Source of the DNA: an uncultured virus (IMG/VR IMGVR_UViG_3300027986_000009)
Taxonomy: Duplodnaviria; Heunggongvirae; Uroviricota; Caudoviricetes
IMG/VR virus record: IMGVR_UViG_3300027986_000009
Reading direction: 5' to 3' (one strand)
DNA length: 64,000 nucleotides
Made by a program: the position numbers and the translations under genes. Below, in pieces: positions 1-64,000 of this stretch (its first letter is position 1; each line of letters begins with the position of its first letter). Below the pieces are notes generated by a model. That model saw only the letters and a list, made by a program, of their open reading frames with translations, was not told the origin of the DNA and searched no databases.

Positions 1-351
1 GTTCGCGCCGCCGAGGTTCGCGCCGCCGAGGTCCGCGCCGCCGAGGTCCGCGCCGCGAAGGTCCGCGCCGAGGAGGTACGCGCCGCCGAGGTACGCGTCG
101 CCGAGGTTCGCGCCGAGGAGGTACGCGTCGCGGAGGTACGCGTCGCCGAGGTTCGCGCCGCCGAGGTCCGCGCCGCCGAGGTCCGCGCCGCCGAGGTCCG
201 CGTCGCCGAGGTACGCGCCGCGAAGGTACGCGCCGCCGAGGTCCGCGCCGCGAAGGTACGCGCCCGCCTTGATCGCCGCCAAGACAGCGGCTTTTAGGTT
301 CTCAGCTTCGCCCTCCCATAGGGTCGTACCGTTTCGATGCTCGATCTTCAT
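1..351 (-). CDS. Pentapeptide repeat protein (runs off window start)
   Basis: ATG at 351 after [42 protein letters not shown] then A(D/Y/N)L(G/R)(G/D) pentapeptides encoded by 15-bp tandem repeats. Confidence 0.9.
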
Positions 352-365
352 GGTCCCTTTCCTTT

Positions 366-431
366 CGTCGCGATCGGCCCCTCGATAACTGCGCATCACG
401 CCAAGTCCTTACCGAGAGGCCGATCGCGACG
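366..431 (-). promoter_or_regulatory. Long RNA hairpin upstream of the pentapeptide gene RBS
   Basis: 23-nt arms at 366-388 and 409-431; both mismatches are G-U wobbles on the minus-strand transcript. Confidence 0.75.
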
Positions 432-476
432 GGCCGAGGAGACTCATTCCCCGGCCGTCGCTCCCTTGTCCGTTAT

Positions 477-887
477 CTAGGTCGCCACCTCCTGCGTTTC
501 CGCTTCGTCTTCCTCGGGAAGATCGTCAAGCTCGGCCTGGACTTGGCTCTCAAGGTCGCGCCGCACGGCGCAGTAGGCCAATTGCGCCATGGTCGGATTC
601 TCGAGACCCATGTCTCGCGCTTCGTCGGTCGGGTCTCCGTCACACGCAAGGAGTGCTTGGTAGTTCGCGTGTGTGTAGATGACGTAGTGCGAGCCGTCCG
701 CATCCTCGTGGACTGCGTCGCTGACCTCGTCACGCTCGACGTCGCCCGACTTGACGCGCTCGACGATGTCCTTTGCCATCGCGCGGATGGTCGTCCAGTA
801 GTCCGCTCGCAGGATGCGAAGCGCTACGTCTACTTGCTCGTCGGTCGGGCCCTTGTCCGAGTCCCATTCGGTAGAGATCGTTTTCAT
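477..887 (-). CDS. Acidic Ocr (T7 gp0.3)-like DNA mimic, putative anti-restriction protein
   Basis: DEVSDAVHEDADGSHYVIY resembles the Ocr segment DDLHDAIHMAAD..HYY; acidic C-tail; strong RBS. Confidence 0.55.
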   Translation of the reverse strand: MKTISTEWDSDKGPTDEQVDVALRILRADYWTTIRAMAKDIVERVKSGDVERDEVSDAVHEDADGSHYVIYTHANYQALLACDGDPTDEARDMGLENPTMAQLAYCAVRRDLESQVQAELDDLPEEDEAETQEVAT

Positions 888-909
888 GGTCGTTTCCCCT
901 TTCAAGAGT

Positions 910-936
910 GAGACGCGCTAGGCGCCTCTTTATTCA
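910..936 (-). promoter_or_regulatory. ECF-like promoter repeat copy
   Basis: TGAATA-N15-CGTCTC. Confidence 0.7.
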
Positions 937-1401
937 CGCGTAGATCCGTCCGTCGTCGCCGATGTAGAGCTCACACTCGCCGAACGCTTTCGAAGCTTCC
1001 GTAAGCGCCGTTGCGTGCGGCTCGGGCCAATCGCCGTCCCAGAAACCCGCGCCATGGCCTCCGCGCGTAAGCCAGAAGTCGTGCCCCGCGCGCGACGGTT
1101 TCCACGCGGGCGACTTGACCGCGGCTTTGACCGCGTCCGTCGCCAGGAACCGATCGCAGTCACGAAGCATGGTTTCGAGGGTCTCGGGCGCCAGATCGGA
1201 CGCATCGTGTACCTCGTCCAGCGGTTCCCCACCCTGATCGTCGGTGTTCGTCATTGACGACCAAAACGCACATTCGATGTACGCGATCGTAAAGTCGTCA
1301 AGGCGCGAGTCTGAGCCGCGCATTCGCTCGAGTACCGCGAACGTGTCGCTTGGCATCCAATTGCGTCCGATGGCTTCGATCGAATCTTGTAAGCACCCCA
1401 T
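934..1401 (-). CDS. Phage hypothetical protein
   Basis: RBS GAAAGGG before ATG 1401; GHDFWLTRGGHGAGFWDGDW motif recalled from phage proteins. Confidence 0.8.
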   Translation of the reverse strand: MGCLQDSIEAIGRNWMPSDTFAVLERMRGSDSRLDDFTIAYIECAFWSSMTNTDDQGGEPLDEVHDASDLAPETLETMLRDCDRFLATDAVKAAVKSPAWKPSRAGHDFWLTRGGHGAGFWDGDWPEPHATALTEASKAFGECELYIGDDGRIYA

Positions 1402-1446
1402 GGCCGTTCCCTTTCGTTGCTTGCACTCTCGGTGCGTGCGCTGCGT

Positions 1447-1474
1447 TGGACGGAGCGCACGGGGCGAGAATTCA
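1447..1474 (-). promoter_or_regulatory. ECF-like promoter repeat, degenerate copy
   Basis: TGAATT-N16-CGTCCA. Confidence 0.55.
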
Positions 1475-2167
1475 AACGTCGCGGTCGGAAGGTTGCGGAT
1501 CGGCGCACGAGCGGTCTGCGTCATCGTCGTCGTCGCTTGCCTCTGGTGCCGGAACATAGACACTCCACGTCACATAGAACTGGCTTTGCTCGTCCTTATG
1601 AAACAGGAACCGCTTGACGCCGAGCCCTTCCAATTGCTTGGCCATCTTGCGCGGATCGTCCGTCTGGCCAGGGTGCCAACCTGTCTCGAAAGAATCCTCA
1701 TTCAGGCGCACATACCCATGCTCGCCAGGGTCGATCGAACCGATCGAATTGAAACCGTGCTCGTCGGCGAGACGCGAAAGGTACTCTTCTGGATCCATGC
1801 AGTCGGTGCAGACGATCGAGCCGTCGCCTACCTCGAATTCAGGTTGCCACGAGTAGCAATCGGGCTCCGTCTGGATCAGGCGCCCGCAGTCATCGCACGA
1901 CGAGACCTGATCGGACCATTCGAGCTCGCCGCCCATGCGTTCCAGGATGTCTCCTAGGCGCCGCATGATGTTTCCAGGGACGTCCACGTACCTGTTTCCC
2001 TGGCGCGTCTGATCGTTGTTCCAATTGGCAACGAATATGCCGGCCTTCGGCGCTTCTCGGCCGTCCGCGTATTCGCGATACCACTGAATGTCTGACGCGT
2101 GCGAATTGCATAGGCCGAGTTTTTTCGCCATGCGTTCGGCCACTTCAATAACGAATCCCGGTGTCAT
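1472..2167 (-). CDS. Hypothetical acidic protein with two CxxC motifs
   Basis: RBS GAAAGGGGAAACGACC-ATG identical to that of the gene starting at 887; CDDC and CTDC. Confidence 0.8.
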   Translation of the reverse strand: MTPGFVIEVAERMAKKLGLCNSHASDIQWYREYADGREAPKAGIFVANWNNDQTRQGNRYVDVPGNIMRRLGDILERMGGELEWSDQVSSCDDCGRLIQTEPDCYSWQPEFEVGDGSIVCTDCMDPEEYLSRLADEHGFNSIGSIDPGEHGYVRLNEDSFETGWHPGQTDDPRKMAKQLEGLGVKRFLFHKDEQSQFYVTWSVYVPAPEASDDDDDADRSCADPQPSDRDV

Positions 2168-2215
2168 GGTCGTTTCCCCTTTCGTCTGCACACTCGCTGC
2201 TGCCTTCCGCCCGGA

Positions 2216-2242
2216 TAGACGGAAGGCAGGGACGAATATTCA
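2216..2242 (-). promoter_or_regulatory. ECF-like promoter repeat copy
   Basis: TGAATA-N15-CGTCTA. Confidence 0.75.
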
Positions 2243-2452
2243 GAGTCCAGCGTCTGCGTTGTCTTGTTCGATCAGAATCGGGCAATTCGGTTCGTGAAAA
2301 CCGTACGCGTCCAGCAGTCCGCAATCAGGGCACGCTTGGCACCCACACAAGACGTTACCCCGACCGTCGCAAGACCAATCATCGTCGGAGCCGCATTCCA
2401 GGCACTTGCCTGGCGTGACGGTCCGCCACCCTGTAAAAACTGTCGTCGCCAT
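2240..2452 (-). CDS. Small Cys-rich (zinc-binding) protein
   Basis: RBS GAAAGGG; CLEC, CGCQACPDC. Confidence 0.75.
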   Translation of the reverse strand: MATTVFTGWRTVTPGKCLECGSDDDWSCDGRGNVLCGCQACPDCGLLDAYGFHEPNCPILIEQDNADAGL

Positions 2453-2476
2453 AGGTTTTCCCTTTCCTTGAGAGGA

Positions 2477-2503
2477 TAGACGGACGCGCGCCGCGAATAT
2501 TCA
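2477..2503 (-). promoter_or_regulatory. ECF-like promoter repeat copy
   Basis: TGAATA-N15-CGTCTA. Confidence 0.75.
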
Positions 2504-2935
2504 CGCGGTCGCGGCAGAAAAAGGCACGCGTCCGTCGTCCACGTCCAGACGTAGCGCGAAGTCGAAGGCCTCGCCGATGACATCCTTGATCTCGTTTCGG
2601 TTCGGGCCCGAGATCGTAAGGCGGAAGCCGAACGCGAGCGACGGACGGACCGTTACCGTGTGCTCGGTCCACCCATCGTAAGATCCGTGCTGATTCATGT
2701 GGTGAAAGGACGTCGAAAAGACGATCTTTTCTTCCGTACTGACGTCCAGATCCAACGTTGTCCCGGAATCGAAGCCCGAGCCGTGCGGGAAGTGCTCGTG
2801 AACGAGATCGAGTGCGCGCTTTTCGTGCTTCGCGCCCCATTCTTCATTCGTGCCGCCGATCGCTGCCTTGTCGCGGCAACGCTTGTAGGCTCCGATCGTT
2901 TGCGCCAGAATCTTGAAGAGTTTTTCCGTTCCCAT
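2501..2935 (-). CDS. Phage hypothetical protein
   Basis: RBS GAAAGGGG; PHGSGFD...FHHMN.HG.YDGWTEH motif. Confidence 0.8.
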   Translation of the reverse strand: MGTEKLFKILAQTIGAYKRCRDKAAIGGTNEEWGAKHEKRALDLVHEHFPHGSGFDSGTTLDLDVSTEEKIVFSTSFHHMNQHGSYDGWTEHTVTVRPSLAFGFRLTISGPNRNEIKDVIGEAFDFALRLDVDDGRVPFSAATA

Positions 2936-2956
2936 TGTTTTCCCCTTTCGTACGGA

Positions 2957-2983
2957 TAGACGGACGGGACGCGCGTTTATTCA
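2957..2983 (-). promoter_or_regulatory. ECF-like promoter repeat copy
   Basis: TGAATA-N15-CGTCTA. Confidence 0.75.
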
Positions 2984-3178
2984 CGCTTCGATCTTGCCCC
3001 TTGCGCGTGCGCAATCGACGCACATATAGCGCCACGGGTACGCGCCTGCGTGCCGCGCCTCCCCAAACGAAAGCGCGCGCTCGTGAAACATGAACGCGCG
3101 ATCTCCGGCCCGCAGACGGTGTCCGCAGATTCCGCGTACGTCGCGTTTCATCGTTGCGTTGCCTTCTTTCGTGCCCAT
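2981..3178 (-). CDS. Small hypothetical protein (CGH...CVDC)
   Basis: ORF exactly fills the space between two motif copies. Confidence 0.65.
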   Translation of the reverse strand: MGTKEGNATMKRDVRGICGHRLRAGDRAFMFHERALSFGEARHAGAYPWRYMCVDCARARGKIEA

Positions 3179-3184
3179 GACAGA

Positions 3185-3211
3185 TAGACGGCCCTCCGCG
3201 TCCTTTATTCA
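3185..3211 (-). promoter_or_regulatory. ECF-like promoter repeat copy
   Basis: TGAATA-N15-CGTCTA-TCTGTC-ATG. Confidence 0.75.
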
Positions 3212-3364
3212 TCGGTCCGATCGAATATTGCCCGTGGCCGTACGTGGATCTTTTTTCCACGCGCGACGTTTTTCCTCTCGTACCATGCGCCAAGCCTGTT
3301 TCCGCGTGAGGAAGCCTTCCCTGATTCGTCGCTCGAATTCTTGCGGAAGCGGTTTCGGCCCCAT
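3209..3364 (-). CDS. 51-aa basic protein, not in ORF track
   Basis: MGPKPLPQEFERRIREGFLTRKQAWRMVREEKRRAWKKDPRTATGNIRSDR; starts 6 nt after one motif and stops on the TGA of the next. Confidence 0.6.
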   Translation of the reverse strand: MGPKPLPQEFERRIREGFLTRKQAWRMVREEKRRAWKKDPRTATGNIRSDR

Positions 3365-3370
3365 GACAGA

Positions 3371-3397
3371 TAGACGTACCTCCCTGCGTTCTATTCA
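3371..3397 (-). promoter_or_regulatory. ECF-like promoter repeat, first copy
   Basis: TGAATA-N15-CGTCTA-TCTGTC-ATG. Confidence 0.75.
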
Positions 3398-3401
3398 AAC
3401 A

Positions 3402-3451
3402 ATATTGCCTCAGCAGTACGGACCCTGTCAACGATATTGCCTCAACAGTAC
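3402..3451. repeat. 18-bp direct repeat pair (putative operators) flanking a minus-strand TTGACA
   Basis: ATATTGCCTCA(G/A)CAGTAC at 3402 and 3434, 32-bp period. Confidence 0.75.
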
Positions 3452-3688
3452 CACGGTAAAAACGTCGTTCTAGCTCTGCTGTAACGTCATCCCTTTCGGC
3501 TTGACACCGGTTTCGCGCCTTTCTGACCCTGCCCATGCGGCTCCCATCGGTTTCCCGCGCCAGCCCCGGGCGTCTCCAATGCACGCGATCCGCGGCCGGT
3601 TTCAGCGGCTCTCGCGGCCTGTTTCACAGCGCGTCGTACGGGCTACTCGAGGCCCAAACGGCTGAGTTTTCGAGCTCTAAATTGCATG

Positions 3689-3701
3689 TAAGTATATGAT
3701 A
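3689..3701. promoter_or_regulatory. IHF-like binding site in AT-rich patch
   Basis: TAAGTATATGATA versus consensus YAANNNNTTGATW, one mismatch. Confidence 0.45.
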
Positions 3702-3739
3702 TTATTGAGTTTTTCGTCGTTTCCTGCTCGATCGAGCTC

Positions 3740-3772
3740 CTACCCACGATAAGGGTGTATTATCGAAAGTAG
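3740..3772. other. Candidate tyrosine-recombinase crossover site (lox/dif-like)
   Basis: CTACCCACGATAA-GGGTGTA-TTATCGAAAGTAG: 13-7-13 inverted repeat, 10/13 match, upstream of recombinase. Confidence 0.55.
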
Positions 3773-4137
3773 TGGCGCTCCGGGGCTTCCTGGCGCAGGT
3801 TTGCCGGATGCGAGCACGGAAAGGGCGCCAGACGCCCGTAGGCGGGGTTGGGCAGGGGACGGCGGCTGTTGGGCGGCGGAACGTTCGCGCGCGCGCTGGC
3901 GGGCAGCCTGAGGCGGTCTGGTGCCCACTAGGACCGGAGATCTACCGAGCGACGAAGGAGCCGGAAGCGGTTTCGGGTGTAGCCACGGCGCCTGTAGGGC
4001 AGTCACGGCTACGGTCGGCGGGCTTCGCCGAGCTCCGGGGCGCCTTGGACGCCGCCGCCGTCGAGGGGACGGGGCTGTTTCTCACCGAAAAGGGCGTGCG
4101 CCTGATCCGAGAAGCCCTGAGGGCGTTCCGTGGCTGA
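3772..4137 (+). CDS. Hypothetical protein (start uncertain)
   Basis: ORF overlaps the recombinase start. Confidence 0.4.
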   Translation: MALRGFLAQVCRMRARKGRQTPVGGVGQGTAAVGRRNVRARAGGQPEAVWCPLGPEIYRATKEPEAVSGVATAPVGQSRLRSAGFAELRGALDAAAVEGTGLFLTEKGVRLIREALRAFRG

Positions 4138-5233
4138 CGAGAAACCCGACGCGCTCGCCGTCGTCCCGCCCGCTCCCCTCGCAGCGGCCCTCGATGGGCA
4201 CCGCCAGCGCGGCGCTCAGCACGCAGCACGCGCCCGGTCCAAGTCGACGCTACGGGCCTACAAGGGTGACTGGGAGCGCTTCCAAGCCTGGTGCCGCGAC
4301 CACGGCACACCCTCTCTGCCGGCGGCGCCGATCGACATCTGCGCGTACCTCACATGGCTCTCCGAGCCCACCCCCGGAGTCGTCGGCCACAAGATCGCGA
4401 CGGTGCAGCGCGCCTATGCTGCGATCCGCGTCGCCCACGAAGCCGCGGGTGCGCCGATCGGTACACTCAGGCCCGTAAGCGATGCGATGAGGAGCATCGC
4501 GCGCCGACTCGCCGAGCTTCGCGTCTATAGGGTGCAGAAGAAAGCGCTCGAAGTCCACGAGGTCATCGCCGCAGCGGCGAAGCTACCCGACACGCTCGAG
4601 GGTGCGCGTGATCGGGTTGTGCTCCTCTTCGGCTCTGCGATCGGCCAGCGACGTGCGGACATCGCTCGCGTGCGCGTCGAGGACATCGAGATCATTCCCG
4701 AAGGCTTCAAGGTCACCATCCGCATGTCCAAGACGGACCAAACGGGCAAGGGCCACACTGTTGCGGTCATCCGCGCGAAGGACCCGAGAGGTTGCCCTGT
4801 TGTGGCGGTTGAAGCTTGGCGACGTCGCGCCGAGATCGAAGACGGTTTTCTAGTGCGGCGCCTCCACCGAACGGCGGGTGTGACTCGCAGTGGCGTCACG
4901 GGCGCCACGATCGCAGCCATCGTAAAGAAGGCAGCCGAATCACTTGGGCTCGACCCCGCTCTCTACGGCGGGCATTCTCTGCGTCGAGGGCTCGTCAGCT
5001 CCGCGGCGCGCGCCGGCCGCGATCTAGACGAGATCATGAGCACGACGGGGCATGAGAGCGTAGAGCAGGTGCGCACCTACATCGATTCGAGCACAATGGT
5101 GCAGCGCGCGGCCGGGCGTGGTCTCTTCGACGTCAGCCCCGCTACGGAGATCAATGCCGCTGAGATGCCTGCCGAGGTGATCGAGCATCCCACTACAGGA
5201 CAGCCGCTCACTAAGAAGAGAAAAAGAAATTGA
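4130..5233 (+). CDS. Tyrosine recombinase, Cre-like integrase/resolvase
   Basis: SAM-like N-terminus (STLRAYKGDWERF), RDR..GQRRADI, SKTDQ, GHSLRRG, TGH..VRTY catalytic set. Confidence 0.95.
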   Translation: MADEKPDALAVVPPAPLAAALDGHRQRGAQHAARARSKSTLRAYKGDWERFQAWCRDHGTPSLPAAPIDICAYLTWLSEPTPGVVGHKIATVQRAYAAIRVAHEAAGAPIGTLRPVSDAMRSIARRLAELRVYRVQKKALEVHEVIAAAAKLPDTLEGARDRVVLLFGSAIGQRRADIARVRVEDIEIIPEGFKVTIRMSKTDQTGKGHTVAVIRAKDPRGCPVVAVEAWRRRAEIEDGFLVRRLHRTAGVTRSGVTGATIAAIVKKAAESLGLDPALYGGHSLRRGLVSSAARAGRDLDEIMSTTGHESVEQVRTYIDSSTMVQRAAGRGLFDVSPATEINAAEMPAEVIEHPTTGQPLTKKRKRN

Positions 5234-5452
5234 AAACCTTTCGCCGAGTCGTTGAACCTTTGGACCATTCGATCGAGATCAACCTTTACGAAGTGATTGA
5301 ACCGTTCGGGCGACCGTCTCTCCGAAGAGAGATCGAACCGATAGTTTCACTGATCGAAAACGAGTTCGTGTCACTTCGTGTCATAGCTATAGAAAAAATT
5401 CTTCCGGAGTACGCCGAAGACGCCTACCGATTTCTCGCTAGATGCGAGCGGA

Positions 5453-6073
5453 ATGGGTGGACATCAGATGCTCGCGGGACTTGCGGCTGTCTACTTTGAG
5501 AGGATTCTGCACAAGCAGCCGGACGTCTCAGGTAAGACGTCGTGCAGTTACGCGGGAGGCTACGCCGACGTTGCAGCGAAAGACGGATCGATCTTCGCCG
5601 AATGCGGAACACTCAACCCGGACAAGGTCGAGCGAGCGATGCGTGCCGGCGTTTCTTTGCTCATCGTCCCTTGGGCTTTGGCAGACTACGGCGTCCTTGG
5701 GTTTCTTTTCGAGCCGAAGAAACCTTTGGGCCCCGATCCTCTGGAAGAGGAAGCGGCCGAAGTGGTGACGCGTGGGCTTGAAGAATGGGCTCCCAAGAGA
5801 TGTGGGGTCGCGCATCGCCTCGCTGGCGGCCGTCGCTCATCGCTCCCACCTCTCGCCGTAAAGAATCACCTTCACCTCGCGCACGATCTCCACGGTCGCC
5901 GCGAAGGCGACAAGGCTTTCGAGGGCGACCCGCAAGACTTCAACGATCATGGCGCCCCACCACCCGCTCGCAGACTTCGCAGCGGCCCTTCGGGGCATGA
6001 AAGTAGAGCGGCTCCGCCAGCGACGTCTTTCCGCACGCCGAGTAGTGCCGGCGCTTCCGGCCGGGCCTCGTGA
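5453..6073 (+). CDS. Hypothetical protein, possible PD-(D/E)XK-like fold; 3' part overlaps minus-strand genes
   Basis: YADV....IFAECG pattern. Confidence 0.35.
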   Translation: MGGHQMLAGLAAVYFERILHKQPDVSGKTSCSYAGGYADVAAKDGSIFAECGTLNPDKVERAMRAGVSLLIVPWALADYGVLGFLFEPKKPLGPDPLEEEAAEVVTRGLEEWAPKRCGVAHRLAGGRRSSLPPLAVKNHLHLAHDLHGRREGDKAFEGDPQDFNDHGAPPPARRLRSGPSGHESRAAPPATSFRTPSSAGASGRAS

Positions 6074-6275
6074 TCTCTTCCGGGAATGCGTGCTCTCGAC
6101 CATCCGCGGGGTCGCACAGCCAGTGCGGGCGCTGTAGCCCAACCCACGCGTTGTGCCAGCAGTCCGCATCGCAGACGTGACCGTGCATCGCTTCCACGAC
6201 GTCGCCGTTGGCGTTATCGATCGCGTCGGAGACGCGATCCAGAAGAGCACGGAGCATTTCGCCGAGGCCACTCAT
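5940..6275 (-). CDS. Cys/His-rich hypothetical protein
   Basis: ATGA overlap with upstream stop. Confidence 0.55.
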   Translation of the reverse strand: MSGLGEMLRALLDRVSDAIDNANGDVVEAMHGHVCDADCWHNAWVGLQRPHWLCDPADGREHAFPEEITRPGRKRRHYSACGKTSLAEPLYFHAPKGRCEVCERVVGRHDR

Positions 6276-7846
6276 GACGCCTCGTTGGTGATGCTGGCGC
6301 CACCCGGGTTGAGGTAGGCGCCAAGGGTTGCGCCGAGATCGGCGTCGAGGGCGGCGGCGCTGAGTGTCTTGCCGGCGACGAGCGCGTTGCCACGGGTAGA
6401 TAGTAGGCAACCCGTTGCGCCGTTGAGGGTGAATCCGCCAGTCATCAAGAAAATAGCTTCAGCCTGTCCTATCCCAGACGGATACGAAAATCGAACGGTG
6501 CCGCCCACATTGAGGGCTCCCGGACCCCATAGAGTGGCTCCAGTCCCAGTCTGACAGTTGCCGGAACCCACCACATTGAGCGTTTTCCCGTTCTCTATGT
6601 AGGCTTGGTTGACCGTCTCAATGCTTACCGTGTTGAGATTTATATTTGCAGCCAGTATGACGTCACTTTGTGAAGCCAATTTGATTCCTGTCAAACCGTA
6701 GAACGAGAGCGGACCCGGCAGCATCATTCCGCCATGAACCTCCAATGACACGTTGAACGCGTTTGTGTCTGTTGTGTTGATGCCGCCCGCCCAGTCGCAA
6801 TTGAATGCACCACCAGAAAAAAGTGGATTTTGTGTACCAGAGATGACCATGCAACGGTCGAAGCTAACTGTTTGGTACCATACACCCTGATTCAGACCGT
6901 AGAAAGCGTTTGTTCCCGGTAGACCGATAGCCGAATTTGGATCGAAGATTCGAATGTTCGAAACGATCGGAATGTTGTTAGGACTCAGCGCTGAATCGGT
7001 AAACCTTGTGGCTAACTCTACGAGGTTGACGTACGGTAACGAATAGACGACGTAGTTGTCTCCGTCCGCCCAGGTGTCCACTTCTGTTGGTTCGGTAAAC
7101 GGAACTGTAGGCACACCAAGAGGTTGAGTGATGGCCCACGTCGTTCCGCTCAAATTTTTGTACAGCTTTGCCTCTGACGGATGCGTAGTGTTTGCTATAA
7201 CAAGTCCGGCCGACAGTCCTGATCCCAGCACCGCGTTGAGCAACTGACCAACCAATTTGTTCTTCGACACAACCCCGCTTAGGGTTCCTGATTGCACAAC
7301 CGTTCTCTGTCCAGTGACGAGAAACTGAGATCCGTTCTCGATGAACGGACGTAAATAAATCGGTCCGCTATTGTCGGAGCAAGATGATACGAAATTGATA
7401 GTTGTACTCTGACGGAGCCTAGGTTCACGTGTTGCCCATCTTCGAACCATCTCGTCGGTGGTCGCGATCGGGTTGATCTCTCCATCGTTTTGGTCGTTAC
7501 CCCCAAACGATCCAGCAATATCAATTTTCCACGTCGGTTGCTGCTGCGCCGTAGGTATTCCGCCCGTAGCGATCGTAGTTATGCGTTCCCAGACGCCGTT
7601 GCCGCTCTTCGTTGCCTGGAACGTGACACCGTCAGAAGCTCGGGCGGATGAGCGCTTGAGTTGCCAGACGGGCTCTCCAGGCCAGCCAACCACACAAGCG
7701 ATCGAGCCGTCCGCGTACGGGACATCGTCAATCGACGACAGAGACGCTACAGATTCGACCTCGGCGACCCCACCTCGACCCAAGGATCGAGCGATACCCA
7801 TCTGGGCCATCTGCTCAACCGTTCGAAGATGAGCATTCGGGTTCAC
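6272..7846 (-). CDS. Putative spike / receptor-binding protein
   Basis: G/N/T/S-rich beta-type composition, GNDQNDG..PIAT motif, lower-GC body. Confidence 0.6.
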   Translation of the reverse strand: MNPNAHLRTVEQMAQMGIARSLGRGGVAEVESVASLSSIDDVPYADGSIACVVGWPGEPVWQLKRSSARASDGVTFQATKSGNGVWERITTIATGGIPTAQQQPTWKIDIAGSFGGNDQNDGEINPIATTDEMVRRWATREPRLRQSTTINFVSSCSDNSGPIYLRPFIENGSQFLVTGQRTVVQSGTLSGVVSKNKLVGQLLNAVLGSGLSAGLVIANTTHPSEAKLYKNLSGTTWAITQPLGVPTVPFTEPTEVDTWADGDNYVVYSLPYVNLVELATRFTDSALSPNNIPIVSNIRIFDPNSAIGLPGTNAFYGLNQGVWYQTVSFDRCMVISGTQNPLFSGGAFNCDWAGGINTTDTNAFNVSLEVHGGMMLPGPLSFYGLTGIKLASQSDVILAANINLNTVSIETVNQAYIENGKTLNVVGSGNCQTGTGATLWGPGALNVGGTVRFSYPSGIGQAEAIFLMTGGFTLNGATGCLLSTRGNALVAGKTLSAAALDADLGATLGAYLNPGGASITNEAS

Positions 7847-8070
7847 GACCGATCGTCTTCTTCGTCGCTTCCTTCGGCCGAAGCGTTATCAAGAAGCTCT
7901 TGAACCATCCGCGATCGGCTGATCGCGTGCCCGATCCGCTTGTCGATGACCGCGACCCCTCGCCTGGCATCGGCGAGAACGCTCTCCGCGCCCCTGGCGA
8001 CGGCTTTCGCTCCGGCGCGCGCGACGACACGCAGAAGCTCGGCGCCGAGGTTGTCGACGTCGCGACTCAC
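7843..8070 (-). CDS. Hypothetical protein
   Basis: GTGA coupling at both ends. Confidence 0.5.
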   Translation of the reverse strand: MSRDVDNLGAELLRVVARAGAKAVARGAESVLADARRGVAVIDKRIGHAISRSRMVQELLDNASAEGSDEEDDRS

Positions 8071-8207
8071 GTGGTCCTCGGATAGATGGCGCCTGTAGTC
8101 GAGGGCTGCGTGTTGGCGGCCGTCGCCGTCGAAGCCTTGATGGCCCACGCTGCGAGCGCTGCGCCGCCGGCTGCGCCCAGGATGAAAGAGAACAGACTGA
8201 ACTTCAC
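8067..8207 (-). CDS. Small membrane protein
   Basis: RBS GGAGG; N-terminal hydrophobic helix. Confidence 0.55.
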   Translation of the reverse strand: MKFSLFSFILGAAGGAALAAWAIKASTATAANTQPSTTGAIYPRTT

Positions 8208-8211
8208 GGCG

Positions 8212-8502
8212 TCACCTCCGTAGCTTGAGCTTACCTCGTAGGCTCGCGCTGTCACATGGGGCCTGGCAGGCGCTGACGCTACCCCCATCCCACAAACAGG
8301 CGATCCATGGCTCCGTCGAGGCGAAGCCGGCGTACTCCTCGGCGACAGCTTCCACCCCGGCATCATCCGCTTGAAGGCAGCCGGCCTCCACAAGGGCGTT
8401 GTAGGTGCGCACCGCGGGAGATACCACGGGTGCTGGGGGAGGCGGCGCCGGGGATGGCTTGCAGGTGGCCGCCAAGAGGACGGAGAGCGCGAGGGCTTTC
8501 AT
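8212..8502 (-). CDS. Putative lipoprotein
   Basis: MKALALSVLLAATC signal/lipobox then Pro-rich linker. Confidence 0.65.
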   Translation of the reverse strand: MKALALSVLLAATCKPSPAPPPPAPVVSPAVRTYNALVEAGCLQADDAGVEAVAEEYAGFASTEPWIACLWDGGSVSACQAPCDSASLRGKLKLRR

Positions 8503-9485
8503 GGCCAGAGCGGTGCGACGGCCGCCTCTGCCTGCGTCTTGGCTTGTCCGCGCGTGAGCAGCGCATGACCGCCGGTGAAAGCCGCATCGATAGCAGCCAG
8601 CACCTGATCTCGCGTTGGAGCTGTCGTGGGCGCGGGTCCTGGTGGTGATGGCGGGGTCGGCGAAGGAACCGGAACGTTACCCCCCATCGAGTTGAAGTCT
8701 TGCAGGATGCTCACCCAGTCCACGCCGTTGGGCGCCTTCGAGGCGCCCTTCATGAGCTGATCGGGCGTCAGCATGACCCAAAGCTCACCTCCAGCCCCGG
8801 GCGAGCAGAGATGGGCGAGCGCCGCCTGTGTGAAAGTTCCAATCATCCCCCACGTGTCGATCCCAAGCCCACCTGACGCGTACTTTGCGGGGCTCATGAT
8901 GCAGTGGCCGTTGTTGGGATCGGGCGAGTCATCATCCCACGTGAAACCGCTCGCGCTCGGAAACGGGTTGACGTAGCTGTCCGGCAACTCGAGACCGAGA
9001 TAGAGGTTCTCGAAGAGCCAGCAGGCCGTCATGACCTCAGTCCAGTTCGTCGCATCGACAGCGAGGTAGCCGTAGAGCTTCGTGCCGTTCGCGAAACCGT
9101 TGCTGGTCCAATAGGCGAGCGCTGTCTGCAAATCGCAACCGTTGTCGGTCGATGGATCGCCCGGAACATAGCCACCGATCGCGGAATAATCCGAAACAAT
9201 TTGCGCCGAGCTCGCGTGAAAGAGGGTTCCCGAGTTGCCCGTCTCGACACCGACGACGTGGTAGCCGCCCGCGATGACGCAGTCACCGAGTGAGTCGTTG
9301 CCGTAGATATCCGACAGGACCGGCATCGCCGCGGGGGTGAAGTCGCACGACGTCGGGGGGCTCGGTAGCGCCATCCGCAGGTAGTTGCGGAGCTTCAAGT
9401 GCGGGTGGACGACGCGCGGGCGCTTGCGTCCGAACTTGATCTTGCGCCCTTTCTGCGGGCCGGCGGGGATGATGAACTCTTTCAT
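8499..9485 (-). CDS. Papain-like (C1-type) cysteine peptidase
   Basis: GNDSLGDCVIA (Cys), NGHCIM (His), DTWG; basic N-terminal propeptide-like region. Confidence 0.75.
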   Translation of the reverse strand: MKEFIIPAGPQKGRKIKFGRKRPRVVHPHLKLRNYLRMALPSPPTSCDFTPAAMPVLSDIYGNDSLGDCVIAGGYHVVGVETGNSGTLFHASSAQIVSDYSAIGGYVPGDPSTDNGCDLQTALAYWTSNGFANGTKLYGYLAVDATNWTEVMTACWLFENLYLGLELPDSYVNPFPSASGFTWDDDSPDPNNGHCIMSPAKYASGGLGIDTWGMIGTFTQAALAHLCSPGAGGELWVMLTPDQLMKGASKAPNGVDWVSILQDFNSMGGNVPVPSPTPPSPPGPAPTTAPTRDQVLAAIDAAFTGGHALLTRGQAKTQAEAAVAPLWP

Positions 9486-9514
9486 GGTCGATCTCCTTCA
9501 GAAAAAAAAGCCCC

Positions 9515-10171
9515 CTACTTCGCCGACTGCGCCGCCGTGATCTTTGCTGCCTTCGCGTTCGTCAGAAGCGTCGCGATGGCATCGGTCGAAAGCTGCGCGC
9601 GCACCGTGTTGAACTCGAGCAACCACGTCACCAGATCCGCCGCGATGGCGAGCTCGCCGTTGGTGCAATCCTTGGCAATCTGGCCGACGTCGGTCACGCC
9701 GTTGATGAGAACGTCGCGCGATACGCAGTTGACCTCACCGAGAACATCCGGTGGCAGGTTCGGAGGCGGAGCCGGAATCGAGCCACCACAACCGACGAGC
9801 AAAAGAACAGCGCCCGCGATCTTCATCGCTGTCTTCGCGGCCCGCGCCGCGAGCGTTCTCTTGGGCAGCTCGAAGTGGGCGGAAAGCGCGTTGTGGGTGA
9901 TGGCGCCCGTGCCGGAGCTGAGTAACGCAAAGAGTCCCGAGAAGAGGGCGTTGACGACCGCGAGCCCCGAAAGGTTGCCGGTAGAGCTGAGCGACTCGTA
10001 GATCGCGCCGAGAAAGGGAAGACCCACCCCGACGTAGGGAAGCCACGGCTGCGGCACCGTCACGAGGTTGAAAATCTTGCCGGAATTGTAGGCGTTGGTC
10101 GCGAAGGCGAGCAGAAACGCCAGGCTCATGATCACGATCGAAGCCGGAGTCAAACTCGTCAACGGATTCAT
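9515..10171 (-). CDS. Multi-TM holin-like protein with internal lipobox-like motif
   Basis: Three hydrophobic segments, then KIAGAVLLLVGC. Confidence 0.55.
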   Translation of the reverse strand: MNPLTSLTPASIVIMSLAFLLAFATNAYNSGKIFNLVTVPQPWLPYVGVGLPFLGAIYESLSSTGNLSGLAVVNALFSGLFALLSSGTGAITHNALSAHFELPKRTLAARAAKTAMKIAGAVLLLVGCGGSIPAPPPNLPPDVLGEVNCVSRDVLINGVTDVGQIAKDCTNGELAIAADLVTWLLEFNTVRAQLSTDAIATLLTNAKAAKITAAQSAK

Positions 10172-10359
10172 TTGTCTGCCTCTTTCCTTTTGGCGTGTGC
10201 GGCGTGACCGCCTTTGCGGCCCGCGATCTTTGCTTCCTCGGAGGTGAACTCGTGCGCGGTGCCGGCAGCATGCGATGCCTTGCCGCCCTTGCTGGCGATA
10301 CTTCGGACGATCTTCGGATCCATCGCAGCGAAACCTTTGCGTTTCTTTTCTTCGCTCAC
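10168..10359 (-). CDS. KGG-repeat stress-induced protein (YciG/GsiB/Con-10-like)
   Basis: GFAAMDP...IASKGGKASH..GTAHEFTSEEAKIAGRKGG. Confidence 0.9.
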   Translation of the reverse strand: MSEEKKRKGFAAMDPKIVRSIASKGGKASHAAGTAHEFTSEEAKIAGRKGGHAAHAKRKEADK

Positions 10360-10751
10360 GAGACCTCCCAACCGATGACGTCGAGCTCGTTCATCGTGAA
10401 GACGCGCGGGAAGCCGAGCACCTTGATCTGCTGAAGCTCGACGACGCCCCACCTTCCAATGACGAGCCGGTCGCCCTCCCGGATGCCGGTATCGATGCGA
10501 CGACTGCCGTCTCTGCTCCACGGGCCGGGACCTCGCTTCAGTACCGTCGCGCCGAAGAGAGGGTGCTTTTTCTCCTTGGCATCGTCGCGATACATCTCGG
10601 GGATGATGATCCCGCCCTTGCTGCGGTCGGCGACGGGATCGCGCATGAGCACAATCACGCCGTGGAGTGGATGGAAGCGGCGAAGAAAGTCGCGTAGCTC
10701 GGGCTTGTCAGAGAGCAGCTCTCCGAGACGATCCGCGGACGTGGTCGACAT
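10356..10751 (-). CDS. groES: Co-chaperonin GroES/Cpn10 homolog
   Basis: FHPLHGVIV..SKGGIIIP..GATVLKRGPG..IREGDRLV..NELDVIG. Confidence 0.85.
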   Translation of the reverse strand: MSTTSADRLGELLSDKPELRDFLRRFHPLHGVIVLMRDPVADRSKGGIIIPEMYRDDAKEKKHPLFGATVLKRGPGPWSRDGSRRIDTGIREGDRLVIGRWGVVELQQIKVLGFPRVFTMNELDVIGWEVS

Positions 10752-10758
10752 TGCCTCA

Positions 10759-15894
<5,136 letters not shown>

Positions 15895-15898
15895 GGGC

Positions 15899-16519
15899 TT
15901 ATCGATGGGTCATGCGCCGATGAACAGACCTCAGATGCCTCTTGCCGCCGCCCTTGGCGTAATAGGCCCACCCGGCGATGCCGGCTGCCGCGACGAGCGC
16001 GCCACCGATGATCCAGGGGTTCATGCTGGACGTCGTCACGGTGGTCGTCTGACTCGGGTTCACCGGCGTAGGAGACGGCGAAGGCTTGGGAGGCGTCACC
16101 CCACCCCCACCTCCGGCCGCTCCGCAGACGGATGCGGGCGCGTTGCCGCCGATGGCGGCGTGCTGGTTGCCGTTGGTGTCCGTCCACGAATAGTTGAGCG
16201 CGTTGGCGAGAGCGCCAGCTGTCTGCGGACCGTACTTTCCGTCGACCGTGATGGGGTTTGACTGGCCGGGTGTGCTCGCGTTCCAGGCCGCCTGAAAGTT
16301 CTGCGTGATGCCGTCCTGGACGCAGGCCGAGGGCGGGTTCGCCTGAAGCGTCTGCGCCTGGTTCTGCATCGTCAGATCGGCGTTGTCGCTGCTCACGTCG
16401 CCGAGGCCGATCCGATTGCTTCGCACCGGCATCGTCCGCGCAAGCTTTGCGTGGCTCACGGGCGCGTAGCCCATGTTGTAGCGCCGACCGCGCGGCGTGA
16501 TGATGGAGTGCGAATTCAT
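15899..16519 (-). CDS. Membrane-anchored protein with peptidoglycan-binding domain
   Basis: NFQAAWN...ITVDGKYGPQTAGAL; C-terminal TM and basic tail; start at ATGA overlap. Confidence 0.8.
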   Translation of the reverse strand: MNSHSIITPRGRRYNMGYAPVSHAKLARTMPVRSNRIGLGDVSSDNADLTMQNQAQTLQANPPSACVQDGITQNFQAAWNASTPGQSNPITVDGKYGPQTAGALANALNYSWTDTNGNQHAAIGGNAPASVCGAAGGGGGVTPPKPSPSPTPVNPSQTTTVTTSSMNPWIIGGALVAAAGIAGWAYYAKGGGKRHLRSVHRRMTHR

Positions 16520-16965
16520 GGCTTCCTCGGATGGGGGTTGTGCGCAGGAAGACGTCGGCGCCGCGCTTCGCCAGCATTCAGGGGATTGTGCTTCTTTTTC
16601 CGACTCTCCCCTACGATACCACTTCCCTTGATGAGGTACCCGCCTACCCCTCCAATGGCCAGTGCACCGAGGGCGACGAGAGCGGCAACTTTTGCGTCCA
16701 CCATGAGGGACGCCGGCTGGGCCGAGGGAGCTGGAGACGGCGCGGGCTGAGGTTGCTGCTGGCAGGCGAGGAGCTGCTGCTCGAGGGTCGCCACCTGAGG
16801 ACCGGCCTGGGTGATGTCGGCCGCGAGCGCGACGGCTGCCGTCTGGATCTGCTGGATCCCCGAGGCGTCCAGACTGCCTGCTGCCGCCGCTGCGGTGAGC
16901 GCCGTGAGGATGCTCTGGATCTGGGTCTGCGCGTCGGCGAGTGTGCTGTCGAGCGGGGTTGCCAT
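16516..16965 (-). CDS. Coiled-coil membrane protein
   Basis: A/Q-rich helix, TM, basic tail. Confidence 0.75.
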   Translation of the reverse strand: MATPLDSTLADAQTQIQSILTALTAAAAAGSLDASGIQQIQTAAVALAADITQAGPQVATLEQQLLACQQQPQPAPSPAPSAQPASLMVDAKVAALVALGALAIGGVGGYLIKGSGIVGESRKKKHNPLNAGEARRRRLPAHNPHPRKP

Positions 16966-16967
16966 CG

Positions 16968-17612
16968 TCAGGCTCCTGCGGCGGCGGCCACAAGCACCGC
17001 GAAGGTGGGGTAGTCGAGGTTGCCCGTCGTCGTCAGCGTCACCCCGCTGTTCTGCGCGTTGACGTACTGCTGGAAGATGGAGAGGGACGTGGCGAAATTG
17101 CTGGCCCCGACCGAGTAGGAGAGGTTCGGGATCTGCCTTTTGGCGGAAACAGTGGCGAGCATCGCTTGAGCGCTCGCGACAAGGGCCGGGTTACTGACGA
17201 TGCCGGTCGTAGCCACCCCGGGCGTCGCCACGAGAACCGCCGTAGAAACGGAACCGGCGTTCGATCCGGCGGGAGTCCACGCGGCGTCGAAGACAGACAG
17301 GCCGTCGGAGACGACGATCGAAACGGGAGTAGAGGTACCCTGCGGGGTCGCGACGGTGCTCATCCCGCCACCGAAGATGAGCGCCGCGGAGCTCGATGCC
17401 CAGGTGGCGCCCGCGGGCGGAGCGATCGTGAGCGTGCTCCCCGAAGCTGCCGTCACGGACTGAACCCCCGGCTGCAGAACGACCCCGGGGGCAGATGCCG
17501 CGGAAGCGTTCCTATTGAAGAGCCAATAACCTCCGGCCGCGAGCGCGGCGCCTCCGAAGAACCATGCCCACAAATGGCTCTCTCTTGTCCGTCTTGACAT
17601 CAGCGCACCCAC
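16968..17612 (-). CDS. N-anchored membrane protein with C-terminal PG-binding-like domain
   Basis: TM near N-terminus; SIFQQY..LTTTGNLDYPT. Confidence 0.7.
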   Translation of the reverse strand: MGALMSRRTRESHLWAWFFGGAALAAGGYWLFNRNASAASAPGVVLQPGVQSVTAASGSTLTIAPPAGATWASSSAALIFGGGMSTVATPQGTSTPVSIVVSDGLSVFDAAWTPAGSNAGSVSTAVLVATPGVATTGIVSNPALVASAQAMLATVSAKRQIPNLSYSVGASNFATSLSIFQQYVNAQNSGVTLTTTGNLDYPTFAVLVAAAAGA

Positions 17613-18478
17613 TCGGCGTCGATCATGCCGCCTACGCGCCAGTAGCCCACGGGGGTGTCCGTAGTGGAGAAGTTGAGTAGAAAAGTCTCCTCCGGCATCC
17701 CATCTAGGTTAGCGGGCGTTACACCTGAGAGCTTGCGACCGGAACTCGATTGCAGCACCGATGCGAAAAACACGACGTGACACGGACCGTCCACGAGCAG
17801 ATGCAGAATGTTGCTCGAGTGCACTTCGTCCCAGGGAAAGCGCAGATCGTGGATGGTCGGCAGAAGCGGCGTACCGTAGGGAAAGCCGCCGTTCGGCGGC
17901 GTGTAACTCGTCAGGTTGACGTAGAAATCAGGACGACCGAACGGGTCGACGTGCGCCGCTGGGAAGGTTGCCGCCTCGTAGAGAAGAGCCCCGGCGCCGC
18001 TCGGAAGGGCGTTCCGGTAGATGAAGTTGTCGGCGTTGGTGGGCTTCAGCGTCGACTTGCCGCGGAACGGCACGCGCATCAGATGCCAGGAAACGTTGCC
18101 GTCCACGAACTTCCAATTTTTCGTGGTGACCGGAAGCACCACCGGATAGGCGCTGAGACCGGACTGGGCTTGCGCGAGACCGATCTCGAGGAGCTGACGG
18201 ACACCCTTGATGCAAACGCGCTCGCTCGTGCTGACGGTCAAGCTGGCGAGCTGAAAGAGGTAGCGCGTCGGAAGTGTTGCGCCTTCGACGATGGGTACGA
18301 GCGGCGGAACTCGGAGACCCGTGGAGTCGAGGCTGGCGAAGGGGTCGGTCGTCAGCCCCTGGGTGAACTCGTCGATGCCTGTCGAGGCGGACTCGGCACG
18401 CGGAAAGGCGCTATCTCCGGACAGCTTGGAGCCGGAGAAGCGCGCGGCGAGGCGATCGAGGATTTCGTTCGTGTCCAT
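17600..18478 (-). CDS. Putative minor capsid / vertex protein
   Basis: Beta-rich 292 aa downstream of putative capsid genes; function inferred from context. Confidence 0.5.
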   Translation of the reverse strand: MDTNEILDRLAARFSGSKLSGDSAFPRAESASTGIDEFTQGLTTDPFASLDSTGLRVPPLVPIVEGATLPTRYLFQLASLTVSTSERVCIKGVRQLLEIGLAQAQSGLSAYPVVLPVTTKNWKFVDGNVSWHLMRVPFRGKSTLKPTNADNFIYRNALPSGAGALLYEAATFPAAHVDPFGRPDFYVNLTSYTPPNGGFPYGTPLLPTIHDLRFPWDEVHSSNILHLLVDGPCHVVFFASVLQSSSGRKLSGVTPANLDGMPEETFLLNFSTTDTPVGYWRVGGMIDAEWVR

Positions 18479-18503
18479 GGGGTTCAGTGTAGCGACGGCC
18501 TCC

Positions 18504-19133
18504 TCAGTACGAATCTCTCATGCTCCGAGCTTCCTTGATCATGTCCCCGTTGACGCCCAGCGCCGTCAGCCGCGCGTACACCGCATCGATCCCCATCGAG
18601 TCGATGTCGCTGCAGATGTACTGCCACCCGCGGAAGGTGGCCGTGATCGTCACCGGCGCGTTTGGAAGCGTCACGAGCGGCACGAACCGCATGTGCACGC
18701 CGTTGCTGCGCAGAAGCAGCCAGCCACACGGCCACGCCTGACCAATGAAATCGGCCGCCGAAGTCAGCGGCGTCACGGCCTGCGCGACGTCGTACCTCGG
18801 CGATCCGAGGATCTTGATCTCGACGCCGATCCCCGACGTCTTGTTGTAGAAGAACTGATAGAGCGACTGGAAAACGTTTCCGGCGAATGCCGACGGAACT
18901 TGGACGTCGAACGCCAGATCGTTGATCCAGGTGTCGGCGCCGAGGATGGTCGCATCCATGTCGCCTTCGGCCTGCTGCTGTGTCGTCGTCTCGAACGTGG
19001 CCTGCACGTTGAAGAGGAACGGCGCCTTTACGGCTCCCGTCAGCTCCGCGAGAGCACTGCGGGGCGAGAGGGCGGCCATTCGCGCGATTCTGTCTTGGCG
19101 GGCGCCACCGTCCGCACCGAGCACTCCGAGCAT
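18504..19133 (-). CDS. Putative single jelly-roll minor capsid/penton protein
   Basis: RBS AAGGAG; alternating beta strands ending VTITATFRGWQY. Confidence 0.5.
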   Translation of the reverse strand: MLGVLGADGGARQDRIARMAALSPRSALAELTGAVKAPFLFNVQATFETTTQQQAEGDMDATILGADTWINDLAFDVQVPSAFAGNVFQSLYQFFYNKTSGIGVEIKILGSPRYDVAQAVTPLTSAADFIGQAWPCGWLLLRSNGVHMRFVPLVTLPNAPVTITATFRGWQYICSDIDSMGIDAVYARLTALGVNGDMIKEARSMRDSY

Positions 19134-19157
19134 GGGGGAATCTCCTTCTTGATTTGG

Positions 19158-19208
19158 AAAAACAACAAGGGCGCCATCGACGGCGCTATGGCCCCGACAG
19201 CGCCCTTG
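19158..19208 (-). terminator. Intrinsic terminator after putative MCP
   Basis: CAAGGGCGCTGTCG...CGATGGCGCCCTTG then TTGTTTTT. Confidence 0.75.
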
Positions 19209-19230
19209 CTTTATCTCGCTTCGCTTCGAA

Positions 19231-20508
19231 TCAGACCGCGATCTGAAGCCCGCACTGGTTGAGCAGGTTGCACTTGAGCTGCGGGTCGCTGCAGATCTGC
19301 TGCATCAGCTCGTCGGTGAACTCGTAGCCCTTGATGATCATCGAGAGGCTGAGGTTGCCGCCCTTGTAGCCGGCGCGGCAGGTCTGCGTCAGTGACGGCG
19401 CCGTCACCGGCGTCGTATCGAGGCTGACCTCGGGGCCGGAGCCCGCGACGTTGAAGCCGACCGAGATGTTCTGGTCCGGCTGGATCTGCGGGGGGATGAC
19501 GCCGGTGCCGGCGCCCGGCGTGGAGCCCGCGGCGCTCATCAGCGCAACGAGCATCTGCTGATGGACGACGTCCGACAGCGTCAGCTTGAGGCCGATGGGC
19601 GTGCCCGTCGGGATGCAGTACGGCGAACCGAGCATCCGGTAGGGCTGGTTGCGGTAGTTCTCCTGCAAGGAGAGACCACCGTAGGTGACCGGCGCCAGCG
19701 CATAGTCCGCGCTCGGCCGGAACGTATCCTCTTCCGCTCCTTCGAAGCCGAAGAGACCCATGCGGATGTGGTCGACGGGGAGGAAGATCCCGCCGGTGCC
19801 CTTGGCGCGGTAGCGGTCGTTGACCCGCCGCGCGAAGTCGATGACCGGCACCTGCGAGCTCGAAGCCCCCACCTTGTCGGCGAAGCTTCCGAAGTGCGCC
19901 ACGTAGCGCGCGCTCTCACGGAGCAGGTCGTAGCGGTTCCGAACGACCCACTCGAAGGTGTACGCCTCGATGAGCTCCCAGGCCGCGTACTGCATCGGCC
20001 AGCCCCACGAGAGGTTCGCGGGGACCATCGCCTGCCCAGGCACCAGGCCCAGCGCGCTAAGGGTGGCGTTGTTCGAGAAGACGTCGGGGCTCATCGGCCC
20101 GAAGACGCCCACGGTGGGGACCGGCGAGAGCGAGTTGCCGATCGTGGTGAAGCAGATCGGCTCCGCGAAGACGTGGAAACCGACGGCGACCACCGCGATA
20201 GCGCTCTGCAGGATGCCTGGGTGCACAAACGTCGACTGCGTCTGGTCGGCGTTGGCGCTCGAGGGATCGTTGAAGAAGTCGAGTTCCGGACCGAACGCTT
20301 CGACGGCTTCGATCTGCGTGAGCACGCCGTCGTAGTCGAGCGTCGTGTGCTCGAGGACGGGGATCGTGGTCACCGGGCTGTTCAGGGCGTCGGCGATGAG
20401 ATCCTGCGCCGCACCGACGGAGGTGATGTCGGCACCGAGGCCGAGCTTTCGCCACGGATCGTCCTTCTTGAAGGAGATCTGCTTGGTACCGAGTCTCTTC
20501 TGAGCCAT
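19231..20508 (-). CDS. Putative major capsid protein (non-HK97, possibly jelly-roll)
   Basis: 425 aa, beta-rich, strongly biased codons, followed by terminator; fold not verified. Confidence 0.55.
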   Translation of the reverse strand: MAQKRLGTKQISFKKDDPWRKLGLGADITSVGAAQDLIADALNSPVTTIPVLEHTTLDYDGVLTQIEAVEAFGPELDFFNDPSSANADQTQSTFVHPGILQSAIAVVAVGFHVFAEPICFTTIGNSLSPVPTVGVFGPMSPDVFSNNATLSALGLVPGQAMVPANLSWGWPMQYAAWELIEAYTFEWVVRNRYDLLRESARYVAHFGSFADKVGASSSQVPVIDFARRVNDRYRAKGTGGIFLPVDHIRMGLFGFEGAEEDTFRPSADYALAPVTYGGLSLQENYRNQPYRMLGSPYCIPTGTPIGLKLTLSDVVHQQMLVALMSAAGSTPGAGTGVIPPQIQPDQNISVGFNVAGSGPEVSLDTTPVTAPSLTQTCRAGYKGGNLSLSMIIKGYEFTDELMQQICSDPQLKCNLLNQCGLQIAV

Positions 20509-20579
20509 TTGATTTCGTCTCTTTCTTCGGGGAGCCGGCGGATATAATCAGACCCGGCTCGGCGGAGGTTGTGTGAGGG

Positions 20580-22109
20580 TTAGGCGACGCGCTTGCTACG
20601 CCACGAAGGCGTACCGAGAACGACCTTGGGGATCGGCGAGGGCCGGAAGTTCGGTACGGACGCAGGCGGCAAACCTGCAGCACGCGTCGGATTCGCCTGA
20701 GGAGGCACGCTGGTGTTGGCCGTGACGCCCGGAGCGATCGGATCCTGTCTCGGCCTTGCCGAGTTGGTGCAGGGCAGGCCCGAGGCGCAGTTGGCGCAGC
20801 AGCCGCCGATGCGCCGGCCGACTTGCTGGGGGATGCCCTGCAAGGCGATCGGAGCGATGGCCGGAAGCACCTGGTTGGTGCTGGTGGACGCGGTCTTCGC
20901 CGCGTTGGATGCGCTGATCTCGTCGGCGTAGAGGCGCATGCCGGTCGCGCCCTTGCCGGTGAGCATGACCATGAGGTCCGTGGCTCCCTTGCCGAGCGTG
21001 CGGAGCAGCGCGCCGATGCCGAAGAACTGCAGCGACGATCGCGCCATCGGGCCCTTGACGAAGCCCGCGAGGATGATGGGTACCGCAGCGACGCCGAGGC
21101 CCGCACCCCAACGCTTGATGCCCATCGGGGCCGCAACCGCCTGGTAGTTGTACACCTGGCCGGCAGCCGGAGTGTCGAGCGAGCCGCCCTGATTGCCCGC
21201 TGTAGCGGAGCCTCCCAGGGCGTGCGTCGCGAGGAAGCGATCCAGTACGTCGGCTCCGACGTAGCCGAGGACGCCCGTGATGCCTCCGACGACGAGCTCG
21301 CCGCCCGTCAGCGGATTCTCGAGGGCGCGCCCTCGGCGCCGACGCGGAGAAACGAGCGTCACCCGACGTCGCTTGCCAGCGATCCGGCGCGTTCGGCGGC
21401 GAACGCGCGGCCTGCGACGGTAGATGTGCGTGCCGCGCGGATCGCGCGCCCGGCTGCGCCGACGGCGCCTGCGGGGAGCCGCCGCGCGCGCCCGACGACG
21501 CCTTCGGCGGGGAGCTTCGACCGCGCGCGCCCGACGCCGACGCCGACGCGGAGCTACCGTTCGCCGCGCCCGACGCCTTCGACGCTTCGGTGCCTCCACC
21601 GCGCGCGCCCGACGCCGACGATGGCGACGCACCTTGCGCGGCGCTTCCGCCGCCATGGCGCGCGCCCGACGCCGACGCCGATGCGACGACCGCTTCACGA
21701 ACTTCCCGCCCGGCCCTCGCTTGGGCATCCGACGCTTTCGAGCCATCTTCGTTGTCTCCTTCGCTGCGGTCACACCGCGGAAATACGTCTTGTGACGCCC
21801 TGCCTTGCGTGCACGTTTCCAAGCGACGCCAGCGCAATAGCTCTTGCGTCGTTTGCCCTTGAACTTTTTCGGAGCCGAGCGCTCGCAATCGCGCTCGTAG
21901 CGATCGAGATCGCGCTTGAGCGACTTCGACCCGGGCGCACCCTTGCGCACCGCGATGCCCTTGCTACGCCGCCGTCGAGCGCCTTCGTAGACGACCCGGG
22001 CCGAAGCCGCATGGTTGTCCCGATTTGCGCTCGTTCTCGACGCGTAGGCGGCATAGTCCATCTCGAGTTGAGACCTCCCGGCGGAGACCTCCTCGACGGA
22101 CTTGCGCAA
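20580..22109 (-). CDS. Arg-rich protamine-like protein fused to membrane domain
   Basis: RRRRRRARAVEAP repeats, three hydrophobic helices, CCANC cluster; alternative start at 21746 with AAGGAG. Confidence 0.85.
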   Translation of the reverse strand: MRKSVEEVSAGRSQLEMDYAAYASRTSANRDNHAASARVVYEGARRRRSKGIAVRKGAPGSKSLKRDLDRYERDCERSAPKKFKGKRRKSYCAGVAWKRARKAGRHKTYFRGVTAAKETTKMARKRRMPKRGPGGKFVKRSSHRRRRRARAMAAEAPRKVRRHRRRRARAVEAPKRRRRRARRTVAPRRRRRRARAVEAPRRRRRRARAAAPRRRRRRSRARDPRGTHIYRRRPRVRRRTRRIAGKRRRVTLVSPRRRRGRALENPLTGGELVVGGITGVLGYVGADVLDRFLATHALGGSATAGNQGGSLDTPAAGQVYNYQAVAAPMGIKRWGAGLGVAAVPIILAGFVKGPMARSSLQFFGIGALLRTLGKGATDLMVMLTGKGATGMRLYADEISASNAAKTASTSTNQVLPAIAPIALQGIPQQVGRRIGGCCANCASGLPCTNSARPRQDPIAPGVTANTSVPPQANPTRAAGLPPASVPNFRPSPIPKVVLGTPSWRSKRVA

Positions 22110-22175
22110 TGCAGAGTCTACATGGCTTTGCGGTTGTGTCTAGGATAGTCTTGACAAGAGCAAGGAGCGCACATC

Positions 22176-22841
22176 ATGGCGGATTCAGGTTGGGGCGCAG
22201 GCGCAGTTGGAGCGTTCGGCGCCATGATTGGCAGCGTGGTGGGCGCAGGTGTCGCCGGGGCTGCGCTGCAAAGTAAGAAGTTCCGGCACGTTAGCTCGGA
22301 CCATCGACAGCGCGCGCTGCTTTTGACGACGGCGGGAACGGGCGTCCTTGGCGCGCTCGCCTCGGTCAAGCTCGCGCTCGACAACGGTGTCGGGTGTCCG
22401 CCTTGTCCGGCCGGCACAACGCGTCAACTACCGGCTTCGACGACGACGCCGAGTCCGACACCGGGGACGCCACCGGCCGCAGGATCGACGGCGAACTCGT
22501 GGGAGGGTGGAGCGACCGCAGCGTTCGGCGCGATCGTCGGCGGAGTGCTCGGCGGTGCTGCTACAGCAGCCGCTTTGAGCTCGAAGCAATTTCGGCGCAC
22601 AAGCTCTGGCAATCGCCAGCGTTCGCTGGTGCTCGCGTCCGCGGGCGGCACCGTGCTCGGCGCTCTCTTCGGCGGCAAAGCGGCGGCCGACATGGGGATG
22701 GGGTGCGGAACATGTGCTCCGAGTGGAGCGCCAACGAACACTGTGCCGGTGCAGTTGCCGTCGCCGAACGTGCTGCCGCAAGTGCTTCCGACACCGCAGG
22801 TGATTCCGCAGCCGCCGAGTCCGCAGGCGCCGACGACCTAG
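22176..22841 (+). CDS. Membrane protein with internal tandem duplication
   Basis: Two copies of W.GA.AFGA..G...SK.FR..SS..RQR.L.L..AG..VLGAL....D.G.GC..C. Confidence 0.75.
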   Translation: MADSGWGAGAVGAFGAMIGSVVGAGVAGAALQSKKFRHVSSDHRQRALLLTTAGTGVLGALASVKLALDNGVGCPPCPAGTTRQLPASTTTPSPTPGTPPAAGSTANSWEGGATAAFGAIVGGVLGGAATAAALSSKQFRRTSSGNRQRSLVLASAGGTVLGALFGGKAAADMGMGCGTCAPSGAPTNTVPVQLPSPNVLPQVLPTPQVIPQPPSPQAPTT

Positions 22842-23131
22842 TAGTGAAACTCAGGCAAATCTACCGTCTGACCTAGCAAATCGTGTGAGCAGTCGTCGCC
22901 GTAGCTGATCTTGCCGTCTGTCAGCATGAGGTGACATCGGCGTTGCTTTGGGTCGACGTGGTTCTCGCACGTGTTTAGTAGCGACGGCGTGAACGAGGGC
23001 TTTTCCTCGTTGCCGTTGAAATTCCAGGTAGTGGGACCTGCAGTGAAAAAGACGTGAGCGTGATCGCATCCGGGGCAGTAGAAGGCCCAACCGATGCGTT
23101 TACCATCCTCGCCAACAGGTCTGAGTTTCAT
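22838..23131 (-). CDS. Cys/His protein, DUF6527-like
   Basis: CPGC..H..WNFNG...PSFTPSLL...RCH..TDG.I..DC.H.L.GQTVDLP. Confidence 0.6.
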   Translation of the reverse strand: MKLRPVGEDGKRIGWAFYCPGCDHAHVFFTAGPTTWNFNGNEEKPSFTPSLLNTCENHVDPKQRRCHLMLTDGKISYGDDCSHDLLGQTVDLPEFHY

Positions 23132-23592
23132 GGCGAAACGATTCCTCGATCGTTGATGATACACGTCCCCGGAAGCTGAATCTTCCACCAGCTCCCCTGC
23201 CGAAAAAGCATCGACTTCACCGGGAACACCCAGAGCTGACGCTTTTTGAAATCGTGCTTCAGGTAGTAGTTGAGCGCGCCCTGTCGCAAGTACCAGAGTC
23301 GCGCCAGTTCGCCGACTTCTCGCCAGCTCGACGAATTTACGGCTGGCGCTATGAAGGTTCCCTCGTTGGGCTGGTACTCGTCGGTGCGCAGAAACTTGCG
23401 GGCAGCCCGCGAAACGTCGTCCGTTTCTCGGCCTCGCTTCCAAGGGCCCACCATGAGCACGCACCGGGGCCACGCGTTGCCTTCGGCGCAGTAGATGAGG
23501 CCCGACTTCGCGGCGGCGTCGATCTCACGTCCGTCCTCGCGCAGCTTGAAGCTGACGAGGGTGCCCATCACGAGAAATTCGGAGTCGCTCAC
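23128..23592 (-). CDS. Hypothetical protein
   Basis: Translationally coupled ORF. Confidence 0.7.
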   Translation of the reverse strand: MSDSEFLVMGTLVSFKLREDGREIDAAAKSGLIYCAEGNAWPRCVLMVGPWKRGRETDDVSRAARKFLRTDEYQPNEGTFIAPAVNSSSWREVGELARLWYLRQGALNYYLKHDFKKRQLWVFPVKSMLFRQGSWWKIQLPGTCIINDRGIVSP

Positions 23593-23969
23593 GAAACCTC
23601 GTTCACCTCAAACCCTTTGAGGATCAACAGAACGATCGGAGGCTCCGGTTCAGGTAAGTCCTCCGGAAGGGCGCCCTCAAAACATTTCAACGAACACACA
23701 ACGCCGAGAACTTCACCGCCACAGGTGTGATAAGACCAGCCGCCGAGACCGGTGATACGCTCACCTACTTTCGGTTTCACTCCGCAAATATTGCACCCTG
23801 ACGCAGGTACAAGATCCGTTTCTCGCTTCATCATTGGTTTCGCCACGCGTTGCATCTGTTCGCCCACGGGCCCGACACGATGCCCGCGTTTCTTTCTCTT
23901 GTGGCCTGCATGCATGCAAACTGGGGCGAATTTGGATCCGTGGCCGAACCAAAAGGTGTCGCTCGCCAT
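23589..23969 (-). CDS. Zn-finger-like hypothetical (start uncertain)
   Basis: CNIC...CSLKC. Confidence 0.45.
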   Translation of the reverse strand: MASDTFWFGHGSKFAPVCMHAGHKRKKRGHRVGPVGEQMQRVAKPMMKRETDLVPASGCNICGVKPKVGERITGLGGWSYHTCGGEVLGVVCSLKCFEGALPEDLPEPEPPIVLLILKGFEVNEVS

Positions 23970-24256
23970 GCAGTGAGATCGGTGATGGGTGGAGGTGGCG
24001 GAAGCTGATCTGGCGCAACGGGACCTTGGCTTGCGGTGATCGCCTTCGACGCCAAGATCATACCAGCGATACCGGCAATCAACCCAACTCCTCCACCTAC
24101 AAACCGATGACCCTGACCGGCGACAGCGGCTCCAATAGCCGCGCCCGCCAATGGGATGCCGTACATGAAAAGTAGTGCTCCTCCACCGCCGGGAGAGCTC
24201 GGATCGGTTATTGCGCCGAGAGACCCCGGCGGCGGATATGTCGCTAACCTCGTCAT
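23831..24256 (-). CDS. Membrane protein
   Basis: RBS AAGGAG; two Gly-rich TM helices. Confidence 0.65.
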   Translation of the reverse strand: MTRLATYPPPGSLGAITDPSSPGGGGALLFMYGIPLAGAAIGAAVAGQGHRFVGGGVGLIAGIAGMILASKAITASQGPVAPDQLPPPPPITDLTAWRATPFGSATDPNSPQFACMQATRERNAGIVSGPWANRCNAWRNQ

Positions 24257-24268
24257 CGATTTTCTCCT

Positions 24269-24730
24269 TCAGCGCCTCGCCGGCAGCCTCTTCTCACGTG
24301 CTGGAGGCTTCGGCAGCCACTCGAGCGTCTTGCCGACGATGTAGGCGCTTCCGACGAAGCCAGCGATCACCGCTCCGTACTTGACCGCCGTCATGAGATT
24401 CGAGGACGCCGCAGCCCCGGACGTCTGCGTCGGGTCCACCATCGGGACCGTGAGCTTGCATGTGGTCGAAAGCTTTTGCTCCCACGCATAGAGCTCGCGT
24501 TGAAGAAGCTGCGCTTGGTCGGCGGCAGCGCTCGTCGTGTTGAACCACCCGAAGCTCTGCGCACCGAAAGCCTTGAGTCCCAAATAGAAGCTCTCCCAGC
24601 TTGCTTTGGTGGCTGCATCGATTCCGGTGCATCCAGTCACCGTCTGATCGACACCCGACGCATCCGCGAGGAGCTGCTGCTGCACCGCTTGCAGATCGCC
24701 CGGAAACCACAGGGTGAAGAGAGCGCTCAT
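24269..24730 (-). CDS. C-terminally anchored membrane protein
   Basis: Start at ATGA overlap; TM plus basic tail. Confidence 0.7.
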   Translation of the reverse strand: MSALFTLWFPGDLQAVQQQLLADASGVDQTVTGCTGIDAATKASWESFYLGLKAFGAQSFGWFNTTSAAADQAQLLQRELYAWEQKLSTTCKLTVPMVDPTQTSGAAASSNLMTAVKYGAVIAGFVGSAYIVGKTLEWLPKPPAREKRLPARR

Positions 24731-25899
24731 CGACGTCTCCGGCTGGAGTGGCTGCGTTGCCACGCGTAGTAGATGATGCCGGTCACAACACCGGCGCCCG
24801 CAGCGACCCCGAGTGCCTTGAGGGCCCCCACATTGCTTCCAGACGACGTAGGCACGATCGCACCACCACCACCAGCCACGATCGCCTGCTGGTAGAGCCC
24901 GATCATCTGTCTGATGTAGCCCTGCGCCGTCTGCGCATCGGCCTGCGTCGGCGAGCTCGAATTGACCGCAGCCAGCGCAGCGTTCAGCGTCCAAGCCTGC
25001 TGCGTGTAGGGTTGCGTCACGGAAGCGTTCCCGGCGAGGTCAATCTCCGGCCCCACCGACGTCGCCCCCGCATTGCCGGCAGCCTGGTAGGCGGTGACGG
25101 CACCCTTGAAATCGTTCGCAGCGAGATAGGTGTCACCCGCGCCGGCAGCCGCGATCACCTCGTTCTGCAGATCGGTCGTCGCCTGCGCATAAACCCCCGT
25201 CGCCACCGCCGAAACGGCTCCCATAAAGGGAACCTCCACCCAGGTATGACCCTCATCTTTTGAGGCCCATGTCTTGCCGAACCGCTGCTCGTAAACCGTT
25301 CGCGCACCCACTCGACCCAGCGAAACGAGCTGCGGTGCGATGTCCTTCAGCGGGTCCACCCAGACCTCCTTGTCGGCCGTCGCGGCTTTGCCGACCGGCC
25401 AGTTCGTCGAAGGATCGACGCGCAGCCACGTGCCGTTTTCGTCACGCACGGCGATGAGGATGTGATCTTGCTCGGCTCCGTCCCAGTGCTGCTCGACAAA
25501 TTGCGTCGGTATGCCGGCGAGAATGGTCACCGTGGCGAGCGCCACCGAGTAGTCGTCACAATCGGCCACCGGATTGCATTGTCCAGGCTTCAAGCAAAGC
25601 GTTCGCGTCGCTCGCTGAATCCATTCCATGTGAACCGGATCCGCGAGGTACATCGTCTGATCTCGCAGCGCGTTCAGGAGCGTCTGCGTCTGCGCGCGCA
25701 CCCCTTGAGGGCGTCCGGCGGCGATGAGCACCTGACCGAGCCAGCCGCGCGCGAGTCGTGCCTCCTCGACGTTGTTGACGCCGTAGAGCGTCTGAGCGAC
25801 CACCTCTGCAACGCTTCGCCGCAGGGCGGCCGAGCCGGGCTGGAGCACCTCATGAGCCGCCACCCTGGCCGGCTCCCCGAGAACGAGGGAGGTGGTCAT
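24727..25899 (-). CDS. Transglutaminase-like cysteine protease with membrane anchor
   Basis: ADCDD, DHILIAV, WLRVDPS (Cys-His-Asp); C-terminal TM plus RRRR. Confidence 0.85.
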   Translation of the reverse strand: MTTSLVLGEPARVAAHEVLQPGSAALRRSVAEVVAQTLYGVNNVEEARLARGWLGQVLIAAGRPQGVRAQTQTLLNALRDQTMYLADPVHMEWIQRATRTLCLKPGQCNPVADCDDYSVALATVTILAGIPTQFVEQHWDGAEQDHILIAVRDENGTWLRVDPSTNWPVGKAATADKEVWVDPLKDIAPQLVSLGRVGARTVYEQRFGKTWASKDEGHTWVEVPFMGAVSAVATGVYAQATTDLQNEVIAAAGAGDTYLAANDFKGAVTAYQAAGNAGATSVGPEIDLAGNASVTQPYTQQAWTLNAALAAVNSSSPTQADAQTAQGYIRQMIGLYQQAIVAGGGGAIVPTSSGSNVGALKALGVAAGAGVVTGIIYYAWQRSHSSRRRR

Positions 25900-25931
25900 G
25901 AACGTATCCTACCTCCGAGCTTGACTTTTGG

Positions 25932-26192
25932 CTACGTTGGGAAGGGAGGCGGGCTTCCACCCTGCGAGCGGCAAAGGTCCGCCCAGTAGTGATAGGGGCC
26001 CGAGAAGTCGCTGGCGTTGGCCGGATCGGACGTCGCGAGCGCCGCCATCTTCGCCGCCTGCGCGCACGGATCGCTTGGGTTTGGCGCTGCCGCCGCCGTA
26101 GAAGCCGTCTTCTTTGAGGCGACGACGTAAGCGATGCCGCCGACGACCACCGATCCGCCGAGCACCCACAAGAGAACCCTTCCGGTTTCCAT
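25932..26192 (-). CDS. Small membrane protein
   Basis: N-terminal TM followed by KK. Confidence 0.65.
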   Translation of the reverse strand: METGRVLLWVLGGSVVVGGIAYVVASKKTASTAAAAPNPSDPCAQAAKMAALATSDPANASDFSGPYHYWADLCRSQGGSPPPFPT

Positions 26193-26200
26193 TTTCACCC

Positions 26201-26614
26201 TCACGCGTATCGACGTCGTCGTCTTACTGGCTTCACCGTGAGTGCGTACGCGATAGCCCCCGTCAGCCCTACGATGGCGGCTGCAGTCCCCCACGCATTC
26301 GCAGGTGTCGCATGGGGAAAGTAAAATTGCTTGTAGGCGCCCGTGTTGTAGGTTGTCCAGGGGGTCCAGTTGGTGCCCCCGTTGGATATTTGATACGCGG
26401 CCTGCGCGTTGAAGGTGGGATCGTAAAGCTGAGACGCCGTCACACCCGGATGCGACGGCAGATTGATCTGCCAGAGACCGACGCTGCCTCCGTACTGCGC
26501 ATCGCCGTAAGCGTTCGGGTTGCCCCCGGACTCCGCCATCGCGACGGCCGCTGCTAGATCGGGGTCGGGAAAGCCCACCGAGACCGCCAGATCGCGGAGC
26601 TGCGCGAGGTTCAC
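26201..26614 (-). CDS. Lytic transglycosylase (lysozyme-like) with C-terminal TM anchor
   Basis: AVAMAESGGNPNA, SVGLWQIN, DP..NAQAA, WTPWTTY. Confidence 0.9.
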   Translation of the reverse strand: MNLAQLRDLAVSVGFPDPDLAAAVAMAESGGNPNAYGDAQYGGSVGLWQINLPSHPGVTASQLYDPTFNAQAAYQISNGGTNWTPWTTYNTGAYKQFYFPHATPANAWGTAAAIVGLTGAIAYALTVKPVRRRRRYA

Positions 26615-26660
26615 CCGGTCAAACTACCACCCAGCGCCTTTCTGGGCTACCGTCAAGCCC

Positions 26661-26960
26661 ATGAGCGCGATCGTCAGGCGCCGACGGGCGCGTCGCAACC
26701 CCACTTCAAGCGTCGGAAGCGCCATCGGAACCGATGCGATCTTCGCGCTCGTTGGAGGCGGCATCGGAGCGGTCACCCATACGCCGCGCTCCGCCGGGGT
26801 GATCGCTGGCGCGCAGGGTGGGCTCGCGCTCGCAAGCGTCGGGGGTCTCGTCGTCGCCCTCGTCAGCAAACCCCTTCGGGAGCAGGGGCTCGTCGTGGCC
26901 GGCGTCGGCCTCGGAGGCATCCTCGCGCTCTCCGTCATCGGTAACGTCGCGGGCGTATGA
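26661..26960 (+). CDS. Small membrane protein with RRRRARRNP leader
   Basis: Three hydrophobic helices. Confidence 0.7.
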   Translation: MSAIVRRRRARRNPTSSVGSAIGTDAIFALVGGGIGAVTHTPRSAGVIAGAQGGLALASVGGLVVALVSKPLREQGLVVAGVGLGGILALSVIGNVAGV

Positions 26961-27244
26961 AGTTCACCCCCGAGGTCCGAGCCTCTCTTCTTCTGCAAGG
27001 CGAGACCGAAGAGAGCATCGCCAAGATCGAGGCGGACTGGACGCGAGAGACCGCGTGCCTTGACCGCTGCGAGTGCCCCAAGTGCGGAGCCACCATCACA
27101 CGCAAGATCGACGTGAGACAGGCTGGCGCTACGTGCGCCGTACCGGAGCCTTACGTCTGGGTGAACTACCACTGCGATGGCTGCAAGTACCACGTCGACA
27201 GAGCGGAGACTATAGCTGACGACGGCTCTAAAATGCCTTCTTGA
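26957..27244 (+). CDS. Zn-ribbon protein
   Basis: CPKC...CDGC; ATGA coupling. Confidence 0.65.
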   Translation: MKFTPEVRASLLLQGETEESIAKIEADWTRETACLDRCECPKCGATITRKIDVRQAGATCAVPEPYVWVNYHCDGCKYHVDRAETIADDGSKMPS

Positions 27245-28340
27245 TTTTTTCCCAAGCGATGTCGAGCACCTTCGTCACGGGCTTGCCGACCACGTAGGAA
27301 GCCACGGTCGCGACAACGAGCGCGCCGACGCTGAGGCCCGCCGCGGTTCCTGCTGCCGCCTTGACCGCGGTCGTTCCTGCCGATGACGTCGGCATCGCCG
27401 CCTGCGCTGCCTGGACGTTCGCTTGAACGATCGGCGCCAGGTTGATGGTGTGTGTTGCCCTCTCTGCCTCGCTCAACAAATTGCCAACGTTGACACTCAC
27501 AAACCGAGCCGGCGACGGGTACTGCTCGTTGGGCCACTGCGCATAGATGGCGGCGAAGCTTTCGTTTTGGCTGAGCGCGTTGCCCATCGGGGGAGGCGCG
27601 GGAGCCTGCGAGAGATCTTCTCCCCACGGGGTCCAGCTCGCGGGCCAGAACGCATAGTAGAGATTTGGGTCTAAGTTACCAGTATATGAATTTTGTACGT
27701 TGCTCCACTGCTGGATCATGGGCATCATCGGCAGAAGAGGAGGAACGTAGAAATCCTGAGCGGGGCCCGCGTGGGTCTGGTTCCACATGTTGACCGCCGC
27801 ATCAACAATGACCGACGGTGGGACCGCGCTTTTGCACGAAAGCGCGCTGGCCGCGTTCACGAGCAGCGCCCCGTTGACAAACTGAGCGAACGATCCGGAC
27901 ATCTTCGCCAAGAATGGTTGCGCAAAATTGGCCGCAAGCACGTCCGGCGTCGGTACGGGCCCGTTGACGACGCACGGCGGAGAGTCGCAGTCCGATTGAG
28001 AGATGCCGACGTCGTGGAAGAACTTTGCGGTTGGGCATGCGAGCGGCTGCGCGATCTGATAGAGCGTCTCGAGAGCTCCCCCGAGGATGGGGCCCACGCC
28101 GGGGATGAGCGATAGACCGCCCGCGATGACGGCCACCATCGCTTGCTGATCGGCCTGGCTCGTGATGTCGAAGCCATTCTCGGCGAGCTGTCCGGCAGCC
28201 GAGATCCCCGATGCCACACGCCCCTGCGTCACGTCGACTCCGGTCGCCTGCTGGATGTAAGCGGCACCGTCAGCGGACGCGGACGTTTTGATGTTGCTCG
28301 TGAGCTGGGTGGTGAAGCTTGCGGTGTCGCCCAGTCTCAT
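27228..28340 (-). CDS. Membrane-anchored virion protein
   Basis: MRLGD start, LSLIPGVGPILG helix, C-terminal TM. Confidence 0.75.
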   Translation of the reverse strand: MRLGDTASFTTQLTSNIKTSASADGAAYIQQATGVDVTQGRVASGISAAGQLAENGFDITSQADQQAMVAVIAGGLSLIPGVGPILGGALETLYQIAQPLACPTAKFFHDVGISQSDCDSPPCVVNGPVPTPDVLAANFAQPFLAKMSGSFAQFVNGALLVNAASALSCKSAVPPSVIVDAAVNMWNQTHAGPAQDFYVPPLLPMMPMIQQWSNVQNSYTGNLDPNLYYAFWPASWTPWGEDLSQAPAPPPMGNALSQNESFAAIYAQWPNEQYPSPARFVSVNVGNLLSEAERATHTINLAPIVQANVQAAQAAMPTSSAGTTAVKAAAGTAAGLSVGALVVATVASYVVGKPVTKVLDIAWEKIKKAF

Positions 28341-28501
28341 GAGGGCTACTGTAGCAGAGCTCTTGTCAGTCGTCGCCGCTGACCGCGGCGCGCGCCAGAA
28401 ACATCATGCCGCCAAGCATGCAGAGGTAGGGGTGATCGAAGAGGAACGCCCACACGGCAAAGACTCCGGCCGCGATGTATTGCAGATAGGCGTACGCCTT
28501 C

Positions 28502-29875
28502 TCACGTTCCAGGGCCCCAGCCTCCACCCTGATTACCCTGCGGCGGCGCTTGCGGCGGTCCCGCGACGAGTTGCGGCGCCGCAGAACTCGGAACTGGTCC
28601 CTTGGTGCGGCTCATGAATTCGCGCCCGAGATCGAGAGCCTTGTCAGCGAGACCCACCACCTTGTCGCGCACATCGGGCTTATTCATCATCTCGGCGACG
28701 ATGCCGTGCAAGGAGGGGCCGCCGGTATCCTTGTCGAGGGCCCACGTGAAATTGTCCCCGATGGGAACTCGTTGCCACGGAAGCATGTCTTCCGGCTTCG
28801 GCGTCTCGTCTGGCTTCGGTGGCTCCTCTTCTTCGGGATCCTTGAATGACTCGGCGACACGCGCGCCGGTTGCGCGGAAGGTGCGCCCGAGGTTGGCGAA
28901 CTGCTCGAGGACGCCGAGCGCTTCGGTAAGCTGACCCATAGCGGCCTGACCGACAGCACCGGGAGCCGGTGGTGGAGGAGCCGCAACCGCCGGAGGAGCC
29001 CCCATATGCGTTGGTTTCTGAATCACCCCCCACTCAACGAGCTTCTGAAGCACCGCCATCGCCGTCTGGTCAGGTCCGGATGGGGCTGGGGCCGGTGCGG
29101 GCGGAGCGCCAACGAAAGCGGGCATCGGAGTGGGTGCGGGCGTCTCGGGCTTGGTGATCACCTGCTGAAGCTGGCCCGAGAGGTAACCGATCTGCTGTTG
29201 CAGGCTGCTGATGAGGGCCACGACGCCGGGGTCTGTGCCCGGAGGGAGAGCGGCAAGAGGAGGAGGCGCCGCGACGGGAGCCGGTGGAGGCGGAGCAGGC
29301 GCCGGTTGCTGGGGCGGAGGACCCCAGCCCCACGGAGGCATCTGCGGCATCATCTGTGGTTGCTGCTGACCCATCCACGGAGGTACTTGCGGAGCGCCCA
29401 TCATCCCGCCGTAGGGACTGGGCATCATCGCCGCGATCTCGGAGTGGCTCGGCAGCGAAAGATAGCCCTGTGTCAGCGTTCCACCCTTCGCCTTGATGTA
29501 AAACCGAACCTGATATTTGGCGGGTCCGCCTCCGGATGCCTTGTGAAAATTGTTGATGATGTATTGACGTAGAGCGTTACCACCGCTCATGACATCGCCC
29601 GGCTGGGGCGCCGCAGATGGACCGTTGAAGCTACCGAGACTCTGTGGAGTGGGGGCAACCCGAGAGATATGGATTCCGTAACCGTCGGCTCCCCTACCAG
29701 GGAGCTCGTATTTGAGCATCCCATCCTCGGTCGCGTCGACCTCTAGAATTTCATTCCAGAGCAGATCTGCCTCACCGCCAGCGTTCTCCCACGAACGCTT
29801 CTCCTTGACGACTTTGCCGTTTTTCCGAGGAGGCGACGAAGCCGGCGGAGGCGGAGCGTTTTCTTGGTCGCTCAT
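28502..29875 (-). CDS. Pro/Gln-rich protein with conserved N-domain and coiled coil (scaffold-like)
   Basis: N-domain paralogous to 31173..31976. Confidence 0.75.
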   Translation of the reverse strand: MSDQENAPPPPASSPPRKNGKVVKEKRSWENAGGEADLLWNEILEVDATEDGMLKYELPGRGADGYGIHISRVAPTPQSLGSFNGPSAAPQPGDVMSGGNALRQYIINNFHKASGGGPAKYQVRFYIKAKGGTLTQGYLSLPSHSEIAAMMPSPYGGMMGAPQVPPWMGQQQPQMMPQMPPWGWGPPPQQPAPAPPPPAPVAAPPPLAALPPGTDPGVVALISSLQQQIGYLSGQLQQVITKPETPAPTPMPAFVGAPPAPAPAPSGPDQTAMAVLQKLVEWGVIQKPTHMGAPPAVAAPPPPAPGAVGQAAMGQLTEALGVLEQFANLGRTFRATGARVAESFKDPEEEEPPKPDETPKPEDMLPWQRVPIGDNFTWALDKDTGGPSLHGIVAEMMNKPDVRDKVVGLADKALDLGREFMSRTKGPVPSSAAPQLVAGPPQAPPQGNQGGGWGPGT

Positions 29876-30029
29876 GAGGCTTTCCTTTTTTTCTTCTCGT
29901 TGCAGGCTCGGTAGCCGAGCGGAGGGGCGTCGTAGTAGGTGCGATCGTAGGTGACTTCTTTCGGAAACGGCTCTCCGCACTCAGCGCACCGGCCGACATC
30001 TTCGCCACGATCGACGAAGTGCACCACGA

Positions 30030-30353
30030 TCACGGCGACAGTACCGGCGCCGCCGCAATCACCGGGCTCCCCACCGCCTGCGATAGGATGTTCGTCATCA
30101 TGTTCCAGAAGGGAGCTCGCTGATCGCAGATGAACGGGAAGAGCGCATCGAAAGTCGCCGTGAACCCGAACTCGATCGTGCGCGTCGCTGACGTCGCGTC
30201 GTTGCTCGTCGAGTCCGACGTCAGCGTCACCCCGAGCAGTGCCATCATCTGCGGATCCGGAGGCGGCGCGGACAGCGTTCCCGCAAGCTGCAGAGGGGTC
30301 CTACCCGCAGCGTTGACCCTGTAGGCGACCGTGCAATGTCCGGGAAGAATCAT
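30030..30353 (-). CDS. Hypothetical protein
   Basis: Leaderless-type TAGGCT-N6-ATG. Confidence 0.6.
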   Translation of the reverse strand: MILPGHCTVAYRVNAAGRTPLQLAGTLSAPPPDPQMMALLGVTLTSDSTSNDATSATRTIEFGFTATFDALFPFICDQRAPFWNMMTNILSQAVGSPVIAAAPVLSP

Positions 30354-30367
30354 GCTGCAAGCCTAGC

Positions 30368-30952
30368 TCAGGCTGTCGGCTGAGGCGAGGCTCCGTTCGC
30401 TTGCTCGGCTTCCTCTTCCTCTTCGGGTCCCTGGTGCTCTCCCGCTTCGATGCCTTTGATGGCGTCGGCGAGGCTCGTCGTCGGAGGCAGACCGCGCAGG
30501 TAGTCGAGCACGACATCGACCTCGTCGTCGTTCTCAGTGAACGCGTCGAAGTCGTCCCGGATCTCCTTGGCCACCGCCTTGGCGAAGCTCTCGGGATCGG
30601 CGATCGTCTTGATGACCATCGAAGGGGTGTCGCGGCGCAGGGTCCAGATGACGAAGATACCTGCCTTCGCCTGCATCGCTTTCGTCTCGGCGGCGCTCAT
30701 GTTGGGGCGAGCCACCGGCGCGCCGTAGATGCGTACGTCGGCATCGCCGTCGTCGGCCGAGATGTAGATGACCGTGTGGCCGGCGAAGACCTGAGAGGCC
30801 GCGCCCTTGTGCACCGCCCACGTGGAGCTGCGCAGGTCGACGAAAGTTTCGGTCTGAGGCAGCTTGGCGAGAGCTTCGACGTCGACGCCCGACATGGCGA
30901 GGATTTGCTGGCCGATGTTCATGGCGGCAGGCTGGGGAGCGGGTTGAGTCAT
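30368..30952 (-). CDS. Hypothetical acidic protein
   Basis: Typical codon bias, RBS GAGG. Confidence 0.75.
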   Translation of the reverse strand: MTQPAPQPAAMNIGQQILAMSGVDVEALAKLPQTETFVDLRSSTWAVHKGAASQVFAGHTVIYISADDGDADVRIYGAPVARPNMSAAETKAMQAKAGIFVIWTLRRDTPSMVIKTIADPESFAKAVAKEIRDDFDAFTENDDEVDVVLDYLRGLPPTTSLADAIKGIEAGEHQGPEEEEEAEQANGASPQPTA

Positions 30953-31176
30953 TTGGGATCCTCTGATATGATTTCGTCCATAAGTTTGTTAGCCAGCTCG
31001 TGAGCCTTTTGGGCTGCCGGGCTGCTTCTGGTTCGAGATAGGTTCAACAGTGCAACCGGCTCTCCATATGCTTTCATCACTTTCATGAAAGCAACCGAAA
31101 ACACTTCGCTCGTAGAAGCTTCTCGGAGAGCGGTCATGGTTGCGACCATGCTCTCAACTTCGGCATCTGAACTCAT
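30949..31176 (-). CDS. Hypothetical protein
   Basis: Coupled ORF, low GC. Confidence 0.6.
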   Translation of the reverse strand: MSSDAEVESMVATMTALREASTSEVFSVAFMKVMKAYGEPVALLNLSRTRSSPAAQKAHELANKLMDEIISEDPK

Positions 31177-31976
31177 TCTTTTTTCTCCTCAACCGGAGAA
31201 GGAGCCGCCGGTTTTAGCTGTATTTTGTCGGTCAGCTTGAAAAGCGCTCGCCTGATCCCAGAGGCTACGACGAGTTGTTCGAATTGGGTCTCCAACGCAG
31301 AAAGACGTCTCTCCGTTGCATAGGTTCTCCTGAACCGCATGAACTCCTTTCTGGAGAGTTCCGCTGGAATTTCTTCAGGCAATGGAGAGGCTACGCCTAG
31401 CTCACGTAGACTACGTACGATCGCTTCTACTGTAGCGGACACCAATCCCTTGCTGAAGTACTCCTCCAGTACGGAAGACAAGGAGGGCGACTGTTTCATC
31501 AACTCTTCTACCTTTTTCGATAGAAAGTCGATCTGCTCTCGCTGTTGTTGGATCAACTGTGTAACCGGATCGCTTTGCTTGAGAACTGGAGGCATAGGCG
31601 GTATCTGCGGCAGTGGGTACGGGTGTGGAAGTTTGGTGTCCAGCACCAAATAACCTTGTGTTATGGTCCCACCATGGCCCTTCAGATAAAATCTGACTAG
31701 AAATTTTTGAGGCAGAGTTGCGTCCCTCATAAAATTGTCGAGAATGTACTGCCTTAGTAAGTTGCCAGCGGTTGCACCACCGTACGGCGCTACAGTAGCA
31801 CCATCAATTGAACCAAAACTCATCTCTTGAGGCGCTACGCGCTTGAAATGGATGCCGTAACCTGCCGCTCCAACTCCTCTTCCGTCTGGAGATTTGTCTG
31901 CGTCCAAGATCTCTTCCCATAACAGATCGGCGTCGGAACCGGCGTTGACCCATAGCTTTTTTACTTCAGCGCTCAT
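31173..31976 (-). CDS. Paralog of 28502..29875 N-domain, low GC
   Basis: Shared W.NAG..ADLLW.EIL, GYGIH..RVAP, LRQYI..NF, VRFY.K..GGT.TQGYL. Confidence 0.8.
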   Translation of the reverse strand: MSAEVKKLWVNAGSDADLLWEEILDADKSPDGRGVGAAGYGIHFKRVAPQEMSFGSIDGATVAPYGGATAGNLLRQYILDNFMRDATLPQKFLVRFYLKGHGGTITQGYLVLDTKLPHPYPLPQIPPMPPVLKQSDPVTQLIQQQREQIDFLSKKVEELMKQSPSLSSVLEEYFSKGLVSATVEAIVRSLRELGVASPLPEEIPAELSRKEFMRFRRTYATERRLSALETQFEQLVVASGIRRALFKLTDKIQLKPAAPSPVEEKKE

Positions 31977-32188
31977 TTCGGATCCTCTAGGGTCTTACCC
32001 TCGGTAATGGTGTCAGGCTCGTCTTCGAAGGCGAGCAGGTAACGTAAAGCAGACTGCAGACCGGGGAGCTTGGACTCCGCCTCTGCCCGGGGGAGGTCGA
32101 GTGCGGGCATCGCCTTCTCTGCGATGTCGAGCAGAGCATCGATAACCACGGGGTTGGTGACGTCAAACTTTAGGCGGGCGCGGGTCAC
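31973..32188 (-). CDS. Hypothetical protein
   Basis: Coupled ORF. Confidence 0.6.
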   Translation of the reverse strand: MTRARLKFDVTNPVVIDALLDIAEKAMPALDLPRAEAESKLPGLQSALRYLLAFEDEPDTITEGKTLEDPK

Positions 32189-33264
32189 TTGACCTTGTAC
32201 TTCTTGTTCTCGCGGATGGAGTAGTATTCATCCACCCCGATCACTACGTGGTCCAGGTAAGTCAAGGACGCGTACGATTTCGCCGCCTCCTCGATAGAGG
32301 CGTGCAGGTCCCTGTCTGCCTTGGAAGGACTGCATTTCGAGCTGGGATGATTATGGGCACACATGAAATGTGCACCTCCCGGCGTCATCAGCGCCGCCCG
32401 CATCACTTCCTCGATCCCGACGCCGACGCTCGATCGTTCGCCGCGACCGACCTCCGTCACTGACCGGAGCTTGAAATGCAAATCGGTAACGACCACGAGG
32501 AAGACCTCCTGATCGTACTTGCGCACCTCTGGCGAAAGCAGTCGGTAGATTTTCTCTGTCGTATCGACGGGGCCGATCTTGTCGCCGAAGGCTACCCACT
32601 GCGCGTAGGCGTCAGGGGGGATTTCGACGTGCATGGGGCGGGGGGCTTCGGCTAGAGATTCGTTGGCTTCGTGAGGAAGGTGGTGTGTTGATTGGCGTGC
32701 GCGGTAGTGCTCCTGAGCAACCTCTTTCGCCTTCTCGAGAGAGTTCTCTCGTCCAAGTATCGTCACCTTGATCGGTGCCCTCTCCGTAGAATGAAATTCG
32801 ACCCTGAATTTCTTCCCGGACAATCGCTGTATGTAGTATGCCTCGTGCGGATGATCTGTAGGCGCGTGATAGATCGCTGATTTGCTTGATTTATAGAGCT
32901 CACTCCATTGCAATTTGCCGTCAGCCTCACAAGCCGTCGTCGGCACACTCGGCGGATGCCGATGCGCACATTTGTCGTCCCCGCAGCACTCCTTCGCCTC
33001 CTCCGCCGCCACCGCCGGCACCACCCCCTCGTCCAGATACCTCTGCGCCGCCCCGAAAGCACCCCCCAGGAAATCCTGGTGCCCCAGATCGACGTACTCC
33101 CCGCGTCCCCTCCACCAGAGGTGGTGGCCTCGCTTCATCGGCACGACGTCGAAATGACCCCGCGGCGTGTCCGCATGCCAGTGGCCATCGCGGCGCTGGG
33201 ACCACTTGAGGCTCCCTCCGGGGCCGGTCGATTCGAAGGCGGCGGCGTGGGCTTGAAGCGTCAT
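32185..33264 (-). CDS. JAB/MPN (RadC-like) protein with duplicated N-terminal domain
   Basis: QEVF...AHNHPSSKCSPSKAD...LDHVVIG. Confidence 0.9.
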   Translation of the reverse strand: MTLQAHAAAFESTGPGGSLKWSQRRDGHWHADTPRGHFDVVPMKRGHHLWWRGRGEYVDLGHQDFLGGAFGAAQRYLDEGVVPAVAAEEAKECCGDDKCAHRHPPSVPTTACEADGKLQWSELYKSSKSAIYHAPTDHPHEAYYIQRLSGKKFRVEFHSTERAPIKVTILGRENSLEKAKEVAQEHYRARQSTHHLPHEANESLAEAPRPMHVEIPPDAYAQWVAFGDKIGPVDTTEKIYRLLSPEVRKYDQEVFLVVVTDLHFKLRSVTEVGRGERSSVGVGIEEVMRAALMTPGGAHFMCAHNHPSSKCSPSKADRDLHASIEEAAKSYASLTYLDHVVIGVDEYYSIRENKKYKVK

Positions 33265-33286
33265 GGGGATCTCCTTGCGCTTGAGT

Positions 33287-33568
33287 CTACCTCAGCGCCT
33301 GCCTGCCATCACCACCCTGCCTCATACACTCCTCCTCGTACTCCTTCTGCGCCTTCGGTTCCCTCTCCGAGTAGGAGCTCCACGGGATCTCGACGTAGAC
33401 CGGGATCGACGTCTTCTCGTTGATGGCAGAGGCCATTTGCGCCCACGCCTTGCCGCGATCGAAGTCGGCCACGCGATAGAGAAGCGCAGCAAGAGGACGC
33501 CTCTCGGTGCTCCCGTCGGCGTTGACGAAGATGACAACTTTCATCGGGTGAATTTCCAGGGAGGCCAC
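33287..33568 (-). CDS. Hypothetical protein
   Basis: ORF in operon. Confidence 0.55.
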   Translation of the reverse strand: MASLEIHPMKVVIFVNADGSTERRPLAALLYRVADFDRGKAWAQMASAINEKTSIPVYVEIPWSSYSEREPKAQKEYEEECMRQGGDGRQALR

Positions 33569-33966
33569 TCGCCATCGCGCTTTCCCTCGATGATGTAGTC
33601 CAAGATCGCCCGAACCTCAGGCTTACTGCGATCGGCGGCCGAGAGCTGATTCGCACCCACCAGCTTGCGCTCGATGACGATGCGGTTCGCTTTCACGGCT
33701 GCCTTCACACCGAGTTCCATCCCCCGGCTGATCCCGAAATCGTTGTAGACCACGGTGGCGTCGGCTTTTAGACCCCACTCGAGGCCGGCGGTGATGCCGC
33801 ACATGCGCTCTTCGGGGATCGTGTCGTCGAGCACCTGGGTGTAGAGGAGGTGGGACGCGAACGGAGCTTCTCCGCGACGGAGGCAGTCGAGCATGCAGAG
33901 GCGGGCGAAGATGACGTTGCGGGCGACGTCGCCAGCGAAGGGGGTCTCGAGGATGACGCACTTCAC
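33541..33966 (-). CDS. Nucleoside deoxyribosyltransferase-like (DUF4406-like) protein
   Basis: VILETPFAGD..N...GEAPFASHLLY.Q.LDD..ER..G...GIS.GM. Confidence 0.65.
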   Translation of the reverse strand: MKCVILETPFAGDVARNVIFARLCMLDCLRRGEAPFASHLLYTQVLDDTIPEERMCGITAGLEWGLKADATVVYNDFGISRGMELGVKAAVKANRIVIERKLVGANQLSAADRSKPEVRAILDYIIEGKRDGEWPPWKFTR

Positions 33967-34382
33967 TGTTGCTCTCCGCTTCGAGCCCGAGCCGCTCTCC
34001 ACCCCTTTGTCTGACGTCGTTCTTCCTCGGTGAGCGATCGGCCGGGACCCGTAGCCGGTTCGAGCTCATCGTCGACCTCCCCAAGAGCCTGAATGTGCTC
34101 CTCGAGCAAGACAGAAATGCGCCTCGCCACCCGCGATCGTACGACCTCGTTCTCGAGAAGCTGAGCGGTGATCCGAGACGCCTCGGTGAGAAAGACGCGA
34201 TCCACCGCCTCGCGGATAGGACTCTTGGAGGTTAGACCACGAATCTTTCCGAGCAGAAAACGGATCATCGAAAACTCCTCTTTCCTTTTTCGGTGTACCC
34301 CGACAATTCTGGGCACATCCAGAACACGCCGGGTGTCCCCGACCCACTGCGCTACCAACTGACGTATTTCCTCGTCGGTCAT
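33963..34382 (-). CDS. Hypothetical protein
   Basis: ORF in operon. Confidence 0.6.
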   Translation of the reverse strand: MTDEEIRQLVAQWVGDTRRVLDVPRIVGVHRKRKEEFSMIRFLLGKIRGLTSKSPIREAVDRVFLTEASRITAQLLENEVVRSRVARRISVLLEEHIQALGEVDDELEPATGPGRSLTEEERRQTKGWRAARARSGEQQ

Positions 34383-34385
34383 GGC

Positions 34386-34769
34386 TTAGCGCCGCCCCGG
34401 CTTGAGCACATCCGGAACCCCATTCCCTCCGCGCATCGCTGCCGCCGCCATCTGCTGCATGGCCTGCGCTTGCTGGGCCTGAACGATCTGCTCGGCGGTG
34501 ATGCCGCTCCGGACGATGAGCAGCTTCCAGCGGTTCTCATCGACAGGGTAGATGTTGCCGCCCTTCCAGAACTCCGTGGGCTTGCCGAAGCGCATCGCGG
34601 CGCTCTGGAGTACGTTCGCCTTCTTAGTGACTGCGCCGTTGACGGCGAGCATCTCCGCGTCGGAGTCGACGAGCACGACCACGACGGCGGATTCCTTGTC
34701 GGCTTCGAGCGCTTGAATGAACTCGTCGGCGTTGGCGCAGAGGGTGTTTTTGGGGCGGATGGTGATCAT
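34386..34769 (-). CDS. Hypothetical protein
   Basis: Start at MITIRP just after upstream stop. Confidence 0.65.
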   Translation of the reverse strand: MITIRPKNTLCANADEFIQALEADKESAVVVVLVDSDAEMLAVNGAVTKKANVLQSAAMRFGKPTEFWKGGNIYPVDENRWKLLIVRSGITAEQIVQAQQAQAMQQMAAAAMRGGNGVPDVLKPGRR

Positions 34770-34771
34770 GA

Positions 34772-35218
34772 CTACTCTGCCGCTTGCTCCGAAGCGACAG
34801 GCGCACTTTCGGTCGCGGGAGCCGCCGTCTTCTTCTTGGCAGCCCTCGGTTTCTTCGCCGCCTTCGGCTTCGATTTCGCCTTCACGACCTTCGCCGGCTT
34901 CCGCTTCTTCGCTACCGGCTTCTTCTTCGCCTTCGCCGGAGCCGCCTTCTTCGTCACCTTCTTGCCCGAGCAAACCTTCTTGTACGCGTCCACCAGCTCC
35001 TCGGACGGCGCAATGGCCCCCCGCTCGATGTTCGAGATGTGGGGTTGCGTGTAGCCGATCTTGTCGGCGAGCTGACGCTGGTTCATCCCGCTGCGCTCGC
35101 GCATCCGTTTGCAGGCGGCGCCAGGTAGTCGCTTGGACGGCTTGAGCAGGCGCGGAGGGCCGGCGCGCTTTCGGCCGGGCTTGCCCTTCGGGGTCTTCTT
35201 CGTTTTTTTAGCAGCCAT
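34772..35218 (-). CDS. XRE-family HTH regulator with histone H1-like K/A/P tail
   Basis: RERSGMNQRQLADKIGYTQPHISNIERG; AKAKKKPVAKK tail. Confidence 0.9.
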   Translation of the reverse strand: MAAKKTKKTPKGKPGRKRAGPPRLLKPSKRLPGAACKRMRERSGMNQRQLADKIGYTQPHISNIERGAIAPSEELVDAYKKVCSGKKVTKKAAPAKAKKKPVAKKRKPAKVVKAKSKPKAAKKPRAAKKKTAAPATESAPVASEQAAE

Positions 35219-35242
35219 TTCGTGTCTCCTTTTGAGATTCGT

Positions 35243-35270
35243 AGCCTAACTTGATTGCCTCAAGCGTCAA
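35243..35270 (-). promoter_or_regulatory. Sigma70 promoter with palindromic operator in spacer
   Basis: TTGACG-N16-TAGGCT; spacer contains CTTGA-GGCAA-TCAAG. Confidence 0.65.
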
Positions 35271-35797
35271 GCAGGATGTGCTTCGGCGCCGACCAATTCG
35301 TCCCCCCACTGCGTCCACCCGGTCCTCGCTCGCCTGGCAAATAGCTCCGCGTACGGCCCCGGCGTCAACCTCTCCACCAGCTCGTAGAAAGCTTCCGGCT
35401 TCTCGGAGTGTTCTCCCGTCGGCGCCTCGAACACCGACCGAATCGACAGACACGCCGGCTTGAACCGACCCCGGCGCGCCACGATGCAGGTTTCGTGTGC
35501 CGCGCGCACGTAGCGACCCATCCCGAAGTGCTCCTTGCCGCTCGCCGTCATCTTGCGCCAGACGATCTCCGACTTCGGTTCGAACCCCCACGCCCGGACG
35601 ACGGAGTACGCCTCTTCGACCTGCGAGCTGACGCGCCATAGCAAGAGGAGCGCGTCCGGCAGCATCGGCGGAAGCGGAAACTTGCGGATCTGGTCCAGCG
35701 AGAACACGCCGTAGTTTTTCTCGGCACCGCGCGAAGCGCCTGGCAATTTATCTCCGAACGACCACGGAGGATCAGCCACCAACACTCGGAACATCAT
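35267..35797 (-). CDS. MT-A70 family N6-adenine methyltransferase
   Basis: VLVADPPW, HSEKPE, ELFARR..GW..WGDE. Confidence 0.95.
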   Translation of the reverse strand: MMFRVLVADPPWSFGDKLPGASRGAEKNYGVFSLDQIRKFPLPPMLPDALLLLWRVSSQVEEAYSVVRAWGFEPKSEIVWRKMTASGKEHFGMGRYVRAAHETCIVARRGRFKPACLSIRSVFEAPTGEHSEKPEAFYELVERLTPGPYAELFARRARTGWTQWGDELVGAEAHPA

Positions 35798-36060
35798 TCG
35801 GGCTCCCACAAATCCGTCACCTTCCACCAAAGCCTCTGCCACCACGGCGCCCGCAGCACCCGCAAGAGATCGCGCATCTCCGTTATGGTGATGAAGTTAG
35901 CCTGCCTGGCTTCGACGATGAGCGACTGCTTGCCTCCAAGCTCGCCGTAGAATTGACTCTTGATCCAGTTCTGGCCGGGGCACATTTCGAGCAGATGCGC
36001 GAAGGCGGCGATGCGGGGACCCTCGAGACGGAGCAGTCTATTTTGCTCGATCTCGTTCAT
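35794..36060 (-). CDS. Hypothetical protein
   Basis: Coupled ORF. Confidence 0.6.
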   Translation of the reverse strand: MNEIEQNRLLRLEGPRIAAFAHLLEMCPGQNWIKSQFYGELGGKQSLIVEARQANFITITEMRDLLRVLRAPWWQRLWWKVTDLWEPE

Positions 36061-36470
36061 TGCCGCTTCGTCAGATGCCTGACGTACCGGGTCATCGCCG
36101 AGCTCATGACCTCGAAGGCCGTCGTGAAGCGTTCCACGGCGGCGGCCAAGCGCTCCCGCGAGAGCACCTCACGCTCCCTCAACGGATCGGGAGCGCTCGC
36201 AATTCTCTTCTGCGCGTCGGCTTCCGCCTCCGCCAACTTGGCGATCTCGGGCGCCGCGTGCTCGGCGCATAGCGCTCGGCCGGGTCGCACCGACACCCAG
36301 ACGTGCTTGCCGGCTTCGACCTGCTTGACGTCGGGGCACTCGATGCAGTGAATCTTGAGCGGCGCTCCGACGATCCACCAGCCCGCGAAAGAAGACCACG
36401 GATCGAGCAGGTCTTCCATCAGGACGCGGGACTCTTCTTTTTTGGTTGCTCCTGCCATTTTCTCCTCCAT
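36057..36470 (-). CDS. Hypothetical Zn-binding protein
   Basis: CIEC...C..H; RBS GGAGG. Confidence 0.65.
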   Translation of the reverse strand: MEEKMAGATKKEESRVLMEDLLDPWSSFAGWWIVGAPLKIHCIECPDVKQVEAGKHVWVSVRPGRALCAEHAAPEIAKLAEAEADAQKRIASAPDPLREREVLSRERLAAAVERFTTAFEVMSSAMTRYVRHLTKRQ

Positions 36471-36535
36471 TAGAGGATACGATCAACGAATGCGCTCACG
36501 CTCATGGCGGCCGACCATTCGTCAATCGTATCCAG

Positions 36536-36610
36536 TAGCGGGCCCGGGTAACGACCCCGGCTGCCTTCTCCACGTCGCGCGTCGAGAAGGTGTTCCCATG
36601 ACGGCCCGCA
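36536..36610 (-). ncRNA. tRNA-like (tmRNA TLD-like) structured RNA
   Basis: Acceptor GCGGGC/GCCCGC; T-arm CCGGG-GTCGTTA-CCCGG; central helix CCTTCTC/GAGAAGG; unpaired GG-containing D-loop. Confidence 0.6.
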
Positions 36611-36637
36611 TGCGCGGCGCCTACGCGCCGCATCGAT

Positions 36638-37153
36638 TCAGAATGGAGGCTTCTGCCCCCCGCTCCCGTTCTCCCCACCACTCAGAGCCGATCGACCCAA
36701 AGTAGCAGCGACGACGGCCGCGAACTCCTTACCTCCGCCGGGCATCGGGTTCGAAGAATGAAACACGCCGCCGCCAGAGAGGATCTGAACGCGCAGCCTC
36801 CACTTGCTGTCGAAAGCCTCGTACGTGAGAGACGTATCGACCTCGTTGCTGTCGATCCCAGCAAGCGTTACGAGATCCCTGCATCCGAGAGCACGCAACC
36901 GTTCCTCGGAGTACGGGGCGGCGTCCTTGCTGAAATAAAGCGGAGACACGTACGTTCGCCCGAGATCCGGCAGGTACAGGTGCACGAGCAGTTCGGGGCT
37001 GCCATTTTTGCTTCGCCCGAACTCGTGAGGGGCTCCTGTCGCGTCAGGTGTCACGGCCTTGGCTTTGTAGGTGCCTTCTTTGGGCTCGGTGGGTTTCGGG
37101 CCGAGCTCGGGAGGGCGCGGCGCTTGGGGGATCGGCGGTGTATTGCTCATCAC
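36638..37153 (-). CDS. Single-stranded DNA-binding protein (phage type)
   Basis: Next to Sak4-like gene; EGTYKAK, SKNG; Gly linker and C-terminal PPF. Confidence 0.65.
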   Translation of the reverse strand: MMSNTPPIPQAPRPPELGPKPTEPKEGTYKAKAVTPDATGAPHEFGRSKNGSPELLVHLYLPDLGRTYVSPLYFSKDAAPYSEERLRALGCRDLVTLAGIDSNEVDTSLTYEAFDSKWRLRVQILSGGGVFHSSNPMPGGGKEFAAVVAATLGRSALSGGENGSGGQKPPF

Positions 37154-37162
37154 ATTTCTCCT

Positions 37163-38083
37163 TTATGCAACCTTCTCAACATTCTCTTCTTTGGGTGAGC
37201 GGACCTCGTTCAGTCGGATCTGCACCCGGTTGAACGCGTCCACCAGCCCCCGCGGGTACTCCTTGAGCCAGTCGCGGACCTGCTTCTCGTAGGCTTTGTC
37301 CGCGATCTCGGCGAGCATCGAGTCCAAGTCCTTTTTCATCTGACCGCCCCGAGCATCGTCTTCCTTGACGGCCTTCACGAACTCGTCCCAGCTCAAAGGG
37401 ATCCGTTCCGGAAATAGCGTCGTACCGCGAGCCTTGGCGTCATAGGCCGGCGTCCGGCGCGTATAAATCCATCTCTCGCCCGTCGTGGTCGCCTTGACCG
37501 GCTTATTCTTCTCGCCCGCCAGCGTCACGTTCTCTCGCGCGAAGAGCACGTAGTCAGACCACCCGCGGAGCAGATGCGCCAACGGTTTGCGCGTGGCGAG
37601 CTCGAAGCGTTCGTAGCCTGGGCCCGTGGGATCCTCGAACTTCTTCACGTTGGCGTGCGAGATGAGGATGACGCCCTTACCCTTGAGCCAAACGCGCTCA
37701 AGCTGCGACAGCAGCCGCCGCCATTCGAGCACAGCGACGTCGTCACCCTTGTTGTAGCCCCCCTCGTACTTTGAGATCGTGCTCCCCGGAAAGAGTCGCG
37801 CGTAGCTCATCGACTCGAAGTCCGAGACCGCATCGAGCGCTACGTTGTCGCACTTGATCTCTCCGTTCTCGATCGCCACCAGCCACTCGTACGTCTCGTC
37901 CCAGCTCTCGATGAGAACGCGATCGACGTTGTACTTGAAGCTGCCCTTGTTCGCATCGAGAAAGAAGACGTTGGGGGCGCCTGCGGCGAACCCAGTCTTG
38001 CCGACCCCGTCAAATCCGTAGACGACGACGCGAGGAGGTCGGTCGACCTTGCCCTTGAGGATTCGGTTCATGTCAACGGCCAT
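37163..38083 (-). CDS. Sak4-like AAA ATPase (ssDNA annealing protein)
   Basis: VVYGFDGVGKT, VALDAVS, GGYNKG, LISHA, PAYDAKAR. Confidence 0.9.
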   Translation of the reverse strand: MAVDMNRILKGKVDRPPRVVVYGFDGVGKTGFAAGAPNVFFLDANKGSFKYNVDRVLIESWDETYEWLVAIENGEIKCDNVALDAVSDFESMSYARLFPGSTISKYEGGYNKGDDVAVLEWRRLLSQLERVWLKGKGVILISHANVKKFEDPTGPGYERFELATRKPLAHLLRGWSDYVLFARENVTLAGEKNKPVKATTTGERWIYTRRTPAYDAKARGTTLFPERIPLSWDEFVKAVKEDDARGGQMKKDLDSMLAEIADKAYEKQVRDWLKEYPRGLVDAFNRVQIRLNEVRSPKEENVEKVA

Positions 38084-38261
38084 CGGTTTCTGCTCCAATC
38101 TTGTGCCACCCATTGCAGGGGACCATGAGTTCGCTGACGGCCGCATCTTCGCGTTGGGTAGATTCGTTTAGTAGTACGACGTCGCTTCTTCCGTTCTGCT
38201 CGAACCGAATCACCTTGTACCGTCTTCCACGAGGACTTACGTACACATCTCCTACATTCAT
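38073..38261 (-). CDS. Small hypothetical protein
   Basis: Coupled ORF. Confidence 0.55.
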   Translation of the reverse strand: MNVGDVYVSPRGRRYKVIRFEQNGRSDVVLLNESTQREDAAVSELMVPCNGWHKIGAETDGR

Positions 38262-39235
38262 CCCAGAAATTCCCTTTCATCCCCTTCGAATATCGCATCC
38301 ATCTTCCCCGCCAACCGAAACGTTTTCGACGCCTTGCCCGTCGCCGGGTTCACAAGGTCAATTTCGAACTCCTTCTCGACGGCCTGGATGCCGCGCGTCG
38401 GATCCCCCCAGCGCGCGACCCAGCCGACGAGCATGGCGCGCTCGCGGTTCCAGTCGTACGGATCCTCTTTGTCCAACCGTTCGCACGCCTCATCCAAGCT
38501 CATGCCGAGCCGCAGCGCCTCGATGCCGCGATGCACGCTCGACCCCGACCGCAACGCATCCGGCTTCACGACGGGCCTAACACGCATCACGTAGCTGTAC
38601 TGGTAGCGCCGGGGACACGCCCGGAAGCACCGCATGCTCGACTGCGTCACCAAAACGCGCTCGTCCTCGAAGACGTCCTCGAGTTCTTCGTGGTCGCGGT
38701 CGGCCTTCCGAAACAGCAACGGATCATCGATCGGAACGTCCCCGGCGCACGCCGAGAGGTAGTCGCACGATCGGTTCCACTGAAAGCAGGCGTCCGGATG
38801 TCGAGGGAACATGTTGAGGCGCCGAGCCTCGCGCATCGTTTGCGTCGTCTGCCAGACGTCCACGGCGCACTCGTGCTGCTCGTCGAAGAGGCGCACCGGG
38901 ATCGCGCGCTGGTAGTAGGCGTCGGGCTCGGCCACGATCGCGGCGATGCAGCGCAGACCGTACTCCTCGGGAGTTTCGTCGCGGTCGCGCTGGTTGGCGT
39001 AGAGCTCGCCGGTTTTCTTTGTGTACTTGCGATTTTCGATGGGCGTCGCTTTGAGGGGGCGCAACAGAGGACGGCCTAAAATGTCGTAGCCTATTCCACC
39101 GATGTCCATGCCCATTTGAACCGCAGCTCGCCAGTAGACTCCAATCTGGACGTCCATCCTGAGCCGTTTGAAATACGTCCCACCAGGAGTCAAATCCTCG
39201 GAGGACGTTTTGGTTTCCAAAACGAGGAGAGTCAT
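38258..39235 (-). CDS. Cas4/AddB-like PD-(D/E)XK Fe-S exonuclease, circularly permuted
   Basis: Order is ETKT, Q.GVY, C..C..C, then SS.RCF..CPRRY, G.SVH..IE, EKEF, LAGKMDAI at C-terminus. Confidence 0.85.
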   Translation of the reverse strand: MTLLVLETKTSSEDLTPGGTYFKRLRMDVQIGVYWRAAVQMGMDIGGIGYDILGRPLLRPLKATPIENRKYTKKTGELYANQRDRDETPEEYGLRCIAAIVAEPDAYYQRAIPVRLFDEQHECAVDVWQTTQTMREARRLNMFPRHPDACFQWNRSCDYLSACAGDVPIDDPLLFRKADRDHEELEDVFEDERVLVTQSSMRCFRACPRRYQYSYVMRVRPVVKPDALRSGSSVHRGIEALRLGMSLDEACERLDKEDPYDWNRERAMLVGWVARWGDPTRGIQAVEKEFEIDLVNPATGKASKTFRLAGKMDAIFEGDEREFLG

Positions 39236-39516
39236 ATTTGATTGCACACGATGAACTGTTTTTCGAAGTTCTCTGAGCTGACAGGGTAAATCTTCCCTTC
39301 AGCATCCTTCACGATCCAGTCGCCTTCGCCAGCAAGAACGTAAACGCCAGGCTTAGATGTTGGTATTTTGATCCCTAGCTTGTTTCCGTACGCGCTAATA
39401 TTTCCAGACGCATCAAGATGCGCAATTTCTCCATTGGACAACCAAACAGACTCGCTCCAATTAGAACGAGTAAACTGAACGGCATCGACGTATACGGTTC
39501 GGCTTCGGAACCTCAT
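39232..39516 (-). CDS. Small phage protein (VDAVQF...GDWIVK...YP...F family)
   Basis: Recognisable motif pattern; ATGA coupling. Confidence 0.7.
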   Translation of the reverse strand: MRFRSRTVYVDAVQFTRSNWSESVWLSNGEIAHLDASGNISAYGNKLGIKIPTSKPGVYVLAGEGDWIVKDAEGKIYPVSSENFEKQFIVCNQI

Positions 39517-40364
39517 TCCGCCGCCTCCTTCCCCTTCTCCTTGCGCCACTCCCCCGCCCTGATCCTCTTCGGAATCTCCGAAGGTGCCCCGTCCCAGTTG
39601 CCGCCACCCCAATTTTCTTCGACCCAGGCCGCAATCGCTTCCGCGACGTCCACCGTTTCCCCCATGATCGCCCGAGCCTTGCGCGCGTTCTTGCTCCGCT
39701 TCTTGCCCGGCACCCTCGGCGCCTGCTCGAGAAGCTTCCCCAGCGTCTTCTTGGCGACCTCGGGTTCCTCTCTAGCCAGCTTGTAGCCGTCGCTCGCCGT
39801 GATCTTGCCCGAATCGACCGCATGCCGCACCGCCGCGGGCGCATCGAGCAGCCGGAGCATGTTCTTGACGCTCGCGACGCTGATCCCGAAGAGCTGCGCC
39901 ACCTCGTCTTCCCCGCGCCCCAGATCGATGAAGCGCTGCATCTTCTTGGCGCGACCCATCGGCGAATCGTCGGTCGCGTGCTCGTTGGCGCTGATGAGCG
40001 TCGCCATCAGGCGCACATCGCTGGCGCGCTTGAGCAAAACCGGCAGACGAAGGAGTTCGGCGCCTTGCTTCTTCAGGCGCTTGTTTGCCTCGCGGGCGGC
40101 TTTCGTGCGCTGGCGACCATCGACGATCTCGATCTTGCCCGACTCGGGATGCCGCCGACCGATGCACGCCTTGAGCACGCCAAGCGGCGTGCCGTCCGGG
40201 GCGTACATCATGTTGGCGACGAGCGATTCGCGGAAGTCGTTGTCGACGCGCTCGTCGTACAGGACCGATTTGTCGTCTTCGACGAGGATCACGTCCTCTG
40301 GATCGAAGTAGTAGAGGTCTGTCTTGCCTTTGTTACCGAGGGAGTCGCGGGAGGCTTTAGGCAT
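39513..40364 (-). CDS. ParB/Srx-like protein with HTH
   Basis: IVDGRQRTKAA, ISANEH, EVAQLFGISVASVKN. Confidence 0.85.
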   Translation of the reverse strand: MPKASRDSLGNKGKTDLYYFDPEDVILVEDDKSVLYDERVDNDFRESLVANMMYAPDGTPLGVLKACIGRRHPESGKIEIVDGRQRTKAAREANKRLKKQGAELLRLPVLLKRASDVRLMATLISANEHATDDSPMGRAKKMQRFIDLGRGEDEVAQLFGISVASVKNMLRLLDAPAAVRHAVDSGKITASDGYKLAREEPEVAKKTLGKLLEQAPRVPGKKRSKNARKARAIMGETVDVAEAIAAWVEENWGGGNWDGAPSEIPKRIRAGEWRKEKGKEAAE

Positions 40365-40686
40365 GAGAACCTTTCTTGCTTGATTTTTTCGCACGCTTCT
40401 TAGGCGCCTGCGTTCGCGCTACGTGCTGGTGGACGAGCCAGTCGATCACCATCCCAAGAGACACAGTCGCCGAAAGTCCAAATCGGTCGGCGATTTTGTT
40501 GGAGGTATCGACACTGATCTGACGAAGCACGTTCTTGGTTTCTCTCTTGAGAGAGGTCGACAGAAGAACCCGACCGTAGGAGCCCCTCGGCGGATGGTAC
40601 GAGCATGCGACGGCGAAGAAGCGCTCGTCTTCGGGGAGCTCGGCGAGCTTGGCCTCCAAGATGGAGCCGAGATCCATCGACTTCAT
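40357..40686 (-). CDS. Hypothetical, possible RHH DNA-binding protein
   Basis: STSLKRETKNVL...SLGMVIDWLV. Confidence 0.5.
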   Translation of the reverse strand: MKSMDLGSILEAKLAELPEDERFFAVACSYHPPRGSYGRVLLSTSLKRETKNVLRQISVDTSNKIADRFGLSATVSLGMVIDWLVHQHVARTQAPKKRAKKSSKKGSHA

Positions 40687-40798
40687 TTTTTGTCTGCCTT
40701 GCGTCGCTTTTCAGCGAGCCATTTCTGAAATTCAGCCTCAGTGAGCTTCGTGGGTTGCGACCTCATCCACTCCTCGAACTCTTCTTTGGTAGGCACCA

Positions 40799-41482
40799 TC
40801 AGTCCCTCTGCACCACCCGAAACGACAACGCTTCCACGTCTTCAGGCGGCATCATCCGATACCACTCCCGGCTCTTCTCATTCCAAAGGAAGCCGGCGTC
40901 CTTCGCAATTTGTCTCTGGTCATAGCTGACAAGAGCCACAAATCTCTTCTTAGGACGAGCGGCCTTCCGAAACAAATCCGGCAGCGAGTGTCCAAGCTCA
41001 TGGACGCGCGTCAGGATGCGCGCCATGTGGTCGACGTCGGTGAGCGCGCGATGCGCTGAAGAGACACCGAGGCCGTAGGCGAGCGCCAGGTGCACGAGGT
41101 GGTCTCCGCGGCCGACGCCGGGCCAATCGAAGTCAGTTTTGGTGCAGACCCACGTCATCGTCGTGAGCTGCCCCTGCGCCGCGCAGAACCCCCGGTCGAA
41201 CTCCGCTCGGTGGGCTGCGACGACGTCTGCCTGCACCACCAACTCCGCGACCCGTCGCCAGACGACGATCGGGTGCTGCGCGAACTCGAGCGCCGCCGTC
41301 GGAATGCGGTTGTGTTTTTCAGCGTCATTGACTCTGCCGTCTTCCAGACGGACAAGCGACGCGTAGCTCTCGATGGGGCACGCGAGCTCAAGATCGTAGA
41401 CGCAGACGGCGATCTCGATGATGCGGTCGACGGAACTGTCCAATCCGGTCGTTTCAAGATCGAGGAGGGCGGCGTACCTCAT
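40799..41482 (-). CDS. DEDDh 3'-5' exonuclease (DnaQ-like)
   Basis: LDLETTGLD, AHRAEFD, AHRALTDV. Confidence 0.95.
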   Translation of the reverse strand: MRYAALLDLETTGLDSSVDRIIEIAVCVYDLELACPIESYASLVRLEDGRVNDAEKHNRIPTAALEFAQHPIVVWRRVAELVVQADVVAAHRAEFDRGFCAAQGQLTTMTWVCTKTDFDWPGVGRGDHLVHLALAYGLGVSSAHRALTDVDHMARILTRVHELGHSLPDLFRKAARPKKRFVALVSYDQRQIAKDAGFLWNEKSREWYRMMPPEDVEALSFRVVQRD

Positions 41483-41775
41483 CGTCGTCGACCGTCGGCA
41501 AACGTTGGAAACAGATTGCGCAAGAAATTCAAGTCTCCACGTTCAGCAAATAATAAAATAAACGCCTCTAAATTCTTCACTGCCGACTCGAGTCGATCGA
41601 GTCGTTTTTCTACGTCGGCTACGGTTCGGCCCTTTTGCTCGCGCTGCAACAAGCGACGCAACCAAGTCTCCGGGCGAACCCCTTCTCTCTCCGCTTGCTC
41701 TCGAAGCCAAATAGCCTGCTCCGAGGAGAGACACACCATCTCGGTCGGGACACGCTTCTGTCCTCGCGCGGTCAT
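41479..41775 (-). CDS. RHH-like protein with coiled coil
   Basis: MVCLSSEQAIWLREQAEREGVRPETWLRRLL. Confidence 0.6.
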   Translation of the reverse strand: MTARGQKRVPTEMVCLSSEQAIWLREQAEREGVRPETWLRRLLQREQKGRTVADVEKRLDRLESAVKNLEAFILLFAERGDLNFLRNLFPTFADGRRR

Positions 41776-42194
41776 CTCGCCACCAACCCCGCCCGCCTCT
41801 GCGCCATGTACCCAGGGTGCGCGATCCGGTCGCCGTACCACTGATCCGCCGGCCTCGCCGAGAAGCTTCGACTCAGATGCGGTGGTACGGCCTGGCCATC
41901 CTTTACGTACCAGTCGATCGCCTTCTGGTCTCTTGCCGTCAGCTCCGCGACAAACTCCTCCGCCTCGCTCTGAAGTTGCGCCGATCCGCAGACGAAGCCA
42001 TCGTCACGGACGACCTTGAACGGCGGCAACAGATAGCGCGCCGTGTGCCAGCAGTCATTGCAGAGCGGACGCCCGAGCGAGTCGCAACAGATTTCGTCGC
42101 GCTTGCAGTCGGCGCAGGGACCGTCGCAGGGAGCGTAGGCGCTCACGATTGGACCTTTCGGCCCGTCTTCCCGTCCGCCATCCACCACCTCCAC
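41772..42194 (-). CDS. Zn-binding hypothetical protein (start uncertain)
   Basis: CADC...CNDC. Confidence 0.55.
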   Translation of the reverse strand: MEVVDGGREDGPKGPIVSAYAPCDGPCADCKRDEICCDSLGRPLCNDCWHTARYLLPPFKVVRDDGFVCGSAQLQSEAEEFVAELTARDQKAIDWYVKDGQAVPPHLSRSFSARPADQWYGDRIAHPGYMAQRRAGLVAR

Positions 42195-42206
42195 TCAACG
42201 TCGAGC

Positions 42207-42252
42207 AACTTAGCGCTCGCCGATTGCCTCGTCAATAAGATTGTGTTACGTT
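42207..42252. promoter_or_regulatory. Overlapping divergent sigma70 promoters
   Basis: Minus TTGACG-N17-TAAGTT; plus TTGCCT-N17-TACGTT. Confidence 0.7.
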
Positions 42253-42260
42253 TTTGACGA

Positions 42261-42395
42261 ATGAAGAAAGAGCCCATGATTTACGTGGCCGTACGCCTAC
42301 CCCCGCCGCTCCTCGAGCGGCTCCTGAAGAGGGCCAGACGGCAGGGAAAGAACTTGAGCACCGTCCTAAGGGCGCTGATCCAGGAGCACGCATGA
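42261..42395 (+). CDS. Ribbon-helix-helix (CopG/Arc-like) regulator, 44 aa, not in ORF track
   Basis: MKKEPMIYVAVRLPPPLLERLLKRARRQGKNLSTVLRALIQEHA; ATGA coupling to next gene. Confidence 0.8.
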   Translation: MKKEPMIYVAVRLPPPLLERLLKRARRQGKNLSTVLRALIQEHA

Positions 42396-42880
42396 AGAGC
42401 AACGGCTACGCCGCCGACACCTCTGTCAGCGAAGAAAAGACGCGCGCCGAGATCGAAACGATCCTCGGTCGTCACGGTGCCACACATCGCGCCGTCGCCA
42501 CGGACGAAGACGCGCACCTTGCGCAGATCGCTTTCGTGATCCGCGGCCGACGCTACCGGCTCGATGTGCCGCTGCCTGTCTCGGTGTGCGAATCAGGCAA
42601 GGAGCCTCGCGGTTGGTGGGTGTGGGATCACGATCGACGCCAGCAATGGCTAAGCAAGCAAAACGCCCAGGAGCGGCGCGCCCGATGGCGTGCCGTGCTG
42701 CTCATGCTCAAGGCAAAGCTCGAGTGGGTGCGTCTCGGGGCGAGCAGCGTCGAGAAAGAGTTTCTCGCCGACATGGTGCTTGCTAACGGTGCGACGATGC
42801 ACGTCGCGGTCGCACAGGCCATCAAGCATGGTCTCGAGACAGGGAAGGCGCCGATGTTGGCGCTGCCGGAGTCCACATGA
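42392..42880 (+). CDS. Phage hypothetical protein
   Basis: RBS AGGAG; YAADTSVS..KTRAEIE..L...WRAVLL.LKAKLE...EFLA. Confidence 0.8.
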   Translation: MKSNGYAADTSVSEEKTRAEIETILGRHGATHRAVATDEDAHLAQIAFVIRGRRYRLDVPLPVSVCESGKEPRGWWVWDHDRRQQWLSKQNAQERRARWRAVLLMLKAKLEWVRLGASSVEKEFLADMVLANGATMHVAVAQAIKHGLETGKAPMLALPEST

Positions 42881-43233
42881 TCGTCGAGACCGCCATCGTC
42901 TGCGTCACGGCGATCGTTGTCGCGAGCCTCGGCGCCGCTGCGCGCATCGTGCGACTAGAGAACGAACACGCTGCGCAAGTTACGCGCCTGGAGAACGAGC
43001 ATAATTTGGCGACACTACCGAAACCGAAGTTGACCAAAGAAGTTTTCGAAGAAAAACGCAGGATCCTGACCGAGCAAAGAAGGCTCTGGTTTGAGAGTTG
43101 GCAGATGGCGAACAAGGTCAGAAAAGAGGGCGGAGATGGCGCCCCTGCCGCAGATGCGCAAGCTCGCCTAGCCTGGTCTCACATAGAGAGGCTTGATGGC
43201 GAGCTTCTCAAATTGGTCGAATCTCTTCCATGA
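42877..43233 (+). CDS. N-anchored membrane protein
   Basis: N-terminal TM; RLENEH repeated. Confidence 0.65.
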   Translation: MIVETAIVCVTAIVVASLGAAARIVRLENEHAAQVTRLENEHNLATLPKPKLTKEVFEEKRRILTEQRRLWFESWQMANKVRKEGGDGAPAADAQARLAWSHIERLDGELLKLVESLP

Positions 43234-43466
43234 AGATCACCTGCGACGCCCCCGGCTGCATCCGCGGCCTCGTCCACCACGAAGCGTGGGCGGATCCGTG
43301 TAAGTTCTGCGGCGGACGTGGGTTCATCACGCTCGCGGAGCTCTGTCGGCGCCTCGGAGAGAACGAGTCGACGGTGAGGAAACTTTTGAGGCCGCACCGG
43401 AAGATGCGGGTGAAGACGGCGGCGAGGCTGCTGGAGAAAATACATGGGCTCATCGAAAGTGCTTGA
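43230..43466 (+). CDS. Zn-finger plus HTH protein
   Basis: C...C.G, CKFCGGRG, TLAELCRRLGENESTVRKL. Confidence 0.7.
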   Translation: MKITCDAPGCIRGLVHHEAWADPCKFCGGRGFITLAELCRRLGENESTVRKLLRPHRKMRVKTAARLLEKIHGLIESA

Positions 43467-43821
43467 ACGGTTCGCGTCTGAGCTGGAATCGGAGCTGAGT
43501 CATTTTGAGACGTGGCCGAACTCCTCAGACGAGGAACGCACCATCTCGAGCGCTGCTTTCAAGATCATTCGTTCTTGCGCAGACGCCGCTATAAGAGCGG
43601 CAACCCCCACCGGAAAGAAGCACAAGTGGTGCGGTGGATCTACATGTGTCTCGTGCCTCCAGAGTAGAAGCCAAGCGAAACCAGGGGCATGTCCGCGCTA
43701 CCCTGTAACCAAGTCATCGAGAGACCAAAGCGCCATCGCCCGAAAGCGAGAAGCTGCGATGACGCCCGAACAGCGAAGCGAACGTAGTCGTAGAGGGCAT
43801 CTGACCAGGCACTCAAAATGA
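43444..43821 (+). CDS. Hypothetical protein
   Basis: C-terminal MTPEQRSERSRRG motif. Confidence 0.55.
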   Translation: MGSSKVLERFASELESELSHFETWPNSSDEERTISSAAFKIIRSCADAAIRAATPTGKKHKWCGGSTCVSCLQSRSQAKPGACPRYPVTKSSRDQSAIARKREAAMTPEQRSERSRRGHLTRHSK

Positions 43822-45515
43822 GCTCATTGCCTCTCTTTGAAAAAACCGCCCTCACCCAAGCGCCTCCCCCGAAGTCGCTCCGCCCCTACCAGTCGCGCGC
43901 GATCATCAACATCCGGGCGCTTGTTATGCAGGGCAAGCGCCGCATCCTCTGCGTAGCGCCTACCGGTGCCGGCAAACTATTCGTGACGGCGACCATCATC
44001 AAGTCGGCAACGCTCCCGGTGCTCTTCGTCGCGCATCGCAAGGAAATTCTGGATCAGTGTGCAAGCCAGCTCGCCGACCAAGGCATCACCAACATCGGCG
44101 TCATCCGCGCCAACGACGAGCGCTTCAATCCGTACGCGTCGGTGCAGATCGGCTCCATTTCGACGCTCGCCAGACGTGACCGACCGTTTCTCGGAAAAGA
44201 AGTCATCGTCATCATCGACGAAGCGCACCGCGCGGCCAGCGACAGCTACCGCGATCTGCTCGCCGCCTACGACAACCCCATCGTCCTCGGCTTCACCGCC
44301 ACCCCCGTCCGCCTCGACGGCCGCCCCCTCGGCGGCGATCTCTTCGAAGAGATCGTCATCATCGCGACCTACGAGGAGCTTCTCAAGCGACGCGACTGGC
44401 TTGTGGCCCCGGACGTTTTTGCTGGCCGTGAAAAAGTAGACGTATCTCGCGTCCGAAAGTCCGGCGCCGACTTCGACGAAACCGAGCTCGCGCAGGTGAT
44501 GCACACCGATAGGCTCGAGGGCAACATTGTCGAGCACTGGCTGGCGCTCGCGCATAGGCACCCCGTGTTTCTCAACTCCGTCAGGGTTCCGCAAAAGTTC
44601 ACCGAGGGCGAGCGACGCCGCACCATCTTGTTCGCCGTCAACATCGAGCACTCGATGTCGCTCGCCGCACGCTTCGAGAAAGCCGGTGTCAGGGTGGCTC
44701 ACCTCGACGGCAAGACACCCGAAAATGAAAGGGAGAACATCTTCCGAGACCTCGCGTCTGGGCAGCTCGAGGTCGTCACCAACTGTCAGGTAGCCGTCGA
44801 GGGCCTGGACATCCCCGAGATCAAGTGCGTCATCCACGCACGGCCGACCCATAGCCAGACCATGTTCAGGCAAACCACCGGACGCTGCATGCGTCCCTGG
44901 AACGATGTGACCCCACTTCTTCTCGACCACGCCGGCAACTTCGACCGCCTCGGCTGCCCCTTTGAAGATCTCGCGTGGTCTCTCAAGGAGAAGGCGAGAC
45001 GCTTTACTTCGAAAATGCCGATGCGTCTCTGCCCAGCGTGCTTTGCGTACGTAGAGGCCGCACGCACCATCTGCCCGTTCTGCGGCGCCGAGCTCAAGGC
45101 CGTCGAGGGTCGGGAACTGCCGCAAGAGACGCTCGAGATCTTGCAGGAGCGTCAGACCGAGCCGGAGGCGCTGCAGTGGGCGTTTTTCTGGCGGCAGGTC
45201 GTCAAGGCGAAGCAGTTTGGGTTCAAGCCTGGTTTTGCGTCTGCAATTTTTCGTGAGCACTACGGAAAATGGCCTCCGCGGCACTGGTCCGAGAAGATCA
45301 AGGCGGACTTCTCGGTCGATCCGATGTGGCAGGCGGCGCTGGAGCGGAGGCTAGAGAGGAAGGCGCAGAGAGAGGAGAGGGAGCGGCAGGAAGAGCAGGC
45401 TCTGTCAGAAGAGGAGTCAGCCATGGAGGCAACGATCGAGGCCATGGATTCGGATGAAGTGCAAGAGGATGACGAGTCGTTTGGGGACTGGTTGAAGGAG
45501 CAAGGGATCGAATGA
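43818..45515 (+). CDS. SF2 DEAH helicase with C-terminal Zn ribbon
   Basis: LRPYQ, APTGAGK, IIDEAH, FTATP, EGLDIP, QTTGRCMR, CPAC..CPFC. Confidence 0.95.
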   Translation: MSSLPLFEKTALTQAPPPKSLRPYQSRAIINIRALVMQGKRRILCVAPTGAGKLFVTATIIKSATLPVLFVAHRKEILDQCASQLADQGITNIGVIRANDERFNPYASVQIGSISTLARRDRPFLGKEVIVIIDEAHRAASDSYRDLLAAYDNPIVLGFTATPVRLDGRPLGGDLFEEIVIIATYEELLKRRDWLVAPDVFAGREKVDVSRVRKSGADFDETELAQVMHTDRLEGNIVEHWLALAHRHPVFLNSVRVPQKFTEGERRRTILFAVNIEHSMSLAARFEKAGVRVAHLDGKTPENERENIFRDLASGQLEVVTNCQVAVEGLDIPEIKCVIHARPTHSQTMFRQTTGRCMRPWNDVTPLLLDHAGNFDRLGCPFEDLAWSLKEKARRFTSKMPMRLCPACFAYVEAARTICPFCGAELKAVEGRELPQETLEILQERQTEPEALQWAFFWRQVVKAKQFGFKPGFASAIFREHYGKWPPRHWSEKIKADFSVDPMWQAALERRLERKAQREERERQEEQALSEEESAMEATIEAMDSDEVQEDDESFGDWLKEQGIE

Positions 45516-46549
45516 ATCTCAACGATCGTCCACTTCTGTCGTTACTGCACGAACATGGGGCCAAGTTATGGATGGCGACTTACGCCAAATCACAATCAGA
45601 TCAGTTGGCGAGTGAGTCTATCATTCGGTTGATGTATGACAGCGGATTTCACACGACCGCGTACGACAAATCCAGAGGCATCCATAGGCCGTCTCCGGAA
45701 CTTCTTTACGCCCTGCAGTTCTCGGCCAAATGGGTTGATGGTGGATGTCGAATTATTCAAGCTGACGAGAAATATTTCTCAGCTATGGCTCAAACAAAGT
45801 TGAACCAAGACGCATCAGAGGACCTCCATATTCCATATCCTGCCTGGATAATGAAGCTACCGGAAGGCCTTATGGTAGGAGGCGACGGGTGCCGATATGA
45901 GTTAGCCTGCTTCTGTCAAATGGAAGGACTCAAGGCTAGCGCCATTCAAAGACAAGCGGATGGATCTATCGACATCATACCCGTCGACTCCACCGAACCT
46001 GGTGTTCAGTTTGGGAATAAACATTCGTTCATTTCACTCATGGGCAGACTAAATGGTGAGCCCATGAACCTATGGGATAACTGGCCAGAAAGTTTGGCTG
46101 ATTCTCTGTTCTCCAACCACGACTGGACCACCCATCTTATTTCAGCTTCACCTGAAATTGAAATAAACGATTCTGACAAACGAATACGAGAGATGGTCAA
46201 ACGAGCTTGCGTTGGTCTTCTGTACACGATGCAACACACAAACAACTGGCGCTTCGGTTCGACATTGAACCGAGCCGGCAAGAGAATAGGTCGAGAGCCG
46301 CCGTCGCATAGAGCTATCGTGATCGGTAAGCCTATTTCTGTAGACGTCTCACAATCGGTGAGAGACGACTCCCGCACTGGTCGTCATGGATCTCCTACAG
46401 TCCAGACGCTTGTGCGTGGACACATCAAGAGGCAGGTGATCGGTGTAGGAAGAACAGGGCGCAAGGTGATTTGGGTGGAACCATATTGGAGAGGTCCCGA
46501 GGACGCACCTATCCTGGCCAGACCTTATGCAGTGGGTACATCTAAATGA
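45512..46549 (+). CDS. Hypothetical protein, low GC
   Basis: C-terminal VRGHIKRQ...IWVEPYWRGP motif. Confidence 0.8.
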   Translation: MNLNDRPLLSLLHEHGAKLWMATYAKSQSDQLASESIIRLMYDSGFHTTAYDKSRGIHRPSPELLYALQFSAKWVDGGCRIIQADEKYFSAMAQTKLNQDASEDLHIPYPAWIMKLPEGLMVGGDGCRYELACFCQMEGLKASAIQRQADGSIDIIPVDSTEPGVQFGNKHSFISLMGRLNGEPMNLWDNWPESLADSLFSNHDWTTHLISASPEIEINDSDKRIREMVKRACVGLLYTMQHTNNWRFGSTLNRAGKRIGREPPSHRAIVIGKPISVDVSQSVRDDSRTGRHGSPTVQTLVRGHIKRQVIGVGRTGRKVIWVEPYWRGPEDAPILARPYAVGTSK

Positions 46550-46756
46550 GAAAATGGTACCATAATTGGTGGACCACTCCGATGTGGCACTGGACTCATT
46601 TCCTCGTTCTTTCGATCTTCATCTTGCTGCCATGGCCTGTCGTAGTGCGTGACTGCCTTCACCCATGATCCTAGAAACCATCAAGCTCCAGATCGTGACC
46701 TTCCGGTCGTGGATGTTTACGTCCGCCGCCAACGACAACGGGGGACGGAGGATCAA

Positions 46757-47278
46757 ATGATAGAAGAGAAGCCGGTCGTCGTCCTCCGAAGAGGCAAGAA
46801 ACGATGGATCCTGCAGTCTGAATACGGATTCGTTTCGCGATTCTACGGAAAAAATCTAGCTCCCTACACGTTCGACTCCGCAGCAAAGGCTAGAGCCTAT
46901 CTGCTCAGGAACTTCCATCCATCCACGAAACTTCGCTTCGAAGGCAAATGGGTAGCCATCGATCGTAAGATCGTCCCCCTGATCAAGGCGACGTGGGCGA
47001 TCGGTCTTCGCACCGAGCTGTCGTGCCAGAATCAGTCGCCACCCAACCCGTACGAAGGTGGAAAACTTTCGGGCCGATGGATGATGGTCAAGCTTCCGAG
47101 TCGAGACGCTATTCGGTGGCTCTCGATCGTTCGGCCGACGGAAAAAGAGCTTCTTCATCCGAGCCAATGGGCGTTCAGCGCCTACCCCAACTTCGGACCC
47201 ACGATCGACTTTCCGATCTTCATCTATTTTCGATGGAGTCTTATTCCGCGCGTCCTCGCTTCTCTCCGGTCCGCATGA
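46757..47278 (+). CDS. Hypothetical protein
   Basis: RBS GGAGG; ID..I.PL....W..G.RT..SCQ. Confidence 0.7.
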   Translation: MIEEKPVVVLRRGKKRWILQSEYGFVSRFYGKNLAPYTFDSAAKARAYLLRNFHPSTKLRFEGKWVAIDRKIVPLIKATWAIGLRTELSCQNQSPPNPYEGGKLSGRWMMVKLPSRDAIRWLSIVRPTEKELLHPSQWAFSAYPNFGPTIDFPIFIYFRWSLIPRVLASLRSA

Positions 47279-47625
47279 TCCTAGAAACCCTCGAACTCCA
47301 ACCCGCCCTCCTCCTCCTCGCCCCGCAGCGCATCCCCGACCTCCGCCTGTTCCGCCGCAACATCCTCAAAGTCAGCATCGGAGCCAGAAAAATAAGAGCC
47401 GGCATCAAAGGCCAAGCCGATCTCTACGGCTTCTGGCGAGGCGGCGTCGCCATCGAACTCGAGCTCAAGTCCGCTCGCGGCCATCTGAACGAGGATCAAA
47501 GAAAATGGGCTCGCTTCTGTGAAGCGTGGGGCGTGCAGTATCTGGTGCTCAAGGCCGAGAAGAGCGAGAGCGTCGTCGAGACGGTGGAGAGGTGGTGTCG
47601 GGAGATTGAGGTGTTGAGGCCATGA
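47275..47625 (+). CDS. VRR-NUC nuclease
   Basis: GQADL...ELELKSARGHL.EDQ.KW. Confidence 0.85.
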   Translation: MILETLELQPALLLLAPQRIPDLRLFRRNILKVSIGARKIRAGIKGQADLYGFWRGGVAIELELKSARGHLNEDQRKWARFCEAWGVQYLVLKAEKSESVVETVERWCREIEVLRP

Positions 47626-48263
47626 ACGACGAAGAACGATGCGTTTACTGCGAGCGTTTGCTGACGGAAGAAACCGGCAAGCACCGCGATCATCTGATCC
47701 CCAAAAGCCGAGGCGGATCAGACGACGTAGAAAATTGCGTAGTCGCATGCGCGACTTGCAACATGAACAAGCGAGACAAGACGCCCAGCGAATGGCATCC
47801 GACTGGACTTCCATCGTGGGTCTACGAGAAGGAAATCAAGCTGGCCATCAAGTATCGAATGCCAGCACGCGGCGTCAAGAAAATCATTGGCTACGGACTG
47901 CTCGTCACTCGAACACCCATCTGTCTAGAATTTCACCATGGAATATGCGGTCGCCCGGCCGAGTGTGAGGTTCGTGTTGGTGGATCTTGGGGCGCAAAGT
48001 GTTTTCAATGCGCCAAAATGTACAAATTTCGAAATGGGCTCACCGCTCAGAGAAGAGCGGTGCACGTCTTGGTGCAGTTGCGTGATGGAACGCTGAGTCG
48101 TGAGCACGAGAAGACGATCTGTACTCTTGCGCGAGCCGGCGGCGTCTCCGTCGAGGAGTACCTGTCCCTGGCTGCTCAGATGGTCGATGGTGGAAAGTCA
48201 GTTCGAGCCCACCTGAAGGAGACCTTCCCCGACTTACGGCTGAGCGTGTGGGAGTCTATGTAG
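47622..48263 (+). CDS. HNH endonuclease
   Basis: CVYC..RDHLIPKSRGG..N.V.AC..CN..K. Confidence 0.9.
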   Translation: MNDEERCVYCERLLTEETGKHRDHLIPKSRGGSDDVENCVVACATCNMNKRDKTPSEWHPTGLPSWVYEKEIKLAIKYRMPARGVKKIIGYGLLVTRTPICLEFHHGICGRPAECEVRVGGSWGAKCFQCAKMYKFRNGLTAQRRAVHVLVQLRDGTLSREHEKTICTLARAGGVSVEEYLSLAAQMVDGGKSVRAHLKETFPDLRLSVWESM

Positions 48264-51252
48264 GTCCACCGCAAGTCTCCGCGAACCGGATCCTGTCCTT
48301 GTCCCAGCCCTGCTCGGTCGCCCACGCGCGTGGGTCGTCCCCGTCCATGGCGACCTTCTGGAGCGTTTTCCAGTCGTCCTTGGCCCTGGCCAGCTCCCCC
48401 GGACTGGCGGTCCTCTCCGAGCCCCACCCGCGCGCCTTCGCTCTCTTCTCGTGCAGTTCCGTTGCGTCTTTTCCGTTCTGAGCGGGTGTGGCGCGTGTGG
48501 CGGAAGCCTCCGCCACACGTTCTCCATTATCTTTTCCATGACTTAGGTCACGTGTGGCGCGTGTGGCGGACTCGGAATTCGCCACACCCCCGTGTGGCGC
48601 GTGTGGCGCGCCCACTAGGGGGGTACGGGGGGATTTTTGATCGCCCATCACACACATCTCCCGATCGGTAGACGGGTAGTGTCGGAGCGCCTTGGGGTTG
48701 ATGCGGTCCACTTTTATGTAAGAATTCTTCTCACAATAGAAGACAGCCTCCTCGGTTCTCTCCCGGCTACAACCGCCCAGCTCGTCAGTCATGCGCGTTC
48801 GGAGGTCCCTGGTCCCAATCCCAGGCGTCTGGGTGATGATGCGAAGGCACACATCCCGGTCCCTCGCACGCTGTTGCTCTCTGGCGCTCAGGGTTGCGTT
48901 CTTCTTCTGGGTGGTGGCCTCTTCTTCCTGCCGGCGCTCCTCCTCCTTCTGGAGCTTCTTTTGCTCCTTGACACGGCTCGTCTTTTCGATCTCGGTCATG
49001 ACGGAGGAGCCCCCGTCACGGGACGGCTCGTATCGGTACCCGGTGAAGTGCATCGGACTCCACCTCGCCCCCGTAGCTCGCCCTTTGGCGGTCGCGAAGA
49101 CGACGCTGTCACCAACTCCCTCGACGAACGTGCCCGGGACCCGAGACAAGACGCTGACGCTGTCCGCGCTGTACTCGATCTCGCCGCTCTCCTTGCCGAG
49201 ACCCACGAGCGCATCGGGGCTTGTGATGCGACGGTCGACGATTTCTTTTCCGTTGAAGCTTCCTTGAAGCTCGGCGCTGAGCATCATCGGCCAGAGGCCG
49301 TACTTGTCTCGCGCGATCGAGGCGACAATGAGGATAGAGATGTTGAAGCTCGTCGCTGCTTCACGCAAAGCGTACGCCGCTCGCCCGATGCGCTCGCGCA
49401 GATCGAGCGTCTTGTACTTACCGTCTTCGCTCTCCTCGGGTCCTACGATTTGCAGGTAATCGAGAACGATCAGGAGCGGCCTGGATCCAGGGCCGTTCTG
49501 CTCTGGGTACTTCTCGCGCATCGCAGTCGCGAGCAGACGGATCTTGCTCGCGGGCCAGCTCATGGGGTTTCGGTTGATGGGATGCAGCGGTAGGTTCTTC
49601 TGGATGATCTCGAGAGCGGCTCCACGCGCGTACGCGAGAGTTTTTTCGTCGGCCTGACCGGTGTAGAGATCGCTCCATTTTGCCTTGGCATGCTCGGCGA
49701 CGACGCGCAGATCGAACTGCAAGTCGTCCATCTCGAGACCCACGTACGCAACCGGTACATCCTGCTCGGCGGAGTGCTTGCACACCTGAAGGACGAGCGC
49801 TGTTTTACCGCTGCCCGTCGTGGAGCAAATGACGTGCAATCCTGGCCACAAGCCGCCGCCGAAATGAGGATTGAGTAAGTCCCACGGCAGAGGAACCGGT
49901 GTCTCTACGCCGTTCGCGCGACGTTCAGCACGGATCACCGAATCGGCGAGACGCTCTCCGAGCGGCGGAAGCCACTCTTCTGAGTACGATTTTTCAGGAG
50001 CCGGAGGCGAAGGCGCAGGTAAGTTGAGGTTGAAGCGGTCGCTGATTTCGCTGACGGCTTCTCGAGGCGCAACACGATGCACCTCCGCCACGAGATCCAC
50101 GTTGGATCGGAAACCGTTCCGACCTCGGTCCTTACATCGGTTGTGGTGGCACTTGAGACCGCGGTTCAGAACCGCTACGCCGCTCGTCTCGCCGCAGCCA
50201 GGGCAGACGATCTCACCGCCTGCGTTGTAGAGTCCAAGCCACTCGACCACGGTCTGCGGGTCGACGGCGTTGACGATGTCGAACGGCGATCCGGGGTTGC
50301 GTGGCGCCGTCAGGACGTTGGTGGTCGATCGAGGCCGAATCCCGAAGGAACTCTCGATGGCGGTGCGACCGTTGGCGTCTGCGGCATCCCAGAGGGTACG
50401 TGCAAGCTCGATGATCTTCTCGAGAGGGACACGCGTCGGGTTTTCTGGAGTGACAATCGCCGTCCTTCGATGCGGCCTCTCCGCCGAGTCGCCCGTCCCC
50501 TTCTTCTTCAGCGTCCCGCACGCCGGCAAAATCCTCTTGGCATCGAAGAGCTTCTCGTCGACCGAGACCTCGGCGGTGTTGAAGAGGTGCGCCAGGCCCG
50601 TCAAGAGGCCCGCGAGCGCGTTTTTCGAAACGTCGTCGGCCGGGATGGCGTCGAGCGCGATGTGAATCTGCCGACCGTTGCCCGAGTGCAGGTATGCGAG
50701 CGACGACTCGCCGAGGTGATGTGCGAGGTAGTTCCAGGCGTTGCCTGCGACGCGCACCGAGCGCTGCATCTCCTCTTCGGTGGCCGACGTCGCCGAGGGT
50801 CGCTTGACGTCGAAGTCGACGGCGAGAATGAGGCGTGCCTCGACGTCGGAGTCCGTCGTGCCGTGACTCTTGGGGATGTCGTACCAGCGCCCGGGGGACG
50901 CGTGGCGCGTCTCGACCCCCGCGCGGAGGCGCGCCGGCATGAGGTAGATGCCGTGCGCGAGCCATTGGTCGGCGTCCGCGCAGAGCGCGACGGCTTCGTC
51001 GGCGTTGCGGGCGTGCGCCGCCTTGGAGCGGTCGTAGGCGTCGTTGGCGTAGCGTTTGACGCCGAGCGCCTGAAACTCGAAGATCGCTTCGGGGCCGACG
51101 AAGGCGAGCTGTCGACGCAGATTCGCCGAGAGGCCTTCGGCCTGGGCTATGAGGAGACGCTCTTCGAGCGAGGACGTCTCTGATTTTTTTTGGGCAACGA
51201 GCTCCCAGAATTGCTGAGGAGGAAGGGGCTCGAAGCCGTCGGGGGACATCAT
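48256..51252 (-). CDS. AEP-type primase + Zn finger + DnaB-like helicase fusion
   Basis: VDFD, HSGNGRQIH, FDAKR; CPGC..CHHNRC; TTGSGKT, GLEMD, VLDYLQ, ESGEIEYSAD. Confidence 0.9.
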   Translation of the reverse strand: MMSPDGFEPLPPQQFWELVAQKKSETSSLEERLLIAQAEGLSANLRRQLAFVGPEAIFEFQALGVKRYANDAYDRSKAAHARNADEAVALCADADQWLAHGIYLMPARLRAGVETRHASPGRWYDIPKSHGTTDSDVEARLILAVDFDVKRPSATSATEEEMQRSVRVAGNAWNYLAHHLGESSLAYLHSGNGRQIHIALDAIPADDVSKNALAGLLTGLAHLFNTAEVSVDEKLFDAKRILPACGTLKKKGTGDSAERPHRRTAIVTPENPTRVPLEKIIELARTLWDAADANGRTAIESSFGIRPRSTTNVLTAPRNPGSPFDIVNAVDPQTVVEWLGLYNAGGEIVCPGCGETSGVAVLNRGLKCHHNRCKDRGRNGFRSNVDLVAEVHRVAPREAVSEISDRFNLNLPAPSPPAPEKSYSEEWLPPLGERLADSVIRAERRANGVETPVPLPWDLLNPHFGGGLWPGLHVICSTTGSGKTALVLQVCKHSAEQDVPVAYVGLEMDDLQFDLRVVAEHAKAKWSDLYTGQADEKTLAYARGAALEIIQKNLPLHPINRNPMSWPASKIRLLATAMREKYPEQNGPGSRPLLIVLDYLQIVGPEESEDGKYKTLDLRERIGRAAYALREAATSFNISILIVASIARDKYGLWPMMLSAELQGSFNGKEIVDRRITSPDALVGLGKESGEIEYSADSVSVLSRVPGTFVEGVGDSVVFATAKGRATGARWSPMHFTGYRYEPSRDGGSSVMTEIEKTSRVKEQKKLQKEEERRQEEEATTQKKNATLSAREQQRARDRDVCLRIITQTPGIGTRDLRTRMTDELGGCSRERTEEAVFYCEKNSYIKVDRINPKALRHYPSTDREMCVMGDQKSPRTPLVGAPHAPHGGVANSESATRATRDLSHGKDNGERVAEASATRATPAQNGKDATELHEKRAKARGWGSERTASPGELARAKDDWKTLQKVAMDGDDPRAWATEQGWDKDRIRFAETCGGPT
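48486..48608. repeat. Iteron-like GTGTGGCG repeats, candidate replication origin
   Basis: Three GTGTGGCGCGTGTGGCG doublets (48486, 48552, 48592) plus two inverted CGCCACAC (48511, 48580). Confidence 0.8.
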
Positions 51253-51833
51253 ACAGATCTCCGAGAACGTTTACGCCATCGAATACGTTGGCGGCATTCT
51301 TTGCATCGAGATCCGCCAGCTTCCGGCTCCGCCATACCGCACGCTAAACACAATCCAGACCGTCTTCTAAAATCTCTTCGTCTGGCTTCACGCTCTCTTG
51401 CCTTAGGCAACCTTATCGATCGATGCAGAGCGCAGTATCCTCCGATCGCGTCCGGAGCGCCGCAGCTTTCACATAGACCCAGAGATCGTCGCTCTGCGCG
51501 TATATTTTTGACACGGTCTCCAGTTTTTTTTATGCAACCCTTCTCACATGGTTCTGGTTTCCCGCAAAAAATACAGAGACCCGCGTCACGACGACGAGAT
51601 CGGGCTAGATTGGTTCTCTCTCGATGCTTCTCTAGACATGCGTCGCATCGGTGAACCAACGATGGTCTGCCACACACTGGACACGGCTGCGGTTCTTCTG
51701 CGTCGCGAATAAGTCTTTGCTCTTCGAGCTGCTCTTCAAATGTTATCGGTCTGATTAGGTCTATAAATCCACGGTCGGATCCTCTCGCAATAAGGACAGC
51801 GAATGAGGTGGCCACAGGGCGTACGGGCATCAC
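51249..51833 (-). CDS. Multi-Zn-ribbon protein
   Basis: CPVCG and three GLC..CG units. Confidence 0.75.
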   Translation of the reverse strand: MMPVRPVATSFAVLIARGSDRGFIDLIRPITFEEQLEEQRLIRDAEEPQPCPVCGRPSLVHRCDACLEKHRERTNLARSRRRDAGLCIFCGKPEPCEKGCIKKTGDRVKNIRAERRSLGLCESCGAPDAIGGYCALHRSIRLPKAREREARRRDFRRRSGLCLACGMAEPEAGGSRCKECRQRIRWRKRSRRSV

Positions 51834-52339
51834 CGTGCGAGGGCTCCCAGCACGAGCACCTCACGACGACGCGCGAGCTGGTGGCCTTTGGCGCAGGAGC
51901 CGCTGACTAGCTCCGCCATCCGCTCGGACTCCGGGAGAGAGGCGCAGTCCGATTCGCTCTGCAGAGCCAGACGAAGCCACACACGCGCGGCTTGGTCTGG
52001 ATCGCAGGCTACTTTTTCGGGGACACCACCGACTTGCCACGGCCCGAGCGACTTGCCGCCATCGCCCTCAGCGCACGGATCGAGCTGAAGGCCGCTTTCG
52101 TGTACCGCGTAGACCACCATCCGCGCCGCCCACTCCCGCGTCGGCGCCGTACGGACGATCGCTCGCGCGACTGCGGGTGCACCCTGTTTTTTGTCCCATC
52201 GGTAGGCAGCGGAACGAGGGTCACCGGGACGACCCGGTACCGTCGACATCATCCGAAGAACCTCGGTCTCGGTTACCGGAGACTCTTCGGCGGCGACGAG
52301 CGTGGGCCACAGAAAAATAAATATAAAAACGATTTTCAT
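51830..52339 (-). CDS. Secreted lysozyme/SLT-like protein
   Basis: Signal peptide; VHESGL..GDGGKSLGPWQV. Confidence 0.65.
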   Translation of the reverse strand: MKIVFIFIFLWPTLVAAEESPVTETEVLRMMSTVPGRPGDPRSAAYRWDKKQGAPAVARAIVRTAPTREWAARMVVYAVHESGLQLDPCAEGDGGKSLGPWQVGGVPEKVACDPDQAARVWLRLALQSESDCASLPESERMAELVSGSCAKGHQLARRREVLVLGALAR

Positions 52340-52719
52340 GGGCTATCTCCTAGGTCGATTCCAAGAGAATCCGCTGCGACGCGCCAGAGTCGAGCCCGAG
52401 CCCAGTCGCACGGCCTCTTGAAGCAGGGTCTGGCTCCGGTCTGCAGAAAGTTTTTGTATTTCTGCAAGGTTTTGACGCGAACGCGACGCGCCGTCTGCCT
52501 CTTTTCGAAGCTACGGTCTTCGCGTCGGTTGACATAGTGGCGACATCGAGAAGAGTCGCAGTCGTGACATTTTCTCTGGACTCCCATTTCCTTCACGGGC
52601 ACCCAGTGCCAGGTGGTGCGCACGAGAGGACGGTGGGCGAGCTGTGCGGCGCTGGCGAAGGTGAGGACGACACCGACGCGGAGCTCGTAGGGATCGAAAC
52701 TCACGACGGCACCGCGCAT
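52336..52719 (-). CDS. Hypothetical basic protein (start approximate)
   Basis: ORF in operon. Confidence 0.45.
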   Translation of the reverse strand: MRGAVVSFDPYELRVGVVLTFASAAQLAHRPLVRTTWHWVPVKEMGVQRKCHDCDSSRCRHYVNRREDRSFEKRQTARRVRVKTLQKYKNFLQTGARPCFKRPCDWARARLWRVAADSLGIDLGDSP

Positions 52720-52760
52720 AAAAAACCCCCGGTCAGCGCGGCGAAGCAACTGCCGGGGGT
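52720..52760 (-). terminator. Intrinsic terminator
   Basis: CCCCCGG...CCGGGGG followed by TTTTTT. Confidence 0.7.
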
Positions 52761-52819
52761 GCGCAGTCCGCCCAGGAATTCCTGGAGGATCTTGAAGTTC
52801 AGGCTAACTGTAAAAGCCA

Positions 52820-53059
52820 TCACTGTCGAGCCTCGAGTGCACGGACCCAAAGAGGGCGTGAATCGACGGACGGCAGGCTCGCCAGCGTCTCCCTGAGACG
52901 CCGCTCTTGTTGTGCGCAACGCATGCAGAAGCCCGGGTTGCGGGCGTACGAGAAGTTGCAGACGATCTCTCGCGGCTGACGGCAGATCGGACACGTAATC
53001 CGGTAGGTTTTGCATCCCTTGCGGTTGCGACGAGGGGCGACAACGATGGGGCAGGTCAT
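52820..53059 (-). CDS. Zn-ribbon protein
   Basis: RBS GGAG; CPIC..CMRC. Confidence 0.6.
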   Translation of the reverse strand: MTCPIVVAPRRNRKGCKTYRITCPICRQPREIVCNFSYARNPGFCMRCAQQERRLRETLASLPSVDSRPLWVRALEARQ

Positions 53060-53162
53060 CGTCGGGTCTCCAGCGCTCTAACCCAGAGCGGACGGGAGTC
53101 GACCTTCGGAAGCTTCGCCAGCCGCTGGCGCTCGGCCTCCTCGATAAGTGAATTGGGCAGGT

Positions 53163-53509
53163 TCACGGTTTCGCCTCCGGCTGAACCCCAAACACTCGCT
53201 CCTCGGTCGGCGAGAAGACGATCTTCCCCGCATCGTCCTCAACGGCGTGGCCGGTCGCGAGGTGGTGGGCGCGGGCGCAGAACCAGGTGCAGAAAGGGAC
53301 TTTGATCGGGAAGACGCCGTTGACGGAGACGGTCCCACCAGCCTGCGCCACTAACTCCGCATGCTTACGGTCAGAATTTCGAATCTTCTCGACCTCGCTC
53401 TTCGTTGGTTTCCTGCCCAACTTCGCCGCGAGCGCCTCTTCCAGCGTCACATCGTCCCAGCTCCAGAAACGAAAGGCCGTCCGCCTCCCGCAACGGTGAC
53501 ATGCATCCA
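53163..53509 (-). CDS. Zn-binding hypothetical protein (start approximate)
   Basis: MDACHRCG...FCTWFC. Confidence 0.55.
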
Positions 53510-53532
53510 TACCTTCGCCGCCTTTTTTTTTT

Positions 53533-53548
53533 GCTCTTGCGCAAGAGC
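53533..53548. promoter_or_regulatory. Perfect 16-bp palindrome at divergent promoter
   Basis: GCTCTTGCGCAAGAGC next to a T10 tract. Confidence 0.7.
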
Positions 53549-53566
53549 GCAGGGGGAGTAAGTTAC

Positions 53567-53737
53567 ATGCAACGAATGGCATCGGCAAGCGAAAGAATGG
53601 CGAGGTTCCGTCGGAGGCGGCCTCCGTTCACCTTCCACATGGAGCCCACCTTGCGAAAGAAGCTCGACAAGCTCGCCAAGAAGTGGAAGACGACGAAGGC
53701 GGGGGCGCTCGGAAGGCTCATCGAGGAGGCGGCATGA
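53567..53737 (+). CDS. RHH regulator
   Basis: FTFHMEPTLRKKLDKLAKKWKTTKAGALGRLIEE. Confidence 0.7.
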   Translation: MQRMASASERMARFRRRRPPFTFHMEPTLRKKLDKLAKKWKTTKAGALGRLIEEAA

Positions 53738-53891
53738 CGGATCGAGCCACTTGCCTCTGCGTCCAAGAGGAACATCCAGGCAAGCAGGATGTGGGCTACC
53801 ACACACCCGAGACCTACGTGAAGACGGGCGAAACCGTCTGTCGCATTTGTTGCGGCTCCGGAGTGAGTCCCAGAGCAAAGCAAGATGAGCG

Positions 53892-54083
53892 ATGAGTCTC
53901 TCCACCGAAGAACAACGCGCTCTCCGCCGCCTCGTCCGCGCCCTCGAAGACCTCAACGATCTCGGCGCCGAGTCGGTGGGCCGCATCGCCGACCACGTAG
54001 GCAAGCACGGTGTCGAAGATTCGGCGGTGCTGGACGCCTTAGCGGTTGAGTGTCTGCGTGTCGTCGTGGATTCGTTCCGATGA
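53892..54083 (+). CDS. Hypothetical protein
   Basis: Coupled ORF. Confidence 0.55.
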   Translation: MSLSTEEQRALRRLVRALEDLNDLGAESVGRIADHVGKHGVEDSAVLDALAVECLRVVVDSFR

Positions 54084-54367
54084 ATAAGTGTCCTCGCTGC
54101 GGCTATGTCGACCGACCTCCCGACGATCCCATGCGGACCGTACGCGTCAGCAAGCTCGAGATGCAGGCTCTCATCGAGAGCGAGACGGCCAGACCGAGCG
54201 AGCCGCCGACGGTACCCGACAAAAGGCGCGAACTCATCGAGTCGACGGACACGGATCCCGAAATCACGACCGGAACGGAACGGCTCCACATAGCGATCGG
54301 TGTCGTGATCACGGTCGCAGTTGTGGTGTTTGGAATTTTTATTGCTTGGACTGTGAGTTGGAGATAG
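54080..54367 (+). CDS. Membrane protein with N-terminal CPRC
   Basis: C-terminal TM. Confidence 0.6.
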   Translation: MNKCPRCGYVDRPPDDPMRTVRVSKLEMQALIESETARPSEPPTVPDKRRELIESTDTDPEITTGTERLHIAIGVVITVAVVVFGIFIAWTVSWR

Positions 54368-54369
54368 GT

Positions 54370-54651
54370 ATGCCGGTCGACGATCTCGAACGCCACGGCC
54401 GCAGTTCGCTGCTGGACATCATCCGGTCGCAGCGACTCGAGATTGCCAGGCACGAGCGCGACTTCAACGAGCAGGCTAAGACGCTGCGGATCGTGCAGGC
54501 GCGGTGCACGGAGCTCTTGCTCGAGAACCGAGAGCTGCGGGCAAACGACCTGCTACCGCACTGGACATGCGCGAGCTGCGGGGCGTTCAACGGCGAAGCG
54601 AAGGAGAAACTCTCGGCGTGTCGGTGTTGCGGCACTGCATGCGCGCGCTAA
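54370..54651 (+). CDS. Coiled-coil plus RanBP2-like Zn finger
   Basis: WTCASCGAFN...CRCCG. Confidence 0.6.
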   Translation: MPVDDLERHGRSSLLDIIRSQRLEIARHERDFNEQAKTLRIVQARCTELLLENRELRANDLLPHWTCASCGAFNGEAKEKLSACRCCGTACAR

Positions 54652-54765
54652 TGCTCAGGTGTCAATGTTGCGGCTTCCGGAGCCGGCAACATCGATTCTT
54701 TCGGCAATGGGCTAGCGGTTGGGTCTGTCTATCGACCGCGGCGTGCGCGCGCCGCAAACGCAGGA

Positions 54766-55002
54766 TCACCGCTTTGCTGTTCGTCTCTCGAGCTTGCGAA
54801 CCTTCTCCGTGAGTTCCCTATTCGCCCTTGTCAGCAAAACGATCTCGTGATCGCGCTGACCTAGCAAATCACGTAGCTCCATCCCTTCACACAACCGTTT
54901 CGCCTCGATCTCTTCGCAGCGGCGCTGCCACTCGTTCACCGCGCCTGCGAATCCGTCCCTCTGTAGGGTGAGCTGCTCTATGGCTGTCGCGAGCCCGATC
55001 AT
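54766..55002 (-). CDS. Coiled-coil protein
   Basis: Leaderless-type TAAGCT-N6-ATG. Confidence 0.55.
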   Translation of the reverse strand: MIGLATAIEQLTLQRDGFAGAVNEWQRRCEEIEAKRLCEGMELRDLLGQRDHEIVLLTRANRELTEKVRKLERRTAKR

Positions 55003-55037
55003 GCTGCAAGCTTACGCTTTCCAGGCTAAAAAAGCTC

Positions 55038-55361
55038 ATGGACGAAGCCGCTTTGCACGCGATGCTGCGGGAGTACCTCGAAGGGGACGCGCGCAAAGAG
55101 AACCGCGAGCTCCGTAGGGATCTCTCCACGCTCGCTGAGCGCATCGCGCGCCTGGAGGCCCTACAGGGCGTGCAGCAGCAGGAGCTCACCGACACGCAAC
55201 GTCTTCGATTGCCTCCGCCAGGTTGGGCACCCCCTTCGGCGCCACCTCGGAAGAACAGTCATTCCGCTTTCCCTAGAATTGTCGCCCACTTGCTCGATCC
55301 GAAGGTGCTTGTTCTGATCGGTGGACTCATCGGCTGGCTCTCCCACCACTTCGTCAAGTAG
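55038..55361 (+). CDS. Coiled-coil membrane protein (lysis-associated?)
   Basis: Coiled coil plus C-terminal TM. Confidence 0.6.
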   Translation: MDEAALHAMLREYLEGDARKENRELRRDLSTLAERIARLEALQGVQQQELTDTQRLRLPPPGWAPPSAPPRKNSHSAFPRIVAHLLDPKVLVLIGGLIGWLSHHFVK

Positions 55362-55520
55362 ACTTCCGGCATGGCCGCTGCACGCAAGAACATCGTTCCG
55401 CTCGATCCGTCCACCGTTCCGTTGCCCCAGTCGATGGGCTTCGTTCGAAGCGTCGTCGTGCGGCGGCGGGCCGAAAAACAGAAGAAGCAGCGTCGGAACC
55501 CCTCCTGAGGTAGCCTTCAG

Positions 55521-56156
55521 GTGATGGCCGGCGTCGCTCGCGAGTGCCCCATCCTCATCGGCGCACGGCCGGCGTGGGGGGTCGATTGCCTCTCGCCTAT
55601 GTCCGCGTCGACAGCGAAAGCTTTCGCCGACGCCGGATGCGTCTACGTCGGTCGCTACATCGAGAATCTGACGACGACGGAGCGCGATGGGATCTGGGAC
55701 GCGGGCCTGGGCATCTGGTGCCTCACCGAGGCCCTGAGCGGTCCCCTGAGCGCGTCGGCAGGCGACGCTCATGCGTCGGCAGTCGCCTCGAAGGCGATGA
55801 ATCTGGGGGTGCCTCCACGGGTTCACCAGACGGCCGATCTCGAGGCCGCTCAAGGCGCTCCCGACGACGTCTACGCGTGCATGGACCACTTCAGCGCGGG
55901 CCTGGTACACGGCGGCTGGCAGTGCGCGCTCTACGTCGGGGCGTGGCCGGTTCTGTCCGCGGTTCAGATCTATGATCTGCCGAACGTGAACTTCTACATC
56001 CACGCGGGGAGCACGGGGCTCCCCGAGCCGATCGTGGGCTACGGGATGTGGCAGATCCCGCCGCTCGATCGCGTCGTACTCGGCCAGCGCGTGGACTACT
56101 CCACCGTGGGGCGCGACGGCCGTGGGCGCGGACCGACGATGTGGTGGGCGGCGTGA
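55521..56156 (+). CDS. DUF1906/GH25-like glycoside hydrolase, putative endolysin
   Basis: GVDC...G..YVGRY...LT..E, ADLE, ALYVG, MWQ..VD. Confidence 0.75.
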   Translation: MMAGVARECPILIGARPAWGVDCLSPMSASTAKAFADAGCVYVGRYIENLTTTERDGIWDAGLGIWCLTEALSGPLSASAGDAHASAVASKAMNLGVPPRVHQTADLEAAQGAPDDVYACMDHFSAGLVHGGWQCALYVGAWPVLSAVQIYDLPNVNFYIHAGSTGLPEPIVGYGMWQIPPLDRVVLGQRVDYSTVGRDGRGRGPTMWWAA

Positions 56157-56428
56157 TGGCGGCTTCGGGCGGCGAGTGGGACGCGACGTGGCCGGGCGCA
56201 GAGCCTGCGGCGAAGGAGACTCCGATGGAGGCCGAGCATGAAACCCCCACCGAGTCGCCCGAGGCCCGGCGCCGGCTTGCTTCGTCATTCGACAGCCTCG
56301 TCGAGAGCAACCTGAAGCTGACGAGCGCGGTCGATGGTTTGGTGGGGGTCCTGCAAAGCCAAATGCGCTACCAGACCATCGCCGTCGGGTTGATGGCCGT
56401 CATGTTCGCGCTCGCTATGCTACGCTAG
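56156..56428 (+). CDS. Small membrane protein
   Basis: C-terminal TM; coupled to upstream stop. Confidence 0.55.
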   Translation: MAASGGEWDATWPGAEPAAKETPMEAEHETPTESPEARRRLASSFDSLVESNLKLTSAVDGLVGVLQSQMRYQTIAVGLMAVMFALAMLR

Positions 56429-56433
56429 AGGCA

Positions 56434-57276
56434 ATGAACATCCTCGTGACCGGCGGCGCCGGCTACATCGGCGGATACGTCGTTCGAAAGTTGCGCGCGG
56501 AAGGCCACGACGTTGTTGTTGTGGACGATCTGTCGAACTCGACAGAGCGAACATTCGATTTGGTGTACCGAAGCTGCGACAACGTCCGGGATGAAGTCGA
56601 TGTGCTCATCCATCTCGCCGGCAGCATTTGCGTCGGCGGCGATCCGCGAGAACTATGGGATAACAACGTCGGTGTTGCGATCGGAATGCTTCGAAATGTG
56701 AAGGCGAAGAAGGTAATTGTTGCGTCGAGCGCTGCAGTCTACGAAGGCAGCCCGCACGATCTCTGCGAGGAGCACCTCACCATCCCGGAGAGCGTCTACG
56801 GACGTACCAAGCTTGCTCTCGAGCAACTTGTATCGGATCTGCACCCGGGCGCAGTCGCGCTACGTCTCTTCAACGTCGCTGGCGGACGCGAACGTCACAA
56901 GCGCGAGACCCACATCTTGCCGCTCGCTTTGCGAGCGACGGAAGAGAAACCTCTTACGCTTCACGGAAACGTTCTTTCGATGATGCGCGACTTCGTGCAC
57001 GTCGAGGACGTCGCCAACGCATTCGTCCAGGCAATAGAGTGGCCTGCGGGGGCTTACAACATCGGCACTGGTTTCCAGACGAGTGTGCGAGAGCTCCTGC
57101 GCTGCATCGAAACCGTTGCGGGGCCACATTGCATGACTTCCGGGCCGGCCCGAGAGGGCGACGCCTTCAGGCTCGTCGCCAACATCGAGAAGGCGCAAGC
57201 CCGAGGCTGGCAGCCGAAGCACGACCTCGAGTCCATCGTCCGAAGCGCCTGGGAAAACGAGAAGCCTCAGGTGTAG
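56434..57276 (+). CDS. NAD-dependent sugar epimerase (GalE-like)
   Basis: ILVTGGAGYIG, SSAAVY, YGRTK, LRLFNVAG, RDFVHVED. Confidence 0.92.
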   Translation: MNILVTGGAGYIGGYVVRKLRAEGHDVVVVDDLSNSTERTFDLVYRSCDNVRDEVDVLIHLAGSICVGGDPRELWDNNVGVAIGMLRNVKAKKVIVASSAAVYEGSPHDLCEEHLTIPESVYGRTKLALEQLVSDLHPGAVALRLFNVAGGRERHKRETHILPLALRATEEKPLTLHGNVLSMMRDFVHVEDVANAFVQAIEWPAGAYNIGTGFQTSVRELLRCIETVAGPHCMTSGPAREGDAFRLVANIEKAQARGWQPKHDLESIVRSAWENEKPQV

Positions 57277-58541
57277 GTGAACCCAGCACCGAGAATGGCG
57301 CCCCCGTTGGGTCCCACCACCGACGCGAGCCCGTTCCCTGTCGCCGCACCGATCGCCACTCCCGTCGTCGCTACGATCGAGGTGTCGCTGTTGATGGCGA
57401 ACGTCGCGGCCGGGACTCCACCCAGAACGACCTGGTAGGCCTTGGTGAAGCGCGTTCCCGTGAGGGTCACCGAGGTCCCGCCCGTGTGGCTTCCGCTTGA
57501 CGTCGAGAGACTTGTCAGCGTCGTCTGCGATTGGTTGAGTAGCGCCGCTGCCGCTAGATGGCCGGCGTTGAAGCACTGGCCGAAGTAGCTTGGGTGCGTA
57601 CCGTCGACATAGAGGACCGTGTTGGAAGCCGCCGCCAGGGGCCCCATCACCGGATCGCCTCCCATGTCGATGAGGTAGTTGATCCCGATCGATCCAAAGT
57701 TCGCGCGCAGCCACGTGTTGTAGGCGAGCCTCTGGGTCTCGAACCCTGACGTCGTACGAGGCCAGAGAGTCCAACCGATGACGATGTCCGCCCCATGCGC
57801 GACCACATCGCTTACGTACGTGGTGATCCGGCTCTCCACGTCTGAAGCGGTGCCACCCGCCGTGATGTCGTTGCCGCCCCCCGCAATCGAGACGTAGGCG
57901 AGCTGGCCAGCGGCGTGAGCTGAGGTGATGTTGGGGTACACGTTTGTCGGCAGATTGGTGATCATCTGCGCGAGCGTTTCGCCGTTCGTGGCGACGTTGA
58001 TGAAGCTGTTGCCGGGAGGGAAGTTGAGCGAAGCGAGGTACGGGTAGCTCGTCACCGGCGAAGTGTTGAAGCCGACCGTGATCGAGTCGCCGTCGGTGAT
58101 GAGTAGGAAGGTGGTTTCTCCCCAGACAGACGGCGTCGGAACCGTTCCAAAATTGAAGGCCGCCGAGGCGAAGTAGTTGGTGCCGTTCCAGTAGAGGTTG
58201 ACACAGTCCTCCGCGCCGGGCGTCTTCGAGAGAGTCGGCGGGACACTCCCCTGCCACTTGATGCCCGCGGGCCAAGTCACCGTTCTAGAGCCGGTGCCGT
58301 CCTGGACGAGGCGAAGCGTTGCGATGCAGACCCCGCTCGGGTTGCTCCCGAAGCTGAGCGTGCAGTTGGCGGTCAGCGTGATGGACTGCTGCTGCGCGAT
58401 GGACCACTGAATCGTAGCGGAAGCACCGCTATTTCCGTTGGAGAACTCCTGGTTTCCGGTCATCGTCTTCGCCGAGAGAACATTCAAATTCCCAGCGTTG
58501 AGATCCTCCGTCAGTCCGTTGAGGCGAAGGAATCGGTTCAC
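57267..58541 (-). CDS. Fibre-knob domain + SGNH/GDSL esterase + IPT/TIG domain
   Basis: GDSIT, GGGND, DGTHP; SSGSHTGGTSVTLTG. Confidence 0.9.
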   Translation of the reverse strand: MNRFLRLNGLTEDLNAGNLNVLSAKTMTGNQEFSNGNSGASATIQWSIAQQQSITLTANCTLSFGSNPSGVCIATLRLVQDGTGSRTVTWPAGIKWQGSVPPTLSKTPGAEDCVNLYWNGTNYFASAAFNFGTVPTPSVWGETTFLLITDGDSITVGFNTSPVTSYPYLASLNFPPGNSFINVATNGETLAQMITNLPTNVYPNITSAHAAGQLAYVSIAGGGNDITAGGTASDVESRITTYVSDVVAHGADIVIGWTLWPRTTSGFETQRLAYNTWLRANFGSIGINYLIDMGGDPVMGPLAAASNTVLYVDGTHPSYFGQCFNAGHLAAAALLNQSQTTLTSLSTSSGSHTGGTSVTLTGTRFTKAYQVVLGGVPAATFAINSDTSIVATTGVAIGAATGNGLASVVGPNGGAILGAGFTYT

Positions 58542-59215
58542 GTGTTCTGCCCGTAGAGAACAGAACTAGCGGCGAGAGCCTTGAATGCGCAACCGATCGT
58601 CTGCCAGGCGCCTTCGGCGGGCGGCGTCGTGATGGTGACCGATCCGGTTCCTGTTTTGATTTGGTACTGAGCTAGATCGATGATCTGGTCGTCGAAGAGC
58701 AGAAGGAAGCCGGTGCCTGGGGTGCTTCCACCCGCTCCTCCACCAGGTCCCGCAACGCTTGTCCACCCGAGGACGAGGCCCCCTGGAGACGTCGTCGTCA
58801 CCGAGACGGTAGGTGTCGAGCTCGCGCTCGCAGACGCGAATTGAACATCATCGAGAGGATCTGAATCTTTTTGTATCCCGGCCCACTGCGAGACGTGCAT
58901 CGAGTTGCAGACGGGGGAACCCGCCCCGGTTGCGGTCATGCTCACTTCGTTGCCGGAGGCCGAAGCGAGCGAATTGAAGACGTACCAAACCGCCGTCGTG
59001 TAGAGCTGGAAGACGGAAAAAACCTTCGCCGCGTGCCACGTGTTGCCGGCTGTATCGGTGGGCGTATTGAACGAGCTGCTACTGTTCCAGGTGGCACCGA
59101 CGCAGATGAGAAGGCTCCCCTCTGCGATCGGTTCGGTGAACGTCTGAACCTGCGTGGTCGGTGTGTTCTGCGACGCTCCCGCCGATCCGAAGCTTTGTAC
59201 GAGCGAAATCGACAT
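58538..59215 (-). CDS. Putative virion fibre/decoration protein
   Basis: S/T/G-rich beta protein (TDTAGNTW). Confidence 0.7.
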   Translation of the reverse strand: MSISLVQSFGSAGASQNTPTTQVQTFTEPIAEGSLLICVGATWNSSSSFNTPTDTAGNTWHAAKVFSVFQLYTTAVWYVFNSLASASGNEVSMTATGAGSPVCNSMHVSQWAGIQKDSDPLDDVQFASASASSTPTVSVTTTSPGGLVLGWTSVAGPGGGAGGSTPGTGFLLLFDDQIIDLAQYQIKTGTGSVTITTPPAEGAWQTIGCAFKALAASSVLYGQNT

Positions 59216-59224
59216 GGGCCACCA

Positions 59225-59968
59225 TCACGCATTGATCCCGTAGAAGATGGGATCGAGCGGCGTCGTCGATGCGCTTGCCTTGAGGACAGAAGGTGACAGT
59301 CTGGGCGAGTAACGCCATGGCACATTCGGCCGAGAGCTCCCGTTGGCGAGCGTGCCGTTGACCGACCAGCGGGTGCCGGAGATGGGATCGCGTGGTCCCG
59401 AAGGTGCATCGCTCAAGGGCAGCATTCCAATCGCGCCCGGCCATAGAGGAGAGCGCTGACGTGCCTGCAGGACGATCTCGCGTGACGTGAGCACTCGGCT
59501 GTAGACGATCATGTCGGCGATTTGCCCATTGAACGCATCGGTGACGGTTGCCTGAAAGTTGCCGCAACAAAGTGTGTTGCTCGTGGCGTCGCTGGCCGCC
59601 GCGCAAGATCCCTGAAACGTGACGTTCCCTGAGGATGTGCCCGAGTAGCCCGCGGTCAGGGTGGCACTGCTTGTGACGGCGATGTACGTCCACTGGTTGT
59701 CTACGAGCGCGTTACTGAACGCTTGTACGTTGACCGCGTTCGATACTTCGGGCGTGCTCGAGAATCCGGGAAGCGAGAGCTGGACGTTGTTGCTTCCCAA
59801 ATCGGTGACGCGCCAGATGTACGTTCCGGCACCCACGAACACCTTGAGGTTGACCCAGCAGATGATCGTGAAATTGAGCTGTGTGAGCCGGGGACCCGTC
59901 CACGACAAGGCGGCTGCCGTGGAGGTGCTGAAATCGACCGATCCGCCGTATTGCCCCAGATCGAGCAT
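59225..59968 (-). CDS. LamG / concanavalin A-like lectin domain protein
   Basis: FTIICWV, QWTYIAVT, FNGQIADMIVYSRVLT. Confidence 0.85.
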   Translation of the reverse strand: MLDLGQYGGSVDFSTSTAAALSWTGPRLTQLNFTIICWVNLKVFVGAGTYIWRVTDLGSNNVQLSLPGFSSTPEVSNAVNVQAFSNALVDNQWTYIAVTSSATLTAGYSGTSSGNVTFQGSCAAASDATSNTLCCGNFQATVTDAFNGQIADMIVYSRVLTSREIVLQARQRSPLWPGAIGMLPLSDAPSGPRDPISGTRWSVNGTLANGSSRPNVPWRYSPRLSPSVLKASASTTPLDPIFYGINA

Positions 59969-60448
59969 TCAGACGATCTGTGGGTTGAGCGGCTGGTAGT
60001 TGAATAGAAAATTTCCGGCGGTCGCGTCGAGGGCTGCGCCGGTGTTGTTGAAGAGGATGATACCCCACTTCTGGTACTGCATGAGCGACCCAACCACACT
60101 CGTCACGTCGATGACGCGCGGATCGGGGGTCTGCGCGTTGGCCGAGACGTAGACGGTGTCGAGGAGGACGAGATTGCTCTGCAGGACGGGCGTGAAGCTC
60201 GCGTTGCTTCCCGAAGCGCCGGAGCTGAAGTTGGTCCCGTCGTAACCGTAGAAGTAGAGGCTCGCGGTGCCGGTGGCCGAAACGCCGGAGGCCCCCGTCT
60301 TGATCTTCCACAAAAGAAATGCGGCCCACATGAGCGTGGACGTGTTGTCAATTGAGGCGCTCTGCTGGTAGCTTCCGTTGCCGAGGCTCGCCGCCGTGAT
60401 CGTGAAGGCGGTCGTAGAGCCGTAGAGGGGTTTGACGGTGGAAGACAT
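59969..60448 (-). CDS. Putative structural beta-sandwich protein
   Basis: Composition and context. Confidence 0.7.
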   Translation of the reverse strand: MSSTVKPLYGSTTAFTITAASLGNGSYQQSASIDNTSTLMWAAFLLWKIKTGASGVSATGTASLYFYGYDGTNFSSGASGSNASFTPVLQSNLVLLDTVYVSANAQTPDPRVIDVTSVVGSLMQYQKWGIILFNNTGAALDATAGNFLFNYQPLNPQIV

Positions 60449-60449
60449 T

Positions 60450-60788
60450 TTACGTCACCGACCACAAATGCACGCTTACGAGCTCATCTCCTGGCTCAGC
60501 AACATTTCCACCGATCTGCACCTTCACGGCCTTGATGTTCGAATCAGGCCATGCGGCGAGATATGCGACGCACGCTCGGACGGCGCTCTCGATCTGTGCA
60601 TCGTAGCGAGCAGGCACATGCGCCGGCCGAGCCGGCGCGGAGGGGTTGCCCGGAGCCAGCCTCGACTTTTCCAGGTAGTCCTGCTCGGCTGACCTTCGCT
60701 CTGCATGTTGGGCGCTGAGTATCGCGCGCAGGCTTTTCTCGAAGTTGGGACCCACTTCGATGCGGTCGATGGTGTATGCGTAGCTCAT
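60450..60788 (-). CDS. Hypothetical protein
   Basis: ORF in operon. Confidence 0.6.
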   Translation of the reverse strand: MSYAYTIDRIEVGPNFEKSLRAILSAQHAERRSAEQDYLEKSRLAPGNPSAPARPAHVPARYDAQIESAVRACVAYLAAWPDSNIKAVKVQIGGNVAEPGDELVSVHLWSVT

Positions 60789-60792
60789 GGTT

Positions 60793-61197
60793 TCACCCGA
60801 AATTGAGGCCGTAGGACGCGTAGTAGTTGGTCCCGTTGTAGTAGATGCTCACGATATCGACGGCCGCAGCGGCGGTCGAGAGCACGGGTGCCGCGCTGCC
60901 CACCCATTTCACGGTCGCAGGCCACGCCACAGTGCGCGTCCCGGTGCCGTCTTGGATCAGGCGCAAGACGAAGTTTCCTGGACCGTTGGGCGCCGTGAAG
61001 GTGAACGTGCAGTTGGCGGTGAGTGTGATTTTCTGCTTCTGCCCGGCGAGGAAGCTGATGGTCGCGGCGGCTCCGGAGTTACCGTTATCGAATTCGGCGT
61101 TGTAGGTCACCGTCTTCGATCCGAGGATGTTGAAATTCTCGGCGTTCAGGTCGTTGATGAGACCGAAGAGGGCTTGGAAGAAGTTGGCGAGGGCCAT
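60793..61197 (-). CDS. Fibre-knob domain protein, paralog of N-domain of 57267..58541
   Basis: ITLTANCT...LRL.QDGTG.RTV.WP...KW. Confidence 0.85.
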   Translation of the reverse strand: MALANFFQALFGLINDLNAENFNILGSKTVTYNAEFDNGNSGAAATISFLAGQKQKITLTANCTFTFTAPNGPGNFVLRLIQDGTGTRTVAWPATVKWVGSAAPVLSTAAAAVDIVSIYYNGTNYYASYGLNFG

Positions 61198-61198
61198 C

Positions 61199-62758
<1,560 letters not shown>

Positions 62759-63334
62759 TTAGAACTGCTCGGTCACTTCGATTTGACAGCCGTGCTGCTG
62801 GATCACCAGCAGCGTCGAAGCGTCACCGAGCCCCACGGCGTTGAACTGCACTGGCGTGCCGACGGGAAAGATCACCGGCGCCGCGAGGTTGTAGTATTCG
62901 ACGATGATCCCCCACGGCATCGAGGCGATCGACTCACCACCCGACGATGGGCAGAGCATCTGCGGGATCTGATAGTCAGTCGGCGTCGCGGCGCCACCAT
63001 GACTCATGCTCATCGTGAAGAGATGGCCGTTGGTGGCGTCCGTGTTTGTCACGACGCCGGTGATGCGAACCGCAAGCTTACCGGTCAGTTTAGGCGTGAT
63101 CGTGGCGCTGGCGATGATCTTGTTCGCTGCCGTCAGCGTGACGGGGGAGGCGCTCGCTTGCTCACCCCATGCGCTTGCCAGGAGGCCCCTGAGAGCTGCA
63201 CCACCACCACCATTGGGCAGGAAGAAGAGGGAGCGCCTGTCCGCGCCGGGCCCGATGGGGTAGCTGCCTTTCAAGCGGTCACCTCTCCGTGGGGAGTCAC
63301 GGATCAGTGTACGCGCATGGGCTCCCACCCACAA
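62759..63334 (-). CDS. Putative structural protein (start uncertain)
   Basis: Beta-rich, abuts collagen gene. Confidence 0.6.
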   Translation of the reverse strand: MWVGAHARTLIRDSPRRGDRLKGSYPIGPGADRRSLFFLPNGGGGAALRGLLASAWGEQASASPVTLTAANKIIASATITPKLTGKLAVRITGVVTNTDATNGHLFTMSMSHGGAATPTDYQIPQMLCPSSGGESIASMPWGIIVEYYNLAAPVIFPVGTPVQFNAVGLGDASTLLVIQQHGCQIEVTEQF

Positions 63335-63364
63335 CCTGACCGATTGACGATAGGTTACGCTGGC

Positions 63365-64000
63365 TTACGGTTTCCGTAGCTGAGCATTGACACGCGCCGG
63401 GTCGAAAAACGCCAGATGGGCGCTCGCATCGTTCACGCCGTAGCTCGCCACCAAGCGTTCGCCGTCGCGCGCCAGGCCGGCGCAGAACTCAATCCCCACG
63501 TGCTGAAAGTAGAAGGGATCGCTGATGGCTTCGACGTGGAAGTCCTTGGTGAATTTGACGAATCGATGCAGGTACACGCGCTCGGGGCGCCAGGCGACCT
63601 CGTGGGTCAGGCAGAGCCAGCCGTCGTCGTGGGGAATGACTTGAGAGCCGCCGCGGAGGTCTTTGAGGCACACCGGTGCGGGCTGCCGCGAGAGTTCGGC
63701 CGTCTTCTCGCCGTCGTGGGCGATACGAATGGTGGGGTCACACAAGTAAATGAAATGTCTAGGCCATCCGACGATCGGCATCCAATTCTTTTCGGTCGGA
63801 CCTCGGTCCCGGATGGGTGTGAGAGTTGAGATTTCGAAGTCCTCATCGAGATCGGCGATCACCATCTCGCAGTTGCCGTTGGGGTTGTCGGCCAGATCGC
63901 GCACGGTAGCGGAAATGATAAGCCCAAATTCTGGTGAGTGCCAGAGTCGGCAGTCCTCGAAGCCTTCGACGGGGAAGGAGCTGCGAGGCAAATCCGTCTT
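63365..64000 (-). CDS. C-terminal beta-propeller-like domain of a probable glycosyltransferase-associated protein (truncated by window end)
   Basis: GFEDCRL, EKNWMP, LRGGSQ, YLHRFV, IEFCAGL, SYGVND. Confidence 0.7.
   Translation of the reverse strand, partial: KTDLPRSSFPVEGFEDCRLWHSPEFGLIISATVRDLADNPNGNCEMVIADLDEDFEISTLTPIRDRGPTEKNWMPIVGWPRHFIYLCDPTIRIAHDGEKTAELSRQPAPVCLKDLRGGSQVIPHDDGWLCLTHEVAWRPERVYLHRFVKFTKDFHVEAISDPFYFQHVGIEFCAGLARDGERLVASYGVNDASAHLAFFDPARVNAQLRKP

Follow-up and report, generated by a model that had tools for sequence, protein, structure and literature searches.

The stretch of DNA analysed in the present work, referred to here as the window, comprises 64,000 nucleotides of an uncultured virus of the Caudoviricetes (IMG/VR record IMGVR_UViG_3300027986_000009), a soil phage whose best DNA match among sequencing runs is a soil metagenome, no RNA run being listed among the matches. 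The minus strand of the window carries a module of early/recombination genes which follow one another in the order RNase T-type exonuclease, ParB-like protein, PD-(D/E)XK exonuclease, Sak4-like ssDNA annealing protein (AAA_24; 37163..38146, minus strand; Pfam 8.2e-30, phrog_124 3e-33) and a protein of 171 aa, after which the operon shows a gap of ~180 nt. Beyond the gap, the module continues with two small ORFs, an MT-A70 methyltransferase, an HTH regulator and RadC. Within the gap lies an element of 75 nt (36536..36610), on the same (minus) strand as the flanking genes. Elsewhere, the window codes for a tyrosine integrase (4130-5233), a DnaB-type helicase and collagen-repeat proteins.

The gene upstream of the gap (P0001; 36638..37153, minus strand), whose product ends in ...KPPF, had been taken for an ssb gene in the original prediction. 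No sequence family was matched by this protein, and its low-confidence structural model (pLDDT 56.7) shows its best resemblance to the OB-fold ssDNA-binding protein PrgE (E 3.1e-4, TM 0.39-0.50). This weak fold match and the position of the gene after the Sak4-like gene make an SSB-like protein plausible, if weakly supported. The gene downstream of the gap (P0002/P0003; 36057..36458, minus strand) belongs to no family. Its most likely start is the ATG at 36458, behind the Shine-Dalgarno sequence GGAGGA (36468-36463), which yields 133 aa (137 aa if the frame is taken to 36470); this form, starting with the second ATG, is also the one given in the protein collection. A large protein collection contains a single homolog of P0002 (P0004, 69% identity), encoded on a contig of 944 nt, and no relatives were found in viral contigs.

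Two further hairpins share the gap with the element, both on the minus strand. The first, H1 (36613..36632; UGCGGCGC-GUAG-GCGCCGCG), is apparent in the sequence and in the fold of the gap. It begins 5 nt past the upstream stop codon, ends 2 nt ahead of the element and is followed by no U tract. H1 resembles the two acceptor strands of the element (UGCGGGC / GCCCGCU) joined by a GUAG loop; judged from its letters it could be a collapsed second tRNA copy or a GC-rich coincidence, and it is not detected by R2, the covariance model described below. The second hairpin, H4 (36475..36533), is built of 18-nt arms (36533-36516 and 36492-36475) around a 23-nt loop and ends 6 nt before the downstream Shine-Dalgarno sequence. 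Its 18 bp include two non-Watson-Crick pairs, which are G.U on the transcribed strand and A.C on the other strand. The fold of 36440-36660, which holds H1, the element and H4, reaches -101.1 kcal/mol (z -3.44, 0 of 200 shuffles), and three other gaps of the operon are unstructured (z -1.06, -0.32 and -0.51). A promoter and terminator scan of 35500-37500 found nothing in the gap and did not call H1 a terminator.

C4 RNA is a Y-shaped molecule which acts through its loops, and a C4-type antisense scheme was considered for the element. Complementarity of 6 bp to H4 can be found by eye both from the T loop of the element and from its linker; it was judged, by eye and without computation, to lie at chance level, and the scheme was rejected.

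Repeats and stable folds also occur in other parts of the window. Positions 1-322 form a tandem array with a 15-nt period and ~20 copies, which runs off the window start. The 2-kb region upstream of the integrase gene contains two sets of repeated motifs, GGATAGACGG...ATTCA (2213-2245, 2474-2506 and 2954-2986) and TTTCG..CCCATGACAGATAGACG... (3167-3211 and 3353-3397), which, from their sequence and their place near the integrase, may be operators or else arm-type sites for the integrase. Two very long minus-strand ORFs with collagen-triple-helix repeats, one of 1432 aa (10783-15081; Pfam Collagen 2.4e-100, 8 stretches) and one of 519 aa (61199-62758), are probably tail-fibre-like proteins and contribute most direct repeats of the window. 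The most stable 75-nt folds of the window are located at 359-439 (minus strand) and 21260-21700; positions 366-431 form a 23-bp near-perfect hairpin, and a GC-rich (75-88%) repeat run occupies 21.3-21.7 kb, inside a 509-aa ORF.

Architecture of the element

Read in the 5' to 3' direction of the minus strand, the element consists of U1 (36610), a 5' acceptor strand GCGGGC (36609-36604), a 13-nt linker CGTCATGGGAACA with GGG in the place of the D arm (36603-36591), a central hairpin CCTTCTC-GACGCGCGACGTG-GAGAAGG with 7 bp and a 13-nt loop (36590-36564), a CAG spacer (36563-36561), a T arm CCGGG-GTCGTTA-CCCGG with a 5-bp stem (36560-36544), a 3' acceptor strand GCCCGC (36543-36538), U72 (36537) and the discriminator A73 (36536). 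The segments, length, strand and intergenic location that had been predicted are all found in place in the sequence, and the Y shape is reproduced by RNAfold. None of the 18 stem pairs (6 in the acceptor stem, 7 in the central hairpin and 5 in the T stem) is broken, and the acceptor and T stems together give a helix of 11-12 bp in sequence and fold.

The absences listed in the original prediction hold as well: position 3:70 is C-G, A73 is followed by an encoded CTG and not CCA, and the element contains neither a 7-nt anticodon loop nor a CAU. An alternative inner loop of 7 nt can be drawn, with C33, and needs a G.G mismatch in the stem; the central 13-nt loop (GACGCGCGACGUG) can form an inner stem of 3 bp (ACG/CGT). 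Two of the predicted peculiarities have to be reworded. The D region is indeed a linker of 13 nt, but it is not strictly stemless, as up to 2 bp (GU/AC) are possible by eye; the 1:72 mismatch is present, as U.U, but it is the hallmark of a phage initiator-type tRNA family and not a defect. In the T loop (GUCGUUA), U55 and C56 are kept, while position 54 is G and position 58 is U.

The minimum free energy of the element is -38.0 kcal/mol (z -2.60, equalled by 1 of 200 shuffles). Among the 42,618 sliding 75-nt windows of the whole stretch, 275 reach -38 or below, and a closed stem of at least 6 bp around two or three branches is formed in 287 of them, at 154 separate places, of which the element ranks 4th. 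By energy and shape alone, the fold is not beyond chance.

Standard tRNA finders pass over the element. ARAGORN and Rfam, both proposed as checks in the original prediction, report no tRNA or tmRNA there at gathering, default, -ps or 80% thresholds: ARAGORN finds no tmRNA gene in the window and makes 94 calls there at 80%, none of them at the element, and Rfam at gathering gives no match in the whole window. At -ps60, a tRNA-Arg(gcg) at 36535-36606 overlaps the element as one of 633 calls in the 64 kb window, and ARAGORN -m -ps60 gives no tmRNA match at the element. With Rfam at E up to 10, the region 36450-36700 matches just hya (E 7) and naRNA4 (E 6.9), and neither RF00005, whose gathering threshold of 29 bits is not reached by the element, nor any tmRNA family. 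A short archaeal-type intron within the element was also considered and rejected; no excision yields CAU, and the gene content is that of a bacterial phage.

Kinship with phage tRNA-Met(CAU) genes

IMG/VR was searched with the pattern CCGGG-N7-CCCGGGCCCGCTA, made of the T stem and 3' acceptor strand of the element with the T loop left free. The search yielded 17 loci, of which 16 are tRNA-Met(CAU) genes (L018-L031, L033 and L034; alignment A5) and the seventeenth (L032) has no 5' half. A reversed control pattern gave nine loci, in which ARAGORN finds 0 tRNAs and the best R2 score is 11.7 bits. The 16 family genes are 69-73 nt long and exhibit a 5' strand [C/T]GCGGG[C/T], a short variable region and A73; in L028 the 5' strand reads GCGGGT and pairs as U.G. 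All of them hold CAT in the anticodon loop, which is mostly CTCATAA, and CCA is encoded in six.

The family is made of real tRNAs. Its 14 distinct sequences show cloverleaf pairing in 97.7% of cells, and compensatory changes occur in 8 pairs, comprising all 3 of the D stem and all 5 of the anticodon stem, a level attained by 0 of 500 shuffles; no variation is seen in the acceptor and T stems, as those bases served to select the set. Facing U72, every sequence has C or U at position 1. An unpaired 1:72 characterises the initiator tRNAs of bacteria (PMC5389676). Their three anticodon-stem G-C pairs are retained only in part by the family, 29:41 in 10 of the 14 sequences, 30:40 in 12 and 31:39 in 6. 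C35, A36 and T37 are invariant (14/14) and A58 is present in 13/14; the element has neither the triplet nor A58.

Many of these genes escape the usual tools. ARAGORN calls tRNA-Met in 6 of the 17 loci and misses 10 of the 16 family genes, while the Rfam tRNA model scores 9 of the 17 loci at 29 bits or more and one at 27.7 (range among family members, 27.7-43.1 bits). Three genes (L018, L023 and L034) lie below detection by both, and the best Rfam match for L023 is the Tymovirus tRNA-like element (33.2 bits against a threshold of 40). Atypical phage tRNA(CAU) genes include L018, L023, L026-L028, L031, L033, L034 and L091. Six atypical genes form a group with the T loop CGCGATT/CGCGACT and a D loop devoid of GG; L023 and L091 have a 13-nt D region in common (G[GA]GCC[AG]GTGCTCA), and the T loop of L018 is GGCAGTA. 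The 8-kb flanks of five family members code for no protein in common with the window.

A covariance model of the family (R2), with the element left out of the training set, was run on 100,836 bases and gave a sole match under E 1, at 36536-36610, in global alignment (34.6 bits, E 2.5e-5; next score 13.2 bits); the match is partly circular, with 18 element bases having served as the query, and the T stem, 3' acceptor strand, U72 and A73 are identical by construction. The query does not determine the 16:1 proportion of tRNAs among the database instances, the presence of the 5' strand at the distance expected for a tRNA, the pyrimidine in position 1 or the total length. The family members themselves score 58.9-86.8 bits, and in the alignment of the element the D arm is deleted and the anticodon loop becomes a 17-nt insert. 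In the reciprocal direction, a model built from the element alone (R1) was applied to L018, L021, L023 and L026 and to 20 of the 24 loci obtained with a looser pattern (the 4 omitted are duplicate contigs). Nine tRNA(CAU) genes were matched, led by L086 (35.1 bits), L018 (30.5) and L023 (30.2), and none of the 15 non-tRNA loci. It is the contrast between 16 of 17 pattern loci and 0 of 9 control loci being tRNA genes, together with the R2 match, that lifts the element above chance; homology does so, and not the fold. The predicted tRNA-shaped RNA, reduced to its acceptor/T-arm half, can thus be traced to the phage initiator-type tRNA(CAU) family.

The likeness is concentrated at the two ends of the molecule. 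The acceptor strands GCGGGC/GCCCGC, the pyrimidine at position 1 facing U72, A73 and the T stem CCGGG/CCCGG are identical to those of the family, and C56 and the short variable region are alike. The 43 nt in between cannot be aligned with the corresponding parts of the family genes and resemble none of them significantly (z -1.4 to 0.6), with the exception of that of L018 (z 2.17, 10 of 500 shuffles as good). The element is of similar length (75 nt as against 69-73 nt), and it lacks the CAU, the 7-nt anticodon loop, the 3-bp D stem and A58 of the family. It therefore appears, on comparison of the sequences, to be derived from the family and not a member of it, since the 7-nt loop with CAU and the covarying D and anticodon stems are absent. 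The closest body plan is that of L023, which contains a 13-nt D region, a 7-bp anticodon stem, a 3-nt variable region and an intact CCCAUAA loop; D regions of 13 nt are seen by eye in L091 and L086 too. Since L023 has the same D region length, 7-bp stem and 3-nt spacer, the element reads as an L023-type body whose anticodon loop was swapped for 13 other bases.

The element can further be set against several known systems. It shares with bacterial initiator tRNA-fMet the unpaired 1:72 atop a G/C-rich acceptor stem and A73; the anticodon arm having been replaced, neither its three G-C pairs nor the CAU can be scored. D-armless mitochondrial tRNAs carry a short linker for the D arm and a lengthened anticodon stem, yet they keep a 7-nt anticodon loop and decode; the linker and long stem of the element are alike, but it has no 7-nt loop and is non-decoding. 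The label originally given to the element, that of a tmRNA tRNA-like domain, draws on the acceptor stem and T arm, a reduced D region and a helix at the place of the anticodon arm. It does not stand: the element lacks G3.U70, CCA and a canonical T loop with U54 and A58, no tmRNA is called by ARAGORN or Rfam, and the central helix is a closed 27-nt hairpin which does not lead to pseudoknots or a tag reading frame. Non-tRNA substrates of RNase P, which include phage C4 RNA (of P1/P7), phage M3 RNA and operon mRNAs (PMC11143913), resemble the element as short structured RNAs in a phage or operon transcript, with an acceptor-like helix usable by RNase P; the element matches no described family of these in Rfam at E up to 10. 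The literature searched contained no account of a phage operon with an element that derives from an initiator tRNA and has no anticodon, and the element is classed as a tRNA-derived or pseudo-tRNA type, found here in a single lineage.

Distribution among relatives and samples

Relatives of P0001 with 70-77% identity number four in IMG/VR and nine in JGI metagenomes, and the genome collection holds no relatives of P0001 or of the Sak4-like protein. The element is missing from all 13 of these loci. In each, the stop codon of the P0001 relative is followed directly, with no gap, by an unrelated ORF of ~96 aa. Nucleotide homology to one of them (L004) stops at 36717, and gene order differs beyond that point. 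R1 found no copy in the related loci and three whole viral records of relatives, where its best score (18.1 bits, E 0.12) falls inside a coding region and has broken pairs. The conservation and covariation downstream of ssb genes that had been anticipated are thus not found, and no covariation is measurable for the element because its relatives lack it and the collections searched yielded no other copy in which the middle has been remodelled in this way. Lack of conservation in relatives and a match to an ordinary decayed tRNA had been named beforehand as outcomes that would speak against the prediction; the former is observed, and the latter in the modified form of a match to a decayed or remodelled tRNA, so that both count against it in part.

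Further searches gave consistently negative results. An exact 26-mer of the element has 0 matches in IMG/VR, the 17-mer of the T arm has 3 chance matches, all in coding sequence, and the pattern of the central hairpin yields 22 loci, all plain hairpins (best R1 score, 22.6 bits, in a match that lacks the T arm). Blastn of 36000-37300 against phages and plasmids gave no match, and against isolated phages the element gave chance pieces of 21-38 nt only and the L021 tRNA nothing.

The element does occur in a sequencing run of a different study (X3), where a 151-nt contig matches 36526-36653 with three differences, none listed away from piece ends. The contig retains H1 with the element and diverges from the window below 36526, ~10 nt past A73, and H4 is absent from this variant. 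H1 and the element hence move as a unit with the 3' part of the upstream gene, separately from H4. This copy is nearly identical and is therefore uninformative on selection. In run X2, the only piece in this region extends across 36595-36631 with 5 differences and has diverging flanks, and X2 and X4 leave much of 36420-36667 uncovered.

The relatives possess a hairpin of their own. In eight of eight distinct relatives, a stem of 16-18 bp (GGAGGTCGACGTC...GACGTCGACCTCC) is located ~20 nt past the stop of the SSB-like gene (L001:3032-3101, L003:2529-2598, L004:3032-3101, L008:3026-3095 and four more loci), within the opening part of the following ORF (peptide ...VDVADLDDVDLL...). Most of it does not vary, and 2 of 24 pairs show compensatory change, so that RNA or DNA structure and peptide constraint are indistinguishable.

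Origin and possible roles

The element is, in our view, probably (though well short of certainly) a non-decoding, remodelled derivative of a phage initiator-type tRNA-Met(CAU), which is either an inert relic or retains a residual processing role. The top half of the tRNA, namely the acceptor stem, the unpaired U.U at 1:72, A73, the 5-bp T stem and U55-C56, would have been kept. The decoding half would have been lost, the D arm giving way to the 13-nt linker and the anticodon position to a 7-bp stem and a 13-nt loop with no CAU. Methionyl-tRNA synthetase depends on the CAU anticodon, and thus the element should be neither charged nor codon-reading.

The element is probably co-transcribed with the recombination genes, since it lies on the same strand as the genes around it. 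The acceptor/T-arm helix could still be recognised by the enzymes that process tRNA ends, RNase P cleaving ahead of U1 and the 3' side being trimmed after A73. The transcript would then be severed between the SSB-like gene and the next gene, leaving an upstream mRNA that ends in H1 and a downstream mRNA that begins with H4. By analogy with the non-tRNA substrates of RNase P, the element may be such an RNase P/3'-processing site; the T loop, devoid of U54 and A58, speaks against that role. An inert relic, left at a mosaic junction, is as likely; its absence from the 13 related loci, the mosaic junction itself and the damaged T loop argue for it. Against plain neutral decay stands the fact that 18 of 18 stem pairs are intact though the middle is unrecognisable; when the middle is shuffled, a perfect stem of at least 7 bp appears in only 100 of 5,000 shuffles and an equally low energy in 68 of 1,000.

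Another explanation is that the top half has been selected as a tRNA mimic, which would be released, CCA-tailed and employed to bind or sequester a host factor recognising the acceptor stem, such as a tRNA 3'-end-modifying anti-phage toxin or an initiator-specific enzyme. We hold this to be unlikely. The perfect stems, identical to those of real tRNAs, the replacement of the decoding half by a clean 7-bp hairpin and the unchanged element of the X3 sample, with its different downstream flank, are what such a mimic would lead one to expect, but the element is found in a single lineage with no covariation, U54 and A58 are missing from its T loop, it has no encoded CCA, and the X3 copy is too similar to give any word on selection. 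A sponge for an acceptor-stem toxin is conceivable by analogy: anti-phage toxins that read the acceptor stem exist, although they accept minihelix substrates poorly (PMC11245113). The role originally proposed, that of a decoy for anticodon nucleases (phage tRNAs and these nucleases are treated in PMC10264068), is unlikely because the element has no anticodon loop to cut.

The ends of tRNA genes also matter at the level of DNA, tRNA 3' ends being common integration sites. The element may accordingly be pictured as a recombination hot spot or a former attachment site at a tRNA 3' end, a marker of a module junction whose RNA shape is incidental. The homology of the relatives stops near the end of the upstream gene, with different genes downstream, and X3 diverges shortly after A73, both of which fit this picture; on the other hand, no direct repeat of the tRNA 3' end, such as an att-like duplicate, occurs elsewhere in the window, and the sole integrase gene (4130-5233) is ~31 kb off. 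Its chances appear slender.

It is very improbable that the element is a chance GC-rich hairpin cluster, or a terminator deprived of its U tract, with no tRNA kinship. A fold z of -2.6, the 154 Y-shaped places in the window, the 94 ARAGORN calls at 80% with 0 at this position and the lack of an Rfam tRNA would all be in keeping with chance. This reading is disfavoured by the 16 of 17 instances of the 3' pattern that are tRNA(CAU) genes, against 0 of 9 in the control, by the complementary 5' strand at tRNA distance and by the R2 match (E 2.5e-5). Scarcely credible, finally, is a tmRNA-like domain that serves as a decoy for SmpB, or an unusual tRNA that still works, for instance the tRNA-Arg(GCG) drawn by ARAGORN at 60%: the acceptor stem and T arm, the GG in the linker and U55-C56 of the T loop recall these RNAs, but G3.U70 and any tmRNA match are missing, the central hairpin is closed, and the tRNA-Arg at 36535-36606 belongs to 633 calls that amount to noise and requires a G.G mismatch and C at 33.

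A broader and rather improbable conjecture is that phages repeatedly turn spare initiator-type tRNA genes into anticodon-less top-half RNAs, which in the present case would be excised from the operon by host tRNA-processing enzymes. The 75-nt product, with the unpaired 1:72 acceptor end of the initiator, would then serve in the punctuation and stabilisation of the flanking mRNAs, capped by H1 at the 3' end and by H4 at the 5' end, or in the titration of a host factor or toxin that reads the acceptor end.

If the element is a relic only, its value is mainly one of annotation, as standard tRNA finders miss it along with several real atypical phage tRNA(CAU) genes. If its top half is under selection, it would represent the equivalent, in a virus of bacteria, of tRNA-like processing signals, or a new kind of tRNA mimic for which an initiator tRNA supplied the material.
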